Positions 1 to 64,000 of a stretch of 64,000 nt of DNA are shown here, piece after piece. The stretch spans positions 83,195-147,194 of the forward strand of contig JBBTTA010000002.1 in NCBI GenBank assembly GCA_038064475.1, in the 5' to 3' direction. The DNA is from Patescibacteria group bacterium (GTDB lineage Bacteria > Patescibacteriota > Minisyncoccia > Phycocordibacterales > EsbW-18). Positions within the stretch are counted from its first letter, which is position 1, and the number at the start of each line of letters is the position of its first letter. The notes beneath the pieces were generated by a model. The model saw only the letters and a program-made list of their open reading frames with translations. It was not told where the DNA came from and did no database searches. A program made the position numbers and the translations under genes.

Positions 1-2862
1 TCCCACATTGAAGGTTTCTACTATAAGCCACGCATAGATAAAGAACTTCTTGAAACACACAAAGAAGGGCTCCTTGCTATTATTCCTATCTTCAACGGAG
101 AAACATCTGCACCAATTGTCGGCGGCCGTCCGGACGAAGCCCTCGCAATCGTCAATTTTTATCGGAACCTCTACGGCAACGACAGTGTGTATCTTGAAAT
201 AACACATCACCCTGAAATCGACAATCATCAAGCGCTTGTCGATGCGACAATCAAATTTGGCCGTGAACACAGTGTGCCACTCGTTGCTACAAATGACGTT
301 CAATATATGAAGCCAGACGATGCCCCTGCGCGTCGTACGCTTCTTTCTATCCAATCTGGAGGAGATTTTGGTAGCCGTGGCGGTTTTGGTGACAACGATG
401 CAGATTTTTCATTTGTGAATGGAGAAACAATGCAGGAACGTTTTGCGAATGTTCCTGCAGCAATTGAAAATACACAAAAAATTGCTGATATGTGTAATGT
501 CACGTTCACGCTCGGTGAATGGAAGTTTCCTAACTACATTATTGAATCAGGACGCACTGCAGACGATGAATTTCGCACGCTTGCATACGAAGGAGTGGAG
601 CGGCGAAATTACAATTTCACACCTGAAGCGAAAGAGCGTCTTGAATATGAACTTTCCATCATCGCCAAAAAAGGATATGCGACATATTTTCTCGTCGTGG
701 CAGATCTTCTTCGTGTTGCTCGTGAGCGCGGGATTTTGACAACGATCCGTGGTTCGGTCGCTGGCTCACTCGCAACGTATCTCACCGGCATTACAAACGT
801 AGATCCGCTTGAATACAAATTGCCGTTCGAACGTTTTCTTAATCCTGATCGTCCGTCTGCTCCTGATATCGATATGGATTACGCTGATAATCGTCGTGAT
901 GAAATGATTACGTATGCGCGCGAAAAATATGGTGCGGACAAAGTCGCACAGATTGGTACGTTCGGAACAATGCTTGCGCGCGGCTCGGTGCGCGACGCCG
1001 CGCGCGCCCTCGGCTACGACGTTGGAACTGCTGACGGCATCGCAAAATTAATCCCCCTGGGTTCACAAGGATTCCCCATGACGATTGATCGCGCGCTCAG
1101 AGAAGAAAGTGAGCTCAAGAGAATGTATGAGAATGACGACGATGCCCGCCGCATCATCGATATGGCAAAGAAAATTGAAGGCTGTGCTCGTCACATCTCT
1201 GTACATGCCGCGGGTGTGGTTATTTCGCCAATCCCCCTCATTGAACTCGTCCCTTTGCAGTTTGATACGAAAGGAGAAGAAAAACTCATCACACAATTTG
1301 ATATGCATGCCGTCGGTGAAGACAACGTCGGCCTTCTGAAGTTCGACTTCCTTGGTATTCGAAACCTCGCGATTCTCGCTGATGCCGTCAAGCGCATGAA
1401 AAAGATTTATAACATTGATATCGATATCGAAAATATTCCGCTCGATGACCCAAAGACATTTGCAATGCTTGCGCGCGGCGAAACTGAAGGTCTCTTCCAG
1501 TTGAACGGCAGTGGTATGACCAAGTTCCTCGTTGAACTCAAACCAACAACCATCCACGACATCAACGCCATGGTTGCTCTCTATCGCCCTGGTCCGATCG
1601 AAATGATTCCGGAGTACGTCGCGCGCAAACACGATGCATCAAAGATTCGTTTCCTCGACGAGCGCATGAAATCAATTCTCGATCGTTCATACGGTGTGAT
1701 TACGTATCAGGACGACGTCATGTTGATTGCGATTGAGCTTGGTGGTTTTTCATGGATTGAAGCCGATAAACTCCGCAAAGCCATGGGTAAAAAGATTCCA
1801 GCCCTCATGGAAGAACAAAAAGTGAAGCTCACCGAGGGCTTGGTCAAAAACGGCATGTCACTTCAAAAAGCCGAGGAACTCTGGAAACTCATCGAGCCGT
1901 TTGCCGCGTACGGTTTCAACAAAGCCCATGCCGCAAGTTATGGACGTGTCGCCTACCAAACAGCGTACATGAAAGCGAACTACCCGAGCGTCTATATGGC
2001 ATCAATCCTTACGGCTGAAGCTGGTGATGTTGAGAAAATCGCTGAAATTATTTCAGAATGTAAGCGCATGCACATCGAAGTGTTACCGCCTGACGTCAAC
2101 GAAAGTTTCGGTCCATTTTCTGTGGTGCCAGAAAAAGATGGTGAGCCAGAAAAAATCCGTTTTGGTCTCTACTCAATAAAAAACTTTGGTGAGGGTGTTG
2201 CTGAAGCAATCATCGAAGAACGGAAAGCAAACGGCGTGTACGCATCTCTTGAGGATTTTCTCACACGCGTAAAAGATAAAAACTTAAATAAAAAATCACT
2301 TGAAGCACTTATTCAGTCTGGTGCCTTGGATGCATTCGGCGAACGAGGGCAAATGCTCGCAAACATCGATACGCTCCTCGCCCACCACAAACAATCACTT
2401 GTTTTAAACAAAGAACAAGATAGTTTGTTTGGCGGCGTTATGATGCCATTCTCTGCGCTTCGTTTGAAAGAAGCAGAGCCCGCAACAACGACAGATAAAT
2501 TGCGTTGGGAAAAAGAGTTGCTCGGTTTGTATGTTTCCGGACACCCCTTGGATGCACACAAAAAGTTCATGGATACCACAAATACGAATATTCAAAAGAT
2601 GAAAGGCTTACCACCCGGTGTCACCTCTGTCGTGTACGGTCTTGTTGAAGATGTGCGCGCCATTCTTACAAAAAAAGGTGACAAAATGGCATTCGTAAAA
2701 ATAAGTGATATGTCAGGAACGCTTGAAGTCGTCTTTTTCCCTAAATCATTTGAAGCATCAAAAAGCCTCCTCACTCCTGGTATGTGTCTCGGCATCAAAG
2801 GAAAAATCTCAAGCAGGAATGGTGAACTCTCAATGTTGGCAAACCACGCAAAAACACTCTAG
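1..2862 (+). CDS. dnaE: DNA polymerase III alpha subunit, 5'-partial (runs off window start)
   Basis: Frame 1 is open from nt 1 into ORF 187..2862. PHP and polymerase-core motifs seen (FGTMLARGSVRDAARALGY, HAAGVVIS, YRPGP). Stop TAG at 2860. Confidence 0.9.
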   Translation, partial: SHIEGFYYKPRIDKELLETHKEGLLAIIPIFNGETSAPIVGGRPDEALAIVNFYRNLYGNDSVYLEITHHPEIDNHQALVDATIKFGREHSVPLVATNDVQYMKPDDAPARRTLLSIQSGGDFGSRGGFGDNDADFSFVNGETMQERFANVPAAIENTQKIADMCNVTFTLGEWKFPNYIIESGRTADDEFRTLAYEGVERRNYNFTPEAKERLEYELSIIAKKGYATYFLVVADLLRVARERGILTTIRGSVAGSLATYLTGITNVDPLEYKLPFERFLNPDRPSAPDIDMDYADNRRDEMITYAREKYGADKVAQIGTFGTMLARGSVRDAARALGYDVGTADGIAKLIPLGSQGFPMTIDRALREESELKRMYENDDDARRIIDMAKKIEGCARHISVHAAGVVISPIPLIELVPLQFDTKGEEKLITQFDMHAVGEDNVGLLKFDFLGIRNLAILADAVKRMKKIYNIDIDIENIPLDDPKTFAMLARGETEGLFQLNGSGMTKFLVELKPTTIHDINAMVALYRPGPIEMIPEYVARKHDASKIRFLDERMKSILDRSYGVITYQDDVMLIAIELGGFSWIEADKLRKAMGKKIPALMEEQKVKLTEGLVKNGMSLQKAEELWKLIEPFAAYGFNKAHAASYGRVAYQTAYMKANYPSVYMASILTAEAGDVEKIAEIISECKRMHIEVLPPDVNESFGPFSVVPEKDGEPEKIRFGLYSIKNFGEGVAEAIIEERKANGVYASLEDFLTRVKDKNLNKKSLEALIQSGALDAFGERGQMLANIDTLLAHHKQSLVLNKEQDSLFGGVMMPFSALRLKEAEPATTTDKLRWEKELLGLYVSGHPLDAHKKFMDTTNTNIQKMKGLPPGVTSVVYGLVEDVRAILTKKGDKMAFVKISDMSGTLEVVFFPKSFEASKSLLTPGMCLGIKGKISSRNGELSMLANHAKTL

Positions 2863-2869
2863 TAAAAAG

Positions 2870-2896
2870 AAAACCTCAGCCGTTAGCTGAGGTTTT
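2870..2896. terminator. Hairpin aaaacctcagccgttagctgaggtttt after dnaE; a second hairpin follows at 2903-2929
   Basis: Perfect inverted repeat flanked by A/T runs; read directly in sequence. Confidence 0.6.
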
Positions 2897-3457
2897 GTTG
2901 CTGCGTGGCATCTGCAACAGATGCCACGCGTTCAGATACGAGAACCACTTGATAGGGCCTTTCCCGAACACCTTTTTTTTGGATTTCTCGAGAGGAATGT
3001 AGAATCGCATGAAGGAAGCCCCTTCAGAAAACCTTTCGAGCAAAACACTATTCGGAACGATGAAGATTTCGTTCCCGTTCTCCGGATGAACCCTGAAAAA
3101 CAACGTGAATGATGATTTCAGAAGTGCAGAGCGCGTCACACCTGGGAACGAGTACCGATGAACCTCCCCGCGGAATGTCCGAAGGAAGTGGAGCGTACAT
3201 CGGTAGTACCCAATCATGAAGTCTCGCTTGGCAAAGCCCCAGTTGCGCGTTCCCACCTGTACGGAAACGCGCGCGACCGAAATGCCCAGATGCTTGCCAA
3301 CCTCGAAGAGGTGGGCACTGGCCGGTCCTTCAGGACCGGCGTTCTTTCTTTTCAGAAATCGTTCCTTAGGAGACTTCGCCTTGACCTCAACCAGAGACTC
3401 TACCAAAAACTCCGTTTTTCTCTCAGCCCAACCCTTCCTTTGAAACGGGTGTAACAT
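2876..3457 (-). CDS. Hypothetical basic protein in a GC-rich (~55%) patch; could instead be a noncoding locus
   Basis: 193-aa ORF with GGGGG SD-like sequence 8 nt upstream of the ATG. No recognisable family. No RNase P or tmRNA motifs found by eye. Confidence 0.3.
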   Translation of the reverse strand: MLHPFQRKGWAERKTEFLVESLVEVKAKSPKERFLKRKNAGPEGPASAHLFEVGKHLGISVARVSVQVGTRNWGFAKRDFMIGYYRCTLHFLRTFRGEVHRYSFPGVTRSALLKSSFTLFFRVHPENGNEIFIVPNSVLLERFSEGASFMRFYIPLEKSKKKVFGKGPIKWFSYLNAWHLLQMPRSNKTSANG

Positions 3458-3557
3458 CTGAGACCCCCTTTTTTAAAAAACGTCCGGCGTCATTGTACCC
3501 AAGGATGACAGAAACGACAAGCCGGAGATGGTGTGCTAAAATCAACCTATCTTTTCT

Positions 3558-5315
3558 ATGAAAAAGCACGACATGGCCTCGGATCTTGCGCCTATGCGCC
3601 ACACCCTCGCCCACCTTTTGGCTGCTGTTGTTTTGGATATCTATCCAGACGCCAAACCTACCCTTGGTCCTGCAATTGATACAGGTTTTTACTACGACTT
3701 TGAGTTTTCAAAACCGCTTCAGGAAGATGACCTCAAAAATCTTGAAGAGAAAATGCGTGACCTCCTTCCTTCATGGAAAGAATTTACACATGAAGAAGTT
3801 TCAAAAGAAGACGCACTTAAAAAGTTTGCTGGGAATATTTACAAAGAAGAACTTATCAATGAAATTGTTGAACGAGAAGAAACAATAACACTCTACACAT
3901 GCGGAGGTTTTACTGACCTTTGTCGCGGTGGACACGTTGATCATCCCGCAAAAGATATCGATGTCAACTCTTTCTCTCTTTCACATCTTGCCGGTGCGTA
4001 CTGGCGCGGTGATGAAAAAAACAAAATGCTTACTCGTGTATATGGTTTGGCGTTCACATCAAAAAAAGAACTTGATGCGTACAAAACACAGCAAGAGGAA
4101 GCAAAGAAACGCGACCACCGAAAAATTGGAAAAGAACTTGATTTGTTTACCTTCTCTGACTATGTCGGTAGCGGCCTTCCTCTTTACACACCCCGCGGTG
4201 CCCTCATCAGACGTCTTCTTAACGAATATATTGAATCTCTCCAGTCAAAAGAGGGTTATGAGCAAGTGTGGACGCCTCAGATGGCAAAAGCTTCACTTTT
4301 CAAACAATCAGGACATTACGATAAGTATAAAGACAGCATGTTCCGTGTTGTCTCAAACTACTCTGAGGAAGAGTTTTTCCTCAAGCCAATGAACTGCCCG
4401 CAGCACACTCAGATTTATGCAAGTTCGCCAAAGAGTTATCGAGATTTGCCTGTACGCTACACCGACTTTGCAATGCTCTACCGCGATGAGCAGCCTGGCC
4501 AGTTGAATGGTCTTGCACGTGTTCGTGCTTTCTCTCAAGACGATTGTCATATTTTCTGTCGCGAAGATCAGGTGGATGAGGAAATTGACACTGCACTTTC
4601 AATGACGAAAAAAGTTATGGCGACATTCGGTTTTAAGTATAAATATCGCCTCTCAACAAGAGATCCTAACGATCAGAGCAAATACCTTGGTGACCCTGAC
4701 ACATGGGACAAAGTAGAAGCATGGGCAGAAAAGATAATGAAGCGAAATGATATCGAATATTTCCCTGGCCCAGGCGAAGCATCATTCTATGCACCAAAAA
4801 TGGATCTCTTGGCAACAGATGCGCTTGGGCGAGAATGGCAACTTTCTACAGTACAGATCGACTTTGTGATGCCAGAGCGTTTTGATCTTACCTACACCGA
4901 TAAGGATGGGAAAGAAAAACACCCCGTCATGATTCACCGCGCTATTATCGGTTCTCCCGAGCGATTTATAATGATGCTTTTGGAACACTTTTCCGGCGCT
5001 CTCCCAACATGGCTCTCGCCTGTTCAGGTAAACGTTGTTCCTGTGAGCGAAGAACAATTTGAGTACGCACAGAAAGTAAACGATGTACTCAAGGACAAAG
5101 GCATTCGTGTTGAGTTTGATAATTCAAATGAAGGATTGGGGAAAAAAATCCGCTCATGGAAAGTATCGAAATCTCCATATGCGATTGTTGTTGGCAATAA
5201 AGAGGTTGAAAGCAACACTATTACTGTCGAACATCGCAACGGAACAAAAGAAGTACTTACCGTTGAAGCCTTTACAGAGAAACTCGAAGAAGAAATCAAA
5301 ACTCGCGCCCTCTAG
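3558..5315 (+). CDS. thrS: Threonyl-tRNA synthetase
   Basis: Class II aaRS motifs and a ThrRS-like catalytic core (HRKIGKELDLF, FRDEQPGQLNGLARVR). 585 aa. Confidence 0.9.
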   Translation: MKKHDMASDLAPMRHTLAHLLAAVVLDIYPDAKPTLGPAIDTGFYYDFEFSKPLQEDDLKNLEEKMRDLLPSWKEFTHEEVSKEDALKKFAGNIYKEELINEIVEREETITLYTCGGFTDLCRGGHVDHPAKDIDVNSFSLSHLAGAYWRGDEKNKMLTRVYGLAFTSKKELDAYKTQQEEAKKRDHRKIGKELDLFTFSDYVGSGLPLYTPRGALIRRLLNEYIESLQSKEGYEQVWTPQMAKASLFKQSGHYDKYKDSMFRVVSNYSEEEFFLKPMNCPQHTQIYASSPKSYRDLPVRYTDFAMLYRDEQPGQLNGLARVRAFSQDDCHIFCREDQVDEEIDTALSMTKKVMATFGFKYKYRLSTRDPNDQSKYLGDPDTWDKVEAWAEKIMKRNDIEYFPGPGEASFYAPKMDLLATDALGREWQLSTVQIDFVMPERFDLTYTDKDGKEKHPVMIHRAIIGSPERFIMMLLEHFSGALPTWLSPVQVNVVPVSEEQFEYAQKVNDVLKDKGIRVEFDNSNEGLGKKIRSWKVSKSPYAIVVGNKEVESNTITVEHRNGTKEVLTVEAFTEKLEEEIKTRAL

Positions 5316-5321
5316 CCCTTA

Positions 5322-5361
5322 AAAACCATTCTCTAATTCGCTCGAATTAGAGAATGGTTTT
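5322..5361. repeat. Long palindrome aaaaccattctctaattcgctcgaattagagaatggtttt (copy 1)
   Basis: 19-bp stem hairpin. Its core tctctaattcgctcgaattagaga repeats at 5643-5674. Confidence 0.6.
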
Positions 5362-5373
5362 GGGCTGGTCTTT

Positions 5374-5640
5374 TTATAAAGATTTCAGAATGTATTTTAC
5401 AAATTGAGGTACATTTTTGGTAATACAGCAATATACATCAAGGCTTCGTTGTTCTTTTTCGATAATTCCGGCAGCGTATAAAATAATCAAATGTTTTGAT
5501 GTTGCCTTGAAAGATAATTTTATGTTTCGAGCAACACCAGAAACAGTTGCCCCATTCTCTTTTTTAAGATGACTAAGAATCCGCAGTCGACGGGCATTTG
5601 CAAGTGCCTTAAGTACTTTTGTTATTTCTTTTTCTTTCAT
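5374..5640 (-). CDS. ArsR/SmtB-family HTH transcriptional regulator (small)
   Basis: 88 aa. LRILSHL....ATVSGVA pattern typical of ArsR-type wHTH. Flanked on both sides by the same palindrome. Confidence 0.55.
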   Translation of the reverse strand: MKEKEITKVLKALANARRLRILSHLKKENGATVSGVARNIKLSFKATSKHLIILYAAGIIEKEQRSLDVYCCITKNVPQFVKYILKSL

Positions 5641-5642
5641 GG

Positions 5643-5674
5643 TTATTCTCTAATTCGCTCGAATTAGAGAATAA
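5643..5674. repeat. Palindrome ttattctctaattcgctcgaattagagaataa (copy 2)
   Basis: Same core as 5322-5361. Lies immediately upstream of the ArsR-like gene start. Confidence 0.6.
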
Positions 5675-5717
5675 CAGAGATAGATAAAATTGATTTAAAG
5701 AATTTAAAACTTTGATT

Positions 5718-6278
5718 TTATTTTTTACTCTTAAAACAATCCACACTGTGGTCGTTGACCATGCCTGTTGCTTGCATGTGAGCATATAAGACTGTTGAAC
5801 CTAGGAATTTAAAGCCTCGTTTTTTCATATCACGCGCAAGTGCGTCTGATTCGGGAGATGTTGCTTTGTAATCTTTATGCGTGCGGATTTTATTCCTGAT
5901 TGTCTTTCCTCCCACAAAACCCCAGATGTATTTTGAAAATGTGCCGAACTCTTTTTTCACTTCCAAAAATCGCTTTGCATTGTTGATTGCCGATTCAATC
6001 TTTGCACGGTTTCTGATGATACCTTCGTTTTTCATCAACTTCCTAACATCTGAACCTCTAAACTTAGAAACTTTGGTGGTGTCAAATCCCGCAAATACTT
6101 TTCGATAATTTTCCCGCTTCTTCAAAACTGTCTCCCACGAAAGTCCTGCCTGTGCACTTTCAAGAACTAAAAATTCAAATATTTTTCTATCATCGTGCAC
6201 AGGAACTCCCCACTCAGTATCGTGATACTGCATATAGAGTTCGTTCGATTCTTTGACCCATGGACAACGCTTTTTCAT
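5718..6278 (-). CDS. tag: DNA-3-methyladenine glycosylase I
   Basis: CPWV...YHDTEWGVP...GLSWETVLKKRENYRKVF matches the Tag family. Start is probably the internal MKKRCPW at 6278; the ORF track runs to 6305. Confidence 0.85.
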   Translation of the reverse strand: MKKRCPWVKESNELYMQYHDTEWGVPVHDDRKIFEFLVLESAQAGLSWETVLKKRENYRKVFAGFDTTKVSKFRGSDVRKLMKNEGIIRNRAKIESAINNAKRFLEVKKEFGTFSKYIWGFVGGKTIRNKIRTHKDYKATSPESDALARDMKKRGFKFLGSTVLYAHMQATGMVNDHSVDCFKSKK

Positions 6279-6279
6279 A

Positions 6280-6594
6280 TCAAAATTCAAATAACTTATC
6301 TGCAAAGTTTTCTATTCTGTCATTCTCATCAACTATAATTCCCTCTTTTTTATAGAGTGCCATACGCTTTTTTCTGTATTCACTGTTCACCCAAATCTTT
6401 CCATCAGCATACACAATGCGATGAAATGGAATCTCTACTCCTTCGTCGGCTGCTTTTCCTAAAATTGAAGTGATTGATTGTGCGGCTATTCCCCCGCTGC
6501 CAGCGGCGCGTGCAATTCGCCCGTATGTTGTCACACGACCTGCCGGAATCTTCTGTGCCGCTTTTACTACCCGCTCACTAAAAGAGTCTTTCAT
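6280..6594 (-). CDS. Alkyltransferase-like (MGMT DNA-binding domain) protein; active-site Cys replaced by Phe (IPFHRIV)
   Basis: TTYGRIA...IPFHRIV aligns with the MGMT C-terminal domain (PCHRV). Start taken at MKDSF (6594) because the upstream ORF extension overlaps tRNA-Glu. Confidence 0.6.
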   Translation of the reverse strand: MKDSFSERVVKAAQKIPAGRVTTYGRIARAAGSGGIAAQSITSILGKAADEGVEIPFHRIVYADGKIWVNSEYRKKRMALYKKEGIIVDENDRIENFADKLFEF

Positions 6595-6599
6595 TTTTG

Positions 6600-6671
6600 T
6601 GACCTCACGGGGAATCGAACCCCGATTACCGCCTTGAGAAGGCGATGTCCTGACCGTTAGACGATGAGGCC
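6600..6671 (-). tRNA. tRNA-Glu (anticodon CUC)
   Basis: Cloverleaf ggcctca/tgaggtc acceptor. Anticodon loop UUCUCAA. Close match to a canonical tRNA-Glu body. No CCA encoded. Confidence 0.85.
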
Positions 6672-6718
6672 GTGCGATTACAATAGCCGAGATATGGCTC
6701 TTTTTCAAGCAAAAATTG

Positions 6719-6986
6719 AGCCGTTGGCCGGGATTGAACCGGCGACCCCGTCCTTCGTGCTACCCACGTTTTTCATTCAAACGAATATTGCGTGGGGCTA
6801 GACTGTATGTCGAGCGTGCAGAGTGCGACGCTTCCCTTGTCAGTCGTTCGAGCCCTCTCAAAAGAGTGCTACGGTCTCAACCTATCGTTAGGCCATTAAC
6901 CGTTATTCGGGATTCGTTTTGAATGTTTCCATCCAAAAGGGCAAGATTTTACCATGGACGTGCTCTACCAACTGAGCTACAACGGC
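6719..6986 (-). tRNA. Split tRNA, probable tRNA-Thr (anticodon GGU), interrupted by a ~195-nt intron after position 36
   Basis: 5' exon gccgttgtagctcagttggtagagcacgtccatggt at 6986..6951. 3' exon aaggacggggtcgccggttcaatcccggccaacggct at 6755..6719. Joined exons give a 7-nt loop auGGUaa. Confidence 0.7.
6756..6950 (-). other. Probable group I self-splicing intron in the tRNA anticodon loop
   Basis: 5' exon ends in U and the intron ends in G (..gtagcacg). GC-rich and structured. GACCGU and CAGUCUAGCC-like elements recall group I P3/P7 regions. Confidence 0.5.
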
Positions 6987-7193
6987 TAGTGAGTGGACTC
7001 GCAGTTTGGGGCGTAGCTTTCGAGAAGCAGGCGTAGCCTTCGAGGGGAGAAAGAAAAGGAAGCTTGTTTACTTTTCTTTTGAATCGAGAAGGTGGGAGCT
7101 TGTATTCGAGAAAGCGGGAACCTGATTAACTATGAGCCACGAGCGAAGACGGTGTATCCGATACAACGGCTTTGCTCCTCCGTATCCTACACG

Positions 7194-7225
7194 AAAAAAC
7201 ACCTCCCGTCAGGAGGTGTTTTTTT
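7194..7225. terminator. Bidirectional rho-independent terminator aaaaaacacctcccgtcaggaggtgttttttt
   Basis: Perfect hairpin flanked by A and T runs. Confidence 0.7.
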
Positions 7226-7239
7226 GAAAAGTATTTCAA

Positions 7240-7932
7240 TTACATCTGCGCAGGAGCAGAAGGTGCAGTCGGTGCTGCGGGAGCAGGAGCAGGCATTGGC
7301 ATTGCTTTTGCCGCAAGCTCGATGTCATCACGACGATCAAGCTTCTTGTAGATATATGTAAGCGCAAGTATCGTCACCGGAATCGTAACGAGAAGTCCAA
7401 CACCAAAGAGAAGCGCGCCGAGAATGTTAATAACAATAGCGACAAGCATAAAACCAAAGAGGTTCCACTTGTGACCATCCGTCAAACGGCGGCTTTCCTT
7501 GAGTGTCTCTACAATACCCATGTGCTTCTCAAGTGTAATAAAGACAACCATTGAGAGCATAAGTTGTGCGATGATGCCTGGAACAATGAGCAATACAAAT
7601 CCGATAACAACAATGACACCGGTAAGGACCATCACAAGCGCAAATTTGTAGAGAGTCTCCCATTTCTCTGCAAACAACATCTTGAAGTTGATTGGGCGAC
7701 CTGCCTGTGCGTTAAGTGCGATGCGTGCGAAGCCAAGGTAAATCCACCACTGCACCAACACACTTACAACATCCACGACCACTTCAATAAGTCCGCCCGC
7801 ATTTTTGCCAATGTTGTCAACGACGATTGAAATAACAAGTGCCACAAGCGCAATACCTCCGTAAAGCCATGGTTCTTTCTTGAACGTGTTCCAGGCAAAC
7901 GTAAGCGCCTCTTTAATTGAAAAAGATTGCAT
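7240..7932 (-). CDS. Integral membrane protein (multi-TM), Pro/Ala-rich C-terminus
   Basis: 230 aa. Hydrophobic helices throughout. Ends ...MPMPAPAPAAPTAPSAPAQM. Confidence 0.55.
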   Translation of the reverse strand: MQSFSIKEALTFAWNTFKKEPWLYGGIALVALVISIVVDNIGKNAGGLIEVVVDVVSVLVQWWIYLGFARIALNAQAGRPINFKMLFAEKWETLYKFALVMVLTGVIVVIGFVLLIVPGIIAQLMLSMVVFITLEKHMGIVETLKESRRLTDGHKWNLFGFMLVAIVINILGALLFGVGLLVTIPVTILALTYIYKKLDRRDDIELAAKAMPMPAPAPAAPTAPSAPAQM

Positions 7933-7985
7933 AATCTCGGTTTATGTAATAACACCTTTATTTTACCACAGCACCCCCCCAGTGT

Positions 7986-8435
7986 TTACGATCCTATACT
8001 CCTTCGCACAGGGTGCATATGAGCCGCTATAGCGAGCGCAGAGGCGATAATTGCGAGGTTTTTGATGATATATTGCCCTTCAAGTGTTGGGACAAAAGGC
8101 GCCTGCCACGTGATTTCCGGCAACATAAAGAGTGGCATGAACGTCATTGCCATGTGGATGAAAAGAAGCGGAATGACAACACGCTCCGTTCCCTTAATGA
8201 GGAAGAGAATCCCAATAAGACATTCGAATGCCGCGAAGAGCATGAAAAAGACGTCAAACGACATGAATGAGATTGTCTGTGTATAGAGATTGCGAACCAG
8301 CCCCGCAGCAGGGCTCATTCCAAGGAGCTTCAAAAGACCAAACCAAAAAAAGATAACAAAGAGGCCAAAACGGGCAACCGGAACGGTCAGGTTCCGTGCA
8401 AGGTGCACTAGTCCTCTATCTAATGGTCCAATCAT
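7986..8435 (-). CDS. Small membrane protein (DoxX-like, 4 TM)
   Basis: 149-aa hydrophobic ORF. Confidence 0.5.
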   Translation of the reverse strand: MIGPLDRGLVHLARNLTVPVARFGLFVIFFWFGLLKLLGMSPAAGLVRNLYTQTISFMSFDVFFMLFAAFECLIGILFLIKGTERVVIPLLFIHMAMTFMPLFMLPEITWQAPFVPTLEGQYIIKNLAIIASALAIAAHMHPVRRSIGS

Positions 8436-8606
8436 ACTAGGATTATTTTCTCATGATTTAGAAACATTAAAAGCACCCTGGACACTAAAAGAGGATAATT
8501 GATTTTTAGGTCAATTCTGGTAATATCATCAGAGTCTGGAGTCGTAAGCGAAGGGTTCGTCGTAAGCGAAGCTTCCACCTCCAGCATTCAGACCACATAG
8601 TCAATC

Positions 8607-8679
8607 GGGCTCCCCTCATCTCGACGGCGAGAAAAAGTAAGCGAGCTTCCTTTTTCTCTTCTCTCGATGACTACGCCCT
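8607..8679 (+). repeat. tRNA-upstream ~73-nt repeat, copy A (gggctcccctcatctcgacggcgagaaaaagtaagcgagcttcc...ctacgccct)
   Basis: About 90% identical to 9022-9094; diverged third copy at 9175-9230. Each lies 25-40 nt upstream of a tRNA or tRNA 5' fragment. Confidence 0.55.
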
Positions 8680-8702
8680 AGAACTGCGTGTCATCTTCAT
8701 TT

Positions 8703-8779
8703 GGAGTCGTAGCTCAACTGGTTAGAGCGCTTCCCTGTCACGGAAGAGGTTGCGGGTTCGAGTCCCGTCGATTCCGCCA
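8703..8779 (+). tRNA. tRNA-Asp (anticodon GUC), CCA encoded
   Basis: ggagtcg acceptor, D-arm tagctcaactggttagagc, loop CUGUCAC, T-arm gcgggttcgagtcccgt, 3' gattccgcca. Confidence 0.9.
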
Positions 8780-8869
8780 AAATTGACATTTTGGACGGGA
8801 CGAGAAGGCCGGAGTCTACCGTAGGTAGACGAGGCGGGGTCGCGAACACTTAACGAGTCGTCGAGTTTA

Positions 8870-8902
8870 GTGATTCGTGACCGAGTCCCGTCGATTCCGC
8901 CA
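8870..8902 (+). repeat. Junction motif gtgattcgtgacc followed by a 20-nt duplicate of the tRNA-Asp 3' end (gagtcccgtcgattccgcca)
   Basis: Exact direct repeat of 8760-8779, 104 nt downstream. att-like scar. The same junction is seen at 10245 and at 48243 on the minus strand. Confidence 0.6.
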
Positions 8903-9021
8903 AAAAGAGCCGCCTCGCTAAATCGCGAGGCGGCTTCTGCTTTTCCTATTTTTATTGTAGAATGCGACAGCGCTGTTGTATAAGGTATACGTCAGCGCTT
9001 CGGACTTACATGACCAGTCTT

Positions 9022-9094
9022 GGGCTCCCATCATCTCGACGGCGAGAAAAAGTAAGCAAGCTTCTTTTTTCTCTTCTCTCGATAACTACGCCCT
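9022..9094 (+). repeat. tRNA-upstream repeat, copy B, followed by a tRNA-Met 5' fragment gctgacgta at 9117-9125
   Basis: Near-identical to copy A. The downstream 9-mer equals positions 1-9 of the tRNA at 9272. Confidence 0.5.
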
Positions 9095-9174
9095 GGGTCG
9101 CGTATCATCCTCATATGCTGACGTAAGAGTGAAGACCCTCTTTCCTCAGCGGCACTCCAAGCATATACCCCTCG

Positions 9175-9230
9175 CGCTCCCATTTTCGTCTTCTCGAGCC
9201 GGAAAATAAGCAAGCTTCCTTCCATCTCTC
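9175..9230 (+). repeat. tRNA-upstream repeat, diverged copy C
   Basis: gctcccattttcgtcttctcgagccggaaaataagcaagcttcc resembles copies A and B. Precedes tRNA-Met. Confidence 0.4.
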
Positions 9231-9271
9231 TAAAACGAAAACCGCGCTCGAGGTGCATGCAATACTCGTTT

Positions 9272-9345
9272 GCTGACGTAGCTCAGTTGGTTAGAGCGAG
9301 GGACTCATAAGCCCTAGGTCGCTGGTTCGATTCCAGCCGTCAGCA
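9272..9345 (+). tRNA. tRNA-Met (anticodon CAU; elongator Met or Ile2-lysidine type)
   Basis: gctgacg/cgtcagc acceptor with a G1-C72 pair. Loop CUCAUAA. T-arm gctggttcgattccagc. Confidence 0.8.
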
Positions 9346-9565
9346 CAAAATTTTTAGGCTGGAATCGAACCCGAGGGAATAAGACATGGGCTGGCGTAAT
9401 GACGCAAGACCGGCGTGCGACAACGTGAAGTTGGATCGCGAAGCTTTCAGTAAGAAAGTACTCGTGACCGAGGAAACCGTAGTTTTCCCTTGCCGACAGG
9501 CAGGGCGCACTCGCAAGTCTATATAAAAACAAATATCTCACTTACCCGTTAAATAAAAAAGAGGC

Positions 9566-9949
9566 CTAACGGCCTCTTTTTTGTAACTCAGGAAGACGCT
9601 CCAGAAGCACCTTAAGAGGAACCGAACTACCAACACCCTTTACGATGTCGACCATACGGAGCAAATCATTCTCACTCAAGTTAATATCAGGGAGCATCAA
9701 CTTTCGCATACGAAGTTGTCGCATACCGAGAAGCAGTTCTGCGTCTTCTTGAGAGAGTTCACATATCGCCATCAGATTCGGCAACTTCTTCTTGGGAAAG
9801 TTCCGATGCGCACAGAGGATTGCGTTGTAGAACGCACCAATCTTCTTACCGTTTCCAAGTTCAAGAAAACGCGCAAACGCATCCCGTGTCATGCCAAGCT
9901 TTTCTCGAGCCCGCTCGAGAATGCGTCCCAATGTGTCGTATTTGGGCAT
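9566..9949 (-). CDS. Small HTH (XRE-like) DNA-binding protein
   Basis: Start taken at MPKYDTLGRILERAREKLGMTRDAFA (HTH), because the ORF-track N-terminal extension overlaps a tRNA. Stop lies inside terminator hairpin 9558-9585. Confidence 0.45.
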   Translation of the reverse strand: MPKYDTLGRILERAREKLGMTRDAFARFLELGNGKKIGAFYNAILCAHRNFPKKKLPNLMAICELSQEDAELLLGMRQLRMRKLMLPDINLSENDLLRMVDIVKGVGSSVPLKVLLERLPELQKRGR

Positions 9950-10038
9950 AGAACCTCCACTGTCAAAAACATCTATTCTATATTGTAGCAAAGAATACTT
10001 GTTAAAAAGAGTCTCATGTTCTATACTCTTTGCTACGC

Positions 10039-10110
10039 AGCGGGGTAGAGCAGTAGTAGCTCGCAAGGCTCATAACCTTGAGGTCGCAGGTGCAATTCCT
10101 GCCCCCGCAA
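10039..10110 (+). tRNA. tRNA-Met, CAU anticodon, 1:72 A:A mismatch (possible initiator type)
   Basis: Acceptor agcgggg/ccccgca, D-arm gagcagtagtagctc, loop CUCAUAA, T-arm gcaggtgcaattcctgc. Confidence 0.75.
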
Positions 10111-10244
10111 CAATCGTTCGCCTAGTCCTATTGAAACGCACGGATAAAATCCTACTGGATTTTTCCTCGTACTCGCGCCGTCGCGCTCGCAAGTCGTTTC
10201 AAGAGGATAAGCTCACTTACACGTTCAATTCAAAGAAAATAACA

Positions 10245-10277
10245 GTGATTCGTGACCAAATTCCTGCCCCCGCAACA
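10245..10277 (+). repeat. Junction gtgattcgtgacc followed by a duplicate of the tRNA-Met(10039) 3' end (aattcctgcccccgcaaca)
   Basis: 19-nt direct repeat of 10092-10110, about 150 nt downstream. Followed by terminator cgcccccaagggcg. Confidence 0.6.
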
Positions 10278-10312
10278 AGATACAAAAAAAACGCCCCCAA
10301 GGGCGTTTTTTG

Positions 10313-11374
10313 TTATTCTTCCACTTGTGGCTTCTCAATCGAAAGTATTTCAATACCTCCTGTTTCTCCAGCAATACGAACAACGTCTTTGTCTATTTTT
10401 CCGAGTTCTTTATGAGCGGTATTGAAATGATTGACTGTTGTCCCAAGTGCGTTACCGAGTTTCAGCATAAATGCATTGTGATTAGCTATGTGACGACCAA
10501 GTTCCCCAACACGCTTCTGAATTTCTTTTGCTTGTTCCTCAATCTGTAGTCCACGGAGTCCCTGGAGCACCGTCTGGAGGTACGCAACAAATGTTGTTGG
10601 AGAAACAATAATAACTTTGTATTCTTTGTACGCTCGTTGGATAAGATTCGACTCTCCGTCGTCACCTCCCACAACACCAACTTTATTTGACAGTAAGTCG
10701 TAGTAAATACTTTCTGATGGAATAAACATGAACGCAAAGTCCATTGTATTTTCCGCAGGACGAATATACTTACTCGTTTCCTTAATACGCAGTTTTAAGT
10801 CATTAACAAATGCTTTCTCAAGTCGTATCTTTTCTTCTGCATCGCGCGATTCAATGAGCCGGCGATAATTTTCGAGAGAAAATTTTGAGTCAATAGGCAA
10901 AACTTTTTTGTCTCGGAGAAAGATTACCGCATCAACAATCTCACCGTTCTGGAAAGGATATTGCAGAACATACTGATCTGGCGCGAATATGTCTTGCAGA
11001 ACCTTTTCAAGATAATATTCACCAAGCGCCCCACGTTGCTTTGAATTTTGGAGAATATCTTGAAGACTTTGGAGTTGGTCAGCGAATGACACCACCTGTT
11101 TGTTTGTCTCATCAAGCTTTGTAAGACCTTCCGTCACCTCTTTTACAATGCGTGTCGATTCACCAAGCTGTGCGCGTATTGATTCATGCATCGTCTTCGC
11201 ATTCTCGCCCAACTTCATATCAACCGTGCGTGAAAGCTCATTAATTTGTTGCAATACGAGATCGAGTCCCTGCGATGGTTTCGTCTCTTCCTGTTTTTTG
11301 CGAAGGAAAAACCACACAACGCCTGCATTGAGCAAAACGATAAGTATCGCAAAAACGAGTGTCTCGGTATTCAT
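10313..11374 (-). CDS. rmuC: DNA recombination protein RmuC
   Basis: N-terminal TM, long coiled coil, and a conserved C-terminal RmuC core (FMFIPSESIYYDLL...VSPTTFVAYLQTV). Start taken at MNTETL, because the track start overlaps the next gene. Confidence 0.75.
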   Translation of the reverse strand: MNTETLVFAILIVLLNAGVVWFFLRKKQEETKPSQGLDLVLQQINELSRTVDMKLGENAKTMHESIRAQLGESTRIVKEVTEGLTKLDETNKQVVSFADQLQSLQDILQNSKQRGALGEYYLEKVLQDIFAPDQYVLQYPFQNGEIVDAVIFLRDKKVLPIDSKFSLENYRRLIESRDAEEKIRLEKAFVNDLKLRIKETSKYIRPAENTMDFAFMFIPSESIYYDLLSNKVGVVGGDDGESNLIQRAYKEYKVIIVSPTTFVAYLQTVLQGLRGLQIEEQAKEIQKRVGELGRHIANHNAFMLKLGNALGTTVNHFNTAHKELGKIDKDVVRIAGETGGIEILSIEKPQVEE

Positions 11375-11445
11375 TAAAGCGATTATACCACGTGCCTCCG
11401 AGGTCCCTTGTGGTATCATACGAAGACTTATAAACACAAATATAT

Positions 11446-11901
11446 ATGTCACTGCATCAGAACATCAAAGAAAGTATCAAAGACGCCATGCGAGCAAAGG
11501 ACCAGACAAAGCTCATGGTTTTGCGAGCACTTTCAGCAGCATTTACGAACGAAGTGGTTGCTCTCAAGCGAAAGCCTGATGATGAGGTTACTGACGAGGA
11601 GGCACTCGTTGTCATCATGCGCGAAGCAAAGAAGCGTAAGGACGCCATTGAACAGTTTACTGCCGGAGGTCGCCCAGAATTAGCCGCGAACGAACAAGCA
11701 GAACTAGCTATTATTGAGACGTACCTTCCTGCTCAAATGAGCCGAGAAGAGATTGAGGCCGCAGTGATTGCAAAGAAAGAGGCTATGGGAATTACAGACG
11801 CATCACAGAAAGGACAATTCATTGGCGCTGTCATGAAAGATCTCAAAGGAAAAGCTGACGGAAAGATTGTTCAGGAAATTGTTGAAAGTCTTTTAAAATA
11901 A
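11446..11901 (+). CDS. GatB/YqeY-domain protein
   Basis: 151 aa. YqeY-like motifs (VLRALSAAFTNEVV, ETYLP). Terminator at 11917-11950. Confidence 0.75.
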   Translation: MSLHQNIKESIKDAMRAKDQTKLMVLRALSAAFTNEVVALKRKPDDEVTDEEALVVIMREAKKRKDAIEQFTAGGRPELAANEQAELAIIETYLPAQMSREEIEAAVIAKKEAMGITDASQKGQFIGAVMKDLKGKADGKIVQEIVESLLK

Positions 11902-12358
11902 ACAGGAGAAATAAAAAACCCCCCGCCGTACACACGGCGGGGTGTTTTTGTTAGCAAGGACTGCCTTCGCTCGTAATACAACCTGAGTACGATTCAATCA
12001 GCGTAGCCTCTTGTGACATTTGCTGTGTGCGAACATATTCCCCCACAACAAGCACAAGAAAGCTTGCAAGAAGTACAACAAGAAAAGAAACTGTGTTCCG
12101 GAAGAACGTCCGGTTAAAGAGCTCGCGCGCAGGCATATATGAACATGATACACGCAGCACTACATGCGTAGCAAGAAGCTCTAGTACAAGGTTTAACCTT
12201 GTACTTTTGAAGCAACACCTCTATAAACAGAGGCGTCGCTTCGCTCAGACAAATCCTGCTTCGCACAAGGCTACGCAGGACAAACAAAAACCGCCCCCAA
12301 GGGGGCGGTTTTTGCGAATTGACTCTATACGAGTAGTCGTATCCGAAACTAACTAATG

Positions 12359-14263
12359 TTAGTTGAGGACGTTGACTGCGTTCGTACGGTAGTCTGATTC
12401 AGGAAGTGCTGCTTGTGCAGTAGCTGCAGTATCAGCAATTCCTTCGAGACGGAAGTACACGTTCTGGAGAAGCACCTTGTATGACAATGGTGCGTTGCTA
12501 CCAGGGATGACGTCAACCGTAAGTGTGAACGTTTCTGTATCACCCTCACGAACCACCCATGCGCTGTCGTCTTCGTCAGCTGTCGAGTCGAGGTTTGCTG
12601 TCGTTGATGCTGCCGCAACAGTAACAATATCATTGTCGCCGTTGAGGAAGTCGAATGAGACACCCTCGCTTACCCAGCTTGTTGTTGAAGCAACTGCACC
12701 AAATGGGATGTAGAAGTCATCACCAAATGCTGTAACTTCGAACTCAAGCGTGTATGTTGCTTGGTCGTTGTCGTTGCCCTCAACTACTTCACCTGATGCG
12801 CTCATGTCGCCAGCTGCAAGTGAGACACCGTCCGTGCGGAGCGTGTGTGCATCACCTGTTGCTGAACCCTTGAGCTGTGAAGCTATGAGATCGTCAGCAC
12901 CTTCAGCTTCTATTTCGTCAACATCGTCTGATGTTACAGAGGCTGTAACTGTCATACCTGGGTTTCCACCAGTAAGTGCGTTGAATTCGAGTTGGAGTGA
13001 GACTTCAACTTCCTCACCATCTTCAACAACGAGTTCTTCGTTGTCAAAGTCGAATGTCAAACCACCGTCCAATGTTGTTGACGCTGTTAAGTCATCAAAT
13101 TCTTCGCCGTCGATAACGAGCATTGCGTCGTTAACGATTGCTGCGTATGTTGATGAAGAAACAATTACACGAAGTGGGAGTTCTGAGACTTCGATGTCGT
13201 TGTCCTCTGCTGCAAGAGTGAAGACAAGAACTTCCATCCAATCAGAAACTTCGTCATCTTCGAGTTCGAGTACAGTTGCGTCAGGGTTGTTGTCTGACTC
13301 AGAAACTGTGAGCTCTTCTCCTTCACCTGCAACGTCGATGTCGAATTCAACTTCGTCAGATGCGCCTGAGAGTGCGTCTGCATCACCGATAGTGTGGTCA
13401 ATACCCTCACCGTCGAGTGCGCGAACACCTTCTTCAGGTACCCAGACTGTCCATGCGACATCGCTATCGACGTCATCAATGTTGTTCTGAGTTCCAACCA
13501 TCACCGTAAATTCTGGTGATGAGTCTTCATCTACGACTGAGTCAACGTTCGTGAAGCGAATACGATATTCATCGTCTTCGTCCTCATCCCAGTTGTCTTC
13601 GTCGCTACCGTCAGCTGAGCCGACTTCGTCGCCGTCGAGCAAGAGAGTAATCTCATCGAATACTTCCCAAGGCTCTGTGTCGCCGTCAGCACCTGTTGAC
13701 TTGAACATAACGTCAACACGTTCAACTTCAGCGTCTGCTTCGTCAACGTCGAATTCGAAGTCCATGACTTCTGCTTCGCCGCCTTCTTCAACGTCAGAGT
13801 CATTGCCGCTTGAGCCTTCAAAGTTGTTGAGGTCTGACTCACCGCCTGAGACTGTGTCGCTGTCGCTGTCGCTGTCGTCATCAGTTGATGTTGTACACAT
13901 GCTGTTGTACTTAGCGCGTGAAATTGCGCCGAAGTAACCTGTTGCAGGTGCTACACCGTTAGCTGACTGCCATGCTGCGACTGATGCCTGTGTAATAGAT
14001 CCAAAGTAACCTGTTGCTGCGACCGAGAAGAATCCCTCCGCTGCAAGGAAATTTTGGAGTTCTGTAACGTCTGCACCCGATGCACCTACAGTGAGGTCAC
14101 GAGTGAATGCGAAACAGCTTGCTGATGAACCCCCGCTCAAGCCCTGGAGCTGTGCGAGAAGCGCATCAATTTCTGCCTGGAGATCCTCTACTGTTGCTGC
14201 GTGTGCTGGTGCAGACGCAACGAGAGCAAGAGCAACTGCCAAGCCGAGAATCAATTTTTTCAT
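12359..14263 (-). CDS. Secreted protein with an N-terminal peptidoglycan-binding-like domain and a very long acidic (D/E/S/T-rich) region
   Basis: Signal peptide MKKLILGLAVALALVASAPAHA. Motif GASGADVTELQNFLAAEGF...GYFGSITQASVAAWQ (PG_binding_1-like). Start chosen at MKK (14263). Terminator aaccgcccccaagggggcggttt at 12290-12316. Confidence 0.55.
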   Translation of the reverse strand: MKKLILGLAVALALVASAPAHAATVEDLQAEIDALLAQLQGLSGGSSASCFAFTRDLTVGASGADVTELQNFLAAEGFFSVAATGYFGSITQASVAAWQSANGVAPATGYFGAISRAKYNSMCTTSTDDDSDSDSDTVSGGESDLNNFEGSSGNDSDVEEGGEAEVMDFEFDVDEADAEVERVDVMFKSTGADGDTEPWEVFDEITLLLDGDEVGSADGSDEDNWDEDEDDEYRIRFTNVDSVVDEDSSPEFTVMVGTQNNIDDVDSDVAWTVWVPEEGVRALDGEGIDHTIGDADALSGASDEVEFDIDVAGEGEELTVSESDNNPDATVLELEDDEVSDWMEVLVFTLAAEDNDIEVSELPLRVIVSSSTYAAIVNDAMLVIDGEEFDDLTASTTLDGGLTFDFDNEELVVEDGEEVEVSLQLEFNALTGGNPGMTVTASVTSDDVDEIEAEGADDLIASQLKGSATGDAHTLRTDGVSLAAGDMSASGEVVEGNDNDQATYTLEFEVTAFGDDFYIPFGAVASTTSWVSEGVSFDFLNGDNDIVTVAAASTTANLDSTADEDDSAWVVREGDTETFTLTVDVIPGSNAPLSYKVLLQNVYFRLEGIADTAATAQAALPESDYRTNAVNVLN

Positions 14264-14762
14264 ATGCTTGTTGTAATGTAATTCAAACGAATTACTACTA
14301 AATTGCTTACTAATAACTTTTTTATAAACTTTCACTATCTTCTTTACTTCCTGCGAACGGACGTACCTCACGCGGCACACCCGCTGCATGAAGAAAAGAA
14401 GCTAGTACCATGAAATCAATATCGGCTCACGATAATGTCGTCCTAGATTGGTGGACATCCGGAAAAAACTTTGCCAAGAGTGTTACAAATACCCTTGGTC
14501 TTTCAGTATAAAATTGACAAAGTGCTCCTCACGTACACATCGCCTTCGCGATATGTACGATACAGTATAAAGACTCTCTCCTAAGGCTCCAAAACCTTTT
14601 GTGGATAAATGGTTTTTTGACCCCAAAAGAGTCTTCTCACTATACCAGAAAGCGCTGCTTTAGACAATCTTTTTGATGCCTTGGGGTATCGGGTATATAT
14701 AGGTTTTATCGCAAAATGTTACACAAAAACCCCATCTAAAATGAGGCGATCAAACCTTCTCT

Positions 14763-15497
14763 TTAGAGGAGGTATGTGGTCCAACGGCGTTCCCCTTTCT
14801 TCTTCACACGTCCTTTATCCACCAATTCATTTAGATCACGCTGAATCGTTTTCTCACTACAATCGGGAATTCCAGAAGATATGTCCTTTATCGTCGTTTC
14901 TCCCTTTTGTTTTAATATACCAATGATTGTTTCCTTTCTATCTTCATTTCCAGCTTTCTTTTTAGGGGCGTCGTCTTTTTGTTTTTTATAAAGGACATTT
15001 TTAGATATACGTCCTTTATCAAAATGTCCTTTAGAAATCCGAGGCATAAATACAGGCTTCAAAGGCTCTTCTTTTGGAGTGGACAATGGTGTATGGAAAA
15101 GTGTCGTTATATCAGACACAAGGTTTGTTAAACCTTTTGTGCCAAACTCCTCAAGAGTGTTAGAAAAGCGGATTATCTCTTCCAGAAGGACGTTTCTATT
15201 CATCTGTGAAATAAGGCCAGCACGTCCTCCTGTATCAATAAGGGACATTATTTCTTCGAGGGAGATCTGGATATCAAGAACAGTCTTTTTCTTGTCTTTT
15301 ACAAATGAAACGATTTCGGAAAAGATGTTCAGTGCTTTGTTTCTCAAATGTCCTTTAAGAGGCTCATTGTCTGATAGCAAGCCAGTCACCATATATAGTG
15401 CGCTTACAATCCTGCTTATTGCTTCGGTGGAAGAACCACCCCAAGAGTGGGTTGGGTTTAAACTGTCTTTTAGGATTATGTCCTTTTGTTCAAACAT
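14763..15497 (-). CDS. Hypothetical protein with a C-terminal DeoR-like winged-helix HTH
   Basis: C-terminus ...TIKDISSGIPDCSEKTIQRDLNELVDKGRVKKKGERRWTTY. Confidence 0.45.
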   Translation of the reverse strand: MFEQKDIILKDSLNPTHSWGGSSTEAISRIVSALYMVTGLLSDNEPLKGHLRNKALNIFSEIVSFVKDKKKTVLDIQISLEEIMSLIDTGGRAGLISQMNRNVLLEEIIRFSNTLEEFGTKGLTNLVSDITTLFHTPLSTPKEEPLKPVFMPRISKGHFDKGRISKNVLYKKQKDDAPKKKAGNEDRKETIIGILKQKGETTIKDISSGIPDCSEKTIQRDLNELVDKGRVKKKGERRWTTYLL

Positions 15498-15738
15498 GTC
15501 CTAGAGATATGATTAAAGACATTTGAACTGTACTCTCGGACATTTAAAAAGACAAGAAGAAAGCCAACCTATGAGAGTCCTTAAGACTCGTGTCAATGGC
15601 ACCTTTCCATGCACATAGATATTTTCTTTCTCTTTTGCGAGGTAGAAAGTTGTCCACAGTGGAATATTTATATTTCTTGATCAGCACTTTCTTTGTTTTC
15701 CACGTTGGTTTTAAGGAGTAAGGACTTATAATGGATGT

Positions 15739-17955
15739 ATGGCAAAAAAGAAAAAGAAGAACCGCGCTTTGACTGAAGAAACGGAAGAATCTGCCGGACG
15801 ACTTGGGCTCGCAAAGGACACTATCTACGCAGTGCTTTCTATTGTCTTTTTCGCTATAGCCCTTTTCTTCATTTTGGCCTCATTCGGTGTTGTTGGCATT
15901 GTCGGCACACACCTCCACAACGGCCTTTCAAAACTGCTTGGCCTCGGCTACTACCTCCTCCCCGCCCTCTTTTTTCTTCTTGGTATTTCGTACTTCAAAT
16001 CCCAAAAAACAAATCTTGCAATAACAAATGTGCTTGGCTCTCTCATGTTTTGTCTCTCAGGTCTTGGGTTGATTGAAATTATGGGTGACGGCATGGGAGG
16101 ACTCATCGGCGGATGGCTCGCACATCCTTTGAGCGCACTTTTTGATACCGCAGGAAGTGTTGTGTTTTTGATTGCACTCTTCTTCATCTCACTCCTTATA
16201 TTGGCAAACGCACATCCTGTTGCATCATTCCGCGCATGGAAGGAACGTAAAGAAGTGGAGCGTCTCGCGTGTGAAGCTGAAGAGGAAGATCTTGAACTCG
16301 CGGAATCAGAAGAAGATGATGTGGTGGTCAATCTTCCACAACACAATAGTGAAGAAGTTGCAGGAGCAGAAGCCCTCGAGTCAGCAGAAAAGAAAGGATT
16401 CTTTGGAAAGAAAAAACGTGATGACGAATCTGTTCCTGCATTCGCTCCGTTTCTTGCAAGCTTGAGCACATACACTCCTCCCCCACTTTCTATTTTTGCG
16501 AGAGATTCTGGAACACCTGGTGTTGGTGATATCAAAGCAAATGCAAACATCATTAAACGTACGCTCCAGAATTTTGGTATCGATGTTGCGATGGATGAAG
16601 TCTCAATCGGACCATCAGTGACTCGCTACGCAATGAAGCCTGCTGAAGGTGTCCGCCTTTCAAAAATTCTTGGTCTCCAGAAAAACCTTGAGCTCGCTCT
16701 GGCCGCTCACCCTGTTCGTATCGAAGCTCCAATTCCTGGTAAGGCGCTCGTTGGTGTTGAAGTGCCAAACTCTGCAAAGACTACGGTTGGTCTTTCAACC
16801 CTCCTCACGAGCCCTGACTATGCAGGATCGGATAAACCGCTCATGGTTGCCCTAGGTCGTGATGTTGATGGCAATGCAACATTTACCAACCTCGCCAAGA
16901 TGCCACACATGCTTATTGCGGGTGCTACGGGCTCTGGTAAATCAGTCACGATCCACGCCCTCATTAACTCACTTCTCTTCCGCAATGGCCCTGATGCGCT
17001 CCGTTTCGTCATGGTTGACCCAAAGCGCGTTGAATTGACGCTCTACAACGGCATTCCCCACCTTTTGACGCCAGTGATTACTGATCCAAAGAAAACAATC
17101 CTCTCTTTGAAGTGGCTCGTACATGAAATGGAACGACGCTATACCGTGCTTGAAGAAAAGCGTGTGCGTGATATTTCATCGTATCACTCGACAATTCTCT
17201 CTCCTGCACTTGAAAAATTAAAAAATAAAGGTGCCGACGAAGAGATTGAAACACCTGAGACAATGCCGTACATCGTACTTATCATCGATGAGTTGGCTGA
17301 CATCATGAGCACATACCCACGCGAACTCGAAGCAGGTATCGTGCGCTTGGCACAGATGTCACGCGCTGTTGGTATTCACCTTATTCTTTCAACACAACGT
17401 CCATCGGTAAACATCATCACTGGTCTCATCAAAGCAAACATTCCGGGTCGTGTCGCGCTTCAGGTATCATCACAAATCGACTCACGAACTATTCTTGATA
17501 CGTCAGGTGCTGAAAAACTCCTTGGTGCTGGTGACATGCTCTTCACTGCAGGTGACATGAGTAAACCAAAACGTATTCAATCAGCATTCATCACTGAAAA
17601 AGAAGTAAAGAAAGTGACTGACTTCTTGCGTAATCATGGTAACGACGATGCGTTCTTTGATGTTGCGATGGACCTTGACGCAATGAAAGGTGGCTCTTCA
17701 TCAAGCACGAATTTTGGTGGTGACGACGATGATATTGATGATGATCTTTTTGAGGAAGCCCGTGAGACGGTTATTCATGCGGGCAAAGCGTCAACATCAT
17801 ATTTGCAGAGAAAACTCCGTGTTGGGTATGCGCGCGCAGCGCGCTTGATGGATATTCTTGAAGAGCGCGGCATTATTGGCCCCGCTGACGGGGCAAAGCC
17901 CCGCGATATTCTTGTTGAGCACGGAGGTGCGACTGAAGGAGAAGATATAGCGTAG
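15739..17955 (+). CDS. ftsK: DNA translocase FtsK/SpoIIIE
   Basis: N-terminal TM segments, acidic linker, and Walker A GATGSGKSV. Motor-domain motifs and a gamma-like C-terminus. Confidence 0.9.
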   Translation: MAKKKKKNRALTEETEESAGRLGLAKDTIYAVLSIVFFAIALFFILASFGVVGIVGTHLHNGLSKLLGLGYYLLPALFFLLGISYFKSQKTNLAITNVLGSLMFCLSGLGLIEIMGDGMGGLIGGWLAHPLSALFDTAGSVVFLIALFFISLLILANAHPVASFRAWKERKEVERLACEAEEEDLELAESEEDDVVVNLPQHNSEEVAGAEALESAEKKGFFGKKKRDDESVPAFAPFLASLSTYTPPPLSIFARDSGTPGVGDIKANANIIKRTLQNFGIDVAMDEVSIGPSVTRYAMKPAEGVRLSKILGLQKNLELALAAHPVRIEAPIPGKALVGVEVPNSAKTTVGLSTLLTSPDYAGSDKPLMVALGRDVDGNATFTNLAKMPHMLIAGATGSGKSVTIHALINSLLFRNGPDALRFVMVDPKRVELTLYNGIPHLLTPVITDPKKTILSLKWLVHEMERRYTVLEEKRVRDISSYHSTILSPALEKLKNKGADEEIETPETMPYIVLIIDELADIMSTYPRELEAGIVRLAQMSRAVGIHLILSTQRPSVNIITGLIKANIPGRVALQVSSQIDSRTILDTSGAEKLLGAGDMLFTAGDMSKPKRIQSAFITEKEVKKVTDFLRNHGNDDAFFDVAMDLDAMKGGSSSSTNFGGDDDDIDDDLFEEARETVIHAGKASTSYLQRKLRVGYARAARLMDILEERGIIGPADGAKPRDILVEHGGATEGEDIA

Positions 17956-17956
17956 T

Positions 17957-18397
17957 ATGCACACGAAAAATCGCCGACGCGTAAAAATGCTGATATTCGG
18001 AGCAGGACTCATAGCTTTACTTTTGTACAGCTACTACGAGTTCCGCGGTTTTTTGTATGGTCCAGAACTCATACTCCTAACGCCCCTTGCCGGAGAGACT
18101 GTCACAACACCGACAATCGACGTTACGGGTACGACACAGCGTATCGTCAAAATTACACTCAATGGTAGTCCTATTTTTGTGGACGAGGAAGGGGCCTTCT
18201 CTGAGACGGTATCCGTACTTGAGGGCTATAACCTCTTTGTGGTCTCTGTGGAAGATCGTTTTGGAAATGTGGCACAGGAATCACGCGAAGTGATATATAC
18301 ACCAGAGGCAACGCCTCAATATTATATTGAGGCGTTGCCTCGCTCACCATCCCCTATTGACGAAATCGCATCCTCGACTGCTCCTATAGATAGTTAA
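17957..18397 (+). CDS. Hypothetical membrane-anchored protein; start overlaps the ftsK stop
   Basis: 146 aa with an N-terminal TM. Tight coupling to ftsK. Confidence 0.45.
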   Translation: MHTKNRRRVKMLIFGAGLIALLLYSYYEFRGFLYGPELILLTPLAGETVTTPTIDVTGTTQRIVKITLNGSPIFVDEEGAFSETVSVLEGYNLFVVSVEDRFGNVAQESREVIYTPEATPQYYIEALPRSPSPIDEIASSTAPIDS

Positions 18398-18449
18398 TAA
18401 AAAATTTATCGGAAATTAGTATACTTAAGTATTACTCGCACACACGTTT

Positions 18450-19466
18450 ATGGCATTCAAAAAGAAAGAACCAAAAGAATTGAAGCGGTTGGACAATGAT
18501 ATCGAAAATACGCTCAAGCAGATAAAAACAAAATTCGGCGAAGAGTCGATTATGAAATTTGGTGATTCACCGAAAGTTGATATCGCTGCAGTTTCAACTG
18601 GCTCTATTGGACTTGATATCGCGCTTGGCATCGGTGGACTTCCTCGCGGACGCATCGTCGAAATCTATGGTCCAGAATCGTCAGGAAAAACAACACTTGC
18701 ACTTCATGCTATTGCTGAAGCGCAGAAAGCCGGCGGTTTGTGTGCATTCGTTGATGCTGAGCATGCTATGGATCCTGTGTACACCAAAAATCTTGGTGTG
18801 AACATCGACGAACTTCTCATCTCTCAACCTGACACAGGCGAACAAGCTCTTGAAATCGTTGAATCGTTGGTGCGCACAGGAAAAATTGACGTCATCGTCA
18901 TCGACTCTGTTGCCGCACTCGTGCCAAAAGACGAAATCGAAGGAGACATGGGCGCACAACATGTCGGCAAGCAAGCACGACTCATGAGTCAGGCATTGCG
19001 TAAGCTCACCGGCATCGTCGCAAAATCAAAAACAATTGTTATCTTCATCAACCAAATCCGCATGAAGATTGGTGTGATGTTTGGTAATCCTGAAACAACT
19101 CCGGGAGGAAATGCCCTCAAGTTCTACGCATCCGTTCGTCTTGATGTGCGCCGTATCGCACAAATCAAAAAGGGTGAAGAAGTTATTGGTGGTCGTACGC
19201 GCGTGAAGGTGGTAAAGAATAAGGTTGCATCCCCTTTCAAACAGGCAGAGTTCGATCTCGTATACAACGAAGGTATTTCAAAAGAAGGAGAAATGCTCAT
19301 GATGGGAGAAGCAAATGGTGTTATTGAAAAAAGCGGTTCATCGTACAAGTACGGCGAAACAGTCATTGGACGCGGGTATGATGCGGCTCGTCTTTTCTTG
19401 AAAGAGCATAAGGATGTCTCAAAGAAAATCCTTAAAGAGATAGAAGCAAAGCTCAAAGAGGCGTAG
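18450..19466 (+). CDS. recA: Recombinase RecA
   Basis: GPESSGKTT Walker A. Canonical RecA core sequence throughout. Confidence 0.95.
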
Positions 19467-19530
19467 GTTGTCGGTTTAAAAGGTGCGTGGTACACTCCCT
19501 GTGTGCCCAGAGGGGCTTTTTTATTGCTTT

Positions 19531-20109
19531 ATGTTGGCATATAACGATATTCGAATTGGTAAAGTGATTATTTTCAACGGCGAGCCGTACGCTGTTTTGG
19601 CGTCGCACGTCTTTCGCAAACAACAGCGCAAGCCCGTGAATGCGACAAAGTTGAAGAATCTCATCACAGGCAAAGTAACTGAATACTCTTTCCACGTTTC
19701 TGAAAAAGCTGAAGAAGCTGATATCGAAACACGTCCCCTCACCTACATTTACAACTCCCCCGCCAAAGGCGGACAAGCGCCACAGTGGTGGTTCCACCGC
19801 ACCGGAAACCCTTCCGAGCGCGTAACGTTACCTGAAGATCTTTTGGGAGATCAAAAACAATTTCTTAAAGAAAAAATGGAACTCGAAGGTCTCTACTTCG
19901 AAGAAAAGCCATTTGGCATCCGTTTGCCTATCAAAATGATCCTCAAAGTAACCGAGGCCCCCCCAAATGTCCGTGGTAACACCGCACAGGGTGGCGACAA
20001 ACTTGTGACACTTGAAACAGGGGCAAAAATAACGACTCCTATGTTCGTTGAGGCTGGTGACATGATTGAAGTCAACACAGAAACTCAAGAATACGTCGGT
20101 CGCGCCTAA
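19531..20109 (+). CDS. efp: Elongation factor P
   Basis: EF-P three-domain pattern (KVIIFNGEPYAVL..., GDKLVTLETGAKITTPMFVEAGDMIEVNTETQEYVGRA). Start taken at MLAYNDIRIG. Confidence 0.85.
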   Translation: MLAYNDIRIGKVIIFNGEPYAVLASHVFRKQQRKPVNATKLKNLITGKVTEYSFHVSEKAEEADIETRPLTYIYNSPAKGGQAPQWWFHRTGNPSERVTLPEDLLGDQKQFLKEKMELEGLYFEEKPFGIRLPIKMILKVTEAPPNVRGNTAQGGDKLVTLETGAKITTPMFVEAGDMIEVNTETQEYVGRA

Positions 20110-20139
20110 AATCTACTCCACATTTGTTTTTATAAAGCA

Positions 20140-20345
20140 CGGATAAAGGTTCTGTGGAACCTGTGTTAGCTCCTCGGCTCGGAGGTATAAAAGAGTACTT
20201 TTATACCTCTCTCGCTCTACGTCGCTAATAAAATCCTACTGGATTTTTCCTCGTACTCGTGCCGCCGCACTCGCAAGTCTTTATAAAAACAAATATCTCG
20301 TTTACCCGTTAATACAAACAGGTTGACAAACAACCTGTTTTTTGG
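20140..20345 (+). repeat. Intergenic repeat element (gcacggataaa ... aaaatcctactggatttttcctcgtactcg..ctcgcaagtc ... ttacccgttaa plus terminator), copy 3
   Basis: Shares 40-60-nt blocks with 10128-10200 and 9505-9560. Ends with hairpin aaacaggttgacaaacaacctgttt. Confidence 0.5.
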
Positions 20346-20384
20346 TATAGAACATTAGACGTTCCAATCACAGAGGAGAATCTG

Positions 20385-20600
20385 ATGGCATTCACCAAAC
20401 AAGATGTGTCGTCGTTTCTCGTGAAGGAGCCCCTGCTCGACCCTGAAAACATGAGGAAAATGGCTCCGGAGAGCCGACGAAGCCTCATCAATCACGTCGA
20501 GGGCCTTCGCGAAAGGCTTCTCCCACTCGACCTGTTCGCTCCCATCCCCACGGACGTCGAAGTCCTCTTCCGTGAGGTCCGAGCAATCGCTGGCTACTGA
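20385..20600 (+). CDS. Small hypothetical protein (71 aa) in a GC-rich (~55%) patch
   Basis: GAGGAG SD 7 nt upstream of the ATG. Terminator hairpin at 20617-20650. The overlapping minus-strand ORF lacks start signals. Confidence 0.35.
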   Translation: MAFTKQDVSSFLVKEPLLDPENMRKMAPESRRSLINHVEGLRERLLPLDLFAPIPTDVEVLFREVRAIAGY

Positions 20601-20780
20601 ACCAAAGCCCAACAAAAAAGCCCAATGCTTTCCGTTGGGCTTTTTTCTATTCCTAAACTCCAAGAAAACGTTTGGAACCTCAGATGCGAGGCGTGAGCGA
20701 AGCTCGGACTGAACAATAGTTATTCTATTGTGAGGGCGGACCGGAGTTCGCAACAAAGTAGATGGGGCTTCAGAAACGTT

Positions 20781-20981
20781 CTAGCGGGCGATGTAAGGGA
20801 GGAACCCCATGAATCGTGCGCGTTTTACAGCCTGCGCGAGGTCACGCTGGTGTGTTGCACATACGCCTGTGTAGCGTCGTGTTTTCAAACGGCCGTATGA
20901 GTTGATGAATTGACGAAGAAGCACGACATCCTTGTAGTCGATGTGTTCGATATTGTTTTGTGTGAAGTAACAGTTTTTCAT
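20781..20981 (-). CDS. rpsR: 30S ribosomal protein S18
   Basis: 66 aa. ...TGVCATHQRDLAQAVKRARFMGFLPY matches the S18 core. Classic rpsF-ssb-rpsR operon order. Confidence 0.85.
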   Translation of the reverse strand: MKNCYFTQNNIEHIDYKDVVLLRQFINSYGRLKTRRYTGVCATHQRDLAQAVKRARFMGFLPYIAR

Positions 20982-20998
20982 AAAGTCTCTTGTGTTTT

Positions 20999-21463
20999 TT
21001 AAAATGGAATGTCGTCAGGATTAATACCTTCGTCGCTCGCGTCTGGATATTGAATCGTATCGAGCTCAGGTTCTTTTGCGGCGGCTGGTGCTTCTTGTTT
21101 CTGATATCCACCTCCGCTTTGCTCCCGCACACCTGCACTTCGTGGACCAAACTGTACGCGGTCAGCAACAATTTCTGTACGATATTTTTTCTGTCCATCT
21201 GGTCCGTCCCAACTTCGTGTCACGATACGTCCTTCAACCAACGCTGATGCTCCTTTACGAAGATACTGTGCTGATGTTTCTGCCTGACGACCGAATACAA
21301 CGATGTTGTGGTACTCCGCAGTCTCCTGTCGCTTACCCTCTTTATCTGTCCATGTACGGTTTGTTGCAAGGCTGAATGTTGTCACTGTTGTTCCTGACGG
21401 AAGTGATTTCTGTTCAGGATCTCGAGTTAAGTTACCGAAAATGAGTGCCTTGTTGAGATACAT
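20999..21463 (-). CDS. ssb: Single-stranded DNA-binding protein
   Basis: OB-fold SSB sequence. Gly/Gln-rich linker. Acidic C-terminal tip DDIPF. Confidence 0.9.
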   Translation of the reverse strand: MYLNKALIFGNLTRDPEQKSLPSGTTVTTFSLATNRTWTDKEGKRQETAEYHNIVVFGRQAETSAQYLRKGASALVEGRIVTRSWDGPDGQKKYRTEIVADRVQFGPRSAGVREQSGGGYQKQEAPAAAKEPELDTIQYPDASDEGINPDDIPF

Positions 21464-21508
21464 GATTGATTTTATTAGCGAGTCGGAACGAACTTATTAA
21501 AATCATCA

Positions 21509-21593
21509 CCCCGCCCCACTTTTGTGGCGCTGATGATATTTTCTATACTATTTTTTGCTGTTTGAATCATTTGTTTTAAAAAGTGGGGCGGGG
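21509..21593 (-). promoter_or_regulatory. Long-range inverted repeat (ccccgccccactttt ...55 nt... aaaagtggggcgggg) between rpsF and ssb
   Basis: Two perfect 15-nt arms. Possible intercistronic regulatory or processing hairpin. Confidence 0.35.
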
Positions 21594-21623
21594 TTGTGGC
21601 GAATACAGTCACTTCGTTCCTTA

Positions 21624-22118
21624 TTACGCTAACAATTTTTCGATTTCCGCATCAATCACCGCTACGTTTGGAACAGAAGCCACAGCACCCTCTTCAATTG
21701 GTGCTTCGGAAACCATTTCCTCTGTCTTAGGAACTTCACGAACGTATGATTCACGAGTAGTCTTTACCAAAAGTGAGCGGAGAACTGTTGGCTTCCCTGC
21801 AACAAACGCTTTGAGGTCGTGTGCAATTGCTGGAATTGTTTCGAACTTCATCCAACCAAAGTATGCGGTGTTGAAGGTATAACGCTTGCGTTCGATGTCA
21901 CGCTGCATTGGGTATGCAAGGTTGAAAAGCACAGGAGCCTCTTCGCTGATAAGCGTTCCTCCTGCTTTTGTGATTTTTTCGCGAATAGCGTCAAATTCGG
22001 CACGTGCGCCGTCTTCATTAATTGAAGTCACGAAGTGAATACCTACCTCGTAAATGCGAGGATTAGCATCCATGTCCATATCTTCCATGTTTTCCGCCTT
22101 TATTTCCTTCTCATCCAT
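21624..22118 (-). CDS. rpsF: 30S ribosomal protein S6 with an extended acidic C-terminus
   Basis: RIYEVGIHFV...LAYPM... pattern plus operon context. True start may be the internal MDANPRIYEV (22073). Confidence 0.75.
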   Translation of the reverse strand: MDEKEIKAENMEDMDMDANPRIYEVGIHFVTSINEDGARAEFDAIREKITKAGGTLISEEAPVLFNLAYPMQRDIERKRYTFNTAYFGWMKFETIPAIAHDLKAFVAGKPTVLRSLLVKTTRESYVREVPKTEEMVSEAPIEEGAVASVPNVAVIDAEIEKLLA

Positions 22119-22167
22119 AGAAAAGCATCATACCATAGGCTGTTTCAGGGAGCAACGAGGCCTTTAT

Positions 22168-22971
22168 TTAATTTTGAGGGATACCAAAGACACGCAAGGC
22201 ATTCTCTACCAATGTCTTCCTAAAGCTCTCAAAATCGGCTCCACGAACCTCCGCAAGGGTTCGAACGACATGCTCAACATACAAAGGCTCATTTCGATGC
22301 CCACGAAAAGGTTCTGGCGTTGCAAACGGCGCATCTGTTTCCGCCATAATCATGTTCTCGGGTATGAACTTGATGACATCGTCGTAGTCTCGGCTAAAGG
22401 TGATCGGACCATCAAATGACATCGTAAAACCGAGATCTAGGAATTTTTGTGCAGTCGGAATGTCCCCAACAAAAAAGTGAATGTTACCGCGAAGTTTGCT
22501 ATTTGGTGCTTGATGCTTGGTGCTTTCGAGTATCTCGATAATATCTTCATACGCATCCATACTACCCTTCCGAGGGCGCCCATGAATCATGAGTGGCATA
22601 TCGTGCTTCAGTGCAAGAACGATGTGTGCTTCAAACATTTTCTTTTGCGCTTCTTTTGTTTCTGTATCATTAGGATCAATACGAAAATAGTCGAGTCCAC
22701 ACTCTCCTATCGCAACAACCTTCCTGTCTTCTGCAAGTTTTGAGAATGTTTCCTCATCAAATGCTTCGCCGTGTGTCGGATGAATGCCAACCGTTGCAAA
22801 AAGATGCGCATGCTCGTGCGCGAGTTCCACCGCAGCCTGTGACGTGCCGAGCTCTGTGCCCACCGTAATGGTGCCCATACCAATTTCTTTCATCTTTTCA
22901 ATAATCAATGATCGATCAGTATCAAAATCTTGAAATGTGAGATGCGAATGTATGTCGAAGTAGCGGTACAT
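22168..22971 (-). CDS. tatD: TatD-family metal-dependent DNase/hydrolase
   Basis: DIHSHL start. ...GECGLDY...HGR....FDGPITF..ETDAPF motifs. Confidence 0.85.
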   Translation of the reverse strand: MYRYFDIHSHLTFQDFDTDRSLIIEKMKEIGMGTITVGTELGTSQAAVELAHEHAHLFATVGIHPTHGEAFDEETFSKLAEDRKVVAIGECGLDYFRIDPNDTETKEAQKKMFEAHIVLALKHDMPLMIHGRPRKGSMDAYEDIIEILESTKHQAPNSKLRGNIHFFVGDIPTAQKFLDLGFTMSFDGPITFSRDYDDVIKFIPENMIMAETDAPFATPEPFRGHRNEPLYVEHVVRTLAEVRGADFESFRKTLVENALRVFGIPQN

Positions 22972-23020
22972 GTTTGGGAAGCTTATAGCTGATAGCTTGT
23001 AGCTTGTAGAAAATACAAAA

Positions 23021-24460
23021 TTAATCCTTACGCGCGAAAAGTGTTTCGGGCATGGTGTGCGAAGTTATGGCGTGCTGAATCTTCTCCGCAGTCCCTGGCA
23101 TGAACGGTGTGAGGAATGCTGCAATGTGCCATAGCGTTTCAACGAGTGACGCAACATCTCGGCGCGCAGTATCTGCATCAACTTTTATTTTCTTAAATGG
23201 TTCGTGTTCTTGAATAAAACCATCTGCTTGTGCAATATGCTCACGAATGACACCAAATGCTTCGTCAAAACGATATCGGTTGAATGCGTCTGTATAGCCC
23301 TTTGCATCAGCGATGATTTTCTCTGTGGTTGGAAGCGTAAGACCGTCCCATCCAATGTCATATGACGTCGCCATTTTCATCACACGCGACGTAAGGTTAC
23401 CCACACCGTTTGCAAGGTAGGCATTATAAGCTGTGGTAAGGCGCTCCCGTGTGATGTCACTGTCTTCATACGGATGTGCTTCCGCAAGCATGAAAAAGCG
23501 AAGTGCCTCAACACCATATGTTTCAAGAAGTGCAACTGGGTCAACCACGTTTCCAAGACTCTTACTCATTTTTTGCCCATTACTATTGAGAAAACCGTGA
23601 TAAAACACCGCATCAGTTGTTTTTACATGCGCTGACATAAGCATTGCCTGCCACATCAACGACTGCATACGAATCTGGTCCTTTCCAGCAAATTGCACAA
23701 CGTCGCCTTCTTCCCAATATTTTTTAAAACCATCCGCATCTGGCCAATCCAGTGTTGAAACGTAATTCACGAGCGCATCAAACCACACGTACATGACGTG
23801 AAGATTGTCATTTGGAACAGAAATACCCCACGACATTTTTTCTTTGAGACGTGACACACTGAAATCCTCAAGCCCTGCGTTTACAAATGTAAGCGCTTCG
23901 AGTCGGCGTGACTCGGGAACGATAACACCTTCACGTGAAAGATATTTGGCGAGCTTCTCTTGATATTTTGAAAAACGGAAGAAATAATTTTCTTCTTCAA
24001 TAACCTGAATCTCAAGATTTGGATGGAGAATGCAGTGCCCGTGTTCAATTTCTGAATCTGTCTTTTGCATTTCACAGCCAACACAGTACTTTACTGAGTA
24101 GTTCTTTTTGTAGATGTCCCCTGCCGCATCACATCGTCGCCAAAATTCTTGCGCAGCAGTTACGTGATCCGCATCTGTTGTACGAATAAAACGCGTGTAA
24201 CCAATGTTGAGCGTCTCCATCAACGCTTTAAATTTTTCTGCGTACTCATCCGCATATGCTTGTGGTGTTACACCTGCTTCAAGCGCTTTTGAATAAATCT
24301 TTTGCCCGTGTTCGTCAGTGCCCGTATTGAAAAAGACATCACGTCCCATAATGCGCGCGAAGCGCGCGTAACAATCAGCCTCAATAAACTCAAGTGCATG
24401 CCCGAGGTGAGGTTTATCATTCACGTATGGAAGTGTCGTCGTCAGATACAGCGGCCGCAT
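23021..24460 (-). CDS. metG: Methionyl-tRNA synthetase
   Basis: HLGHA (HIGH) and KMSKS motifs. Zn-knuckle CxxC...CxxC. Confidence 0.9.
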   Translation of the reverse strand: MRPLYLTTTLPYVNDKPHLGHALEFIEADCYARFARIMGRDVFFNTGTDEHGQKIYSKALEAGVTPQAYADEYAEKFKALMETLNIGYTRFIRTTDADHVTAAQEFWRRCDAAGDIYKKNYSVKYCVGCEMQKTDSEIEHGHCILHPNLEIQVIEEENYFFRFSKYQEKLAKYLSREGVIVPESRRLEALTFVNAGLEDFSVSRLKEKMSWGISVPNDNLHVMYVWFDALVNYVSTLDWPDADGFKKYWEEGDVVQFAGKDQIRMQSLMWQAMLMSAHVKTTDAVFYHGFLNSNGQKMSKSLGNVVDPVALLETYGVEALRFFMLAEAHPYEDSDITRERLTTAYNAYLANGVGNLTSRVMKMATSYDIGWDGLTLPTTEKIIADAKGYTDAFNRYRFDEAFGVIREHIAQADGFIQEHEPFKKIKVDADTARRDVASLVETLWHIAAFLTPFMPGTAEKIQHAITSHTMPETLFARKD

Positions 24461-24468
24461 ACAGAGTA

Positions 24469-25539
24469 TTAGATAAGTGTGTGATCTCGCTTTGGCGCAT
24501 TCTGAAGCTTCAAGTCATGAATGAACTCCATGAATGCCGCCGCGAGAGGCACTGAGAGAAGTGCGCCCAAGAGTCCCCCTAGCTGCGCACCGATGATAAG
24601 AGCGAGAATCACCACCATTGCGGGAACACCGACCACTTTATTTACGACCAGTGGATAGATGAGGTGGTTCTCAAATTGTTGAATGATGATGTAGAGACCC
24701 GTGACGAGAAGCGCCGCGGTAAGACCTCCATCACCAAAAGCGACGAGAATCGCTGGAATGCTTGAAATAATCGGACCAAAGAGCGGAATAAGTTCAAAGA
24801 GTGCGGCAAGAAGCGCAAAAAGAAGTGCGTGCTTCACGCCAAGAATCGTAAGGCCCAAGAACACCAAGACGCCAACGATAAGCATGAGAAGCAGTTGTCC
24901 CTGCATCCAGCGACCAATTTTTTTCTGTGAACGCTCCCACAAATCGATTGCGTACGCCTGGTGCGTGTGTGGCGTTACGATACGGAGAAAGTTTTCAATT
25001 CCCCGCTCTTGCACGGCAAAGTAGAACGACAAGATAATGACAAGGATGAATGAGAAGAATCCCCCGAAGACTGAACTCACAACACCAAAGACACTGCCTG
25101 GGATTTCAAGGAATGAACGGAATCCTGTCACGAGATCTTGTGCAGAAAGTGTACGCGAAAGACCTGTAAGTACGTCTGTTGATGTCGCACTTGAGATATT
25201 CTCTATGAATGGAGAGAGTTCAACAGCACTAAAGTATGTCGGAATTTGTGAAATGAAATTCGCCGCATCCGCAAGCATTGATGGCAAAATAAAGTACACC
25301 GTTCCAAAAAGTACAAGTGCAACCACTGCGTACGTAATCACCACCGATGCCAAACGAGGTACACGATAGTGTTTAAACCACTTCGTCACAGGTTCAATGG
25401 CAGACGCAATCACAATTGCTGCGATAACGACAAGCACAACGTCACGCAAAATATAGAGCACAAGGAGACCAATAATGACCATTGCGGCTTTAAAAACCGA
25501 CAGAGCGCTTATATGAACGGTTGTTTGGTGTCGTTCCAT
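24469..25539 (-). CDS. AI-2E family transporter (PerM/YhhT-like permease)
   Basis: 356 aa, 7-8 TM. Typical AI-2E hydrophobic architecture. Confidence 0.65.
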   Translation of the reverse strand: MERHQTTVHISALSVFKAAMVIIGLLVLYILRDVVLVVIAAIVIASAIEPVTKWFKHYRVPRLASVVITYAVVALVLFGTVYFILPSMLADAANFISQIPTYFSAVELSPFIENISSATSTDVLTGLSRTLSAQDLVTGFRSFLEIPGSVFGVVSSVFGGFFSFILVIILSFYFAVQERGIENFLRIVTPHTHQAYAIDLWERSQKKIGRWMQGQLLLMLIVGVLVFLGLTILGVKHALLFALLAALFELIPLFGPIISSIPAILVAFGDGGLTAALLVTGLYIIIQQFENHLIYPLVVNKVVGVPAMVVILALIIGAQLGGLLGALLSVPLAAAFMEFIHDLKLQNAPKRDHTLI

Positions 25540-25566
25540 AAAGCGAGTATATCACGTTGTTTAGGC

Positions 25567-27504
25567 TTATTCCGCTGCTAGAACACGGTCGTGGTTCACT
25601 GGCGCACCATCCTCTTCAAGGTGGATATTTGCAGCGGATTCTACGTCTCCAATTTCTCCACCAATGAATTCATCAAGGGCTGAAAAAATGCTGTCGCCGA
25701 TTAATTCTGGCGCACTCCCAACCTGTGGTGCTGATGGTGTCATCCCCACTTGGAACGACACTTTACGTGGAGCCTTGTTATATCCTGCGCCCGCAAGAAC
25801 ATCCCCAACCGTCCACAACACTTCACGTGATGAAGCGGTGTACGTTACGTTTTCTGTTGATGGTCGCACTTCATTTTTCCAAGAAACATACGGGGGCAAC
25901 ACAGCACGCACCGTGCCACCTGAAAGCTCATTCACGCTTGAAGAAACCGTCCACGTGATAGTGTATGTTGTTTCTTCTTCAACAACAGGTGGTAGTGGTC
26001 CTTCGTTATCAATTGGTCCTGTTGCATATGTTACTAACGTATCGATACCCACACTTGAAGCAAGCATGACGCGATGACGTACCTCAGAGCGAATGGTCTT
26101 CTCCGTATCATCTTCGCCTACCGGTATTGCAGTCAATCGTGCAGTAACAGGTACCTCTGGATTTGTACTCATACCACCAAGCTGACTCGAGGGTTTGAGA
26201 TTAAATGAAAAGTTTACTTCACCACGTGATCCTGGGTTAATAAATTCAAGATCATCAACACTTTGCTGATCCCATGTAATCGTATTGTTTGAAGAATTAT
26301 AAAAGCCCCCCACAACAAAGACACTGCTTTCATCAAACGCGGAACCATCAAGCTTAACTGTGAGCACACCTTCACCTAGTTTATCGCGTAAATTGTTTCG
26401 CCATTCTACTTTTCCTCGAACAATCGTGCCCGGCTGTGCAACAACAGATTCGGCTTCGCTACCATTCAATGTCATCGTGAGATTTATAAATGGACGTTCA
26501 ATCTCAACCTCATGCTGTGCTTTCACAAATGATGTACCAAGTGTTGTGGTGTCTTGTTGCGACGCAATACCAAGATCAAAATGGAAGATGCGCTCTTCAT
26601 TGTCTTGTCCTTCAAGCACACCTTTCACAAGAATCTCTCGTGTGCCCTCTGGCTCTATATCGCCCAACACCCACAATGTATCGCTATATGACGCTTCGGG
26701 GTCTGCTTCGGTAAAGGTAAACCCAAATGGGTATTCGCCGCGCACAACAACGTTTTCAAGCGGGAATGAAGAGTTTGATCGCACCTTCACAAGCATTTCA
26801 ACTTCATCACCTGAATTAACTGACTTTGGTCCATCGACTGTCATTGAAAGCGGGGCCGTACCAATTGACACCGTAAACACGCTTTCCTTCACAAAAATCG
26901 CACCCGAGCCCGCAATGCGGTACTCAATCGTAATGTATACATCGCGTGTGCTTCCCTCCTCTCCAAAAAGGATTGCTTCTGTCGTGGTTGAGACAGTTAC
27001 CCCTGGATTAATGTTCCCCAAACCCACACGGTAGTCGGTAAGTTCATTCGTCACATCATGAACGGAGCGCGTACCGTCTGGATATTCCAAAATAAGATCC
27101 ACCACCTCAAGGGTTGCCGCATTTCTGTTCTTAATATCAATAGAAAGCGGCAATGTGTCTCCCGCAGCGATTGAAACTGGGCCTGTCACCGAAATATCAA
27201 TCTTCCCTGCTGAAACGACATTGCGGTTATTACTCAAAAAGAAGAATGCCGCAGCAAGCGATACCGCAAAAAATAAAATAGCAACAAGAAAAATCCACTT
27301 CGCTGTTGTGTGATGTTGCGCAAGTTTCATATCAAGAGAAAAAGATTTTGGGTGTTCATGTTCATGTTGCCAATCTTGTGGCACGTCCGTTACGTTTTGA
27401 TGAAGCCCTGAACGACGCTCTTCGGGTACACCATCACCCGGCGTGTACAACTTTTGTGTAAGACTCTCAATCGGTCCTTCTTCTTGTTGACGAGATTCTG
27501 TCAT
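25567..27504 (-). CDS. Large hypothetical membrane-anchored extracytoplasmic protein (645 aa)
   Basis: Charged N-terminus, single TM (WIFLVAILFFAVSLAAAFFFL), then a beta-rich ectodomain. Confidence 0.5.
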   Translation of the reverse strand: MTESRQQEEGPIESLTQKLYTPGDGVPEERRSGLHQNVTDVPQDWQHEHEHPKSFSLDMKLAQHHTTAKWIFLVAILFFAVSLAAAFFFLSNNRNVVSAGKIDISVTGPVSIAAGDTLPLSIDIKNRNAATLEVVDLILEYPDGTRSVHDVTNELTDYRVGLGNINPGVTVSTTTEAILFGEEGSTRDVYITIEYRIAGSGAIFVKESVFTVSIGTAPLSMTVDGPKSVNSGDEVEMLVKVRSNSSFPLENVVVRGEYPFGFTFTEADPEASYSDTLWVLGDIEPEGTREILVKGVLEGQDNEERIFHFDLGIASQQDTTTLGTSFVKAQHEVEIERPFINLTMTLNGSEAESVVAQPGTIVRGKVEWRNNLRDKLGEGVLTVKLDGSAFDESSVFVVGGFYNSSNNTITWDQQSVDDLEFINPGSRGEVNFSFNLKPSSQLGGMSTNPEVPVTARLTAIPVGEDDTEKTIRSEVRHRVMLASSVGIDTLVTYATGPIDNEGPLPPVVEEETTYTITWTVSSSVNELSGGTVRAVLPPYVSWKNEVRPSTENVTYTASSREVLWTVGDVLAGAGYNKAPRKVSFQVGMTPSAPQVGSAPELIGDSIFSALDEFIGGEIGDVESAANIHLEEDGAPVNHDRVLAAE

Positions 27505-27526
27505 AGATACAATTCAGTATATCAGA

Positions 27527-27559
27527 GGGGTCTGACCCCACTAGGTGGGGTCAGACCCC
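27527..27559. repeat. Palindromic element ggggtctgaccccactaggtggggtcagacccc (copy 1; copy 2 at 56198-56230)
   Basis: Two inverted copies of ggggtcWgacccc. Same element recurs upstream of ileS. A second hairpin, acactgagtgttaaacactcagt, follows. Confidence 0.5.
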
Positions 27560-27606
27560 AAGCAAAGTCTTGCCAAACACTGAGTGTTAAACACTCAGTA
27601 TTTGGC

Positions 27607-28305
27607 TTACACGATATCGAATTCTTCGAACACCTGTCGGTACAAATCAATAACACGCTTTGCTTCACGATGCGTCAAAATGAAGTCTGATCCGTGGTGT
27701 GCGATGCGATTACGAATCTTATGTGCCTCCCATGCCATTTCGAGCGTCGCGAAGTCACTCTGTTCAATACCTTTCAACTTCTCACCAAGTGTATCGCCGT
27801 GATTCCCCATGCTGGTTACAAGCTCATCAAGCATGATGTCTGCTTCAAGAATAGCAATACGCCAGTCTCCTGGGTTTTCTGACGTTGAAAGCGTTATGAC
27901 ATGCTCCCATTTGTCATTCTTTTCTGACACACCAACACCGGCGATTTTCTCTTCAAGCACCTTCATCTGCTCATTGTGTGCTTTCATTACGTGGCTGTGC
28001 TTTCGCATCGCATACATTGCCCCCGCTCCCGCGAGCGCTGCTACAATCCACGCAATCCATACGTACATCTGTTTGAATGTTGCAAACCAACCCTCAGTGG
28101 CACCCAGTCGATCTGCAAGATTTTGAATGTACGTGATAAATGAAAAACCTTCGTCAAAGCGATCCCCTGCAACACGCTCAACTCCACCGAGAACACTCGA
28201 CAATAGAAGGAGTCCGAAAATAATTGCGAATATTGTTGCGAGGACTGTAGTATCACTTACTGGTCCTCCCCCACTCGGTGCTGGTTTTTTCTTGTCATCA
28301 GCCAT
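27607..28305 (-). CDS. Hypothetical membrane protein with a C-terminal HEPN-like motif (R-x4-H: RNRIAHHG)
   Basis: Two TM. C-terminal ...EAHKIRNRIAHHGSDF. Confidence 0.45.
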   Translation of the reverse strand: MADDKKKPAPSGGGPVSDTTVLATIFAIIFGLLLLSSVLGGVERVAGDRFDEGFSFITYIQNLADRLGATEGWFATFKQMYVWIAWIVAALAGAGAMYAMRKHSHVMKAHNEQMKVLEEKIAGVGVSEKNDKWEHVITLSTSENPGDWRIAILEADIMLDELVTSMGNHGDTLGEKLKGIEQSDFATLEMAWEAHKIRNRIAHHGSDFILTHREAKRVIDLYRQVFEEFDIV

Positions 28306-28314
28306 AGTTATAGT

Positions 28315-29742
28315 CTACTCTGTTTCGCCTAAAAATTTCTTCCCGACAGAGAACAACCGATTCTCTCCCATATGTGGCGCAATCAATTGCACGCCAAGAG
28401 GTAGTTCCTTTCCCTCTTCATTCACCGTTCCTGATGGAACAGACATCGCTGGCATGCCAGTGTGATTTGATGACACCGTAAAGATGTCTTCGAGATACAT
28501 CGCGACAGGGTCATTTGTTTTGCTACCGAGTTTAAATGCTGGCCCTGCTGTTGTTGGTGTCACAATGACATCACATTTTTCAAACACCGTATTAAAATCT
28601 TTCGTAATCATACGACGCACGGCATTCGCTTTGTTGTAGTACGCATCGTAGTAGCCTGATGAAAGCACGTAGGTTCCAATCATAATGCGACGTCGTGGCT
28701 CCAGACCAAAACCTGTTCCACGTGTTTTAAAGTAGTCTTCAATAAGGTCCCCCCCTTCCTCATGGTACCCATACTTAACCCCATCAAAGCGCGCGAGGTT
28801 CGATGATGCTTCTGCGGGCAAAATAACGTAATACGTTGGCACCGAATACTTCACGTACGGAAGTTCAATATCAACGAGCGTATAGCCAAGCGTTTTTAAT
28901 TTTTCCAACGCCGCATCGAAGTTAGCGCGTACATCATCACGGAGTTTATTTTCATCCAAAAATGTTCGCGGCACACCAATCCTTTTTACATCTCCTAAAA
29001 CAGACGGGTAATCTGTCGTATCAACAGTTGTAAGATCCATCGCATCTTTTCCTTTCGTTACTTGAAACATTGCTTCAACATCTCCTACTGTTTTTCCAAA
29101 AGGACCAATAACATCGAGTGATGAGCCAAGCGCAATCAAACCGTGACGTGACACACTCCCATACGTTGGTTTGAGTCCGACGATGCCACAGAGCGCTGCA
29201 GGTTGTCGGATAGAACCGCCTGTGTCAGAACCAAAGGAACCAAGTGCTGCGCCCATGACAACGGCTGCCGCTGAACCTCCTGACGAACCCCCCGGAACAC
29301 GCTCAAAGTCGAGTGGGTTTTTTGTCGGACCATACACAGAGTGTTCTGTTGAACTTCCCATCGCAAATTCATCCATGTTTGCGCGTCCAATAAGCACCGC
29401 CCCAGCTTCTTTAAGTTTTGCGACAACGGTCGCGTCGTAGGGCGCAACAAAACCTTCAAGCACTTTTGAACCCGCTGTTGCTGTGTGTCCCTCGAAACAC
29501 ATGTTGTCCTTGAGCGCGACGGGGATGCCAGTGAGTGTTGTTGCTTTTCCTTCAGCAATCATTACATCTGCTCGTTCCGCTTGTTTTTTTGCATCTGCAT
29601 AGATTTCAAGAAATGCATGAACATCGGCATCCTTTGCTTTAATGTTTGCAAGACATGCGAGAAGTAGCTCCACGGCAGTGAATTCTTTTGCATCAAGTTT
29701 TTTGCGCGCCTCTGCTATTGATAGTGTTGTGACGTCGATCAT
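28315..29742 (-). CDS. gatA: Glutamyl-tRNA(Gln) amidotransferase subunit A
   Basis: Amidase signature GGSSGGSAAAV. Confidence 0.9.
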   Translation of the reverse strand: MIDVTTLSIAEARKKLDAKEFTAVELLLACLANIKAKDADVHAFLEIYADAKKQAERADVMIAEGKATTLTGIPVALKDNMCFEGHTATAGSKVLEGFVAPYDATVVAKLKEAGAVLIGRANMDEFAMGSSTEHSVYGPTKNPLDFERVPGGSSGGSAAAVVMGAALGSFGSDTGGSIRQPAALCGIVGLKPTYGSVSRHGLIALGSSLDVIGPFGKTVGDVEAMFQVTKGKDAMDLTTVDTTDYPSVLGDVKRIGVPRTFLDENKLRDDVRANFDAALEKLKTLGYTLVDIELPYVKYSVPTYYVILPAEASSNLARFDGVKYGYHEEGGDLIEDYFKTRGTGFGLEPRRRIMIGTYVLSSGYYDAYYNKANAVRRMITKDFNTVFEKCDVIVTPTTAGPAFKLGSKTNDPVAMYLEDIFTVSSNHTGMPAMSVPSGTVNEEGKELPLGVQLIAPHMGENRLFSVGKKFLGETE

Positions 29743-30026
29743 AGAATGTTTTTTACCTTCACATAGCCGTCTTCTTGTGCTGGCGCCGAGTTCAAAAGCG
29801 CCTCGGTGTACATGCCCGTTTCGTGTGGATTTGTATCCTCTCGCATAACGTTATGTGGCACACCAACAGTCGCATGATCATCGAGATTTACGTTCGCAGT
29901 CTTAAGCTCATCGACAAATGCGATGATATTCTCCATTTCCTTTGTCAGAGACTCTTTTTCGGCCTCGGAAAGGTCTATTCGGGCAAGCTGTGCAAGCTTT
30001 TCTACATCCTCTCTAGAAATCGTCAT
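29739..30026 (-). CDS. gatC: Glutamyl-tRNA(Gln) amidotransferase subunit C
   Basis: 95 aa. 4-nt overlap with gatA. GatC-like sequence. Confidence 0.8.
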   Translation of the reverse strand: MTISREDVEKLAQLARIDLSEAEKESLTKEMENIIAFVDELKTANVNLDDHATVGVPHNVMREDTNPHETGMYTEALLNSAPAQEDGYVKVKNIL

Positions 30027-30038
30027 ACGGTCAGTATA

Positions 30039-32090
30039 TCACGAGATAAGGGCCTTAAACTGCTCTTCTGTGATGACTTTTACACCAAGTTTCTCCGCTT
30101 CATCGAGTTTTGTGCCTGCTTCAACACCTGCCAAAACATAGTCTGTTTTTTTGGAGACTGAGCTTGAAATACTGCCCCCATGTACTCGAATAAGTTCTTT
30201 TGCTTCATCACGAGAAAGTGTTGGAAGTGTTCCCGTCAAAACAAATGTTTTGCCCGTTAATTTTGTAATTTGTAATTTGTAATTTGTAATTTCAACACGC
30301 ACGTGTTGTAGAAGATGTTCAAGAGGTTTTTTATTATCAGGATTTCGGAACCAATCGTAGACAGACTGTGCAACAACAACGCCTACTCCTTCAATTGCGG
30401 TAAGTTCGGGGAGTGTTGAATCACGAAGTTTTTGCAACGTTCCAAAATGATTTGCAATATCAATTGCCGTTTCTTCTCCAACATGTTGAATTGAAAGCCC
30501 AATCAAAAGTCGCGCGAATGGAACACGTTTTGCTTTCTCAATGGACGCAACAAGGTTGTCCGCTGATTTTTCAGCAAATCGTGGCAGTGAAAGCAAGTCG
30601 CCTTTCGTTATCGTAAAAATATCGGCAAACTCTGACACCAACCCCGCGTCTAAAAACATTTTTACCTGTTCTTTACCCAAGCCATCAATATCAAATGCGT
30701 GTTTTCCCACAAAATGTTCAAACACTCGTTCTGTTTGTGGACGTGAACCTTTGAACCTACATCGATACGCCGCCTCCCCTGGTACACGCTCGATTGAACC
30801 ATCTCCTCCACACAAAGCACATGTTGTTGGAAACTTCCAAATTTTTTCTTTCCCTGTGCGAAGATTTGTCAAAACAGAAACAACTTCAGGAATAACATCC
30901 CCCGCACGCTGTAATACCACGGTGTCTCCAATACGAAGATCCAATTCTTTTATAAAGTCTTCGTTATGGAGTGTTGCGCGGGACACCATTGCTCCACCGA
31001 CAAATACTGGCTTCAGGTGCGCGACAGGAGTCAAAACCCCTGTACGGCCAACCTGAAGCGCAATATCCTCAATGACTGTCGCTACTTGCTCTGCGGGAAA
31101 CTTATACGCAACGCCAAAGCGGGGCGCTTTGGCTGTATGTCCCAACATCTTTTGATGATCACGTCGCTCTACTTTGAGCACAATACCGTCAATATGATAT
31201 GGCATGTCGTGGCGTTTTTTCAGTGTCTCTGTATAAAACTTTTCAATATCTTCAACGGATTTACCAAGTTTAAATACAGGGTTCACATTAAAACCGAGCT
31301 CTTTGAGTTTCTTCAACTCTCCTGTTTGTGTATCTGGAATATCATCCGAAATTTGTTCAATATCGTATGCAAAGTTTTCAAGCTTTCGTGAAGCAGTTAT
31401 TGATGCATCAAGTTGTCGCAAGGATCCCGCAGCCGCATTTCGTGTGTTTGCAAAAAGTTGTTCATCGTTTTTTGCGCGCTCACGGTTTATACGTGCAAGT
31501 TCGGTATCAGAGAGCCAAATTTCACCAATAGCAATTACATCAATAAGTTTTGAAAGTGTGTGAGGAATGTTTTTAATCGTTTTTACTGTATGCGTCACAT
31601 CTTCTCCAATATCCCCATTACCACGCGTTGCTGCGAGTGTTAGCTTTCCCTTTTTGTACGTGAGTATTGCTTTGAGTCCATCAATTTTGTACTCCATGCA
31701 GTACGCAACGTCTGATGCTTTGCCACCTTCTTTTTCAACACCCTTTCGCACGCGCTCATCCCATGCGCGCAATTCTTCCGATGTAAAAACGTTATCAAAG
31801 GAATACTGCCGCACAGCGTGTTGCACTTTTGAGAATGCTTCAGACACATCAGCACCAATACTCTCGCTTGGAGTATCGTATGCTTTTAATTCAGGATACT
31901 TGTATTCAATTACCTGAAGTTCTTTGACAAGACTGTCATACACCTCATCAGATATCTCTGGCGCATCATGGGTATGGTAAAGATCCCGATGGTGCTTTAC
32001 CTCGGCAAGGAGCGTTTCGTAGCGTGTTTGTAGAGATTTTGGTGCCATATCTTCTACAGTGTAGCAGAAATGCCAAATATCAAATTTCAA
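30039..32090 (-). CDS. ligA: NAD-dependent DNA ligase
   Basis: KxDG adenylation motif (KIDGLK), OB and Zn-finger domains, HhH, BRCT. Contains an in-frame heptamer tandem repeat at 30247-30282. Confidence 0.9.
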   Translation of the reverse strand: MKFDIWHFCYTVEDMAPKSLQTRYETLLAEVKHHRDLYHTHDAPEISDEVYDSLVKELQVIEYKYPELKAYDTPSESIGADVSEAFSKVQHAVRQYSFDNVFTSEELRAWDERVRKGVEKEGGKASDVAYCMEYKIDGLKAILTYKKGKLTLAATRGNGDIGEDVTHTVKTIKNIPHTLSKLIDVIAIGEIWLSDTELARINRERAKNDEQLFANTRNAAAGSLRQLDASITASRKLENFAYDIEQISDDIPDTQTGELKKLKELGFNVNPVFKLGKSVEDIEKFYTETLKKRHDMPYHIDGIVLKVERRDHQKMLGHTAKAPRFGVAYKFPAEQVATVIEDIALQVGRTGVLTPVAHLKPVFVGGAMVSRATLHNEDFIKELDLRIGDTVVLQRAGDVIPEVVSVLTNLRTGKEKIWKFPTTCALCGGDGSIERVPGEAAYRCRFKGSRPQTERVFEHFVGKHAFDIDGLGKEQVKMFLDAGLVSEFADIFTITKGDLLSLPRFAEKSADNLVASIEKAKRVPFARLLIGLSIQHVGEETAIDIANHFGTLQKLRDSTLPELTAIEGVGVVVAQSVYDWFRNPDNKKPLEHLLQHVRVEITNYKLQITKLTGKTFVLTGTLPTLSRDEAKELIRVHGGSISSSVSKKTDYVLAGVEAGTKLDEAEKLGVKVITEEQFKALIS

Positions 32091-32160
32091 ATAACAAATG
32101 CCAAAAACACCTCTATTTTGATGTTTGACATTTGATATTTGAAATTACGACGCCTCGTCG

Positions 32161-33402
32161 TTAGTATTCCGCACGCAATGCACGCTCAAGACGTCGGTTG
32201 CTTGATATCTCACAAGTGTTGTAGCCACGGGCAACAATTGTTGTTGACGAAGTGTTCTTTGTCACCGTTACTAGTGCACAACGGCCGTCTTCAAGTGAAA
32301 GGTCAAATGTAGTTGTTGCCGATTCTCCACTCGATTCAGACACCCATGCAAGCGGATTACCATTAGAATCTTCATACCAGCCTGTTTCTGGATCTGAAAT
32401 GTCAGCTTCTGCACAGAGAATATTGCTCATTTCTGCAACGGGTGGCACAAAAATATTATTCGCGTCTCCCGCAACGATTGCATCAATTTCCTCATCTGAA
32501 AGTGCGCGGTTGTAAATACGAAGATCATCAAGCGTACCTGAATACCACCCAGCGTTGCCACCGTTTTGTCCTATAAACTGTACACTAAAGTCCCCCCCAC
32601 TAGTTCCAAGAGAAGTGGGAGCCCCACCATTCACCTGAACCTGTAGACTATTATCTGCCTTTCGGATAACAACAAAATGTGTCCATCCTGAAAAAGATGC
32701 TGGCATATCGGCTTCATGATTCTGCGCGTCGATACGCAAGCGATATTTGTTTTGAGTAGTAAAGACAAAAGAAAATCGATCCGAGGCTCCTGACTTTGCA
32801 ACTATCGTACGTCCTCCTCCAGTTTGCGTCGGAAGCTGTGGCTGTGCCCAAAAAGAAACAGTGAACTCCCCTGCATATGACGTTTCTTCTTCTAACCCCA
32901 CATAATCGCCCGCTCCATCGAAGGAAAGTGCGTCATTGATATATCCGGGAATCCTGTTTGGACCGTCAGAACCGTTAATACCGAGAATAAGCCCGTCATT
33001 ATTTCCCGATCCTGTATCAAACACATCATCACCAGATCCTTCATCCATACGCCAATAGTTTACGATGCCCGACGCAAGAGAGTCCCCGTAAAAACCGAAT
33101 GCAGGCGATAGACCGTCATATTGCAAATCCCAATAGAGTGCACATTCAAGCGCGGTGTCCGCAGCATAAAATGCATTTTGTGATTCGCGCGCATCTGAAG
33201 TAAGAATAAGTTCCTTAAGCGTAATGTTGTAGACAGCAAGACCAAGCGCGAGCAAAAGTGACGTCACCAAGACAGCGTAGAAAAGCGTAAAACCACGCGA
33301 CACGCGAAGCGCGCGTCGCGTGAAATAACAAATAACAGAAAACAGGCAACAAAAACGTTGTGTTTTGTTTTCTGTTTTCTGTTTTCTGTTTTCTGTTGTC
33401 AT
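32161..33402 (-). CDS. Minor pilin-like protein with a LamG (concanavalin-like) domain; long leader ending SRG|FTLF
   Basis: GFTL plus a hydrophobic helix. LDDLRIYNRALSDEEI matches LamG. Start chosen at MTTENRKQK; the track ORF extends to 33429. Confidence 0.5.
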   Translation of the reverse strand: MTTENRKQKTENKTQRFCCLFSVICYFTRRALRVSRGFTLFYAVLVTSLLLALGLAVYNITLKELILTSDARESQNAFYAADTALECALYWDLQYDGLSPAFGFYGDSLASGIVNYWRMDEGSGDDVFDTGSGNNDGLILGINGSDGPNRIPGYINDALSFDGAGDYVGLEEETSYAGEFTVSFWAQPQLPTQTGGGRTIVAKSGASDRFSFVFTTQNKYRLRIDAQNHEADMPASFSGWTHFVVIRKADNSLQVQVNGGAPTSLGTSGGDFSVQFIGQNGGNAGWYSGTLDDLRIYNRALSDEEIDAIVAGDANNIFVPPVAEMSNILCAEADISDPETGWYEDSNGNPLAWVSESSGESATTTFDLSLEDGRCALVTVTKNTSSTTIVARGYNTCEISSNRRLERALRAEY

Positions 33403-33403
33403 G

Positions 33404-33985
33404 CTATTCCCAATTATAGATAAACTCATTCATCGTCACGTTGCGTTGTGCAATTCCTTCATACCATTCGACTCGCGTTGTTACTTTTATTTCTTTATCA
33501 GTGCGCACATTCTCAATCCATGTTGTGCGACGAAATGCTGAATCAACTCCTTCCCCGTATCCATACACGTATGTTGTTGTGTTATACGTCATAATCGGAC
33601 ACTGATCTAGACAATCTCTTACCTCTGACGTAGAGATATCGATATAACATCCATCTTCTACTTGGCAATCCTCAAGTGTCGTAAGCCAGTCATTTCCTGT
33701 CAATGCGTTGGTGTCGCGTGTCGCGCGAATAAATTCGATCGTTTCTTGTGCAAGATAAATTGCAGTCACTTGATTGCGTGCAACGCGCGATGCGGCAAGA
33801 CTTTGATACACAAGAGACAATGGGGCGGTCACCGCCAACAAAAGTACGGCGATTGCCACCAATGTTTCAACGAAAGTAAAACCCCGAATCATGAAGCGAG
33901 AATCATGAATCATGCCAAAAAAGTTTCCGTTATCTTGATTCTTGATTCTTGATTCTTGATTCATAATTGTATTGTGTGATTTCAC
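33404..33985 (-). CDS. Type IV (pseudo)pilin-like protein; prepilin site G|FTFVETL; long leader MNQESRIKNQD..FFGMIHDSRFMIRG
   Basis: Class III signal motif with E5. Start uncertain: GTG at 33985, ATG M8, or ATG M25. Confidence 0.55.
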   Translation of the reverse strand: MKSHNTIMNQESRIKNQDNGNFFGMIHDSRFMIRGFTFVETLVAIAVLLLAVTAPLSLVYQSLAASRVARNQVTAIYLAQETIEFIRATRDTNALTGNDWLTTLEDCQVEDGCYIDISTSEVRDCLDQCPIMTYNTTTYVYGYGEGVDSAFRRTTWIENVRTDKEIKVTTRVEWYEGIAQRNVTMNEFIYNWE

Positions 33986-34611
33986 TATCGATCAAGGAGC
34001 CTTTGTGTAATAAGCGTCTGGAGACTAAATACGGTACGTGTCTTGCCCTCCGGTCCTGCAAATCCCTGAAAAACCAAAAGAACGCGAGGCTGTTCGTTGT
34101 CCGTTGAACGCTCTCCTCTAACATAAAACTTCAATACTTCGATATCAACCTCAGGCGCCGTGAGAGCTAGATAGTTAATACCCCCATCGGTTGACCGCTC
34201 AAGACTCATGTCCGTTTTGTTAAACCGATAGTGAATCTCTTCTCCATCAGTTGAAAGGAAGTTAAACTCTTCCGTGCCTTGATCGGGGTCACACGACGAA
34301 ACCCCACAGTCGTACGCAGTCCCCACGCGAATGGCGCGCGTCATACTATCAAGCGCGAAGTTGAGATTGTTCATAACCGATTTCACGCTCTGTGCCTTTC
34401 GGTTTGCCTCAACAATTGAAACAAGAGCCCCTGTCGCAATAAGCATCACAATAGAAAAAATAAACACAGAAACAATCATCTCAACAAGCGTGAACCCGCG
34501 CGACGCGCCGCTTGCGCGACGCGCAGAAAAACAGAGAACAGAGAACAGAGAACAGATCGTTTCATGTGTGTTTTTTGTTTTCTGTTTTTTGTTTTCTGTT
34601 TTCTGATTCAT
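33985..34611 (-). CDS. Type IV (pseudo)pilin-like protein; prepilin site SRG|FTLVEM; 39-aa Cys-containing leader
   Basis: Only one in-frame ATG. Leader MNQKTENKKQKTKNTHETICSLFSVLCFSARRASGASRG. Confidence 0.55.
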   Translation of the reverse strand: MNQKTENKKQKTKNTHETICSLFSVLCFSARRASGASRGFTLVEMIVSVFIFSIVMLIATGALVSIVEANRKAQSVKSVMNNLNFALDSMTRAIRVGTAYDCGVSSCDPDQGTEEFNFLSTDGEEIHYRFNKTDMSLERSTDGGINYLALTAPEVDIEVLKFYVRGERSTDNEQPRVLLVFQGFAGPEGKTRTVFSLQTLITQRLLDR

Positions 34612-34614
34612 ACA

Positions 34615-35226
34615 TTATTCTTTTACCTCTTCAAGTTCATGCCGTATTGAAAACTGCCCTGTGGATTCGATGAACACATAGCGTTGGCCTCCGCGTACTG
34701 ACACAATACCAACAGCGGCGCGTCCTATGGTACCGCGTTCAATAATAGCGTCGGGTTCAGGGCGCTCGAATACTATCGTCAACTCATCAAGATCACACCC
34801 GGTTCCTTCGAGATCACAAATCGGTTGAATAATTGCACCACGACCGAGTGTGTATGTCTCAAGGAGCTCGTTTGCGTCATAAAAGCCGTCGTTGTCCCTG
34901 TCGATAAAGAACTTATATGTTGTCGTACCGTTTTCAAAAAAGATGCCGTACGGATCATCGAACCCTCCTTGATCTGTGCGTACGTTTATTCCATAGCTTT
35001 GTGCTTTACGAACCGACAATGCAACATCGTATGCCATATTCGTAAGAAGTACTTCATCATCAAACTTTGAGTTTCGCGTGATGATGACTGAAGAAATGAG
35101 AGCAAAAATAGCAACTGTCACGAGCATTTCAATGAGCGTGAAGCCGTGAATCATGAAGCAAGAATCATGAATCATGCTAAAAAACCTTTTCTGGTCCTGA
35201 TTCTTGATTCTTGATTCTTGATTCAT
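34615..35226 (-). CDS. Type IV (pseudo)pilin-like protein; prepilin site HG|FTLIEM; leader MNQESRIKNQDQKRFFSMIHDSCFMIHG
   Basis: Start chosen at MNQ (35226), 2 nt after the pilD stop. The track ORF extends to 35322. Confidence 0.55.
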   Translation of the reverse strand: MNQESRIKNQDQKRFFSMIHDSCFMIHGFTLIEMLVTVAIFALISSVIITRNSKFDDEVLLTNMAYDVALSVRKAQSYGINVRTDQGGFDDPYGIFFENGTTTYKFFIDRDNDGFYDANELLETYTLGRGAIIQPICDLEGTGCDLDELTIVFERPEPDAIIERGTIGRAAVGIVSVRGGQRYVFIESTGQFSIRHELEEVKE

Positions 35227-35227
35227 A

Positions 35228-36031
35228 TTAGGAGATGTATCCGATGAGCGTGAGAATATCAATTGATCCGAAGAGGACAATAAGCAATCCGAGAATAAGA
35301 AACGGAGCGAAAGGAACCTCACTCTTCATTGTAAGCCCCGAGCTGCCCCACCGCAAACGAGTTTTCGACAGAATAATGAGAGCAAGGCTCACTAATGCAC
35401 CTGACCAAAACGCCCAAATAAGCGCGGAGATCGAACCAAGAATCCCGAGCATAAAACCAATACCAAGGGACAATTTTGCATCACCAAAACCCATCCACCG
35501 CCCGCCTGAGACAAACCACAAGAATGCAAACGGAAATGCTGCAATTAATCCTGAAACAAAAGGATACCACCATGGAGCATACGGAATGATTGCGTACGGC
35601 ATAAATCCGTATGATAGTGCGAGCGCAGCAAATGTATACACAAGGCTGTCCGGAATGATGGTGTGGCGAATGTCGTAGACGGTGATTACAACAAGAATAC
35701 TCATAATAAATGCAAGATGAAGTGCGTGGAGTGGGATGAGAATTCCTGCCGAGAATGCTTTAGAGAGAGCGAGTGTGAAAAGAATACCGGTGAGTATTTC
35801 AACAATCGGATACTGCCATGAAATGTGCGCACAACATGCACGACAGCGGCCGCGCTGAAAGAGAAAGCTAAAAAGTGGAATAAGTTCAAACCACCGCAAT
35901 ACGTGTCTGCACGAACCGCATGATGATCGCCCCCCCAGACCACGCCCTGTACGAAAACGAAGTACGACCACGTTAAGAAAACTACCAATGAGAAGTCCGA
36001 AAAGAAAAGCGAAAATAAGAAACAACGACAT
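35228..36031 (-). CDS. pilD: Prepilin peptidase (A24 family)
   Basis: N-terminal CxxC...CxxC zinc-binding motifs. Multi-TM. ...DIRHTIIPD... aspartyl protease region. Confidence 0.8.
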   Translation of the reverse strand: MSLFLIFAFLFGLLIGSFLNVVVLRFRTGRGLGGRSSCGSCRHVLRWFELIPLFSFLFQRGRCRACCAHISWQYPIVEILTGILFTLALSKAFSAGILIPLHALHLAFIMSILVVITVYDIRHTIIPDSLVYTFAALALSYGFMPYAIIPYAPWWYPFVSGLIAAFPFAFLWFVSGGRWMGFGDAKLSLGIGFMLGILGSISALIWAFWSGALVSLALIILSKTRLRWGSSGLTMKSEVPFAPFLILGLLIVLFGSIDILTLIGYIS

Positions 36032-36190
36032 ATATACAGTATACCCAGCACTTACAATCTAAAACAGGGATATCTCGGAACATCGAACATGTTTTTATCC
36101 ATCTTTTTGAAAGAAACTTTTAGTAAGTGCCGGGTATACAGGAAAACAAAAAACCCCTTTCGGGGTTTTTGTTTTGTGTGCGAAGGAGAG

Positions 36191-36640
36191 TTATGGTCGT
36201 ACGCAGTAAAATGGAGATGTTGTGTCCTGACAATCAATTCCAAGTGCGTCTGCATCATCAACATCACCATCTAAGACCGTGTTTTGTGTATCTTCAAGTT
36301 GTGCGCGAAGTACATATGTTGTTGCCGTTCCCGAATACATATATATCCCTGCGGCAGTTGGGTCTATAGGAATTGCTTGCATAAACCCACTTGTGACAAG
36401 TGCCGCACCTGCGACTGATGTTGAAGCGAGTGTGCCTGCCGCCTCTACTGGATACGTACGATTCGAGTCGAAGTACAGCTCAAGTGCAAGTTTCACCTGA
36501 CCCATATCAGAAACACGTTTCGCATCACGGCCCTTCAAACGTGCGCTGTTGAGTGACGCCAACACAACTGATGAGAGAATACCGATGATGGCGATAACCA
36601 CCAAGAGTTCAATCAATGTAAAACCTTTTTGTTGTTTCAT
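36191..36640 (-). CDS. pilA: Type IV major pilin
   Basis: MKQQKG|FTLIELLVVIAIIGIL canonical class III signal. C-terminal Cys pair. Confidence 0.85.
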   Translation of the reverse strand: MKQQKGFTLIELLVVIAIIGILSSVVLASLNSARLKGRDAKRVSDMGQVKLALELYFDSNRTYPVEAAGTLASTSVAGAALVTSGFMQAIPIDPTAAGIYMYSGTATTYVLRAQLEDTQNTVLDGDVDDADALGIDCQDTTSPFYCVRP

Positions 36641-36657
36641 ATCTTGTAATTAATATA

Positions 36658-37092
36658 CTACGGTCGCACGCAGTAGTACGCTATCGGTGTGTCAGAACAA
36701 TCGGTGTTTGCAGTACCGTTTGATGTTCCATCAATGTCTCCCACCAATGTGACGTGGTTTGCGTCTTCAAGTGCTGCACGGAGAACGTATGATGTGGCAT
36801 TGCTTGCAGCTGCCGAGTAGAGGTATTGTTCACCACTTACTGGTGGAACGGGAAGCGCCGGCATGTAGCCTCCTGTTACCAACGAGCTTGATGCTGCTGG
36901 GTATGCGCGGTTTGAGTCGAAGTAGAGTTCAAAAGCAACGCGCATTTGGCCGAGGTCAGAAACACGCTTTGCATCACGGCCCTTCTGACGTGCGCTGTTA
37001 AGAGATGCCAACACAACTGATGAGAGAATACCGATGATGGCGATAACCACCAAGAGTTCAATCAATGTAAAACCTTTATTTTTTCCTTTCAT
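36658..37092 (-). CDS. pilA: Type IV major pilin (paralog)
   Basis: MKGKNKG|FTLIELLVVIAIIGIL. C-terminal CSDTPIAYYC. Confidence 0.85.
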   Translation of the reverse strand: MKGKNKGFTLIELLVVIAIIGILSSVVLASLNSARQKGRDAKRVSDLGQMRVAFELYFDSNRAYPAASSSLVTGGYMPALPVPPVSGEQYLYSAAASNATSYVLRAALEDANHVTLVGDIDGTSNGTANTDCSDTPIAYYCVRP

Positions 37093-37342
37093 GGATTATT
37101 AATTAAATGTTCAAACTTATAAATGCTTAATAACGTAAGCGTGTATTCATTATAGTTGAAGCTAGGGCTGGGGCACCACCCCCTGTGGATAAAGGCCATT
37201 CGGCCCTGCCTTTGGAAAATGCACGCGTCCGCGGCTGCTGCCACGGCGCTCCCGCTCGGGCCGTCGCCCTGCGCAAGACATTTCCCAAAGGACGGCCTCA
37301 TTCAAGCGTTTTAGGAATCAAAAATCATGAATTAAAGGAGGT

Positions 37343-37385
37343 ATACGCGCCTTTTGTACGATATATCGTACAAAAGGCGCTCTTG
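37343..37385. terminator. Perfect palindrome gcgccttttgtacgatatatcgtacaaaaggcgc downstream of pilC
   Basis: 17-bp arms. Separates pilC from the pilin promoter region. Confidence 0.5.
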
Positions 37386-37416
37386 ATTCTTGATTCCAGC
37401 TTCTTGATTCTAGCTT

Positions 37417-38622
37417 TTAGATACCCGAAGAGATGTTGTAAATTGGGATCAAAACAGACGCAAGGAGGACTCCCACACCTAAACCAAGGAGAACAATCAT
37501 CGCAGGTTCAATGAGATCGACGAGGTTATCAACCGCCGTGTTCACCTCACGTTCATAGAAGTGTGCGAGGGTTTTGAGGATACTTGCAAGCTCTCCTGTC
37601 TCTTCACCAATACGAATCATTTGAATCATGATGTTTGGTATTTCAGGCGTAAGTTGTAATGAATCAGCAATTGACGAGCCCCCACGCACCGATTCAACAG
37701 CACGCAAGAGCGCATCCTCATAGATTTTATTTCCCACGACAGAACCACTGATCTCGAGCGCGCGAATGACAGGAATACCCGACGATAGCGTTGTATTCAT
37801 GTTGTCAGCAATACGCGAAAGATACAATGTACGGTACAACGAGCCAATATACGGAATAGAAAGCTTCAAATTGCTGACTGTCTCCTTCCCTGCCTCTGTT
37901 TTTGAGTACCGCCATGCCCACACGACACCAAGCAACCCAGCAATAATAAGAAAGACTCCGTAATTTACGAAAAAGTTTGAAATACCAATAACAACGGCTG
38001 TATATGCGGGAACTTCTTGTCCTGAATCTTGCAAAATTGCAGAGAGATTCGGAATAACGGTTGTCAACATCAAAATCATCACGACACAGAAGACTGAAAT
38101 AACGAATGCAGGATAGATAAGCGCGTTGCGTGCTTTTGACGTTACTTCGTAGGTACGATCAAGATAATCGGCAAGGAATAAAAGCGTTTGATCAAGCTTA
38201 CCCGACTCTTCACCTGCCTTTACCATGTTCACATAAAATGGAGAAAAGATTTTTGGATGTTTTTCAAGTGATTTTGAAATTGAACTGCCCGCCTGCAAAT
38301 CATTTGCAACTTCGATAAGTGTTTTTCGGAGAAGTGGTTTGTCTGATTCTTCCCCGAGGAGACGGAATACACGAAGCGCTGACACCTGTGCTTCGAAGAG
38401 TGTTGCAATTTGTCGTGAGAGGATAACGAGGTCTTTGTTCGAGACGTTTTCAAACCATGTAATTTTTCGTTCAAGGATTGGCGTATCACTCGCTTCCTTA
38501 ACCGATGCAACAATAAGCCCGCGCTGTTGCAACGAGCGAATCGCAATATCCTCATTCAAGGCATCGATAGTTCCTTGTGTCTCCTTTCCTTCTTGATCAA
38601 GTGCGCTGTATGAAAAAAGCAT
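37417..38622 (-). CDS. pilC: Type IV pilus platform protein PilC (GspF family)
   Basis: 401 aa. Two GspF repeats with TM segments. Confidence 0.85.
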   Translation of the reverse strand: MLFSYSALDQEGKETQGTIDALNEDIAIRSLQQRGLIVASVKEASDTPILERKITWFENVSNKDLVILSRQIATLFEAQVSALRVFRLLGEESDKPLLRKTLIEVANDLQAGSSISKSLEKHPKIFSPFYVNMVKAGEESGKLDQTLLFLADYLDRTYEVTSKARNALIYPAFVISVFCVVMILMLTTVIPNLSAILQDSGQEVPAYTAVVIGISNFFVNYGVFLIIAGLLGVVWAWRYSKTEAGKETVSNLKLSIPYIGSLYRTLYLSRIADNMNTTLSSGIPVIRALEISGSVVGNKIYEDALLRAVESVRGGSSIADSLQLTPEIPNIMIQMIRIGEETGELASILKTLAHFYEREVNTAVDNLVDLIEPAMIVLLGLGVGVLLASVLIPIYNISSGI

Positions 38623-38695
38623 ATTAGTTACTTATGGCAAACAATGCGTAGATGATTGCAACCGCACCCCCGATGTAGATGAGCACCTTCATAGA

Positions 38696-39760
38696 TTACA
38701 GCAAACGCTCCAGAAGCGTTGGGTTAAGTGAATGCATGCGCGCTGTCTCAACGGTGATGTCTCCTTTCTGCACCAACTCTGCAAGCGATCGGTTCATGTC
38801 GACCATGCCATGATCTGATCCTGTTTCAATCACACTATCAATTTCGTGTGTGCGCCCTTCACGAATGAGGTTCGCAACCGCCTTTGTGTTGATGAGCAAT
38901 TCATACGCTGGCACCAATCCCCCTGACACACGCTGTACCAAACGCTGTGAAAAGATACCGAGAAGTGAGCTTGAGAGCTGAATACGCACCTGATCTTGTT
39001 GTGCTGGTGGGAATGAGTCGATGATACGGTCAATCGTCTGTGCCGCGCTGTTTGTGTGCAAGGTGGAAAGCACCAAGTGTCCTGTTTCAGCCGCAGTCAC
39101 CGCCGTACCAATCGTTTCTTGTCCACGCATCTCACCAATCATGGCAACATCCACGTCCTGACGGAACAATTCAACGAGTGCAGTATGAAAATCTTTTGTG
39201 TCGATACGAACTTCGCGCTGGTTAATCATCGATTTCTTTGGTTCAAACATGTATTCGATTGGGTCTTCAATCGTTACGATGTGATCTGATCGCTCTGAGT
39301 TGATGATATCAATCATCGCTGCAAGTGTTGTTGATTTTCCGTGTCCCACCGGACCCACCACCAAGAAGAACCCCTGTTGGCGACGCGCAAAATCTCCCAA
39401 GACTGTTGGCAAACCAAGCTCTTCAAGCGTACGAATACGCTTTGGCACGAGACGCATCACAATTGATATTGAACCTCGAGACACCGAGCAGTTACCACGA
39501 AAACGTGCCTCATTGTTTTGATAGCTGTATGAAAAGTCAATCTCTTTTTCTTGAAGAAAGAGTTCTTTGTTCTCTTTCGTTAAGAGAACTTCCATAAATC
39601 CTTCCGTGTCTTCTGCAGTGAGCACTTCTTTCTTCACCAAAGGGATGAGCATACCGGATACGCGGACCGTTGGCGGATACCCCGCAGAGAGATGGAGGTC
39701 TGATGCTCCCTCTTTTATCGTAATCTCGATAAGTTCAGTAATTTCTTTCGTGTAATCCAT
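38696..39760 (-). CDS. pilT: Type IV pilus retraction ATPase PilT
   Basis: Walker A GPVGHGKST. PilT-type Asp box and His box. Confidence 0.85.
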   Translation of the reverse strand: MDYTKEITELIEITIKEGASDLHLSAGYPPTVRVSGMLIPLVKKEVLTAEDTEGFMEVLLTKENKELFLQEKEIDFSYSYQNNEARFRGNCSVSRGSISIVMRLVPKRIRTLEELGLPTVLGDFARRQQGFFLVVGPVGHGKSTTLAAMIDIINSERSDHIVTIEDPIEYMFEPKKSMINQREVRIDTKDFHTALVELFRQDVDVAMIGEMRGQETIGTAVTAAETGHLVLSTLHTNSAAQTIDRIIDSFPPAQQDQVRIQLSSSLLGIFSQRLVQRVSGGLVPAYELLINTKAVANLIREGRTHEIDSVIETGSDHGMVDMNRSLAELVQKGDITVETARMHSLNPTLLERLL

Positions 39761-39879
39761 AGATTTTGGTTTAAAGGTTTGGAAGTTTTTGGTTTAGAAG
39801 TTGGTATGTTTTTGTAATTATATTCGTGTCATTCGTCCGCCAGTTGGCGGAGCATTCGTGTATTGGTGTCGCGCTTCTA

Positions 39880-41685
39880 TTATTCTATCACAACCTCTTC
39901 AGCAGGTTTTGCAGGTGGAACAACTGCCGCCTCCTCTTCTTCAACACTGTCGTACACACCACCCAAGGTATTCACCTCTTCAAACGGCACAATGCCCTGC
40001 ATGCTCTTAATGATCGCATCTTCTTTCATCGTGAAGAGACCATTCTTTCGCGCAACAGCCATGAGTTTTGGTTCTGTCGGATTCGTCAAAATAATTTGTT
40101 CAATTTCTTTATTCATTTCAAGTACTTCAAACACAGCCATACGCCCCGCCACGCCCTTTGGACATTTTTCTGTTGTCTGCACGCCGTAGAATGATTTTGA
40201 TTTTGGAATTTCTTCGCGATAGTGTTTTGGAATATCGGCAAACTGTTTATCGAGCATTACCTTCAAAGAATCGTCGATTGGAATTTCTTTTCCACCTTCA
40301 GGACATAGTTTTTTCACCAAACGCTGGGCCATCGTAAGCACGAGTGTTGGCGCGATAAGGAACGGATCGACGCCCATGTCGATCAAACGCGGAATAACAC
40401 CAATCGCATTGTTCGTGTGAATCGTTGAGAACACCAAGTGACCGGTAAGCGCCGCCTGAATCGCAAGCTGTGCTGTTTCTTTATCGCGAATCTCACCCAC
40501 CATGATGATGTCAGGGTCCTGACGAAGTGTCGTGCGTAGTCCCGATGCAAACGTGTATCCGATTTCAGGACGCACTTGCGACTGGTTCATACCACTGATG
40601 TTGTATTCCACTGGGTCCTCAAGTGACAAAACGTTTTGGCTTTCGCGATCAACTTCTTGAAGCATTGAATACAGTGTCGTCGTCTTACCAGAACCTGTCG
40701 GACCTGAAATCAAAATCATTCCGTACGGACGTTTGATGGCATCGCGTACCAATTTAAGATTACGTTCTGAAAATCCAATCTGATCGAGCGGCAACACGCC
40801 TTTCTCTTGGTCGAGAATACGGAGCACAATCTTTTCACCGTAGTACGCAGGAAACGTCGACACACGGAAGTCGATTTTGCGGCCGCTGATATGCGCAGAA
40901 AAACGGTTGTCTTGCGGTTTACGTTTTTCATCAAGCTTCATGTTACAGAGAATCTTGATACGAGCGACAATTGCCTGATGCACTTTCATCGGCAATAACA
41001 AGTTTGTCGCCATAATACCGTCAACACGAAAACGTACTTTCAAATTTTCTGGTGTTGGCTCAATGTGAATGTCGGACGCATTACCATCAATTGCATGCTT
41101 CAAAATGGTTGCAACGATTTTCGTAACCGGCGCGTCTTCAACGAGTTCTGTTGCATCATCGTCTTTTGTGCGACCTGCGTCATCAAGACGCTTTGATAGT
41201 TCACGTTCTTCGACCGTCAATTCTGATTCAAGATCAGTCAAAGCCTTCGTCACCTCTCCTGAAAGACCTTGATAGTTTTTTATGACGTCTTCGTAATCAC
41301 TCTCTGTAATAAGAAAAAGTTTGAACGGAATACCGGTCTTTGACGAAATAAACTGCACCGCATCACGTGCTTCGATGTTGTCAGGATCAACCACACCAAC
41401 TTCAAGCACCCCATCAGTAAATGCGAGTGGCACCACTTTATAGTGTCGTGCAGACTCTTCTGGAATATTCGTGAGCACATCAAACGACATCTCGCGCGCA
41501 TTCACGGCGCGTGTTGGCAGACCGTAATAGACACCTTTCGCAGCCAAAATGTCCGTTGGACCCACATCACGTGACAAAAGCACTTCTTCAATGCTTCGTC
41601 CGGAAGTTTGTGCTTCAGTTTCGATTTCTGAAACAACGGCTTCCTGAATCACCCCTTTTTGTACGAGTTCAGAAAGAAAGGACAT
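39880..41685 (-). CDS. pilB: Type IV pilus assembly ATPase PilB (GspE family)
   Basis: 601 aa. N-terminal GSPII domain. Walker A GPTGSGKTT. Tetracysteine motif. Confidence 0.85.
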   Translation of the reverse strand: MSFLSELVQKGVIQEAVVSEIETEAQTSGRSIEEVLLSRDVGPTDILAAKGVYYGLPTRAVNAREMSFDVLTNIPEESARHYKVVPLAFTDGVLEVGVVDPDNIEARDAVQFISSKTGIPFKLFLITESDYEDVIKNYQGLSGEVTKALTDLESELTVEERELSKRLDDAGRTKDDDATELVEDAPVTKIVATILKHAIDGNASDIHIEPTPENLKVRFRVDGIMATNLLLPMKVHQAIVARIKILCNMKLDEKRKPQDNRFSAHISGRKIDFRVSTFPAYYGEKIVLRILDQEKGVLPLDQIGFSERNLKLVRDAIKRPYGMILISGPTGSGKTTTLYSMLQEVDRESQNVLSLEDPVEYNISGMNQSQVRPEIGYTFASGLRTTLRQDPDIIMVGEIRDKETAQLAIQAALTGHLVFSTIHTNNAIGVIPRLIDMGVDPFLIAPTLVLTMAQRLVKKLCPEGGKEIPIDDSLKVMLDKQFADIPKHYREEIPKSKSFYGVQTTEKCPKGVAGRMAVFEVLEMNKEIEQIILTNPTEPKLMAVARKNGLFTMKEDAIIKSMQGIVPFEEVNTLGGVYDSVEEEEAAVVPPAKPAEEVVIE

Positions 41686-41703
41686 ATGTGTTTGTCGTCG
41701 ACA

Positions 41704-42075
41704 CTACTCCTCGTTTGTCGGCACTGTTGTTGTTCCCACAGCGGCACCAACACCAATCGGCGCAAATGGGTTTGGACGACCAACAGGTTCAGCAGTCAAC
41801 GTAACACTAAAGTCTTCGAGTGTAAGGAATGTTGTGTCTTGAAGAATGCTTGTATCAAGGTTAATTGTTCTCAATTCCTCAAGAATAGCGAGAAGATCCC
41901 CCCCCTCTTCAGCAGGAATATCGTATACAGATTCTGATGTAAGACCTTCGGGAAGTTCGTTGCCTGAAAAGAGCGCATAGCCAACAAATCCAACCGCAAC
42001 AATGCCCGCAAGGATGAGAAGTTTTTTATATTTTTGTATAAAATTTGTTGGCATAGTGTAGATTATTTCATCCAA
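41704..42075 (-). CDS. Hypothetical single-TM protein within the pil operon (PilP-like position)
   Basis: 123 aa, N-terminal TM. Confidence 0.4.
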   Translation of the reverse strand: MDEIIYTMPTNFIQKYKKLLILAGIVAVGFVGYALFSGNELPEGLTSESVYDIPAEEGGDLLAILEELRTINLDTSILQDTTFLTLEDFSVTLTAEPVGRPNPFAPIGVGAAVGTTTVPTNEE

Positions 42076-42620
42076 TACGTGTCAAATGATATACCGTACT
42101 CTGTAAGGCCTGTTCCCGCACTTGCTTGACCAAATGAGACCGTGCGAAGGTCAACAAGACGAAGGTTGCGTTCAAGATCTGCAATAAATTCAAGAAAACC
42201 CTGATATGTCGTGTTTACACCAAAGGCAACCGGCACCGTGCCGTATGAGGAACTTACAGGACCAAGCCGTCCTGGGACATCGTTTATAGGACTACCACTT
42301 CCTACCTCTCCTACTCCAATATCAAGAAGTGTTAGTTTGTGACGCGCCGCAATAGCGTTGATTTCGATAATCAAACGAACAGAGTCAACGGAATTTGGAA
42401 TAACTCGGTTAATCTTTTCAAGATCGTCCGTCGGAATCGCATTGTATTTTGAAAGCAATGCATCACGAAGCGCAATGAGCTCTTTTGATTTTTCGAGCGC
42501 TTGGTCATATTTATTTTCTTCGGCACCAAGTACTTTCAAGATAATAAACTTTCCGTTTGTATATGAGAAAAAGAGAATGATGGCAACCACTATGAGGATG
42601 AGGCTAATGACGTTCTTCAT
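42063..42620 (-). CDS. pilO: PilO-like pilus assembly protein
   Basis: N-terminal TM plus coiled coil. Operon position. Confidence 0.5.
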   Translation of the reverse strand: MKNVISLILIVVAIILFFSYTNGKFIILKVLGAEENKYDQALEKSKELIALRDALLSKYNAIPTDDLEKINRVIPNSVDSVRLIIEINAIAARHKLTLLDIGVGEVGSGSPINDVPGRLGPVSSSYGTVPVAFGVNTTYQGFLEFIADLERNLRLVDLRTVSFGQASAGTGLTEYGISFDTYWMK

Positions 42621-42622
42621 AT

Positions 42623-43291
42623 TTATAGAGTTTCGGGAACCTTTTCAACAGGTTCTTCTTCGTTTTCCGCACCAGCAACTTCTGACGGAATGGTTATCAC
42701 TGCAGTTCCTGCGTCTTTCAAACGACCTTCATATGATACGACTGATGGATCAATGAGCGCGGTGACACTAAATTCAACATCACCACGATCATCAAGAGAG
42801 AAGCCTGAAAAGACTGGCTCTCGAATGAAGCGATTCTTCCCAAATTCATCCGACTGCAATGCCACTGATGCAAATGAACGTGCAAGACCCGACATGGTGA
42901 TACGCACACCCAAAGGTTCGAGAGCGTATCCAAAGTCAGTGAACTGCACCGTCTCAAGTGTTACACCTTGCAAGAGCTCAAAAATACCAGTCACCGCTAT
43001 ATGCGTAGAAAGGAGCTCTTCTGCTGTCCTCAGTTTTGTGTCGAGACGTGAAAGTTCACGAATAAGCTCAGGTTCAAATGCCGCACGTGCCTTCTGAAGC
43101 TCTTCCTTCTTTCGCACAATAGAACTTTCAAGGAATTTTTGATAGCCAAATACCCCCGCTGCCGCAGCAACAGAGAGTATGAAGAGAAGCATCGAAATGA
43201 TGAAAAAGAGACTGGTGACGCGCGCCGGTTTTACTGGACCAACATCGAAGCTTTTCTTCGGAATGAATGATGTCTGAAATTGTTCCGCCAT
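42623..43291 (-). CDS. pilN: PilN-like pilus assembly protein
   Basis: N-terminal TM plus coiled coil. Operon position after pilM. Confidence 0.5.
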   Translation of the reverse strand: MAEQFQTSFIPKKSFDVGPVKPARVTSLFFIISMLLFILSVAAAAGVFGYQKFLESSIVRKKEELQKARAAFEPELIRELSRLDTKLRTAEELLSTHIAVTGIFELLQGVTLETVQFTDFGYALEPLGVRITMSGLARSFASVALQSDEFGKNRFIREPVFSGFSLDDRGDVEFSVTALIDPSVVSYEGRLKDAGTAVITIPSEVAGAENEEEPVEKVPETL

Positions 43292-43354
43292 GATTTCTAC
43301 ACCTTAGTATATGATACCCACGCGTCTGCGCAACAAACATCTCCACACTTTTGC

Positions 43355-44476
43355 CTATGCATTTTCTTCAAGCTTGCGGAGTGCCACACCGATTGCCACA
43401 TCGAACTCTGGACCCACTTCATGCAGGATATCTGCAAGAAACGCTGGTGTTTCAACCTTTCTGAAGGGGTCTGCGACAACCACGTCCGTTTGCAAAATCC
43501 CTTTCACGCGCTCTGCAATACCGGGAAGCAAAATTCCTCCGCCCGTCAGAACTACTTTTGCAACATTGCGAGAATGTTTTTTCTGATAGTTAAGCATCAC
43601 ACGCTGTGCCTCGGTAATGAGCGAGTCGAGGACGAGTGAGACAATTTCTGCAACATCGGTGTCCTTTCCCTGCTTCACCACACCATATGTTTTTTTGAGT
43701 TCTTCCGCACGTTCAGGTGTCACCCCAAGCGCTTTTGAAACAGCAATTGTAATTTCTTGTGAGCCACGACTAATGACGTGTGATTCACGCAACACTTTTC
43801 GGTCGATAATGTAAATTTTTGTCGTCCCCGCACCCATACCAATAATCATCGTTGGTGCAAGATCTTCTTCGAGCGCGACACGAATCGTACTGAACACTTC
43901 AATTTCAAAAAAACTTGGATTAAGTTTTGCCGCACGAATCACTTCGTTATATCGATTAATCGTTTCTCTGTGAATCGCAACGGTGAGTATTTCTACTTTC
44001 TTTCCGGGAGTCCCTGTTACACCTTCGGGTGGAGTATCCGATTCAACTTTTGGAACAATACGCCAATCGAGCATCACTTCGTTAATGCTTACTGGAATAT
44101 ATTTGCGCACTTCTAAAGGCACCATTTCTTTGAGACGCGCCTCACCAATATCAGGCATTTCAATCACATTGATCAAACTCGACGCAAGAGGAATTGCAAC
44201 GCCACATTCCATCGTGGTGACTTTTGCTTCGCGCACAAGATCAGCAACCGCTTCGGCAAGTTTCGTTGTTGAAAGTGCTGTCGCCTTCCCTGCTTCAACA
44301 CCTGCATAGGGACCAAGCGCAAGTTCTCCGTAGGTTTCCAAAACCGCACGGCCATGACGGCGCGATAGTTGCACAACCTTTATCGTTGATGAGCTGATAT
44401 CAACGCCCAAAACGCTCTTGGCTTTAGCCTGTGCAAGACTACCAGTGAGTTTTCTAAGTGCGTCACCAAAAGACAT
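43355..44476 (-). CDS. pilM: Type IV pilus assembly protein PilM (actin-like ATPase)
   Basis: 373 aa. LGVDISSSTIKVVQL...; FtsA/PilM-type fold motifs. Confidence 0.8.
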   Translation of the reverse strand: MSFGDALRKLTGSLAQAKAKSVLGVDISSSTIKVVQLSRRHGRAVLETYGELALGPYAGVEAGKATALSTTKLAEAVADLVREAKVTTMECGVAIPLASSLINVIEMPDIGEARLKEMVPLEVRKYIPVSINEVMLDWRIVPKVESDTPPEGVTGTPGKKVEILTVAIHRETINRYNEVIRAAKLNPSFFEIEVFSTIRVALEEDLAPTMIIGMGAGTTKIYIIDRKVLRESHVISRGSQEITIAVSKALGVTPERAEELKKTYGVVKQGKDTDVAEIVSLVLDSLITEAQRVMLNYQKKHSRNVAKVVLTGGGILLPGIAERVKGILQTDVVVADPFRKVETPAFLADILHEVGPEFDVAIGVALRKLEENA

Positions 44477-44521
44477 ACATTTGAAAGAAATTTGATGCCC
44501 TTAGTATAGCGTGAAATCACT

Positions 44522-45199
44522 ATGGAATGGAAACACCTATGCGCATATGTTTTTCGGCTTGTGTGTGACATGGTTTTTCCACTTCCACCATCACGACGTT
44601 ACCTTGAAACACTGTCCGCCGATACGTTGTGCCTGCGCGCGAAGCGCGCTTCAAACGATACCGTGCTTAAAAAGCTCTCTGCCGAAGCACTTTTCGCCTA
44701 TCGAGACCCCCTTGTTCGCGATTGTATTCATGCGCTGAAATTTGATCGCATGAAAAGACTCGGATTTGTCTTTGCAGATGCTTTATACGACACCTTTCAT
44801 GAAGATATGGTGTATGAACATCTTCTTTCACCCGTGAGCACACTTCTCGTCATTCCGATTCCTCTTTCGCGCGAACGCTTACGCGAGCGAGGATTTAATC
44901 AGTCACTTCTCATTGCTGAACATTTTGTTAAGCGTTTTTCTGATACAGCAGTTGTGTGTGCTCCGCATGTACTTGTACGAACTCGACATACAGAAAAGCA
45001 AGCGCTCCGCCTTGGAAAGGCGGAGCGTGAAGCAAACGTTCGTAATTGTTTCAAAGTTGCTTACCCTGAACATACTTCAGGAAAACGAATACTCCTTATT
45101 GATGACGTCATCACGACAGGCGCCACAATGCGAGAAGCGCGTCGTGTACTCCTTGAAGCTGGAGCGTTTTCTGTGAACTGTGTCGCCATAGCGCACTAA
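44522..45199 (+). CDS. comFC: ComF-family protein (phosphoribosyltransferase domain), competence
   Basis: N-terminal Cys cluster. C-terminal PRTase motif ILLIDDVITTGATM. Confidence 0.75.
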   Translation: MEWKHLCAYVFRLVCDMVFPLPPSRRYLETLSADTLCLRAKRASNDTVLKKLSAEALFAYRDPLVRDCIHALKFDRMKRLGFVFADALYDTFHEDMVYEHLLSPVSTLLVIPIPLSRERLRERGFNQSLLIAEHFVKRFSDTAVVCAPHVLVRTRHTEKQALRLGKAEREANVRNCFKVAYPEHTSGKRILLIDDVITTGATMREARRVLLEAGAFSVNCVAIAH

Positions 45200-45205
45200 T
45201 ATTCC

Positions 45206-46459
45206 TTGCGATATAGTAGAGTCATGACTGAAGACCGAAAACTCCTCGAATCGCTCTTGTGGCGTGGCTGTCGTGATGCTGTCATTAAGGAAGACATTCA
45301 AAAACAACTTGCGTCAGGAAAGAAACTTCGCATAAAGCTTGGGATTGATCCAACGGGAAGCCGCATTCACATCGGACATGCAGCCGTTATCCGCAAACTC
45401 GCACACTTTCAAAAACTTGGACATAAGGTCGTATTGATTGTTGGTGACTTTACTGCACAGATTGGTGATCCGTCGGATAAAAAAGCTGAGCGCCCACCAC
45501 TGACACATGCTGACGTGAAGAAAAACATGCGAACGTACAAGAAACAGCTCTCTCGCCTTCTCAATACATGGAAAGCAGAGGTTCGCTACAACAACAACTG
45601 GCTTGGTAAAATGAAATTCGCCGACGTTATCGAATTGATTCAACCTTTTTCTGTAGCTCAGATGATGGAGCGTGACAACTTTGCGCTTCGACATAAAGAA
45701 GGCAAACGCGTAGGTCTCCATGAACTTCTCTACCCCATCATGCAGGGTTACGATTCAGTTGCAGTAAAAAGTGACATAGAAATTGGTGGCACTGATCAAC
45801 TTTTTAATCTCCTTACCGGACGTGTTGTACAGCTTTGGCATAAACAAAACAAGAAGTACCCAGGCCCAATTCAAGACGTGATTACATATAATCTTCTCAT
45901 TGGTCCCGATGGCCGCAAGATGAGCAAATCATGGGGCAATTGTATTTGGATTGATGACGAGCCAAACGAAATGTACGGCAAACTCATGTCAGTCAACGAT
46001 GAGCTCATTGGAGACTATTTCACGCTCTGTACTGATGTGAGTGATGAAGAACTTGCTCGTGCAAAAGAAGAACTTGCTCAAGGGAAAAACCCCCGTGATC
46101 TCAAAGCACGCATGGCATTTGAAGTAACAAAGGTTTTCCACGATGCTGATAAGGCAAAGGCTGCCGCTGACGCCTTCGACAAACAATTCAAGAAAAAAGA
46201 AATACCAGAGAAAATTGAAGAGTTTGTTTTTGAAACACCACCAAAAAACATAGCCGAGGCACTATATGTCTCAGGTGTTTCTGAAAGTATGTCAGCAGGT
46301 TATCGGTTGGTTGAGCAAGGTGGTGTTCGTATCAACCAAAAAAAAGTACTTGACGTTGCGCAAGAAATTGAATCAGGCGACACCCTTCAAGCTGGCCCAC
46401 GCAGATTCAAAAAAATCATTATTCGAGGACGAATACAAAAGAAAGAAGATGGCAGATAG
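45206..46459 (+). CDS. tyrS: Tyrosyl-tRNA synthetase
   Basis: HIGH-type motif (RIHIGHAAV) and KMSKS. C-terminal S4-like domain. Confidence 0.9.
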   Translation: MRYSRVMTEDRKLLESLLWRGCRDAVIKEDIQKQLASGKKLRIKLGIDPTGSRIHIGHAAVIRKLAHFQKLGHKVVLIVGDFTAQIGDPSDKKAERPPLTHADVKKNMRTYKKQLSRLLNTWKAEVRYNNNWLGKMKFADVIELIQPFSVAQMMERDNFALRHKEGKRVGLHELLYPIMQGYDSVAVKSDIEIGGTDQLFNLLTGRVVQLWHKQNKKYPGPIQDVITYNLLIGPDGRKMSKSWGNCIWIDDEPNEMYGKLMSVNDELIGDYFTLCTDVSDEELARAKEELAQGKNPRDLKARMAFEVTKVFHDADKAKAAADAFDKQFKKKEIPEKIEEFVFETPPKNIAEALYVSGVSESMSAGYRLVEQGGVRINQKKVLDVAQEIESGDTLQAGPRRFKKIIIRGRIQKKEDGR

Positions 46460-46483
46460 AATATAGCAAAAGAGAACACCGGC

Positions 46484-46517
46484 ATTCGATATATCGAATG
46501 CCGGTGTTCTTGCTTCT
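46484..46517. terminator. Terminator hairpin aacaccggcattcgatatatcgaatgccggtgtt; a second palindrome follows at 46548-46590
   Basis: Perfect inverted repeats after tyrS. Followed by ttgattcgtgacc (46586-46598) and cagaaaa-type heptamer repeats. Confidence 0.6.
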
Positions 46518-46668
46518 TGAGGTGTGTATAAAAAAATCCCCTCCCGACACATTCTATCGTTCTATAGAACGATAGAATGTGTCGGTATTCTTGATTCGTG
46601 ACCTGCCTGACGAACAGGTGGGTCCTTACTTCTGTTTTCTATTTTCTGTTTTCTGTTCTCTCAATTTC

Positions 46669-47085
46669 CTACCACAAAGCTAAAATGATTGATGACACAA
46701 GAACAGCCGATGTCATATATCCAAACTCAATGTAGTAAAGTTTCCATGGACGACGGTGCCACAATACTGTTCCAACACTTGAAAACAACACAAATCCAAG
46801 TGATACAAACACCGTCAATCGAATTGCGTCGATGACAGAGTACACATCGGCGAGCATAACAGCATACGCAAGAACGTATGCCATAAAAAAGAGCGACACA
46901 AAATAAATCGCCATCGTTTTTCTCATTTTTGGCTTTCCTTCTGCCATGTACTGCTGATGCATTTCTTCAGTGTAGCCAGCAAGTGCGCGCCATTTTTGGC
47001 CGAACATTTTATTGCTATACCACAACCAACCGAGTCCGAACGAAACGAGTGCCGATAGAATGACTGCCCAAATATTTATTAACAT
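46669..47085 (-). CDS. Small multi-TM membrane protein
   Basis: 138 aa, 4 TM. Confidence 0.45.
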   Translation of the reverse strand: MLINIWAVILSALVSFGLGWLWYSNKMFGQKWRALAGYTEEMHQQYMAEGKPKMRKTMAIYFVSLFFMAYVLAYAVMLADVYSVIDAIRLTVFVSLGFVLFSSVGTVLWHRRPWKLYYIEFGYMTSAVLVSSIILALW

Positions 47086-47108
47086 ATAGTTTTTAGGCTA
47101 CTAATAAT

Positions 47109-47534
47109 TTATTTTGTATCGAGGTCTAAGCAGACGGAGTTAATGCAGTACCGCTTCTTTGCTATTTGCCCGTCTTGCCGGACCACCTGCCTGCCGGCAG
47201 GCAGGTCATCAAACACATGCCCCAAATGACTACCACATTTTGTACAGCGTACTTCCGTGCGATGCATCCCATGTGATACATCTTCTTCAAGCGTCACCGC
47301 ACCTGGAAGTGCATTGTCAAAACTTGGCCATCCTGTTCCAGAATCAAACTTCGTGTCTGACGAGAACAACTGCGCGCCGCAGGCCTTGCACGCGTACATT
47401 CCTTTATCTTTTGTGTGCACATACTGACCTGAAAACGGCGCCTCTGTGCCCCCATGTCGCAATACTGTAAACTCCTCCGGCGTTAGTTTCTTTTGTAGCT
47501 TCTCGTCAAACTCCTGGTCTGATTTTGTATGCAT
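47109..47534 (-). CDS. msrB: Peptide-methionine (R)-S-oxide reductase
   Basis: CxxC...CxxC zinc site. GWPSF and [19 protein letters not shown]. Confidence 0.9.
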
Positions 47535-47536
47535 GA

Positions 47537-48127
47537 TTAGTAGTTGAACTCACTGAATGTGATGTTTGTAGGAACGACAAACACTGACGCGTCTGCGTCC
47601 CACGAATCACAATCATACTCAAAATCTGCCAATACATCTCCTGTTGCAACGTCTGGTGTGCCACCTTGTGCTTCCACTTCTGCACGCGCATTTGCTGCTG
47701 TCGTTTGTGCTTCAGCAACACTTATTTTTGATCCGAATGGCACCATGTCTGTCCACGAGTACACATACGTACCATCACTAATCATGTGCGCCGTGTACGC
47801 AACACCACTCGCACTTCCCGATACTGTGCTTGAGAACTTTCCATCTGATGTGTAAATCGTTCCTTCTCCTGTGTAATTGTCTGCCTCAACTTCCCATGTA
47901 CATACACGGTCTCCGCCGCGTCCTGCGAGGTCAAAAACATTTCCTGAAAATTGTGAGTCACCACCTGCATTGTCTGAATCATCCGATGAATCACTTGTGT
48001 CACTACCCTTTCGTGCCGCAACTCCCCATGCAATACCTCCGATGAGAAGTACCGCAACAATACCCATAATGATTTTTGATGAGCCTGTTGCGGCTGTTGT
48101 TTCTGTTGTTACTGGATCCATACACAA
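47537..48127 (-). CDS. Hypothetical membrane-anchored protein
   Basis: N-terminal TM. Asp/Ser-rich linker. Confidence 0.4.
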
Positions 48128-48477
48128 AAAATACCCTTACTTATAAACTAATAAAAAGTATAGCATTTGGCTTTTATGCCACAGACAAAGAGTGACTATT
48201 CGGTGGATTCCAAAAAATATCTTGGCGGAGACGGTGGGATTCGGTCACGAGTTACTAAGTCGCTTCGCTCCTAAGTACTCTCGACCCCGCCTCGGCTTCG
48301 CCTGCGGCCTTCGAATCCCCTCGTCAATATCCATTAGACGCTCCACGTCGGAGTGCCACAAGGCACTCCTCGTGAATCGTTGCGGTGTAGTCGGGTTAAG
48401 TACCCAGTGGTGCAAACCCCGTAAGGGTATTCTAGCACCTTTGGCTCGGGTGGATTGAGGTACTTGGGTCGCTGTCT

Positions 48478-48801
48478 TTATTCCCAAACTTCCAAAGGAT
48501 AAAGGTCGTAGCCTATTTCCTCATACGGGTGCATCTGTTTTATTGCGGCAATTACGTTTCCTACAACTCGTGAGTTTAAGGTGACTTCAATTCGTTCTTC
48601 CTCAACTGAAGTATGTATCCCAACCTCACCAATGTGAGGATTTGCACCTTGTTCTGATTTAAACCGTCCTACTCCCTTTAAACTAAAACTGCAGTGTGAA
48701 TAGTTTCCTATCCTTCCTCCCCCAGCTCCGCCAATGGCAGCTCGAATCTGATCTGCATTCTCTGTAGGAACATACACAACTAATTTATAAAACTTTGGCA
48801 T
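48478..48801 (-). CDS. Small hypothetical protein (PII/CutA-like fold suspected; ...HPYEE motif)
   Basis: 107 aa; family not firmly recognised. Confidence 0.45.
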   Translation of the reverse strand: MPKFYKLVVYVPTENADQIRAAIGGAGGGRIGNYSHCSFSLKGVGRFKSEQGANPHIGEVGIHTSVEEERIEVTLNSRVVGNVIAAIKQMHPYEEIGYDLYPLEVWE

Positions 48802-48960
48802 ACTTTAGTCACTGATTAAGGCATTCAGAATGAATAATTGGTGTTGTTTTCTCTGTACAAAACCTAGTATACAACATACAAAAATGGTGACCCCCGTCAG
48901 GAGCCACCAAATGTCTTCAAACAGAGAAGCATAAACCCTTGTACTCTTTGATGCCCACCA

Positions 48961-49878
48961 CTACGCACCCGTGACCGAATAAATGCCACCTCTCTTAGCC
49001 ATGCCGAGGCCAATACGGACGAGGTCATCCTCGGAAAAGAGAGAACTAAGAGCGTCCTCCACCGACGCCTCGATGAGTGAGCTGCCAACCAGGTTCTGGC
49101 CGGCACGCTTGTCTCGGAAAGACCCATCCGGTCCGATCACGAGATATGACTCGTGGAGATCTTCCTCGGTCTCGGGAGCGAGAACAGTCTCTTTGCAACC
49201 CGAGAGACCTTGGCGGACACGATCGACGTACGCGTCAAACTGTTGACGGGATATTGCTAACCCGTCGTACGTTCCCTCATTCTCGCCCTCCACCCGAGTT
49301 ACCTGAAAAATCTTGACCCGATTTGGATGGATGAGCAGCAACCCGGGCGTGGGATCCTCGTGTGCGTTTTGGGACGTAACCACCATGTTCAACTTGACAT
49401 AAATCTTGTGTCCGAAAGATTTGGCTATCTCTCGGATCATGGCGATGCGGTCCACAACCATCTGCGGAACATCTGGATCATTGTCACGCCCGAGGTCGTG
49501 CTGAACCTTCCGATCGAAGCTATCAAGCGATATCGCGATGATGTTCAACCACCGCAGATACTGCGCGCACCATTCTCGAGTGATCAGCTTCCCATTTGTT
49601 ACAAGCGAAGTGATGAGTCCCGCCTCAGACGTCGCCTCAATCAGACTACCAAGCCCTTGAAACAATAAGGGCTCCCCACCTGCGAAGTTGATTTTTCCTA
49701 CTCCGGCGACGGTGAGTTTTTGGATGATTAACTTCCATGCAGTGATGGGGAGGTCTTTAATTTCCCTGTAAACCGCGAAACAATACCCGCAGTGGAAATT
49801 ACAGTGTCTGGTGATATGGAGATTCACGGTCAGGCCCTGTAACGTTGAAATTCTACCAATGCTCTTTTGACCCTCCAT
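48961..49878 (-). CDS. Viperin-like radical SAM enzyme (prokaryotic viperin, pVip candidate)
   Basis: CNFHCGYCF radical-SAM triad. Blocks LHITRHCNFHCGYCF, KINFAGGEPLL, LNIIAISLDSFD, HPNRVKIFQVTRVEGEN, SYLVIGPDGSF and MAKRGGIY align with RSAD2/viperin sequence recalled from memory. Confidence 0.75.
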   Translation of the reverse strand: MEGQKSIGRISTLQGLTVNLHITRHCNFHCGYCFAVYREIKDLPITAWKLIIQKLTVAGVGKINFAGGEPLLFQGLGSLIEATSEAGLITSLVTNGKLITREWCAQYLRWLNIIAISLDSFDRKVQHDLGRDNDPDVPQMVVDRIAMIREIAKSFGHKIYVKLNMVVTSQNAHEDPTPGLLLIHPNRVKIFQVTRVEGENEGTYDGLAISRQQFDAYVDRVRQGLSGCKETVLAPETEEDLHESYLVIGPDGSFRDKRAGQNLVGSSLIEASVEDALSSLFSEDDLVRIGLGMAKRGGIYSVTGA

Positions 49879-50172
49879 GTTGTTTCTCCTTTGTGGTCAG
49901 TTTGATTCTTTGTTGTAAAAGAACCACCGTATTTGTGGGTGAATATACGGAAATCTAAAAGTTAGATTATAGTAAAATCTACATCTTGTCAAATGATTGC
50001 TGACTCCATAAACCCCTACCTACAGGGCCGCCGGGGTTATGTGCAACAAAATGGATATTCAGGTCACTCCGACTAGTGTATAGACACAACACACAAAACA
50101 AATATCTTCCCCGCCTTCGCTCGTCTTCAGCGGACTGCGTCACGCCGAAGCCGAGCTACTACGAGGCGAAGG

Positions 50173-50257
50173 CGGAGACGGTGGGATTCGAACCCACGAA
50201 GGCTTTCACCTTACCTCCTTAGCAAGGAGGCACATTCGACCACTCTGACACGTCTCC
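50173..50257 (-). tRNA. tRNA-Ser (anticodon GCU), long variable arm
   Basis: ggagacg acceptor. Loop UUGCUAA. Variable arm taaggtgaaagccttc. T-arm gtgggttcgaatcccac. Confidence 0.85.
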
Positions 50258-50364
50258 AATAAAAGCCAGATTAGCATATTTGAGCTCCTTTTTCTATTTT
50301 ATTGACTTGCTATAGCGAAACTGTATAATTCGGTCAGAAGTAAATCCCTAAGGAGAGGTCGCAC

Positions 50365-50919
50365 ATGGAAAAAGAACAGGAACTCAGTCCAGGACGTGCT
50401 GTTTTTCAGGTGGTGGCAACCCTTGGTCTCATTGGCTTTTTTGGTTGGTGGCTCTTCGGTTCAATCTCAGCAGCCAAAAAGGAAGGCGCGCGCTACAGCA
50501 ATACGATCTACACAAGGACCGGAGTAGCGGTGGCAGATGCGCGTGTGACAGTCACGACCATCGGAAGAACGGCTGATCCGGCCGGAAATGCAATCGGCGG
50601 AGCTCTGACGGCAAAGATGCTCGGTCTTCCCGGAACCCTCGGGGCGATTGCTGGAGCCTCGAGCGCTTCGAATGTCCCCGCGATCCAAGGCAGGATTACT
50701 GCCTGTGTGTTCTTTCTGAAGATTGAAGGAGAAGGGACCTTCCGATTCATGCCCAATTCCATGTTCGACGGCGAAGAAGGTCTGAACTGGTGCTCGCTGG
50801 TGCGAGCTGGTGATCAATTCCACATCGAGATCACCAAACGGTTCAGAGATGGGAAAGAGATACTCGAAGATCTCCAAGTCTTTGGGCCCCGAGGCCTCGA
50901 GGGGCACCCTATCCCCTGA
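50365..50919 (+). CDS. Hypothetical membrane protein in a GC-rich (~56%) segment next to tRNA-Ser
   Basis: 184 aa, N-terminal TM. Terminator gcggccgtcatagaaatctatgccggccgc at 50929-50958. Confidence 0.45.
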   Translation: MEKEQELSPGRAVFQVVATLGLIGFFGWWLFGSISAAKKEGARYSNTIYTRTGVAVADARVTVTTIGRTADPAGNAIGGALTAKMLGLPGTLGAIAGASSASNVPAIQGRITACVFFLKIEGEGTFRFMPNSMFDGEEGLNWCSLVRAGDQFHIEITKRFRDGKEILEDLQVFGPRGLEGHPIP

Positions 50920-50978
50920 ACAACAACGCGGCCGTCATAGAAATCTATGCCGGCCGCTTTTTCATTTATACTACCGAT

Positions 50979-51800
50979 ATGCAGAAAAATGTTTTTCAGA
51001 AAACTGTCTGGCATTACTACAAAAAACACGGCCGTTCGTTGCCGTGGCGCCCCCCTACGCTAAAACTTCGGGGGGTCAACACTGCGTATAAAATACTTGT
51101 ATCTGAGGTAATGCTTCAGCAAACACAAGTAGATCGCATACTCCCCAAATACAAGTTATTTGTTAAGAAGTTTAAAAGTTTTGAAGAGCTTGCAAAGGCA
51201 ACAACATCCGACGTTATAAAAGAGTGGCAAGGACTTGGCTACAATCGCCGCGCGCTTAATCTTAAGCGTGCAGCTGAGGTCGTAGTAAAAGAACACAAAG
51301 GAAAACTTCCTCGCGACTATGATCAACTCGTCGACCTGCCTTCAATTGGTCCTTACACGGCAGGAGCACTTCTTACATTCATCTGGAATGAACCAATGGT
51401 ATGTATCGAAACAAATATTCGCACGGTCTATCTCCACCATTTTTTCAAAGACAAAAAAGGTATCTCGGATAAAACACTTGAAAACCTCCTAGCAGAAACA
51501 CTCGACGCAACAAACCCTCGTGAATGGTATTACGCCCTCATGGATTACGGTTCATATCTCAAGAAAACAATTGGCAACCCAAATACAAAGAGCAAACACT
51601 ATACAAAGCAATCAAAATTCAAGGGCTCGAACCGAGAACTCCGTGGCACAATTCTTCGCCTCCTTTCAAAATCACCCGCAACGGAAAAGAAAATTATTGC
51701 TGAGACAAAAAGAAAATCTATTGAGGTGCGACAAGTGCTCCAAACACTTATAAAGGAAGGCTTTATTTCAAAGACAAAAACATTCTTTGAACTCATGTAA
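50979..51800 (+). CDS. HhH-GPD base-excision glycosylase, MutY/Nth-like
   Basis: VSEVMLQQTQV, LPSIGPYTAGALL (HhH-GPD). No obvious C-terminal 4Fe-4S cluster. Confidence 0.65.
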   Translation: MQKNVFQKTVWHYYKKHGRSLPWRPPTLKLRGVNTAYKILVSEVMLQQTQVDRILPKYKLFVKKFKSFEELAKATTSDVIKEWQGLGYNRRALNLKRAAEVVVKEHKGKLPRDYDQLVDLPSIGPYTAGALLTFIWNEPMVCIETNIRTVYLHHFFKDKKGISDKTLENLLAETLDATNPREWYYALMDYGSYLKKTIGNPNTKSKHYTKQSKFKGSNRELRGTILRLLSKSPATEKKIIAETKRKSIEVRQVLQTLIKEGFISKTKTFFELM

Positions 51801-51960
51801 CTTGAAAAGAAAAAAGTGTCATATATATCTTGGTCCCCCAATACAGATTGATGCAAAAACAGAAGGAGGAGTTCAAGTGAACTAAATATACAAACCCCCC
51901 GCTCCGGCGAGCATACAAAAACCCACCGTATGGTGGGTTTTTGTATTAATCGATGGTTGT

Positions 51961-52554
51961 TTACAATTGTGTTTCTTTAAGTGCTCGATTTACTTCGGTC
52001 ACTGCCTGTCGACGCACCTTTTTCACCTCTTCAATGAGTGTTGGTGTAATCTTTGTTGTGTCCAAAAGAAATGCGTCCCACACTCCCCCTTCTTTAAGGT
52101 ACCCGAGCATATGGAGCACACGAAGCGCCGTTAAGACTTCAAGTGTCTTCAGTGCATCGATCGTAACATCATTTTTGAATACAAAATCAAACGCTGAACG
52201 AACAGTTGCATATAATTCTTGGTGCGCTTCTTCCCCAACAACAAGACGCCGCAAAAGCATACAGATACGCGTCACAAAGACACGCTTCGCAATATTGCCA
52301 CCACAGAGTGCAAAAAGAGAACCTTTTGCAGACACATTCGTCACACGCCATCCTTGTTTTGAACGCACAAATGAAACATCAATCAATGACATTTGTTGGA
52401 GCGATTGTCGCTGGAGCGATTTAAGATTACGCACACCACGACCCCGTGCAGACACCATACCGAGCTCTTTGGTAAAAATAGTAAAAAGGCGGTCGGATTC
52501 ACCGACATTTCGTGTGCGCACCACTATCCCCTCCGTGTGCAGTTTGGTATACAT
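51961..52554 (-). CDS. recO: DNA repair protein RecO
   Basis: N-terminal OB-fold region (GIVVRTRNVGESDRLFTIFTKELGMVSA). Confidence 0.75.
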   Translation of the reverse strand: MYTKLHTEGIVVRTRNVGESDRLFTIFTKELGMVSARGRGVRNLKSLQRQSLQQMSLIDVSFVRSKQGWRVTNVSAKGSLFALCGGNIAKRVFVTRICMLLRRLVVGEEAHQELYATVRSAFDFVFKNDVTIDALKTLEVLTALRVLHMLGYLKEGGVWDAFLLDTTKITPTLIEEVKKVRRQAVTEVNRALKETQL

Positions 52555-52608
52555 GAAGTAAGAAGGTAGATAGTAGAGAATAGAAAATAAAAAACAGAAA
52601 ACAGAGGA

Positions 52609-55600
52609 CTAAAGAAGTTTGAAAGTGAGTGGCTCACTTCCTGCATCGCCAACAGCGATGGTCATATCAGAAAGGTTTGTTGCTGCACAAATCTGATCTT
52701 TGTATTCTTCTGCAAGTGCAGTTGTTTCTTGTATTGCTGTCATGACTACATGCACCTTGTCTGATGGTGTGAGATTTGTTGTCTTTCGAAAGTCTTGAAG
52801 TGCTCGGATAAGGTCACGGAGGTCTCCCTCTTTCTTAAGCCCAGGTGTTATGTGTGTATCAAGTTCAACTTCCCAACCTGTACCGTCAGTAAATGCAATT
52901 TCTTTTACGTTTACTTCGTCTTTAATGATATTGAGGATGTCATCTATCTTTCTGATTTCTGATTTTGGATTGCGAATAGTGAGTCTCTGTAATGGCTGAC
53001 GAATCTTTACGCCTGCATTCATACGCGCTTCAAGTGCAAGAGAGACCGTACGGCGTGCTTCTGCCATGTGTTCAAGAAGATCCGCATCAACCTTCTTTGC
53101 TTCCGGCCACGCTTCAAGATGCACACTTTCAAGCGGTCCGTGCATATTTTCGTACAGTTCTTCAGCAAAGAATGGCGTCATTGGTGCCATGAGTTTTGAA
53201 AGCTCGAGAACTACGTATCGTGTTGTCGAGAGCGCAAAGAGTTTGTCTTCACCCTCATCTTTGAAGCGATCCCGGGATCGTCGGACGTACCATGTTGAAA
53301 GATCATTAATGAAGTCGCGGATATCGCGAGCAGGCTCATATGTTCGATAGTTTTCGAAATGCTCCGTCGTTGATGTTATAAGTTCGTTTAAACGCGCGAG
53401 AATCCACTTGTCCAATACATTTTTGCTTTTCTCATGACTTATGACTTGTGACTCATGACTTGCATCATGTGCATACAACTGATAAAACTTCACGACGTTG
53501 CGAAGAACGGTAAATACTTTCTTCACACCTTCATCAACAGTACGCTCATCGAAATTCTTTGAGTCCCCTGGCTGGTTCACCGCAAACATCCAAAAACGCA
53601 ACGCATCGACACCATATTTTGAAATCATCTCCCATGGATTCACCACATTACCTAGTGATTTCGACATTTTTTTACCTTCTGCATCGAGGATGTGCGTCAA
53701 ACAAATGACGTTCTCAAATGCCCGACCACGGCCCATCAACACACCAACGGCGTGCAAGGTGTAGAACCAGCCGCGTGTTTGATCGATTCCTTCGCAAATA
53801 TAGTCTGCGGGATAGCCTTCTTTCTCAACCCATTTTTTGTTTTCAAATGGATAGTGATCTTGTGCGAACGGCATCGAACCAGAGTCGAGCCATGCGTCCA
53901 ATACTTCAGGTGTACGCTTCATATACATAGAACATTTTGGACAGCCGACAACATACTCGTCGATGTATGGCTTGTGGAGGTCGAGTTCAAATTTCTCATT
54001 GTGCGGCAGAGGAATAAATGGAAGTTCGTGCACCTCGGCTGTTTCTTTAAACATTTTTATGTCTTTCACAATCGTCGTTGCTGTCGCCTGTTCTGATGCA
54101 GCAAAAAGCATTTGTGCGGGTGCGCCGTGCGTCACGATGAGAATATTCTTACCATCGTACATATCTTCAGTTTCGTAGAGAAATTCCGTCACACGACGTT
54201 TAATGTCTTCGTGACTCTCCCCTCCTTCTGGACGCTTGGTGAACCAGTCACCGTCAGTGAAAAACATCGCGAGTTCGTGGAATGTCCTGCCATCAAGTTT
54301 TCCGAGTTTTAATTCACCTAAACGATCATCAAAAATAATCTGGTCTTCTTTGAGTCCATGTTCTTGTGCAATGATTTCCGCAGTTTCTGTCGTGCGTCCG
54401 TATGGTGATGCAAGGATAAGATCAATTTTTTCAATTTTTTTCGCAGCATGTACGACTTGCCTCTTCCCTTCCTCAGTCAACACATCAAATTTACTTCCTT
54501 TTTTTGATGAAGCGATGTTCTCGGCATTTGAAAGTGCTTCGCCATGACGCATGACGGTGTACGCATTTGTTGTGCCTTGTGCGAGTGCTGTCAAATCTGC
54601 AATAGAACCAACAACTTCACGATGCTTGCAGTGCTCACACGTCCAGACCGGCAAGGGTGTTCCCCAATAGCGATCACGTGACACCGCCCAATCTTTTACT
54701 TCACGAAGCCATTCTCCAAAACGTCCACCACGAATGTGTTCGGGTACCCAATTGATTTTCTCGTTTTCTTTGACGAGTGTGTCACGCAACTGTGACATAC
54801 CGATGTACCACGACGTACGTGCATAATAAATAAGTGGTGTTTTACAGCGCCAACAGAATGGATATGTGTGTGCGTGGCTCTCTTTTTTGAAGAAAAAGCC
54901 TTTATCCTGAAGGTATTTAAGGACAACAATAGCTGTTGCCAAACCATTATCTTCTTTATCTTTAACGGGCAGACCTTCAAGCTCTCCCGTGCCCTTGATA
55001 AAATGTCCTGTCTCGTCGACAAGATGCACTTTTGGCAAACCAATCTCCGTTCCCAGCACAAAGTCGTCCTGACCGTACATAACTGCAGTGTGTACGATTC
55101 CTGTTCCATCTGTCGTTGTGACAAAATCTGCTGCATATACTTTGTATGCTTTTTCGAGTTTTGGTTTTTCAGAGTCAGGGGCAATGTTATTTAAATATGG
55201 GAACAGTGGCTCATACGAAAGTCCGACGAGCTCTTTTCCTTTAATCGTGCGTCGTGTAGTCTGACCCTCGACCACACTCTTAGACACGTTATCTGCATAC
55301 TGTGACAAAATCTTGTCTCGAAGATCTCTTGCGAAAATAATAGTTTCTTTCAAATGTCGCTCTGTTTCAGGTGCGGAATCTACTTTTTGAGAAAGTTCCT
55401 CGATGTCATATTCGATATCTTCCCCAACAGCGAGCGCAACATTACCAGGAAGTGTCCATGGAGTAGTAGTCCAAGCTAAAAAATACACATTTTCTGCGTC
55501 CTGTCCGCATAGTTTCCGCGTTGATTCCGCATCTAATTTAAACTTCACATAGACCGAAAGATCTTTGATGTCTTGATATCCTTGCGCAATCTCATGACTC

Positions 55601-56190
55601 GAAAGCGCTGTCCCACAACGAGGACACCACGGCAATACTTTGTAGTCTTGGTACAAAAGTTTTTGCCTATCGACTTCTTTGATGACGTTCCAAACTGATT
55701 CAATATATGACGGATAGTATGTCACGTATGCGTCATCGAGATTAACCCAATACCCCATACGTTCCGTAAACGCACGCCACTCATTCATGTACTTCCACAC
55801 ACTCTCTTTACACTTCTCATTGAACGCAGCAATACCGTACTCTTCAATTTCTTTTTTCGATTTCAAACCAAGTATCTTTTCAGTTTCAATTTCTACGGGT
55901 AATCCGTGTGTGTCCCAACCCCCTTTGCGACGCACGTGAAAACCGCGCATTGTTTTATATCGCGGAATAACGTCTTTGAATGCACGAGAAATGAGGTGGT
56001 GAATCCCCGGACGACCGTTTGCTGTAGGTGGCCCTTCGTAAAAAATGAATTCTCCTTCTGGTGACTTCTTCGCGAGCGTTTTCGCGAAGATGTTGCGCTC
56101 ACGCCACTTTTGAAGCTGCGCATCTTCTTTTTGAGCATTTTCACCCGGATTGTACTCGCTCTCAAATGCCATAATACGCCAGTATAGCAC
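52609..56190 (-). CDS. ileS: Isoleucyl-tRNA synthetase (type 2) with an inserted PGAM-like histidine-phosphatase domain
   Basis: HIGH-like GIHHL and KMSKS. Editing domain. Insertion at about aa 541-715 (nt ~54046-54570) with RHGE...LIVTHG motifs. 1193 aa. Confidence 0.85.
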   Translation of the reverse strand: MLYWRIMAFESEYNPGENAQKEDAQLQKWRERNIFAKTLAKKSPEGEFIFYEGPPTANGRPGIHHLISRAFKDVIPRYKTMRGFHVRRKGGWDTHGLPVEIETEKILGLKSKKEIEEYGIAAFNEKCKESVWKYMNEWRAFTERMGYWVNLDDAYVTYYPSYIESVWNVIKEVDRQKLLYQDYKVLPWCPRCGTALSSHEIAQGYQDIKDLSVYVKFKLDAESTRKLCGQDAENVYFLAWTTTPWTLPGNVALAVGEDIEYDIEELSQKVDSAPETERHLKETIIFARDLRDKILSQYADNVSKSVVEGQTTRRTIKGKELVGLSYEPLFPYLNNIAPDSEKPKLEKAYKVYAADFVTTTDGTGIVHTAVMYGQDDFVLGTEIGLPKVHLVDETGHFIKGTGELEGLPVKDKEDNGLATAIVVLKYLQDKGFFFKKESHAHTYPFCWRCKTPLIYYARTSWYIGMSQLRDTLVKENEKINWVPEHIRGGRFGEWLREVKDWAVSRDRYWGTPLPVWTCEHCKHREVVGSIADLTALAQGTTNAYTVMRHGEALSNAENIASSKKGSKFDVLTEEGKRQVVHAAKKIEKIDLILASPYGRTTETAEIIAQEHGLKEDQIIFDDRLGELKLGKLDGRTFHELAMFFTDGDWFTKRPEGGESHEDIKRRVTEFLYETEDMYDGKNILIVTHGAPAQMLFAASEQATATTIVKDIKMFKETAEVHELPFIPLPHNEKFELDLHKPYIDEYVVGCPKCSMYMKRTPEVLDAWLDSGSMPFAQDHYPFENKKWVEKEGYPADYICEGIDQTRGWFYTLHAVGVLMGRGRAFENVICLTHILDAEGKKMSKSLGNVVNPWEMISKYGVDALRFWMFAVNQPGDSKNFDERTVDEGVKKVFTVLRNVVKFYQLYAHDASHESQVISHEKSKNVLDKWILARLNELITSTTEHFENYRTYEPARDIRDFINDLSTWYVRRSRDRFKDEGEDKLFALSTTRYVVLELSKLMAPMTPFFAEELYENMHGPLESVHLEAWPEAKKVDADLLEHMAEARRTVSLALEARMNAGVKIRQPLQRLTIRNPKSEIRKIDDILNIIKDEVNVKEIAFTDGTGWEVELDTHITPGLKKEGDLRDLIRALQDFRKTTNLTPSDKVHVVMTAIQETTALAEEYKDQICAATNLSDMTIAVGDAGSEPLTFKLL

Positions 56191-56235
56191 TTAAAATGGG
56201 GTCAGACCCCACCCTTGGGGGTCTGACCCCCGTTT

Positions 56236-57294
56236 TTATTGTGTTGTTTGTTGTCCGCTTTGGGGACGGATTTTTAAAGCCTCAAGTACGCGTCGATTGC
56301 GCATACTCATCAAAATAAGAGCGATAAGAACGGCAATACCGATAAGAACGAGAAGGCCCCCAATAATGAACGTCACCGGTGACGAGCCGAGCCCTTGCAG
56401 TCCGCCAACAATAACCTCAAACACTTGTGTTGCATCACTCGTCTCTCCTTCATTTAAAACTGAAGCCCAGAAGTAGTATCGTTTTGAGATAAAAGGAAAA
56501 AGCACACTGCCGACCGTCATTTCAGGCAATGTGTAGCCGACACCGCTGTCGCGACCGTACATGAATACAAAATTTCCTGCAGCATCACTTTCAATAGCGT
56601 ACTGCGATGGACTTTCTTTTTCTTTTTGCAAATACACCTGCACCTGTGCAGTTGGATATGTCACACCCTGTAAAAAGAGATCCCCCACTTGCGCAACGGT
56701 GCGCGAGTACTGCGTGATAACAGGAGGACGAATTTGAAGTGCTGCGTCCTCAACAAATGATCCCGATGCTCGTCGTTCAGGCAATTCTTCTCCCACATTT
56801 CCCTCTCCTCCGCGTAGTGATAAACGCGCACCTGAAAATGAATCGAGGATATTCGTTCCCTTACCGTCGTTTGCAAGAATAAGTCCCGATGAAAATTCTA
56901 TGTCAGCATTTCCCTCAGCGAGTACACGAAAATAGATTGTCGCAACTTTTCCTGTTCCTTGAAATCCAGGATTAAACATCAGCCCTTCAAAAAAAATTGT
57001 TTTTGCATTAAGCGCGACCGCTGGTTTGGAAACCCACAGATCAACAATTGACGTGTCCGTGTCAATTGAAACAGGTTCGAGTATTTTATTTGAAAAAGAA
57101 AATGTGCCCGACACTGCATTAACCGACCTTGTTTCGCTCGTCACGATAACGTCAACAGGAATGAGTGCGCCAACAACGTACGTTCCTTGCTCGGGACTAA
57201 TTGAAAGTGTTGCAGCCTCTACAGACGACGCCACGAGGAGCAAAAGCGCGATGATACTTATCCCTATCTTTGTGCTGTGTAGATATGGGTTCAT
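56236..57294 (-). CDS. Membrane-anchored surface protein with a cohesin-like domain
   Basis: Signal peptide. ATLSISPEQGTYVVGALIPVDVIV...VNAVSGTFSFSNKILEPVSI resembles the cohesin N-terminus. C-terminal TM plus basic tail. Confidence 0.5.
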   Translation of the reverse strand: MNPYLHSTKIGISIIALLLLVASSVEAATLSISPEQGTYVVGALIPVDVIVTSETRSVNAVSGTFSFSNKILEPVSIDTDTSIVDLWVSKPAVALNAKTIFFEGLMFNPGFQGTGKVATIYFRVLAEGNADIEFSSGLILANDGKGTNILDSFSGARLSLRGGEGNVGEELPERRASGSFVEDAALQIRPPVITQYSRTVAQVGDLFLQGVTYPTAQVQVYLQKEKESPSQYAIESDAAGNFVFMYGRDSGVGYTLPEMTVGSVLFPFISKRYYFWASVLNEGETSDATQVFEVIVGGLQGLGSSPVTFIIGGLLVLIGIAVLIALILMSMRNRRVLEALKIRPQSGQQTTQ

Positions 57295-57297
57295 GAG

Positions 57298-58386
57298 CTA
57301 TGCAGGCATTGAGGGCGGCAATGTACGCCACGGGTCTTGCTCCTGTTTTGGTGCAAACAGTTTACGACCACGAAGTACGGTATATACGAGAAGCGCAAGA
57401 ATAAGAAGGATGAGAAGCAAAACGATTCCCCCTATGAGAACCGACATTGGTGATGCGTCGATACCAAAGATACCCCCTACCGTCACATCAAAGAGTTGTG
57501 TCTGTTCGCTTTCTACTCCGTCGCGAACGACTGATGCCCAGAAATAATAGTGCTGTTTGAGAAATGGCAGAATTGCTGCAGACACCATACGTTCAGGTAA
57601 TGTTTCGCGTCCTCCACTGTCTCGCCCATGTACGTATACAAAGTTCCCCGCGGCGTCACTTGTAATACTGCGTTCAGTTGGCGTGTTGTCTTCATGCTGG
57701 AGCCATACCTTCACTTGTGAACTCTCGTACGTGATGCCTTGGAAGAAAAGTTTATTGATGTCAGCAACGCTAGGAGAATATTGCGTCACCACTGGCGGAC
57801 GTATGCGGTCGATAATACCGTCAACGGCGATATCCCCACCAGCGTCGTCTGTATCATCAGGTTCTTCATCCTCCCCGCCTGCACGCGCGATGAGCACGCT
57901 GTCACCAAATGATTCAAGAATATTTGTTCCTTGTCCATCATTCGCAAGGATAAGCCCGTTCTCAAAAGCAATTGACCCACTCCCTTCGGCGCGCACACGA
58001 AAGCGAATCGTTGCAACTTTTGCAAGATCATGTGATCCAGGGTTATGGATGAGTCCCTCAAAAACGATCGTCCCCTTGCTTTCAACGGCTGGTTTTGTAA
58101 TCCACAGATCAACCACTGATCCGTCAGAGATGATTGACATGGGCTCGAGCACTACTGGGTTGTATGACACAGTTCCTGATACGGCATTGATGAATTGAGT
58201 TCCACTGTCAACGACAATATCAACCGATACCGTTGAACCAACAACATAGGTACCACCTGAAGGGGTCAATGAAAGTGTTGCCGCATATGCAGTCGTGCCC
58301 GTAAGAAAGAATACCGCGCACAAAAAACTAAGGATGCCTAAGGTTGTTTTCTTATACGCTTCTTTTTGTGCGCAGACGTCGTGCAT
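57298..58386 (-). CDS. Cohesin-like domain surface protein (paralog)
   Basis: ATLSLTPSGGTYVVGSTVSVDIVV...VSGTVSYNPVVLEP. Acidic linker. C-terminal TM. Confidence 0.5.
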   Translation of the reverse strand: MHDVCAQKEAYKKTTLGILSFLCAVFFLTGTTAYAATLSLTPSGGTYVVGSTVSVDIVVDSGTQFINAVSGTVSYNPVVLEPMSIISDGSVVDLWITKPAVESKGTIVFEGLIHNPGSHDLAKVATIRFRVRAEGSGSIAFENGLILANDGQGTNILESFGDSVLIARAGGEDEEPDDTDDAGGDIAVDGIIDRIRPPVVTQYSPSVADINKLFFQGITYESSQVKVWLQHEDNTPTERSITSDAAGNFVYVHGRDSGGRETLPERMVSAAILPFLKQHYYFWASVVRDGVESEQTQLFDVTVGGIFGIDASPMSVLIGGIVLLLILLILALLVYTVLRGRKLFAPKQEQDPWRTLPPSMPA

Positions 58387-59212
58387 AACGAACCACCATC
58401 ACAAGGACAATAAGCCCGAGGAGGATGAGTACACCCCCTATCATACCCTTACCGCCCTCTGGTTTATACACCTCTTCTTGTACATTCCCCGCATTGTCAT
58501 ATGCGCGAACGGCAAAATGCGACGATAGCGTTTGATCTTGTACAACATACGGGCTTGCTGTAGAAACCCACATTGTGTATACATCGTCTCCGCGACCACG
58601 CTCCTGTACCTCGTAGTGATCAATACCTGTCTGTTTGTCATCTGTTGCAAAAATAAGAGCGTACAGTGGTTCTTCGGGTGTCATTCCTACATTTATAAGT
58701 CCAATTGAAAATGGCTCTGGGGGTATCGTGTCCGTAATCGCTGGATCCGCTGCTGCGCCGAGAACGACATCGCGAATGATACTCGTCGGTGCTATATCAG
58801 TCTGCGTACCCAAACCGTCGTCATAAAAAACCGACACATCGCCGATGTTGATAGAAATATTGCCAGATGCTGTTCCTTTGAACACAAGCGTCAACACTTC
58901 TCCTTTCCCTGTGAATCCGCCCGGTATTGTTCCTGAAAAAAAGAGTGCGTTGTCTTTAATGGTCAGCGGTGTCACCCACAAGCTCACAATTGACGCAGTA
59001 TCACGTACATCAGAAAGTAGTGCATCTCCGGAAACCGTAATCTGTCCTTCGATTGCGTTCACTGTTTCTCCCTCAGTGTCGAGCATAAGTGAAAAAGAAC
59101 GCTCGCCGTTCTCTGGTATCACTCCTTCCTCAACCAGCAGGATTGCCGCAGATGCGTGGAACGCTCCGAAGAAAAGAAAAAGTATGAAAATGTACGTAAA
59201 AAATCGTTGCAT
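58352..59212 (-). CDS. Cohesin-like domain surface protein (third, diverged paralog)
   Basis: Same signal / beta-domain / C-terminal TM plus RRLRTKR architecture. Confidence 0.45.
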   Translation of the reverse strand: MQRFFTYIFILFLFFGAFHASAAILLVEEGVIPENGERSFSLMLDTEGETVNAIEGQITVSGDALLSDVRDTASIVSLWVTPLTIKDNALFFSGTIPGGFTGKGEVLTLVFKGTASGNISINIGDVSVFYDDGLGTQTDIAPTSIIRDVVLGAAADPAITDTIPPEPFSIGLINVGMTPEEPLYALIFATDDKQTGIDHYEVQERGRGDDVYTMWVSTASPYVVQDQTLSSHFAVRAYDNAGNVQEEVYKPEGGKGMIGGVLILLGLIVLVMVVRYARRLRTKRSV

Positions 59213-59215
59213 ATA

Positions 59216-60499
59216 TTATCCAGTCCAGTGATAGGTCAAAATACTAAAGTCAGCAAGGTTTATCACACCGTCGCTATTTAGGTCATATGCTGCCGGAACA
59301 CCTTCTCTCCCTTGCCAATATGCAAGGATTGAAAAGTCGACAAGATTCACACGACCGTCCTTATTGAAGTCTCCCTTAAGCGCCCGTGTGGGACTCGCAA
59401 GATGAATAGCAAGACCAAATGGGCTTCGTGCATCCCCCACAGAGGCAAGTGAGCGAATCGCAAACCCTTCACCAAATAATTCTGGTGTTGGGAATGAGAC
59501 GCTGTAGCGTCCGTCATTATCAGACACATCTGTTTGTATCGCAAGTGTTGCTGGACCATCAGTTACAACAACAGCGACGGTTGCGTTGGGCACTGTCTCA
59601 CCAAAAACTCTAAATGTGTCGTCTGTGTTTGTCGCAAAGGAGAGTGTTGGCGGAATAAAGATACGCAACGATGACGTCAACGCTCCTTGCAGAAGCGTTA
59701 CCGGAAACGATAACAAACCGGAACGCACACCACTCGTATCGATACCATACACCGTAAAAATGTATGAGCCCGAGGATACATCACTCAACGGCACAGTAAA
59801 TGTGCCGTTTCTATCAACACTGATTTCTTTCGCAAAGATTCCGTCCTTCAGGATACGCACAATACCGTTTGGATGTGCATATCCGAAAAAAACAACGGTG
59901 GAGGTGCGTCCTCGAGAACTACTCGTGCCATCACCTTGGTCATCATCTTCGTCTTCTTCGTCCTCATCATCTGGAGTTGTGAGCGACACTGGTGTTGATG
60001 TACCGATTTGATTGCCGAACGCGTCGGCAACGACAACAACAAAGTAGTAGGTCGTGTCGGGTGTTAGATCGGTTGTTGTTGCGGCAAGATCAAGGTTTAC
60101 GTTCGTGTATGTGTATGGGCCATCTTCATCGTTTGCTGATACACCGTAGCGATAACTCGTCACACTCCATCCGAGGTAGGCTTGTGCTGCCGTCCACGAA
60201 ACGCTCGCCGTGCTTGTACCGATAAGTGTTGCGGTGAGTTGTGGTGTCACAACAACAGGGAATGGGAGAAATCCGTACTTTTGTGATGATGACGCAGTTG
60301 ATGATGTGCCGGTAAACACAAGATCGGTTGAAGTAAAGAGTCCAAAGTTGTCACTTTCAGACCATGTACCGCCTCCGCTCATAACGGGATCTTTGACAAT
60401 AAAGTTGTCGCTACGAAGCTCGGTTGCTTCTGAAACACGAATTCCCCACACCAAAAAGAGTGTGAGGAAAACGAGTGCGAAGTTGAAATATCGCAGCAT
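59216..60499 (-). CDS. Secreted FN3-domain protein with a C-terminal type I dockerin
   Basis: Two Ca-binding repeats (DFNKDGRVNLVDFSILAYW and DLNSDGVINLADFSILTYHW). Start chosen at MLRYFNF to avoid overlap with 60525..60959. Confidence 0.6.
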   Translation of the reverse strand: MLRYFNFALVFLTLFLVWGIRVSEATELRSDNFIVKDPVMSGGGTWSESDNFGLFTSTDLVFTGTSSTASSSQKYGFLPFPVVVTPQLTATLIGTSTASVSWTAAQAYLGWSVTSYRYGVSANDEDGPYTYTNVNLDLAATTTDLTPDTTYYFVVVVADAFGNQIGTSTPVSLTTPDDEDEEDEDDDQGDGTSSSRGRTSTVVFFGYAHPNGIVRILKDGIFAKEISVDRNGTFTVPLSDVSSGSYIFTVYGIDTSGVRSGLLSFPVTLLQGALTSSLRIFIPPTLSFATNTDDTFRVFGETVPNATVAVVVTDGPATLAIQTDVSDNDGRYSVSFPTPELFGEGFAIRSLASVGDARSPFGLAIHLASPTRALKGDFNKDGRVNLVDFSILAYWQGREGVPAAYDLNSDGVINLADFSILTYHWTG

Positions 60500-60524
60500 C
60501 ACAGGAGTGTTACGGAAAACCCGT

Positions 60525-60959
60525 TTAGAGCTCTTCTTCTGTTGAAGTCTCTTCAGAAGTCTCGGCCGGTGCTTCTTCAGTTGTAGCTCCTTGTACCTCT
60601 CCTTCACCGATGTTCACCGGAGCAACCTCAACGACTTGATTGCGTGATGGCGAGTAGAGAATTGCTTTCTGTGCCTGTGCGTAGATCAAGACACGGTCTC
60701 CTTCCTCTGCATTTGCAAAGAATGGTTGATCTGCGAGAAGGGAAGGATCAGCAACAGTTGCAACTGTTGGAACTTCGTCTGCTGGCAAAAGAATGAGCTT
60801 CCCTACTTCTTCAACAAGTGCCGCTACTTCTTCTTCAGTAGCTGCGTTTGGATTATTCTTGAGCTCGTTGTACTTCGTAAAGAAGTAGTATGACGATGCT
60901 CCTAAGATAATCACGAGAATAACCAATATGGTAAGTGTATTTCGCTGTGATGAATTCAT
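60525..60959 (-). CDS. Hypothetical N-terminally anchored protein (paralog of 61198..61647)
   Basis: Shared core PTVATVADPSLLADQPFFANAEEGD. Confidence 0.5.
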   Translation of the reverse strand: MNSSQRNTLTILVILVIILGASSYYFFTKYNELKNNPNAATEEEVAALVEEVGKLILLPADEVPTVATVADPSLLADQPFFANAEEGDRVLIYAQAQKAILYSPSRNQVVEVAPVNIGEGEVQGATTEEAPAETSEETSTEEEL

Positions 60960-61197
60960 ATCAAATTAAAACTTACAACAATAAAAAGGTGCGTTACCCC
61001 ACTACGTACCGTGCCTAAAAGTATAGCACAAAAGAATCAACGCAATATCCCCAGCACCCTTGAGTGCCGAAAGCACTCAAGGGTGCTTTTTCCCCAAAGT
61101 ATCAAACGCTGAGCGTTTGATACTTTTTCCACCGGTAAGGCAACGCCTTACCGGTGGACGGGTCTGTTTTTTGTTCTTTGCTACGCTGGCGAAAAAT

Positions 61198-61647
61198 CTA
61201 CTCTGTTCCGTCAAGGTTTACTTCTCCTTCTGTTTCGATTGATGTTTCTTCTTCTATCACAGGCCCTGGTGGTAGGGGTGTCTGGTCTGTTTCAGTCAAG
61301 GTAATGGTTGCGATGTTCACAACCTTATCGAGTGTTGGATTATAGAGCACAGCTTTCTGTGCGATTTGATACACAAGCACCTTATCTCCTTCTTGAGCAT
61401 CGGCAAAGAATGGCTGATCTGCTAGTGTCGAGGGGTCTGCAACCGTTGCAACCGTTGGTATTTCCCCCTCCGGAAGAACAACAAGACGCCCTATTTTCTC
61501 CACAAGCGCCTGTACCTCTTCTTCGCTTGTGCCTTGATTTCCTGTGATCTGTGCTTCCGTATACTTCTTATAGAAATAGTATGTGCTTCCGACTGCTCCA
61601 ATAAGAAGGATAAAAAGAATGACAATGATTTTTGCTGCTCGGTTCAT
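61198..61647 (-). CDS. Hypothetical N-terminally anchored protein (paralog of 60525..60959)
   Basis: PTVATVADPSTLADQPFFADAQEGD. Three tandem terminator hairpins downstream at 61049-61160. Confidence 0.5.
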   Translation of the reverse strand: MNRAAKIIVILFILLIGAVGSTYYFYKKYTEAQITGNQGTSEEEVQALVEKIGRLVVLPEGEIPTVATVADPSTLADQPFFADAQEGDKVLVYQIAQKAVLYNPTLDKVVNIATITLTETDQTPLPPGPVIEEETSIETEGEVNLDGTE

Positions 61648-61798
61648 ATATATAATGAATGGTTATGAATTGCTCGTATGGTTTAAACCCCCGTATGCCC
61701 CTTTTACTCACATGCTCCCTTACTTACATACTCCCTTATTTATGCTTAGTGCCATTAGAATACCAGATTTTCGTAAGGCAACAACAGGTACTTGGAGG

Positions 61799-62473
61799 CT
61801 AAGCCTCCAAGAGAACCTCTCTTAGGTCTTTTTCGTCCTCCTTCCTTTTTATTATGTCCTTTAGGGTATTTCTACTAAAAACCATATAGTCTGTGTTTGA
61901 TGAAAAGCGCTTAAGGACAATGTCCTTTTTACAAAAATTGGTCGTCTCAATACCAAAATACTCTTCCTTACTCGACATTGATAACTTGGAGGCTAAGCCT
62001 CCAAGTTGATGTGCTTCATGGTTAAGGTTAATGTATACGCTTAAGTGAAGGAGGTATTCATCTGTTGATACGTGTTTTGCTTTATACGGACCTTGAAAGA
62101 GCCCCCCATTTCTTTCATATTTTTCATTGAAATACATTGTGTATCCCGTCCCTAAACGTTGCATAAACTTTTCAATCCCTTTCTCCTCAATTTGCTTCAA
62201 AATAAAGTGGTAATGATTTTGATTTAAACAATAGGCAACAAATTCAACAAGCTGCCCCTTGGAGGCTAAGCCTCCAAGGGGCTTTCGGTACTGCAATTCA
62301 AAAAGACTTCCGATTGGCTCAAGGACATTGAACTCGTTCATGCATAGAAAAAATCTTTCCATATCTTCCTTGCAAAGAAAAACATCACGCTTATCCGTAC
62401 CGCGATTATAGATGTGATAGTATTCACCAGCAGCAAAAAGTGTCTTTCTCATCCTTGGAGGCTTAGCCTCCAA
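61799..62473 (-). CDS. IS200/IS605-family HuH (Y1) transposase / REP-associated tyrosine transposase-like, carrying in-frame palindrome insertions
   Basis: YHIYNRG...HYHFIL (HuH) motifs. The 21-nt palindrome is translated as LGGLASK twice internally and also covers the start (MEAKPPR). Confidence 0.6.
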   Translation of the reverse strand: MEAKPPRMRKTLFAAGEYYHIYNRGTDKRDVFLCKEDMERFFLCMNEFNVLEPIGSLFELQYRKPLGGLASKGQLVEFVAYCLNQNHYHFILKQIEEKGIEKFMQRLGTGYTMYFNEKYERNGGLFQGPYKAKHVSTDEYLLHLSVYINLNHEAHQLGGLASKLSMSSKEEYFGIETTNFCKKDIVLKRFSSNTDYMVFSRNTLKDIIKRKEDEKDLREVLLEA

Positions 62474-62532
62474 GGAGTATACGGATTCCAGATAAAATAT
62501 ATTTAAACTTGGAGGCTAAGCCTCCAAGTCGA

Positions 62533-63120
62533 TTAGAAACGCCAGGAGGTCATGAGGTGTGCAAGCCATGTGTCGAGGTGTGCATAGGTGGTTATTTCAT
62601 AGAGATACCCGTCGTGGATAATCCACACCTCTCGTGTTTTTCCAATACCATCGGCATTACCCCAAAACAGCAACGCTTCGGTGCCATCTCCTAATACAGC
62701 AACTTGTGGATCTTCGACAACTGTACCCGGTACATCACGGTTGATGATCTGTGGGGTGATAACTGAGACCGGTTCTTCTGGCTCATACGGTGTTATGTAG
62801 ACTTGGAATCCTTGTTTTTGCTCAACTGAAACACCGGCATCGCTTTCTCGCTGTAAAATAATTGTTTCAGCTCCTTCGCCTTCTGTGTACGCATGCACCT
62901 CAAGATCTTTAGGGAGTTCTATCGAGAAACCTCGCTCCGGGTGTGTAAATGTGGAATACCCCTCACCTAGAATAGTCCCTGTTGTCAGTGCACTCTCCCC
63001 AAACTCAAACGGACCGACCCTATCCTTGGAGGCTAAGCCTCCAAGGATAAGGAAAAGCGCACCCGCACCTAAAATAGCGAGTAGAATAAGGACTAAAAGT
63101 ATTTTGAATCTTGTTTTCAT
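62533..63120 (-). CDS. Hypothetical secreted protein with an in-frame palindrome-encoded LGGLASK after the signal helix
   Basis: 195 aa, N-terminal TM/signal. Palindrome copy at 63024-63044 falls within the coding frame. Confidence 0.45.
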   Translation of the reverse strand: MKTRFKILLVLILLAILGAGALFLILGGLASKDRVGPFEFGESALTTGTILGEGYSTFTHPERGFSIELPKDLEVHAYTEGEGAETIILQRESDAGVSVEQKQGFQVYITPYEPEEPVSVITPQIINRDVPGTVVEDPQVAVLGDGTEALLFWGNADGIGKTREVWIIHDGYLYEITTYAHLDTWLAHLMTSWRF

Positions 63121-63230
63121 ATCTTCTGGGCGCCCTTGGAGGCTAAGCCTCCAAGTGGCTGGCCGACATCCGATGTCGGCCAGCGTATTAATCAGCTTGA
63201 TAATCAGCTTGATCTAATCAGCTCACTCAA

Positions 63231-64000
63231 TTAAAACATACGCACCGTGCGGAGGCGGACGTTTCCATACAAACGCACACGCAATAATCCTTGTGTGGTG
63301 ATTTCTGGAATGACGGTGTACCCACCGAGCACACCACCATCGCTTTGCACGGCACGGATGCAGTAGGTTGTATTGGGAGATGCTGTAAGATCTTTGAGAG
63401 CAAAATCCCACAAACCATCCTGACTAAAGGGAATTGTCGCAACAGAATTAGTAAAGTTGTTAAAGTTTTCAAAATCTTGTGCAACGACGGTGTGTGCTGA
63501 CCCTGTCGTTGTTGCATGTTGTGGATCTAAGTTATTTGCGGTCAAGTTGGTTCCATCTACAGGAATGGTGCTTGCTGTTGATACATTCCATGCTATAGAA
63601 AGGTCGTACTCGTCGATATCGCTGCTACCAAAATTTTGTGCCACATACATCTTCAATCCATCTGGTTTGAAAAAAAACCCAGTGGGGCCTGTGCTCTCTG
63701 AATTGATGTTTTTTGCTTGAAGAAATGATGCGGTCGAAACATCCCATGCAGTTCCGAGGTTATATTCATTAACCTCTTCTGGTACAGTTTTTTCTCCAAC
63801 ATACATTTTCAGTCCGTCGGGTTTGAAAAAAAGACCCCAGGAGTTTGTACCTTCTGCAGAAATACTCTTTGCCTGAAGAAATGAAGCAGTTGATACATTC
63901 CACGCTGTAGAAAGGTTGTACTCATTCACCTCATTGTCGCTGGCCCCAAGTATATACATTTTTAGTCCGTCGGGTTTGAAAGAGACTCCATCTGGGCCTG
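63231..64000 (-). CDS. Repeat protein (~45-aa tandem repeats, EYNL.TAW.VSTASF...FFKPDGLKMYV), N-terminus beyond the window
   Basis: Frame stays open to nt 64000 and continues the FKPDGLKMY repeat. At least three repeats lie inside the window. Confidence 0.5.
   Translation of the reverse strand, partial: GPDGVSFKPDGLKMYILGASDNEVNEYNLSTAWNVSTASFLQAKSISAEGTNSWGLFFKPDGLKMYVGEKTVPEEVNEYNLGTAWDVSTASFLQAKNINSESTGPTGFFFKPDGLKMYVAQNFGSSDIDEYDLSIAWNVSTASTIPVDGTNLTANNLDPQHATTTGSAHTVVAQDFENFNNFTNSVATIPFSQDGLWDFALKDLTASPNTTYCIRAVQSDGGVLGGYTVIPEITTQGLLRVRLYGNVRLRTVRMF

What the first reader, a model, noticed from the sequence alone, without database searches (positions are those of the whole stretch)
48224..50260. 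tRNA-Ser-integrated GC-rich island carrying a viperin-like (pVip) radical SAM gene
ORF 48961..49878(-) has the CxxxCxxC radical-SAM triad (CNFHCGYCF). It aligns block by block with animal viperin/RSAD2 as I recall it: VNYHFTRQCNYKCGFCF~VNLHITRHCNFHCGYCF; KINFSGGEPFL~KINFAGGEPLL; LDILAISCDSFD~LNIIAISLDSFD; NPVRWKVFQCLLIEGEN~HPNRVKIFQVTRVEGEN; SYLILDEYMRF~SYLVIGPDGSF. It sits with a 107-aa ORF between intact tRNA-Ser(GCU) and a 20-nt direct repeat of the tRNA 3' end (48224-48243 = 50171-50190). The interval is about 55-57% GC against a background of about 45%. This is the structure of an integrated defence islet. Known pVips usually pair with a nucleotide kinase, which is absent here, and no integrase remains. 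The partner here is an uncharacterised small PII/CutA-like protein. The GC-rich gene 50365..50919 on the other side of the tRNA may belong to the same acquisition.
Basis: partly seen in the sequence, partly recalled or inferred. Interest (0 to 1): 0.85.

Follow-up and report, generated by a model that had tools for sequence, protein, structure and literature searches.

The report
Viperin gene at a tRNA-Ser hotspot
A tiny groundwater bacterium (Patescibacteria) carries a genuine but divergent antiviral viperin gene as acquired cargo just downstream of a tRNA-Ser gene; this is an ordinary kind of defence islet, but the repeat that bounds it belongs to an unexplained family of tRNA-mimicking DNA modules.

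Summary
The observation largely holds. tRNA-Ser(GCU) is at 50171-50257(-). The exact 20-nt repeat 48224-48243 = 50171-50190 is real. ORF 48961-49878(-) is a viperin-family radical SAM enzyme: NCBIfam NF038283 scores 207.5 bits against a cutoff of 180, PADLOC pVip gives 1e-60, mouse viperin 3e-35, and MoaA only 66 bits. NCBI already annotates it as such in a Patescibacteria MAG from Hainich groundwater.

Three details in the finding are wrong:
- The interval is 48.8% GC, not 55-57%. Only the pVip gene (52.4%, GC3 0.61) and a 234-nt spacer are GC-rich.
- The GC-rich 184-aa ORF has GC-rich positional homologues in relatives, so it is native.
- Only about 12% of bacterial viperins have a neighbouring kinase, so lacking one is normal.

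The 107-aa neighbour is a stand-alone YqfO-like (COG3323) PII-like protein. It has host-like composition, an intrinsic terminator separates it from pVip, and its homologues sit in unrelated contexts without viperin. It is not a dedicated partner.

Relatives support acquisition. L027 has no cargo at the syntenic site and L033 carries a different gene there.

The bounding repeat is the end of a ~100-nt structured module. Similar modules follow tRNA-Asp and tRNA-Met in this window and tRNA-Ser in L033. No integrase was found. The verdict is a new member of a known kind, with an unexplained side finding.

The parts
50171..50257 (-). tRNA-Ser(GCU). It is intact. Its 3' 20 nt (50171-50190) is the proximal copy of the direct repeat.
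   Evidence: ARAGORN. Rfam RF00005, 54.9 bits. 100% identical over 86 nt to the tRNA-Ser of relative L027.
49879..50170 (-). 292-nt non-coding stretch between the tRNA 3' end and the pVip start. An AGGAG ribosome-binding site lies 7-8 nt before the ATG.
   Evidence: Sequence read directly. No sigma-70-type promoter was found on this strand. ORFs here have no family hits. Similarity to the distal module is not significant.
48961..49878 (-). pVip: a prokaryotic viperin, a radical-SAM nucleotide dehydratase of 305 aa.
   Evidence: NF038283 scores 207.5 bits against a cutoff of 180. PADLOC pVip 1.3e-60. Mouse viperin 6q2p 2.9e-35. All family-invariant motifs are present in alignment A4. GC3 is 0.61 against about 0.40 for host genes.
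48885..48909 (-). Intrinsic terminator after pVip: an 11-bp stem with 6 GC pairs, followed by TTTTTGT.
   Evidence: Terminator scan.
48478..48801 (-). 107-aa stand-alone YqfO-like (COG3323) PII/CutA-like protein with the HPYE motif. It is a separate transcription unit.
   Evidence: 2gx8_A residues 161-261, E = 6.5e-29. More than 1500 homologues, the best 66-76% identical and from Patescibacteria. Their contexts lack viperin. Family description in PMC8469502. GC3 is 0.31.
48395..48475 (.). Conserved non-coding element directly 3' of the 107-aa gene. It is 84% identical to a non-coding stretch in relative L030 that lies behind an unrelated gene.
   Evidence: blastn against L030 9412-9486, E = 1.6e-15. 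Sequence. No Rfam match.
48224..48325 (-). tRNA-linked module. It has an inverted copy of the tRNA 3' segment (48312-48325), a conserved hairpin core (GAGGCGGGGTCGAGAG...CTCGTGACC) and the distal direct-repeat copy (48224-48243).
   Evidence: 78% identical to the module after tRNA-Asp (A1). Shared core with L033. The consensus fold has 9 compensatory pairs. The RNA fold of 48215-48480(-) has z = -4.5.
47537..48121 (-). Host flank: a 194-aa membrane or secreted protein, 65% identical to its L027 orthologue.
   Evidence: BLASTP 1e-90. Synteny.
50365..50919 (+). Host flank: a 184-aa GC-rich ORF with its own strong promoter (50302-50329). It is a positional homologue of the L027 158-aa and L032 157-aa genes and is not part of the acquisition.
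   Evidence: BLASTP 35% over 55 aa, E = 1e-7. Homologues are GC-rich in their own genomes. Promoter.

Best explanation
ORF 48961-49878(-) encodes a genuine, divergent prokaryotic viperin. It most likely works alone as a single-gene antiviral system. The radical-SAM [4Fe-4S] site (C26/C30/C33) cleaves SAM. The resulting 5'-deoxyadenosyl radical dehydrates a ribonucleoside triphosphate to a 3'-deoxy-3',4'-didehydro-NTP. That product terminates RNA chains made by phage polymerases. This mechanism is inferred from family membership and was not tested here.

The gene is horizontally acquired cargo in a variable-cargo hotspot immediately downstream of tRNA-Ser(GCU) in a groundwater Patescibacteria genome. 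The hotspot is closed distally by a ~100-nt structured module whose last 20 nt repeat the tRNA 3' end. The most likely origin is site-specific recombination at the tRNA T-loop by an integrase that is now lost or acts in trans.

The adjacent 107-aa COG3323 protein is separately transcribed and is probably an unrelated co-resident of the same hotspot, not a pVip partner.
For: Viperin identity:
- NF038283 exceeds its curated cutoff.
- PADLOC pVip models score 1e-57 to 1e-60.
- Nine solved viperin or viperin-like chains match at 1e-28 to 3e-35, against 2e-6 for MoaA.
- The motifs VNxH, CxxxCxxC, GGEP, SxDS, KxN, RxKxxQ, GEN, SY and RGGxY are invariant in A4.
- NCBI names the identical protein 'viperin family antiviral radical SAM protein'.

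Acquisition:
- pVip GC3 is 0.61 against 0.31-0.51 for neighbouring genes. The gene is in the top 0.2% of 918-bp windows for GC.
- The nearest non-self homologue is only 36% identical.
- L027 (IleRS 76% identical) keeps the flanking gene order but has only the tRNA between the two flank genes.
- L033 (IleRS 61%) has tRNA-Ser, a module, a different 289-aa gene and a second module end at the same site.

Repeat: it is exact and non-random. It is present in independent assemblies.

Independence of the 107-aa gene: terminator between the genes, composition, homologue contexts without viperin, and the nearest pVip homologue pairing with a kinase instead.
Against: - No integrase, excisionase or other mobility gene lies in the interval. 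None is within roughly 10 kb either side (window 38961-59878, Pfam listing), and none is next to the other modules.
- No clean empty attB was found. L027 lacks the cargo, but its tRNA is inverted relative to the flanks and it has no module.
- All contigs of this species carry the island, so no polymorphism was seen.
- The repeat-bearing module also occurs with no cargo at tRNA-Asp and tRNA-Met. The repeat may therefore pre-date the pVip insertion rather than result from it.
- The inverted copy of the tRNA segment at the module's 5' end is not explained by a simple integrase model.
- Enzymatic activity, substrate and phage defence are untested. The nucleobase-pocket residues (Lys and Asn at mouse positions C314 and K319) fit none of the described pocket types.
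Confidence: 0.75

Rival explanations
1. A two-gene defence system. pVip and the 107-aa PII-like protein work together, for example with the PII-like protein sensing nucleotides and regulating the viperin in place of the missing kinase.
For: The two genes are adjacent, co-oriented and inside the same repeat-bounded interval. PII/CutA-like proteins are proposed small-molecule binders or signalling proteins (PMC8469502).
Against: - A strong intrinsic terminator lies between the genes.
- There is a 159-nt gap with its own -10-like TATACT, read directly from the sequence and not found by the promoter scan.
- Codon composition is very different, GC3 0.61 against 0.31.
- Homologues at 71-76% identity sit in three unrelated neighbourhoods without viperin.
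- The closest pVip homologue has a kinase, not a COG3323 gene, next to it.
- In L007 the homologue is a single-gene insert bracketed by its own 35-nt repeat.
Confidence: 0.07
2. The tRNA-Ser and module pair is a native unit, as at tRNA-Asp and tRNA-Met2 and in L033. The module is an RNA element transcribed with the tRNA. The pVip, 107-aa gene and conserved element were inserted between tRNA and module by some other route, so the 20-nt repeat is not an integration scar.
For: - Cargo-free modules lie directly after tRNA-Asp and tRNA-Met2, before terminator-like hairpins read from the sequence.
- In L033 the module directly follows tRNA-Ser.
- The module has a conserved fold with compensatory changes, and its 5' inverted copy tracks each tRNA.
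- No third repeat copy lies inside the island.
- No integrase was found.
Against: - L027's tRNA-Ser has no module and tRNA-Glu has none, so the module is dispensable.
- The Met2 module shares only the junction GATTCGTGACC plus the repeat and lacks the core. That looks more like a recombination junction than an RNA gene.
- In L033 the 16-nt CTCGTGACCGAATCCC recurs on the far side of the cargo, as expected for tandem integrations.
- No Rfam family matches.
Confidence: 0.2
3. The radical-SAM protein is a MoaA-like or other non-viperin enzyme, and the resemblance to viperin is superficial.
For: The Pfam hit is only the generic Radical_SAM domain. MoaA models give weak hits of 60-66 bits.
Against: The viperin equivalog model passes its cutoff at 207.5 bits, while MoaA reaches 66 bits against a cutoff of 284. 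PDB viperins match at 1e-35 against 1e-6 for MoaA. Viperin-specific C-terminal motifs (SY, RGGxY) are present.
Confidence: 0.02

Closest known systems
Prokaryotic viperins (pVips; NCBIfam NF038283, PADLOC pVip), the stand-alone type without a kinase
   Same: The radical-SAM core, the GGE motif, the C-terminal extension motifs, the length (about 300 aa) and the single-gene organisation all match. The curated cutoff is passed.
   Different: It is at most 36-39% identical to any other sequence found. It carries Lys and Asn where mouse viperin has C314 and K319, unlike the CTP, UTP, Asn or Asp pockets described. It has a unique ~7-residue insertion before the RGGxY motif, judged from the gap in the other A4 rows. 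The host is a Patescibacteria (CPR) bacterium.
Kinase-associated or kinase-fused pVips (for example P0002 with an operonic dNK/Tmk-like kinase, and the 440-520-aa fusions P0004-P0009)
   Same: These are the closest sequence relatives, at 35-39% identity.
   Different: No kinase gene lies in or near the islet.
tRNA-targeting integrative islands with partial-tRNA repeats, such as tycheposon-seeded islands in Prochlorococcus (bioRxiv 10.1101/2020.12.28.424599)
   Same: - A full tRNA sits at one end and a partial 3' tRNA copy at the other.
- Different cargo occupies the same tRNA in relatives.
- Tandem partial repeats occur (L033).
- Integrase-less remnants are known in that system too.
   Different: No integrase is seen anywhere nearby. 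The distal repeat is embedded in a conserved structured module that also holds an inverted copy of the tRNA segment. The same junction heptamer TCGTGAC is used at three different tRNAs.
Stand-alone YqfO-like domain proteins (COG3323; DUF34/NIF3 subgroup D of Reed et al. 2021, PMC8469502)
   Same: The 107-aa protein aligns over its full length to the PII-like insert of B. cereus YqfO (2gx8) and has the HPYE motif.
   Different: Nothing in that family is known to be linked to viperins or defence. Here it sits in a tRNA-Ser hotspot, and in L007 too.

Membership tests
Viperin / pVip (NF038283) | The profile-HMM score reaches the curated family cutoff and beats other radical-SAM families. | tested here: met
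   207.5 bits against a cutoff of 180. MoaA scores 66 bits against a cutoff of 284. PADLOC pVip 1.3e-60.
Viperin / pVip (NF038283) | CxxxCxxC [4Fe-4S] motif and GGE SAM-binding motif. | tested here: met
   C26, C30, C33 and G67-G68-E69-P70 are invariant in A4.
Viperin / pVip (NF038283) | Viperin-specific substrate-site and C-terminal-extension motifs (VNxH, KxN, RxKxxQ, SY, RGGxY). | tested here: met
   All are invariant or nearly invariant columns in A4 and align to mouse viperin.
Viperin / pVip (NF038283) | A nucleobase-pocket type that predicts the substrate (mouse C314/K319 = CTP; T. virens R257 = UTP; Asn or Asp pockets). | tested here: inconclusive
   The aligned residues are Lys and Asn, which fit none of the described types. 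The loop alignment is uncertain by one or two positions.
Viperin / pVip (NF038283) | Produces ddhNTP and protects against phage. | not testable with these tools
   This needs expression, LC-MS and plaque assays.
pVip plus nucleotide-kinase two-gene system | A nucleotide kinase adjacent to or fused with the viperin. | tested here: not met
   No kinase domain occurs in the ORFs of 46.6-52.6 kb or in the Pfam listing for window 38961-59878.
Integrase-mediated tRNA-integrated genomic island | A direct repeat of the tRNA 3' end bounds the insert. | tested here: met
   A 20-nt exact repeat with 0.01 expected by chance.
Integrase-mediated tRNA-integrated genomic island | An integrase or recombinase gene inside or next to the island. 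| tested here: not met
   None was found in the interval (Pfam, PHROGs and NCBIfam) or in the neighbouring genes.
Integrase-mediated tRNA-integrated genomic island | The insert is absent from the same site in relatives. | tested here: met
   L027 has only the tRNA between the flank orthologues, and L033 has other cargo. Caveat: the L027 tRNA is inverted and there is no within-species empty site.
Integrase-mediated tRNA-integrated genomic island | Atypical composition of the whole insert. | tested here: inconclusive
   pVip (52.4% GC) and the 234-nt spacer (56.4%) are atypical. The 107-aa gene (41.7%) is not. The interval as a whole is 48.8% against 45.5% for the window.
Integrase-mediated tRNA-integrated genomic island | Excision products (a circular junction and a repaired attB) in the population. 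| not testable with these tools
   Raw reads are not available here. Contig ends near both repeats are better explained by sequence shared with other community members.
Stand-alone YqfO-like domain (COG3323) | Full-length homology to the PII-like insert of YqfO, plus the HPYE motif. | tested here: met
   2gx8_A residues 161-261, E = 6.5e-29. HPYE is at residues 91-94 of the ORF. Family definition in PMC8469502.

The most novel reading that the evidence does not exclude
The 20-nt repeat is the tail of a previously undescribed family of ~100-200-nt modules in Paceibacteria-like CPR genomes. Each module sits downstream of a tRNA gene. It carries a direct copy of that tRNA's own T-loop-to-3'-end segment, usually also an inverted copy, and usually a conserved, covarying hairpin that ends in the invariant junction TCGTGAC. 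Cargo genes are found between the tRNA and a module or between two module ends: pVip and the COG3323 gene here, and a 289-aa gene in L033.

The modules could be the recombination sites or guide-like RNAs of an integrase-less or trans-mobilised tRNA-targeting element. That would make this a new way in which defence genes are captured in ultra-small genomes.
Probability: 0.2. Interest if true: 0.7.

Novelty: new member of a known kind. Interest (0 to 1): 0.35.

Why it matters
Patescibacteria have very small genomes and few recognised defence systems, and compact single-gene systems are thought to be favoured in such lineages (PMC12988326). A divergent, kinase-less viperin with an undescribed nucleobase pocket extends the known sequence space of the family. 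It would be a reasonable candidate for testing substrate range.

The more useful lead is structural. The same tRNA-Ser site carries different cargo in related genomes. It is bounded by a recurring module that mimics the tRNA 3' end. If that module proves to be a recombination site or an RNA element, it would explain how gene cassettes move in genomes that seem to lack ordinary mobile elements.

Tried and rejected
- **Empty site within the species.** Exact-protein look-ups of pVip, the 194-aa flank and the 184-aa flank gave 15-18 contigs. All had the same arrangement.
- **Public-collection scans for relatives.** The genome-contig scan with RecO gave one distant hit. The metagenome-contig scans with the 194-aa alignment and with the tRNA-Ser 3' 41-mer gave nothing. 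The viral-contig scans with the module core and with the conserved element gave nothing.
- **Known RNA family for the module or the conserved element.** Rfam E-value searches found none.
- **Integrase remnants in the spacers.** The 80-, 88- and 54-aa ORFs have no PHROGs hits. The genes next to the tRNA-Asp and tRNA-Met modules are RmuC, DUF975, YqeY and similar, not recombinases.
- **A third, degenerate repeat copy inside the island**, which would be a sign of tandem integration. The best local alignment is no better than shuffles.
- **The 292 nt next to the tRNA as a degenerate module half.** The similarity is not significant, p about 0.1-0.5.
- **Contig breaks near both repeats as evidence of excision.** The positions fit k-mers shared with other tRNA-Ser or module copies in the community rather than the predicted excision junctions (inference).
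- **pVip on phages.** There is only a weak partial radical-SAM hit. Plasmid viperins are at most 37% identical.
- **The conserved element as an integron attC.** It was compared by eye with the R''/R' consensus recalled from memory, and the orientation does not fit. This was rejected without further testing.
Full report
**Observation**

ARAGORN and Rfam place an intact tRNA-Ser(GCU) at 50171-50257 on the minus strand. Its last 20 nt, CGAATCCCACCGTCTCCGCC, recur exactly at 48224-48243. These are the only two matches in the 64-kb window at up to 3 mismatches, against 0.01 expected from shuffles.

Between the two copies lie a 305-aa ORF (48961-49878, minus) with CNFHCGYC and a 107-aa ORF (48478-48801, minus). 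The arrangement is not an assembly artefact. ENA and Logan contigs from several samples and assemblers span one or both repeat copies at 99.9-100% identity.

The composition claim is overstated. The repeat-bounded interval is 48.8% GC against 45.5% for the window. The pVip gene is 52.4% (GC3 0.61, top 0.2% of 918-bp windows) and the spacer 48244-48477 is 56.4%. The 107-aa gene is 41.7% (GC3 0.31).

**The radical-SAM gene is a viperin**

- NCBIfam NF038283 ('viperin family antiviral radical SAM protein') scores 207.5 bits against a curated cutoff of 180. The best MoaA model scores 66 bits against 284.
- PADLOC pVip models give 1e-57 to 1e-60.
- Nine solved viperin or viperin-like chains match at 1e-28 to 3e-35, with mouse viperin 6q2p the best. 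MoaA matches at 2e-6.
- In an alignment with mouse viperin and eleven prokaryotic homologues, these motifs are invariant or nearly so: VNxH, C26/C30/C33, GGEP, SxDS, KxN, RxKxxQ, GEN, SY and the C-terminal RGGxY (A4).
- The identical protein is already in NCBI under that name, from a 'Patescibacteria group bacterium' MAG. The source contig is a 158-kb assembly from Hainich groundwater well H41.

The protein is divergent. The nearest non-self sequence among 5.8 billion clusters is 36% identical, and the closest relatives are kinase-adjacent or kinase-fused viperins.

Shomar et al. tie substrate choice to two positions, mouse C314 and K319. At these positions the alignment gives Lys and Asn. This matches none of the described CTP, UTP, Asn or Asp pockets, so the substrate cannot be predicted.

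The same paper reports that only 12% of bacterial viperins have a kinase within three genes. Absence of a kinase is therefore ordinary.

**The 107-aa neighbour**

It aligns over its whole length to the PII-like insert domain of B. cereus YqfO (2gx8 residues 161-261, E = 6.5e-29) and of S. aureus SA1388. It carries the HPYE motif that defines stand-alone YqfO-like COG3323 proteins (PMC8469502).

It is not a dedicated partner:
- An 11-bp-stem intrinsic terminator (48909-48885) follows pVip.
- A 159-nt gap with its own -10-like TATACT precedes the small gene (read from the sequence).
- The two genes differ strongly in codon composition.
- The protein has more than 1500 homologues, the best 66-76% identical and from Patescibacteria.
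- Three such homologues examined sit in three unrelated neighbourhoods, none with a viperin.
- The closest pVip homologue has a dNK/Tmk-like kinase in operon, not a COG3323 gene.

**Is it an insertion?**

Relatives were found through the IleRS gene, which carries a histidine-phosphatase insert.

- **L027** (IleRS 76% identical) keeps the order IleRS, RecO..., HhH-GPD, 158-aa gene, tRNA-Ser, 192-aa gene, MsrB, TyrRS. Between the two flank genes it has only the tRNA, which is 86/86 nt identical to the window's. There is no pVip, no 107-aa gene and no repeat. However, its tRNA is inverted relative to the flanks.
- **L032 and L033** (IleRS 62% and 61%) share the window's tRNA orientation, so L027 is probably the rearranged one.
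- **L033** has, at the same site, tRNA-Ser followed directly by a ~200-nt module. The module ends in a copy of L033's own tRNA 3' end. Then come a 289-aa gene with no family match and a second copy of CTCGTGACCGAATCCC before the 194-aa orthologue.

The gap between tRNA-Ser and the 194-aa gene is therefore a variable-cargo hotspot. The pVip segment is an insertion relative to relatives.

The 184-aa GC-rich ORF on the other side of the tRNA has weak positional homologues in L027 and L032. These are equally GC-rich in their own genomes. It is native and not part of the acquisition.

No integrase or other mobility gene lies in the interval or the surrounding ~20 kb.

**The repeat belongs to a module family**

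The ~100 nt ending in the distal repeat (48325-48224, minus strand) are 78% identical to the sequence that directly follows tRNA-Asp (8793-8905). That sequence ends in a 23-nt exact copy of the tRNA-Asp 3' end.

- tRNA-Met at 10039-10111 is followed, 147 nt downstream, by GATTCGTGACC plus a 20-nt copy of its own 3' end.
- tRNA-Met at 9272-9346 has the 5' part of a module and CTCGTGACCGA, but no 3' copy.
- tRNA-Glu has nothing.

The full modules (Ser and Asp in the window, Ser in L033) share three features. The first is an inverted copy of the local tRNA's T-loop/T-stem/acceptor 3' segment. The second is a core GAGGCGGGGTCG.GA hairpin with compensatory changes. The third is the constant junction TCGTGAC abutting C(G/A)A(A/G)T of the T-loop. 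The minus strand of 48215-48480 folds with z = -4.5.

Rfam has no matching family, and no recombinase is nearby.

A constant element-side junction in the T-loop, plus tandem ends around cargo in L033, fits the attR side of T-loop-type integrative elements. Integrase-less remnants at tRNA hotspots are known from tycheposon islands. Two things are not explained by that model and leave room for an RNA-level or guide-like role. One is the tRNA-tracking inverted copy. The other is the position of the cargo-free modules between a tRNA and a terminator-like hairpin. I leave this open.

**Mechanism**

*Shown:* family membership and intact catalytic motifs; separate terminator; foreign composition of pVip; absence of the cargo in relatives; a non-random tRNA 3' repeat.

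*Inferred from the family:* SAM-dependent dehydration of an NTP to a ddhNTP that terminates phage transcription, acting as a single-gene system.

*Inferred from anatomy:* arrival by site-specific recombination at the tRNA T-loop, with the recombinase lost or supplied in trans.

**Verdict**

This is a real, already annotated, divergent pVip in a small tRNA-Ser hotspot of a CPR bacterium, so it is a new member of a known kind. The 'uncharacterised partner' and 'GC-rich island' parts of the finding do not hold. The tRNA-mimicking module family is the one unexplained feature.

Noticed in passing
window 8784-8905 (+), 10112-10278 (+), 9347-9475 (+): tRNA-Asp and the second tRNA-Met are each followed by a module of about 120-170 nt. 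The module ends in YTCGTGACC plus an exact 20-23-nt copy of that tRNA's own 3' end. Terminator-like hairpins, read from the sequence, follow the modules. The first tRNA-Met has an inverted T-arm copy and CTCGTGACCGA but no 3' copy. The Asp module is 78% identical to the one bounding the pVip islet.
   Followed up: partly
window 48395-48475; L030 9412-9486: An ~80-nt non-coding element (AAGTACCCAGTGG.GCAA.CCC.GTAAGG.TATTCTAGCACCTTTGGCTC...ATTGAGGTACT.GGGTCG) is 84% identical between the window and relative L030. In each genome it lies just 3' of a different gene. There is no Rfam match.
   Followed up: partly
L027 15164-15249 versus window 50171-50257: The tRNA-Ser gene is 100% identical in the two genomes but is inverted relative to the conserved flanking genes in L027. 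L032 and L033 share the window's orientation.
   Followed up: partly
L007 7807-8480: In a distant Patescibacterium, the 111-aa homologue of the 107-aa gene also lies directly after a tRNA-Ser(GCU). It is bracketed by a 35-nt, 89%-identical direct repeat that starts in the last 4 nt of the tRNA. The COG3323 gene therefore looks like recurrent tRNA-Ser cargo.
   Followed up: partly
L033 15590-15605 and 16793-16808: A 16-nt exact repeat, CTCGTGACCGAATCCC, brackets a 289-aa gene of unknown family at the site syntenic to the pVip islet. This suggests tandem insertions.
   Followed up: partly
window 52609-56172 (-): The isoleucyl-tRNA synthetase (1187 aa) carries an inserted histidine-phosphatase (His_Phos_1) domain. 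All 120 best homologues, from Patescibacteria and Paceibacteria-type MAGs, share this architecture.
   Followed up: no
window 46473-46510 and 46544-46585: Two perfect palindromes of 38 and 42 nt lie between the convergent TyrRS and DUF1761 genes. Many Logan contigs end at 46550 or 46556 inside the second one.
   Followed up: no
window 48250-48271 and 50170-50200 (contig ends of L017, L020, L023, L014, L021): Logan contigs repeatedly end just inside the module core and at the tRNA 3' end. The positions fit sharing of a ~39-nt module core and of the tRNA with other sequences in the same samples. This hints that further module copies exist outside the window. It is an inference only.
   Followed up: partly
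window 10144-10195 and 20228-20279; also 9500-9560 and 20265-20310: A repeated non-coding stretch, 52 nt at 94% identity, includes CTCGCAAGTC.TTATAAAAACAAATATCTC..TTACCCGTTAA. It occurs downstream of both tRNA-Met genes and again near 20.2 kb upstream of a gene. It may be a shared promoter or leader.
   Followed up: no
L027 12318-13726: The closest relative has two extra GC-rich genes (230 and 238 aa; GC3 0.57 and 0.75 against about 0.40 for the genome) and a 92-aa ORF between RecO and HhH-GPD. These are absent from the window, so this is another variable spot.
   Followed up: no

Follow-up and report, generated by a model that had tools for sequence, protein, structure and literature searches.

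A 21-nt hairpin recurs in and around a Y1/HUH gene

We analysed a 64,000-nt stretch of a Patescibacteria group bacterium genome (hereafter the window) and identified, towards its end, a locus whose genes all lie on the minus strand and in which a 21-nt hairpin recurs (Table 1). The core of this hairpin, CTTGGAGGCTWAGCCTCCAAG, was present in seven copies within 61791-63155 and in none elsewhere in the 64 kb, which confirmed by exact and mismatch-tolerant searches the number and span given in the original prediction. An exact search of the window with CTTGGAGGCTAAGCCTCCAAG returned the starts of H1, H2, H3, H5, H6 and H7, and H4 is a variant with T as the centre base on the plus strand, that is, the inverted form. 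The unit had been described as a perfect palindrome; its arms are symmetric, but its centre base is not, and it folds into a 9-bp stem capped by a 3-nt loop. No further copies appeared in the 64 kb when up to three mismatches were allowed, and the relaxed foot pattern CTTGG-N11-CCAAG gave no further real copies over the window. The chance expectation for the 21-nt hairpin was zero, with no matches in 100 dinucleotide-preserving shuffles. Three additional copies were found shortly past the window end (contig L001: 2312, 2469 and 2492). The approximately 10 known copies of the source genome all fall within 4 kb and the remaining 61.8 kb of the window carry none, as seen from the visible part of one contig.

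Table 1. Genes and hairpin copies of the locus, in window coordinates
Feature	Coordinates	Strand	Position and reading
Y1/HUH gene (RAYT-like, TnpA_Y1)	61799..62452	-	217 aa, intact; ATG at 62452, stop at 61801-61799
Neighbouring gene	62533..63120	-	195 aa; N-terminal membrane or signal helix; no known family
H1 ('end' slot)	61791..61811	-	Overlaps the last Y1 codons and gives the stop: C TTG GAG GCT TAG = L E A stop
H2 (in-frame slot 2)	61985..62005	-	LGGLASK, aa 150-156; directly past the catalytic-Tyr helix, outside the Pfam core
H3 (in-frame slot 1)	62258..62278	-	LGGLASK, aa 59-65; loop preceding the strand to the HuH motif
H4 (upstream slot U1)	62454..62474	-	1 nt short of the Y1 ATG; sole inverted copy (centre base)
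H5 (distal upstream slot U2)	62508..62528	-	-76 from the Y1 ATG; 4 nt past the stop of the neighbouring gene
H6 (in frame in neighbouring gene)	63025..63045	-	LGGLASK, aa 26-32; directly past the membrane helix
H7	63135..63155	-	14 nt upstream of the ATG of the neighbouring gene

Five of the seven copies belong to the Y1/HUH gene (two upstream, two in frame and one giving the stop codon), and the remaining two belong to the neighbouring membrane protein gene. The unit is exactly seven codons long, and four of its six reading frames are free of stops. The three copies that had been predicted to be translated in frame as LGGLASK are all read in this way, although the one in the neighbouring gene starts at 63025 and not at 63024. 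Flanking base pairs lengthen the stem at H2 (2 bp), at H3 (4 bp, GCCC/GGGC) and at H6 (4 bp, TATC/GATA). In the AF2 model of the Y1 protein, pLDDT was approximately 68 at the residues encoded by H2 and below 50 for residues 57-64 around H3. H4 stands where the ribosome-binding site would be expected, and together with H5 it makes an inverted doublet, 33 nt apart, which can also pair as one long REPIN-like stem (-26.3 kcal/mol, z -8.1). Rfam with permissive thresholds gave chance-level matches only over 60000-64000, and a promoter/terminator scan flagged none of the hairpins at the locus. H7 adjoins another, unrelated perfect hairpin at 63158-63184.

The locus, with identical proteins, was recovered in several independent Hainich groundwater metagenome assemblies (ENA and Logan, different samples), and because it is identical in independent assemblies it is not an assembly artefact. 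The idea that adapter or chimeric hairpin sequence, or some other assembly or sequencing error, created the repeats has nothing in its favour beyond the oddity of an exact repeat in coding sequence. It is refuted by the identical ENA and Logan assemblies, by the open ORFs and by the same architecture in homologues, and can practically be dismissed.

The Y1/HUH protein is intact

The 217-aa protein carries the HuH motif as NHYH (H80 and H82), within HYHFIL, and the catalytic tyrosine as Y140 in SVYINLN. It matched Pfam Y1_Tnp (PF01797) with 30.7 bits against a cut-off of 23. More than 100 homologues align with it from end to end, and H80, H82 and Y140 are invariant in 120 homologues. The AF2 model reached a pLDDT of 83. 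Its best PDB fold match was 4ER8, the E. coli RAYT with a REP hairpin (E 1e-4, probability 1.0), followed by the IS608 and ISDra2 TnpA structures; Y1 transposases were found by the fold search only, and a sequence profile of the protein against PDB chains gave no meaningful match. The predicted IS200/HuH-type transposase-like gene was thus borne out. A pseudogene, or a palindrome confined to a locus without HuH catalytic residues, had been named beforehand as a finding that would speak against the prediction; what we found was an intact ORF with a full-length homologue alignment and all three residues in place.

Removal of both heptapeptides changed the Pfam score from 30.7 to 30.2 bits, a comparison that is uninformative because both lie outside the matched core. 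There is one Y1 gene in the 64 kb, and no tnpB was seen among its called neighbours. PADLOC and PHROGs returned no match for the Y1 and neighbouring proteins, and no HTH domain was matched in the Y1 protein by Pfam at E <= 0.1. The NCBIfam model REP_Tyr_transpos (NF047646) gave 17.2 bits against a cut-off of 80. The Y motif reads YINLNH here and YVNLN in the family consensus, without the P, and thus departs from the class-2 motif Y---NP. LFQG and MSS (SSW in the family consensus) are also present.

Hairpin slots are shared across the Y1 family

We surveyed 91 homologous Y1 genes in 88 loci at the DNA level. A hairpin occupied U1 in 70 of 88, slot 1 in 51 of 91, slot 2 in 57 of 91, the end slot in 67 of 86 and U2 in 13 of 85. 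In four close homologues, hairpins particular to each are found near -100, from -20 to -45, from +174 to +177, from +450 to +456 and near +647; in the closest ones, U2 lies between -98 and -108. More than 100 homologues (50-68% identity) carry the same two sites inside the Y1 gene with a different hairpin in each, and homologues from many studies repeat the architecture with other hairpin sequences (in one relative, for example, CTTGGAAGC...). Because the slots are family-wide and are filled by each genome's own hairpin version, the internal copies do not represent opportunistic colonisation of the window's gene; judged by this comparison of sequences, the two hairpins inside the transposase gene are not recent random insertions. 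The Y1 lineage is widespread in Patescibacteria, with 1,118 clusters at 50% identity and E <= 1e-30.

No empty site was found among close Y1 homologues, only decayed or divergent slots (L071 versus L086; L119 versus L072), and no pair of close strains with an empty and a filled hairpin site was found. None of 269 homologous proteins was a 'switched-off' Y1 allele ending at a flipped hairpin. The overlap of the hairpin with the Y1 stop codon is restricted to the window's subclade. We had also considered whether a hairpin encodes the conserved C-terminal 'LLE' in every case and rejected this, as the hairpin of most homologues begins a few nt past the stop.

Homologues of the neighbouring protein lack the heptapeptide, and the nearest one is gapped at the position of H6, which does look like an insertion in this alignment. 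A low-coverage variant contig (L039), considered as an empty H6 site, was rejected; it has instead a G-to-T point mutation in H6 that creates a TGA stop. The RPE-like colonisation of coding sequences that had been proposed for the locus therefore fits the neighbouring gene, and the housekeeping genes of relatives described below, but not the two transposase copies, which occupy family-wide slots.

Hairpins are alike within a locus and differ between loci

Across the family, the hairpin is 21-23 nt long with a conserved foot, (A)CTTGG...CCAAG(T), and its apical 4 bp and 3-nt loop are genome-specific. Hairpin pairs were identical in 65% of cases within a locus versus 0.7% between loci, and loops were identical in either orientation in 83% versus 10%. 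The orientation of within-locus pairs was random (132 same versus 126 inverted). In the proteins, the two internal sites had identical stem-coded residues in 53 of 87 cases, whereas shuffled partners gave a mean of 9.2 and a maximum of 19. At slot 2, examined in 46 loci, 12 of 15 pairs were changed on both sides; cells with two-sided changes numbered 105 versus 35 +/- 5 in shuffles, and none of 500 shuffles reached the observed value. One locus (L119) carries the same imperfect, poorly pairing sequence in all four slots, indicating copying and not mere selection for pairing. Two others (L095 and L103) have second, distant Y1 genes with their own, different flanking or internal hairpins. The covariation and the paralogous Y1 genes each with its own hairpin support, at the level of sequence, a cognate link between enzyme and hairpin.

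Of 252 copies, 203 were flanked directly by A..T; the flanks varied otherwise, and GTAG did not occur. At least four extra complementary base pairs beyond the core were seen in 28% of copies versus 0.4% expected, and this complementarity of the flanks is not explained by simple cut-and-paste. T-N-A loops occur in one third of the hairpins, including those of the window, and a flip turns TTA or TCA into the stops TAA or TGA.

Copies lie in frame in housekeeping genes of related genomes

In related genomes, the identical 21-mer was identified in frame in DnaE, IF-2, TypA, TsaD, RecJ, RNase R, DusB and PrmC, and these intragenic copies are read in different reading frames. The same TsaD loop is used across genomes, each with its own hairpin version: that of one MAG (L029) holds CTTGGAGGCTTAGCCTCCAAG, with the same hairpin at its Y1 gene (L033), and that on contig L120 holds CTTGGAGGTCGAACCTCCAAG, matching the Y1 hairpins of that genome (L059). 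In another MAG, 7 contigs together carry at least 12 copies. Overall, there are apparently some 10-20 copies per genome, many of them intragenic. Copies are concentrated at the Y1 gene: their density is about 1.1 per 10 kb up to a distance of 1 kb from the Y1 unit and about 0.2 per 10 kb further off. For annotation, 7-aa inserts of the LGGxxSK or LEAKPPS type in conserved proteins of these reduced genomes belong to the DNA level and are not protein motifs.

Relation to REPtrons, RAYTs and other palindromic elements

REPtrons, in which cognate REP/REPIN sequences flank a TnpAREP/RAYT gene (E. coli yafM, Pseudomonas), are reportedly treated in the work of Nunvar (2010), of Bertels and Rainey (2011) and of Ton-Hoang (2012, structure 4ER8). 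The locus shares with them a Y1/HUH enzyme at apparently low copy, one short hairpin repeated on either side of the gene (here H5 and H4 upstream and H1 at the stop) with an inverted doublet upstream, a separate, co-varying hairpin family for each enzyme, and the fold of 4ER8 as the best match. It differs from them in the foot (ACTTGG/CCAAGT instead of a 5' GT[AG]G), in the Y motif (YINLNH instead of Y---NP, with the NCBIfam RAYT model far below its cut-off), in the apparently lower number and often intragenic placement of copies (dozens to hundreds, dispersed and extragenic, in REPtrons) and in the hairpin itself, a short perfect stem without a bulge. The original description as REP/RAYT-like accordingly holds for the flanking of the gene by hairpins, but not for the foot, the Y motif or the RAYT model, nor, as far as the visible contigs show, for the copy number. 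E. coli TnpAREP cleaves and rejoins ssDNA beside REPs (PMC3479197).

REPs in frame in genes and inside tnpAREP genes are already published (PMC6006769, PMC3733652). The tnpAREP genes of TnpA_Y1 subclass 2.4 themselves contain in-frame REPs (Quentin, Siguier, Chandler, Fichant 2018, PMC6006769); like the locus here, such genes have their own in-frame REP in peripheral protein regions together with flanking REPs. As set out there, these are long GT[AG]G or 'double-foot' REPs of Cyanobacteria and Bacteroidetes, and the motifs are NH[IFV]H, WQ and YIxNNP, in contrast to NHYH, FQ and YINLNH here, where the slots precede the HuH motif (aa 59-65 versus H80) and follow the Y motif (aa 150-156 versus Y140). 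Slot conservation with genome-specific content and loop-inclusive homogenisation were not found in the accessible text of PMC6006769. The closest motif set in Table 1 of the same source is that of subclass 2.1/TIRYT (Bertels group 1), with NH[YF]H, FQ, a Y[IV]HLNP-like motif, an SS tail and approximately 220-240 aa; NHYH, LFQG and MSS are present here, but the Y motif lacks the P. This subclass is given there with a C-terminal HTH (Bac_DnaA_C, HTH_23 or HTH_28) and TIRs and without REPs, whereas our protein has no HTH match and REP-like hairpins.

IS200 resembles the locus in having a Y1 gene with an upstream hairpin and a hairpin over the ribosome-binding region, and its enzyme acts on ssDNA hairpins. 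Its TnpA, however, is approximately 150 aa long with Y---Q and often accompanied by tnpB, in contrast to the longer protein with YINLNH here, and the whole element is multi-copy with subterminal end hairpins that, unlike those here, are not repeated alone or inside the gene. Among the RPEs of Rickettsia, RPE-1 is said to span approximately 100-150 bp (Ogata et al. 2000). RPEs are not known to have an associated transposase, whereas the 21-23-nt unit of Patescibacteria is tied to a Y1 gene. RPEs and intragenic REPs share with it the in-frame placement of palindromic repeats in functional genes, notably for replication and repair, sometimes at the same site of orthologues (Di Nocera 2013, PMC3733652). 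Intragenic REPs of the GTAG and CGTC types have tetranucleotide tags, in contrast to the 21-nt (7-aa) unit here (PMC3733652). Searches of the literature for a hairpin/Y1 system in Patescibacteria/CPR returned nothing.

The Y1 enzyme probably overwrites the hairpin slots

The explanation that we favour, with somewhat better than even confidence, is a REPtron-like unit in which a Patescibacteria-specific Y1/HUH lineage is paired with a cognate 21-23-nt hairpin and the slots are repeatedly overwritten. The sequences suggest that it is probably the Y1 enzyme that overwrites them. The hairpin occupies a few fixed slots, one or two before the gene, two in frame and one at the stop codon; the in-frame slots fall in loops of low order that bracket the catalytic core. 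A few further slots elsewhere in the genome are enriched near the Y1 gene and often lie in frame in tolerant protein loops. The enzyme may recognise the conserved foot on ssDNA and may catalyse the cut-and-rejoin reaction that replaces or spreads the hairpin, and repeated copying or replacement in either orientation would keep all slots of one genome alike. The GT[AG]G guide required by RAYTs is absent, so the mode of recognition would have to differ. By analogy with IS200, the upstream and stop-codon hairpins may also damp expression.

The deep conservation of the slots could instead reflect a host or regulatory function. The hairpins would then be host or element structures under selection, recognised without transposition by a single factor acting in trans (perhaps the Y1 protein as an autoregulator), and serving as an upstream terminator or insulator, in occlusion of the RBS, as mRNA-stabilising 3' stems or as intragenic pause sites. 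The positions are fixed and suggestive of function (directly before the ATG, at the stop), copies are few, the hairpin at -108 in L037 has a lengthened stem followed by a T-rich tail, and IS200 limits its own expression through such hairpins (as cited in PMC3733652). Nevertheless, the same sequence is found in frame in unrelated housekeeping genes and in different reading frames, its orientation is random, the identical, poorly pairing version in all four slots of L119 points to copying and not to structure selection, no Rfam family was matched, and the terminator scan did not register these hairpins. We therefore consider a purely regulatory origin rather unlikely.

A similarly low probability is assigned to homogenisation without the enzyme, by template switching and short-patch gene conversion at perfect palindromes during replication, which would keep arms complementary and copies alike, with a merely historical link to the Y1 gene. 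Palindromes are hot spots of template-switch 'correction', the complementarity runs into non-repeated flanks as fold-back or template-switch synthesis would give, and loop inversions are as frequent as non-inversions. On the other hand, slots separated by hundreds of bp to tens of kb (L059, L120) would recombine poorly over 21 identical bp with no homology in the flanks, a separate hairpin family accompanies every Y1 paralogue, and the foot is conserved family-wide while the rest varies, which suggests recognition by a conserved protein. Recent, random colonisation of the transposase and its neighbour by an RPE-like selfish palindrome, with only in-frame insertions surviving, would suit the unit of 21 nt or seven codons, the absence of the H6 heptapeptide from homologues of the neighbouring protein and the identical 21-mer in eight housekeeping genes elsewhere. 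We regard it as very improbable: for the Y1 gene it is refuted by the comparative data, the same two sites being present with different hairpins in more than 100 homologues, and the TsaD site is common to several genomes and the copies are concentrated at the Y1 gene instead of being randomly spread.

Work on REP/RAYT systems has been confined almost entirely to Proteobacteria. The system in Patescibacteria is unusually small and clean, with a 21-nt hairpin, a conserved foot, a variable tip and few slots, and its record of concerted evolution covers both loop sequence and orientation; the action of RAYT-type enzymes on hairpins thereby becomes testable with short oligonucleotides and strain-resolved metagenomes. 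A bolder reading, to which we give only a slim chance, is that the hairpins are not parasites of the gene but functional components of a natural 'slot-rewriting' system. The Y1 enzyme would then constantly overwrite a fixed set of genomic addresses, some of them in loops of essential proteins, with a master copy within its own coding region as the source. If so, enzyme specificity, hairpin and the two enzyme loops would evolve as one unit, and a loop flip to a stop could silence host genes or truncate the enzyme past the catalytic helix. In L119, synonymous changes of the coding slot recur in the non-coding slots, which fits the slot-rewriting reading.

A 21-nt hairpin flanks and lies within a Y1 transposase-like gene

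Searching the whole window confirmed the predicted seven-copy 21-nt repeat between 61791 and 63155 (H1-H7, sequence CTTGGAGGCTWAGCCTCCAAG). No further copy was found across the 64-kb window with up to 3 mismatches allowed, nor in shuffled sequence, and the relaxed foot-only pattern CTTGG-N11-CCAAG gave no real additional copy. The unit forms a 9-bp stem with a 3-nt loop and, with its usual A..T flanks, folds as ssDNA at -10.2 kcal/mol (z = -6.4). The centre base on the plus strand is A in six copies and T in the copy at 62454, indicating that the latter is inverted. Hainich groundwater samples assembled independently in ENA and Logan contain the locus with identical proteins, on contigs of up to 158 kb; thus the repeat is no assembly artefact. 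The source names of homologues and of genomes with this 21-mer assign the organism to Patescibacteria (CPR).

Hairpins and genes of the locus, in order of transcription; all genes lie on the minus strand
Feature	Position	Strand	Placement
H7	63155-63135	-	14 nt upstream of the ATG of the 195-aa protein gene
195-aa protein gene	63120-62533	-	N-terminal membrane helix
H6	63045-63025	-	in frame, LGGLASK = aa 26-32 of the 195-aa protein
H5	62528-62508	-	4 nt past the stop of the 195-aa gene
AT-rich spacer, 33 nt	between H5 and H4		
H4, inverted	62474-62454	-	1 nt ahead of the 217-aa gene ATG (62452)
H3	62278-62258	-	in frame in the 217-aa gene, LGGLASK = aa 59-65
H2	62005-61985	-	in frame in the 217-aa gene, LGGLASK = aa 150-156
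H1	61811-61791	-	covers the final codons of the 217-aa gene and provides its stop (LLEA-TAG)

The ORF had been predicted to be an IS200/HuH-type transposase-like gene, and its HuH-transposase character holds. The 217-aa protein of this Y1 gene matches Pfam Y1_Tnp at 30.7 bits (cut-off 23) and aligns over its full length with similarly long homologues (50-68% identity), in which the NHYH histidines (H80, H82) and Y140, the tyrosine of SVYINLN, never change, so that a pseudogene is excluded. Its AlphaFold model (pLDDT 83) found its best solved-structure match in 4ER8, the E. coli REP-associated transposase with a REP hairpin (E 1e-4, probability 1.0), followed by the TnpA structures of IS608 and ISDra2. 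The NCBIfam RAYT model scored 17 bits, below its cut-off of 80. In the classification of Quentin et al. (2018), the motif set closest to NHYH, LFQG, YINLNH and the SS tail of our protein is that of TnpA_Y1 subclass 2.1, which has an HTH domain, whereas Pfam finds none here. Because several features that define canonical RAYT/REP systems were not found, we did not place the Y1 unit (gene plus hairpins) in any described subclass. A profile search returned a family of 1,118 clusters (50% identity) at E <= 1e-30.

Both in-frame copies lie outside the Pfam core. The structural check suggested with the original prediction placed them in low-confidence loops of the AlphaFold model (residues 57-64, pLDDT < 50; block 151-160, average ~68), a modelled placement that fits their toleration.

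Homologues carry hairpins in the same slots

The heptapeptide is present at both internal sites in the homologue alignment, in the form L/F-G/R-G/S-x-A/T-S/P-K/Q, and its codons are reverse-complementary (1/7, 2/6, 3/5). It varies between proteins and agrees within one (FGGPTSK twice, LGSLAPK twice, LRGLTSQ twice). Among 120 homologues, the stem-coded residues were the same at both internal sites in 53 of 87 proteins, compared with a mean of 9.2 and a maximum of 19 for shuffled partners. Four close homologues each have a hairpin of their own, at about -100, -20 to -45, +174 to +177, +450 to +456 and about +647 from the ATG; the window positions are -76, -22, +174, +447 and +641. A slot was scored as occupied when it held a 21-mer forming 8 or 9 of the 9 stem pairs. 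Across the 91 genes (88 loci), this was the case for the slot just upstream of the ATG (U1) in 70/88, for internal sites 1 and 2 (S1 and S2) in 51/91 and 57/91, and for the stop-codon slot in 67/86. The heptapeptides are common to the gene family and not special to the window gene, and the idea that the repeat recently colonised this transposase gene at random, a strict reading of the original proposal, is not borne out. No clean empty site was found in the close Y1 homologues searched.

Hairpins are homogenised within loci

Hairpin pairs, compared in either orientation, were identical in 65% of cases within a locus versus 0.7% between loci, and the loops, free of pairing constraint, in 83% versus 10%; the two relative orientations were equally frequent (132 versus 126). 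The foot ACTTGG/CCAAGT is almost invariant, and the apical four pairs and the loop are variable. Among 46 distinct site-2 hairpins, both-side changes occurred in 12 of 15 pairs, with 105 both-side-change cells versus 35 +/- 5 in shuffles, a value reached in 0 of 500. Moreover, at one retrieved locus (L119) all four slots have one imperfect hairpin version in common, which differs from the perfect hairpin of a relative only by changes synonymous in the coding frame, non-coding slots included. This points to copying between slots and not to selection for pairing alone.

Copies outside the Y1 unit

A search of GTDB genomes found the exact 21-mer in 27 stretches, in every case Patescibacteria, with at least 12 copies over 7 contigs in one MAG. 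Many copies are in frame, translated as LGGLASK or LEAKPPS, and doublets are common. NCBIfam-identified carrier ORFs include DNA polymerase III alpha, TypA, IF-2, RNase R, RecJ, TsaD, DusB, PrmC and phosphoglucose isomerase, bearing out the predicted in-frame tolerance in coding sequence. Intragenic copies are frequently paired and then read LEAKPP(x)-LGGLASK (loci L010, ~800-860 and ~2015-2075; L031, ~2830-2893; L018, ~4025-4085; L012, 4210-4267); the first member ends 2 nt short, and each member uses one of the two reading frames that stay open.

In TsaD, a hairpin heptapeptide occupies one variable loop in ~10 of 120 orthologues, each in a different version; the carriers group in part with close relatives, and the site looks decayed in some neighbours. 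In both genomes compared, the TsaD hairpin is that of the same genome's Y1 gene: CTTGGAGGC-TTA on L029 and L033 (one MAG), and CTTGGAGGT-CGA at L120 and L059, ~20 kb apart on one contig. Outside the Y1 unit, 75 loci held 23 copies in 650 kb, at ~1.1 per 10 kb up to 1 kb from the unit and ~0.2 per 10 kb beyond, densities that correspond to perhaps 10-20 copies in a 1-Mb genome. Second, more distant Y1 genes on L095 (11788-12463) and L103 (minus strand) adjoin their own, different hairpins: TAAGGACTT-NNN-AAGTCATTA upstream, internally at +152 and at the end on L095, and TGTCAAAGAGACACTTTGACA on either side on L103.

Neighbouring genes

The heptapeptide is missing from homologues of the 195-aa protein, the nearest of which shows a gap at the site; by this sequence comparison, the juxtamembrane linker is variable and H6 appears to be a true insertion in it. 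On L039, a low-coverage Hainich variant contig of the locus, H6 reads CTTTGAGG in place of CTTGGAGG at 3915, and owing to the resulting TGA stop the gene caller gives only a 121-aa product; the change reflects strain polymorphism or else an error in sequencing. Three more copies lie beyond the window end (L001, the contig covering the locus, 2312, 2469 and 2492). At L001 2295-2332 a degenerate copy precedes a perfect one, which lies ~16 nt ahead of the ATG of the next gene, and at 2469-2512 a divergent doublet is in frame in that gene (FGGSTSK-I-LEVKPPS), directly past the N-terminal membrane helix of its protein, the same placement as H6.

A perfect hairpin with a 13-bp stem (GCTGGCCGACATCCGATGTCGGCCAGC, 63158-63184) abuts H7, between the 195-aa gene and an upstream gene (63231-64000, minus strand, running past the window end) with tandem repeats of 156 nt (52 aa, NEYNLxTAWxVSTASFLQAK...); its protein is 724 aa in full on L039, with a faint Pfam match to Lactonase. 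The window Y1 unit is set among secreted and repeat protein genes. At three of five well-covered loci (L034, L035, L038) the gene immediately upstream of the unit codes for a very large surface-type protein of 1190-2070 aa, with Peptidase_S74, beta-helix or Laminin_G_3 domains.

A probable REPtron-like system

The architecture and its conservation, the covariation and the homogenisation, loop and orientation included, are direct observations. The best reading of the Y1 unit is a REPtron-like one: an enzyme of the Y1/HUH type and its cognate hairpin, found on both sides of the gene and at a few further sites. This retains the REP/RAYT-like nature and in-frame tolerance of the original prediction but not a recent, random spread of the repeat into the transposase gene. 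In E. coli, TnpAREP cuts ssDNA beside REPs and rejoins it (PMC3479197); the Y1 enzyme may recognise the conserved hairpin foot on single-stranded DNA and could exchange or spread the hairpin. By analogy with IS200, whose hairpins restrict expression as discussed in PMC3733652, those at the ATG and stop would restrict expression.

Complementarity extends past the core, with at least 4 extra pairs in 28% of 252 copies versus 0.4% expected, and the site-2 flanking codons His-Gln/Arg and Leu/Ser-Val covary. Since flanks differ between slots, they were not co-copied with the core. Their complementarity could stem from insertion into the tips of palindromes already present, from fold-back synthesis following a nick or from selection for longer stems. 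Slots common to relatives, in the Y1 gene and TsaD, may have been inherited and refreshed, or hit repeatedly.

Precedents for palindromic repeats that sit in frame in functional genes are the Rickettsia RPEs and the intragenic GTAG and CGTC REPs, often hosted by replication and repair genes (PMC3733652), and in-frame REPs within the tnpAREP gene itself are described in PMC6006769. The most striking features of the Y1 unit have published precedents; our literature search found no such system in Patescibacteria/CPR. Compared with known in-frame REPs and RPEs, ours differs in lineage (Patescibacteria) and protein motifs, is low-copy with copies centred on the gene, and clearly has family-wide slots with genome-specific, homogenised content. 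Unlike known in-frame REPs, its hairpin is 21 nt without a GT[AG]G foot, and the window-gene slots precede the HuH motif and follow the Y motif. The Y1 unit is a tidy version of such a system, is widespread and lends itself to experiments.

Other hairpins and genes in the window

Three different perfect hairpins with 14-15-bp stems stand back to back (61053-61087, 61096-61126, 61128-61158) in the spacer of paralogous membrane-protein genes (60525-60959 and 61198-61647; 140 nt in common at 72% identity). Across the window, 33 perfect hairpins have stems of 10 bp or more (e.g. 7194-7224, 9555-9582, 10286-10311, 12285-12314, 51913-51946); limiting loops to 3-5 nt gave 38 hits versus 0 in a shuffle. 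Many lie between an A-run and a T-run, resembling bidirectional terminators. Small two-copy families (5322-5361/5642-5675, core TTCTCTAATTCGCTCGAATTAGAGAA; 27527-27559/56198-56230, arms GGGGTCTGACCCC) and long loop-less palindromes centred on CGATATATCG (37347-37380, 46473-46510, 46544-46585) have no relation to the 21-mer. The isoleucyl-tRNA synthetase (1187 aa, ~52609-56172, minus strand; L001 11682-15245) carries His_Phos_1 (histidine phosphatase) amid its tRNA-synt_1 segments in the precomputed Pfam list.
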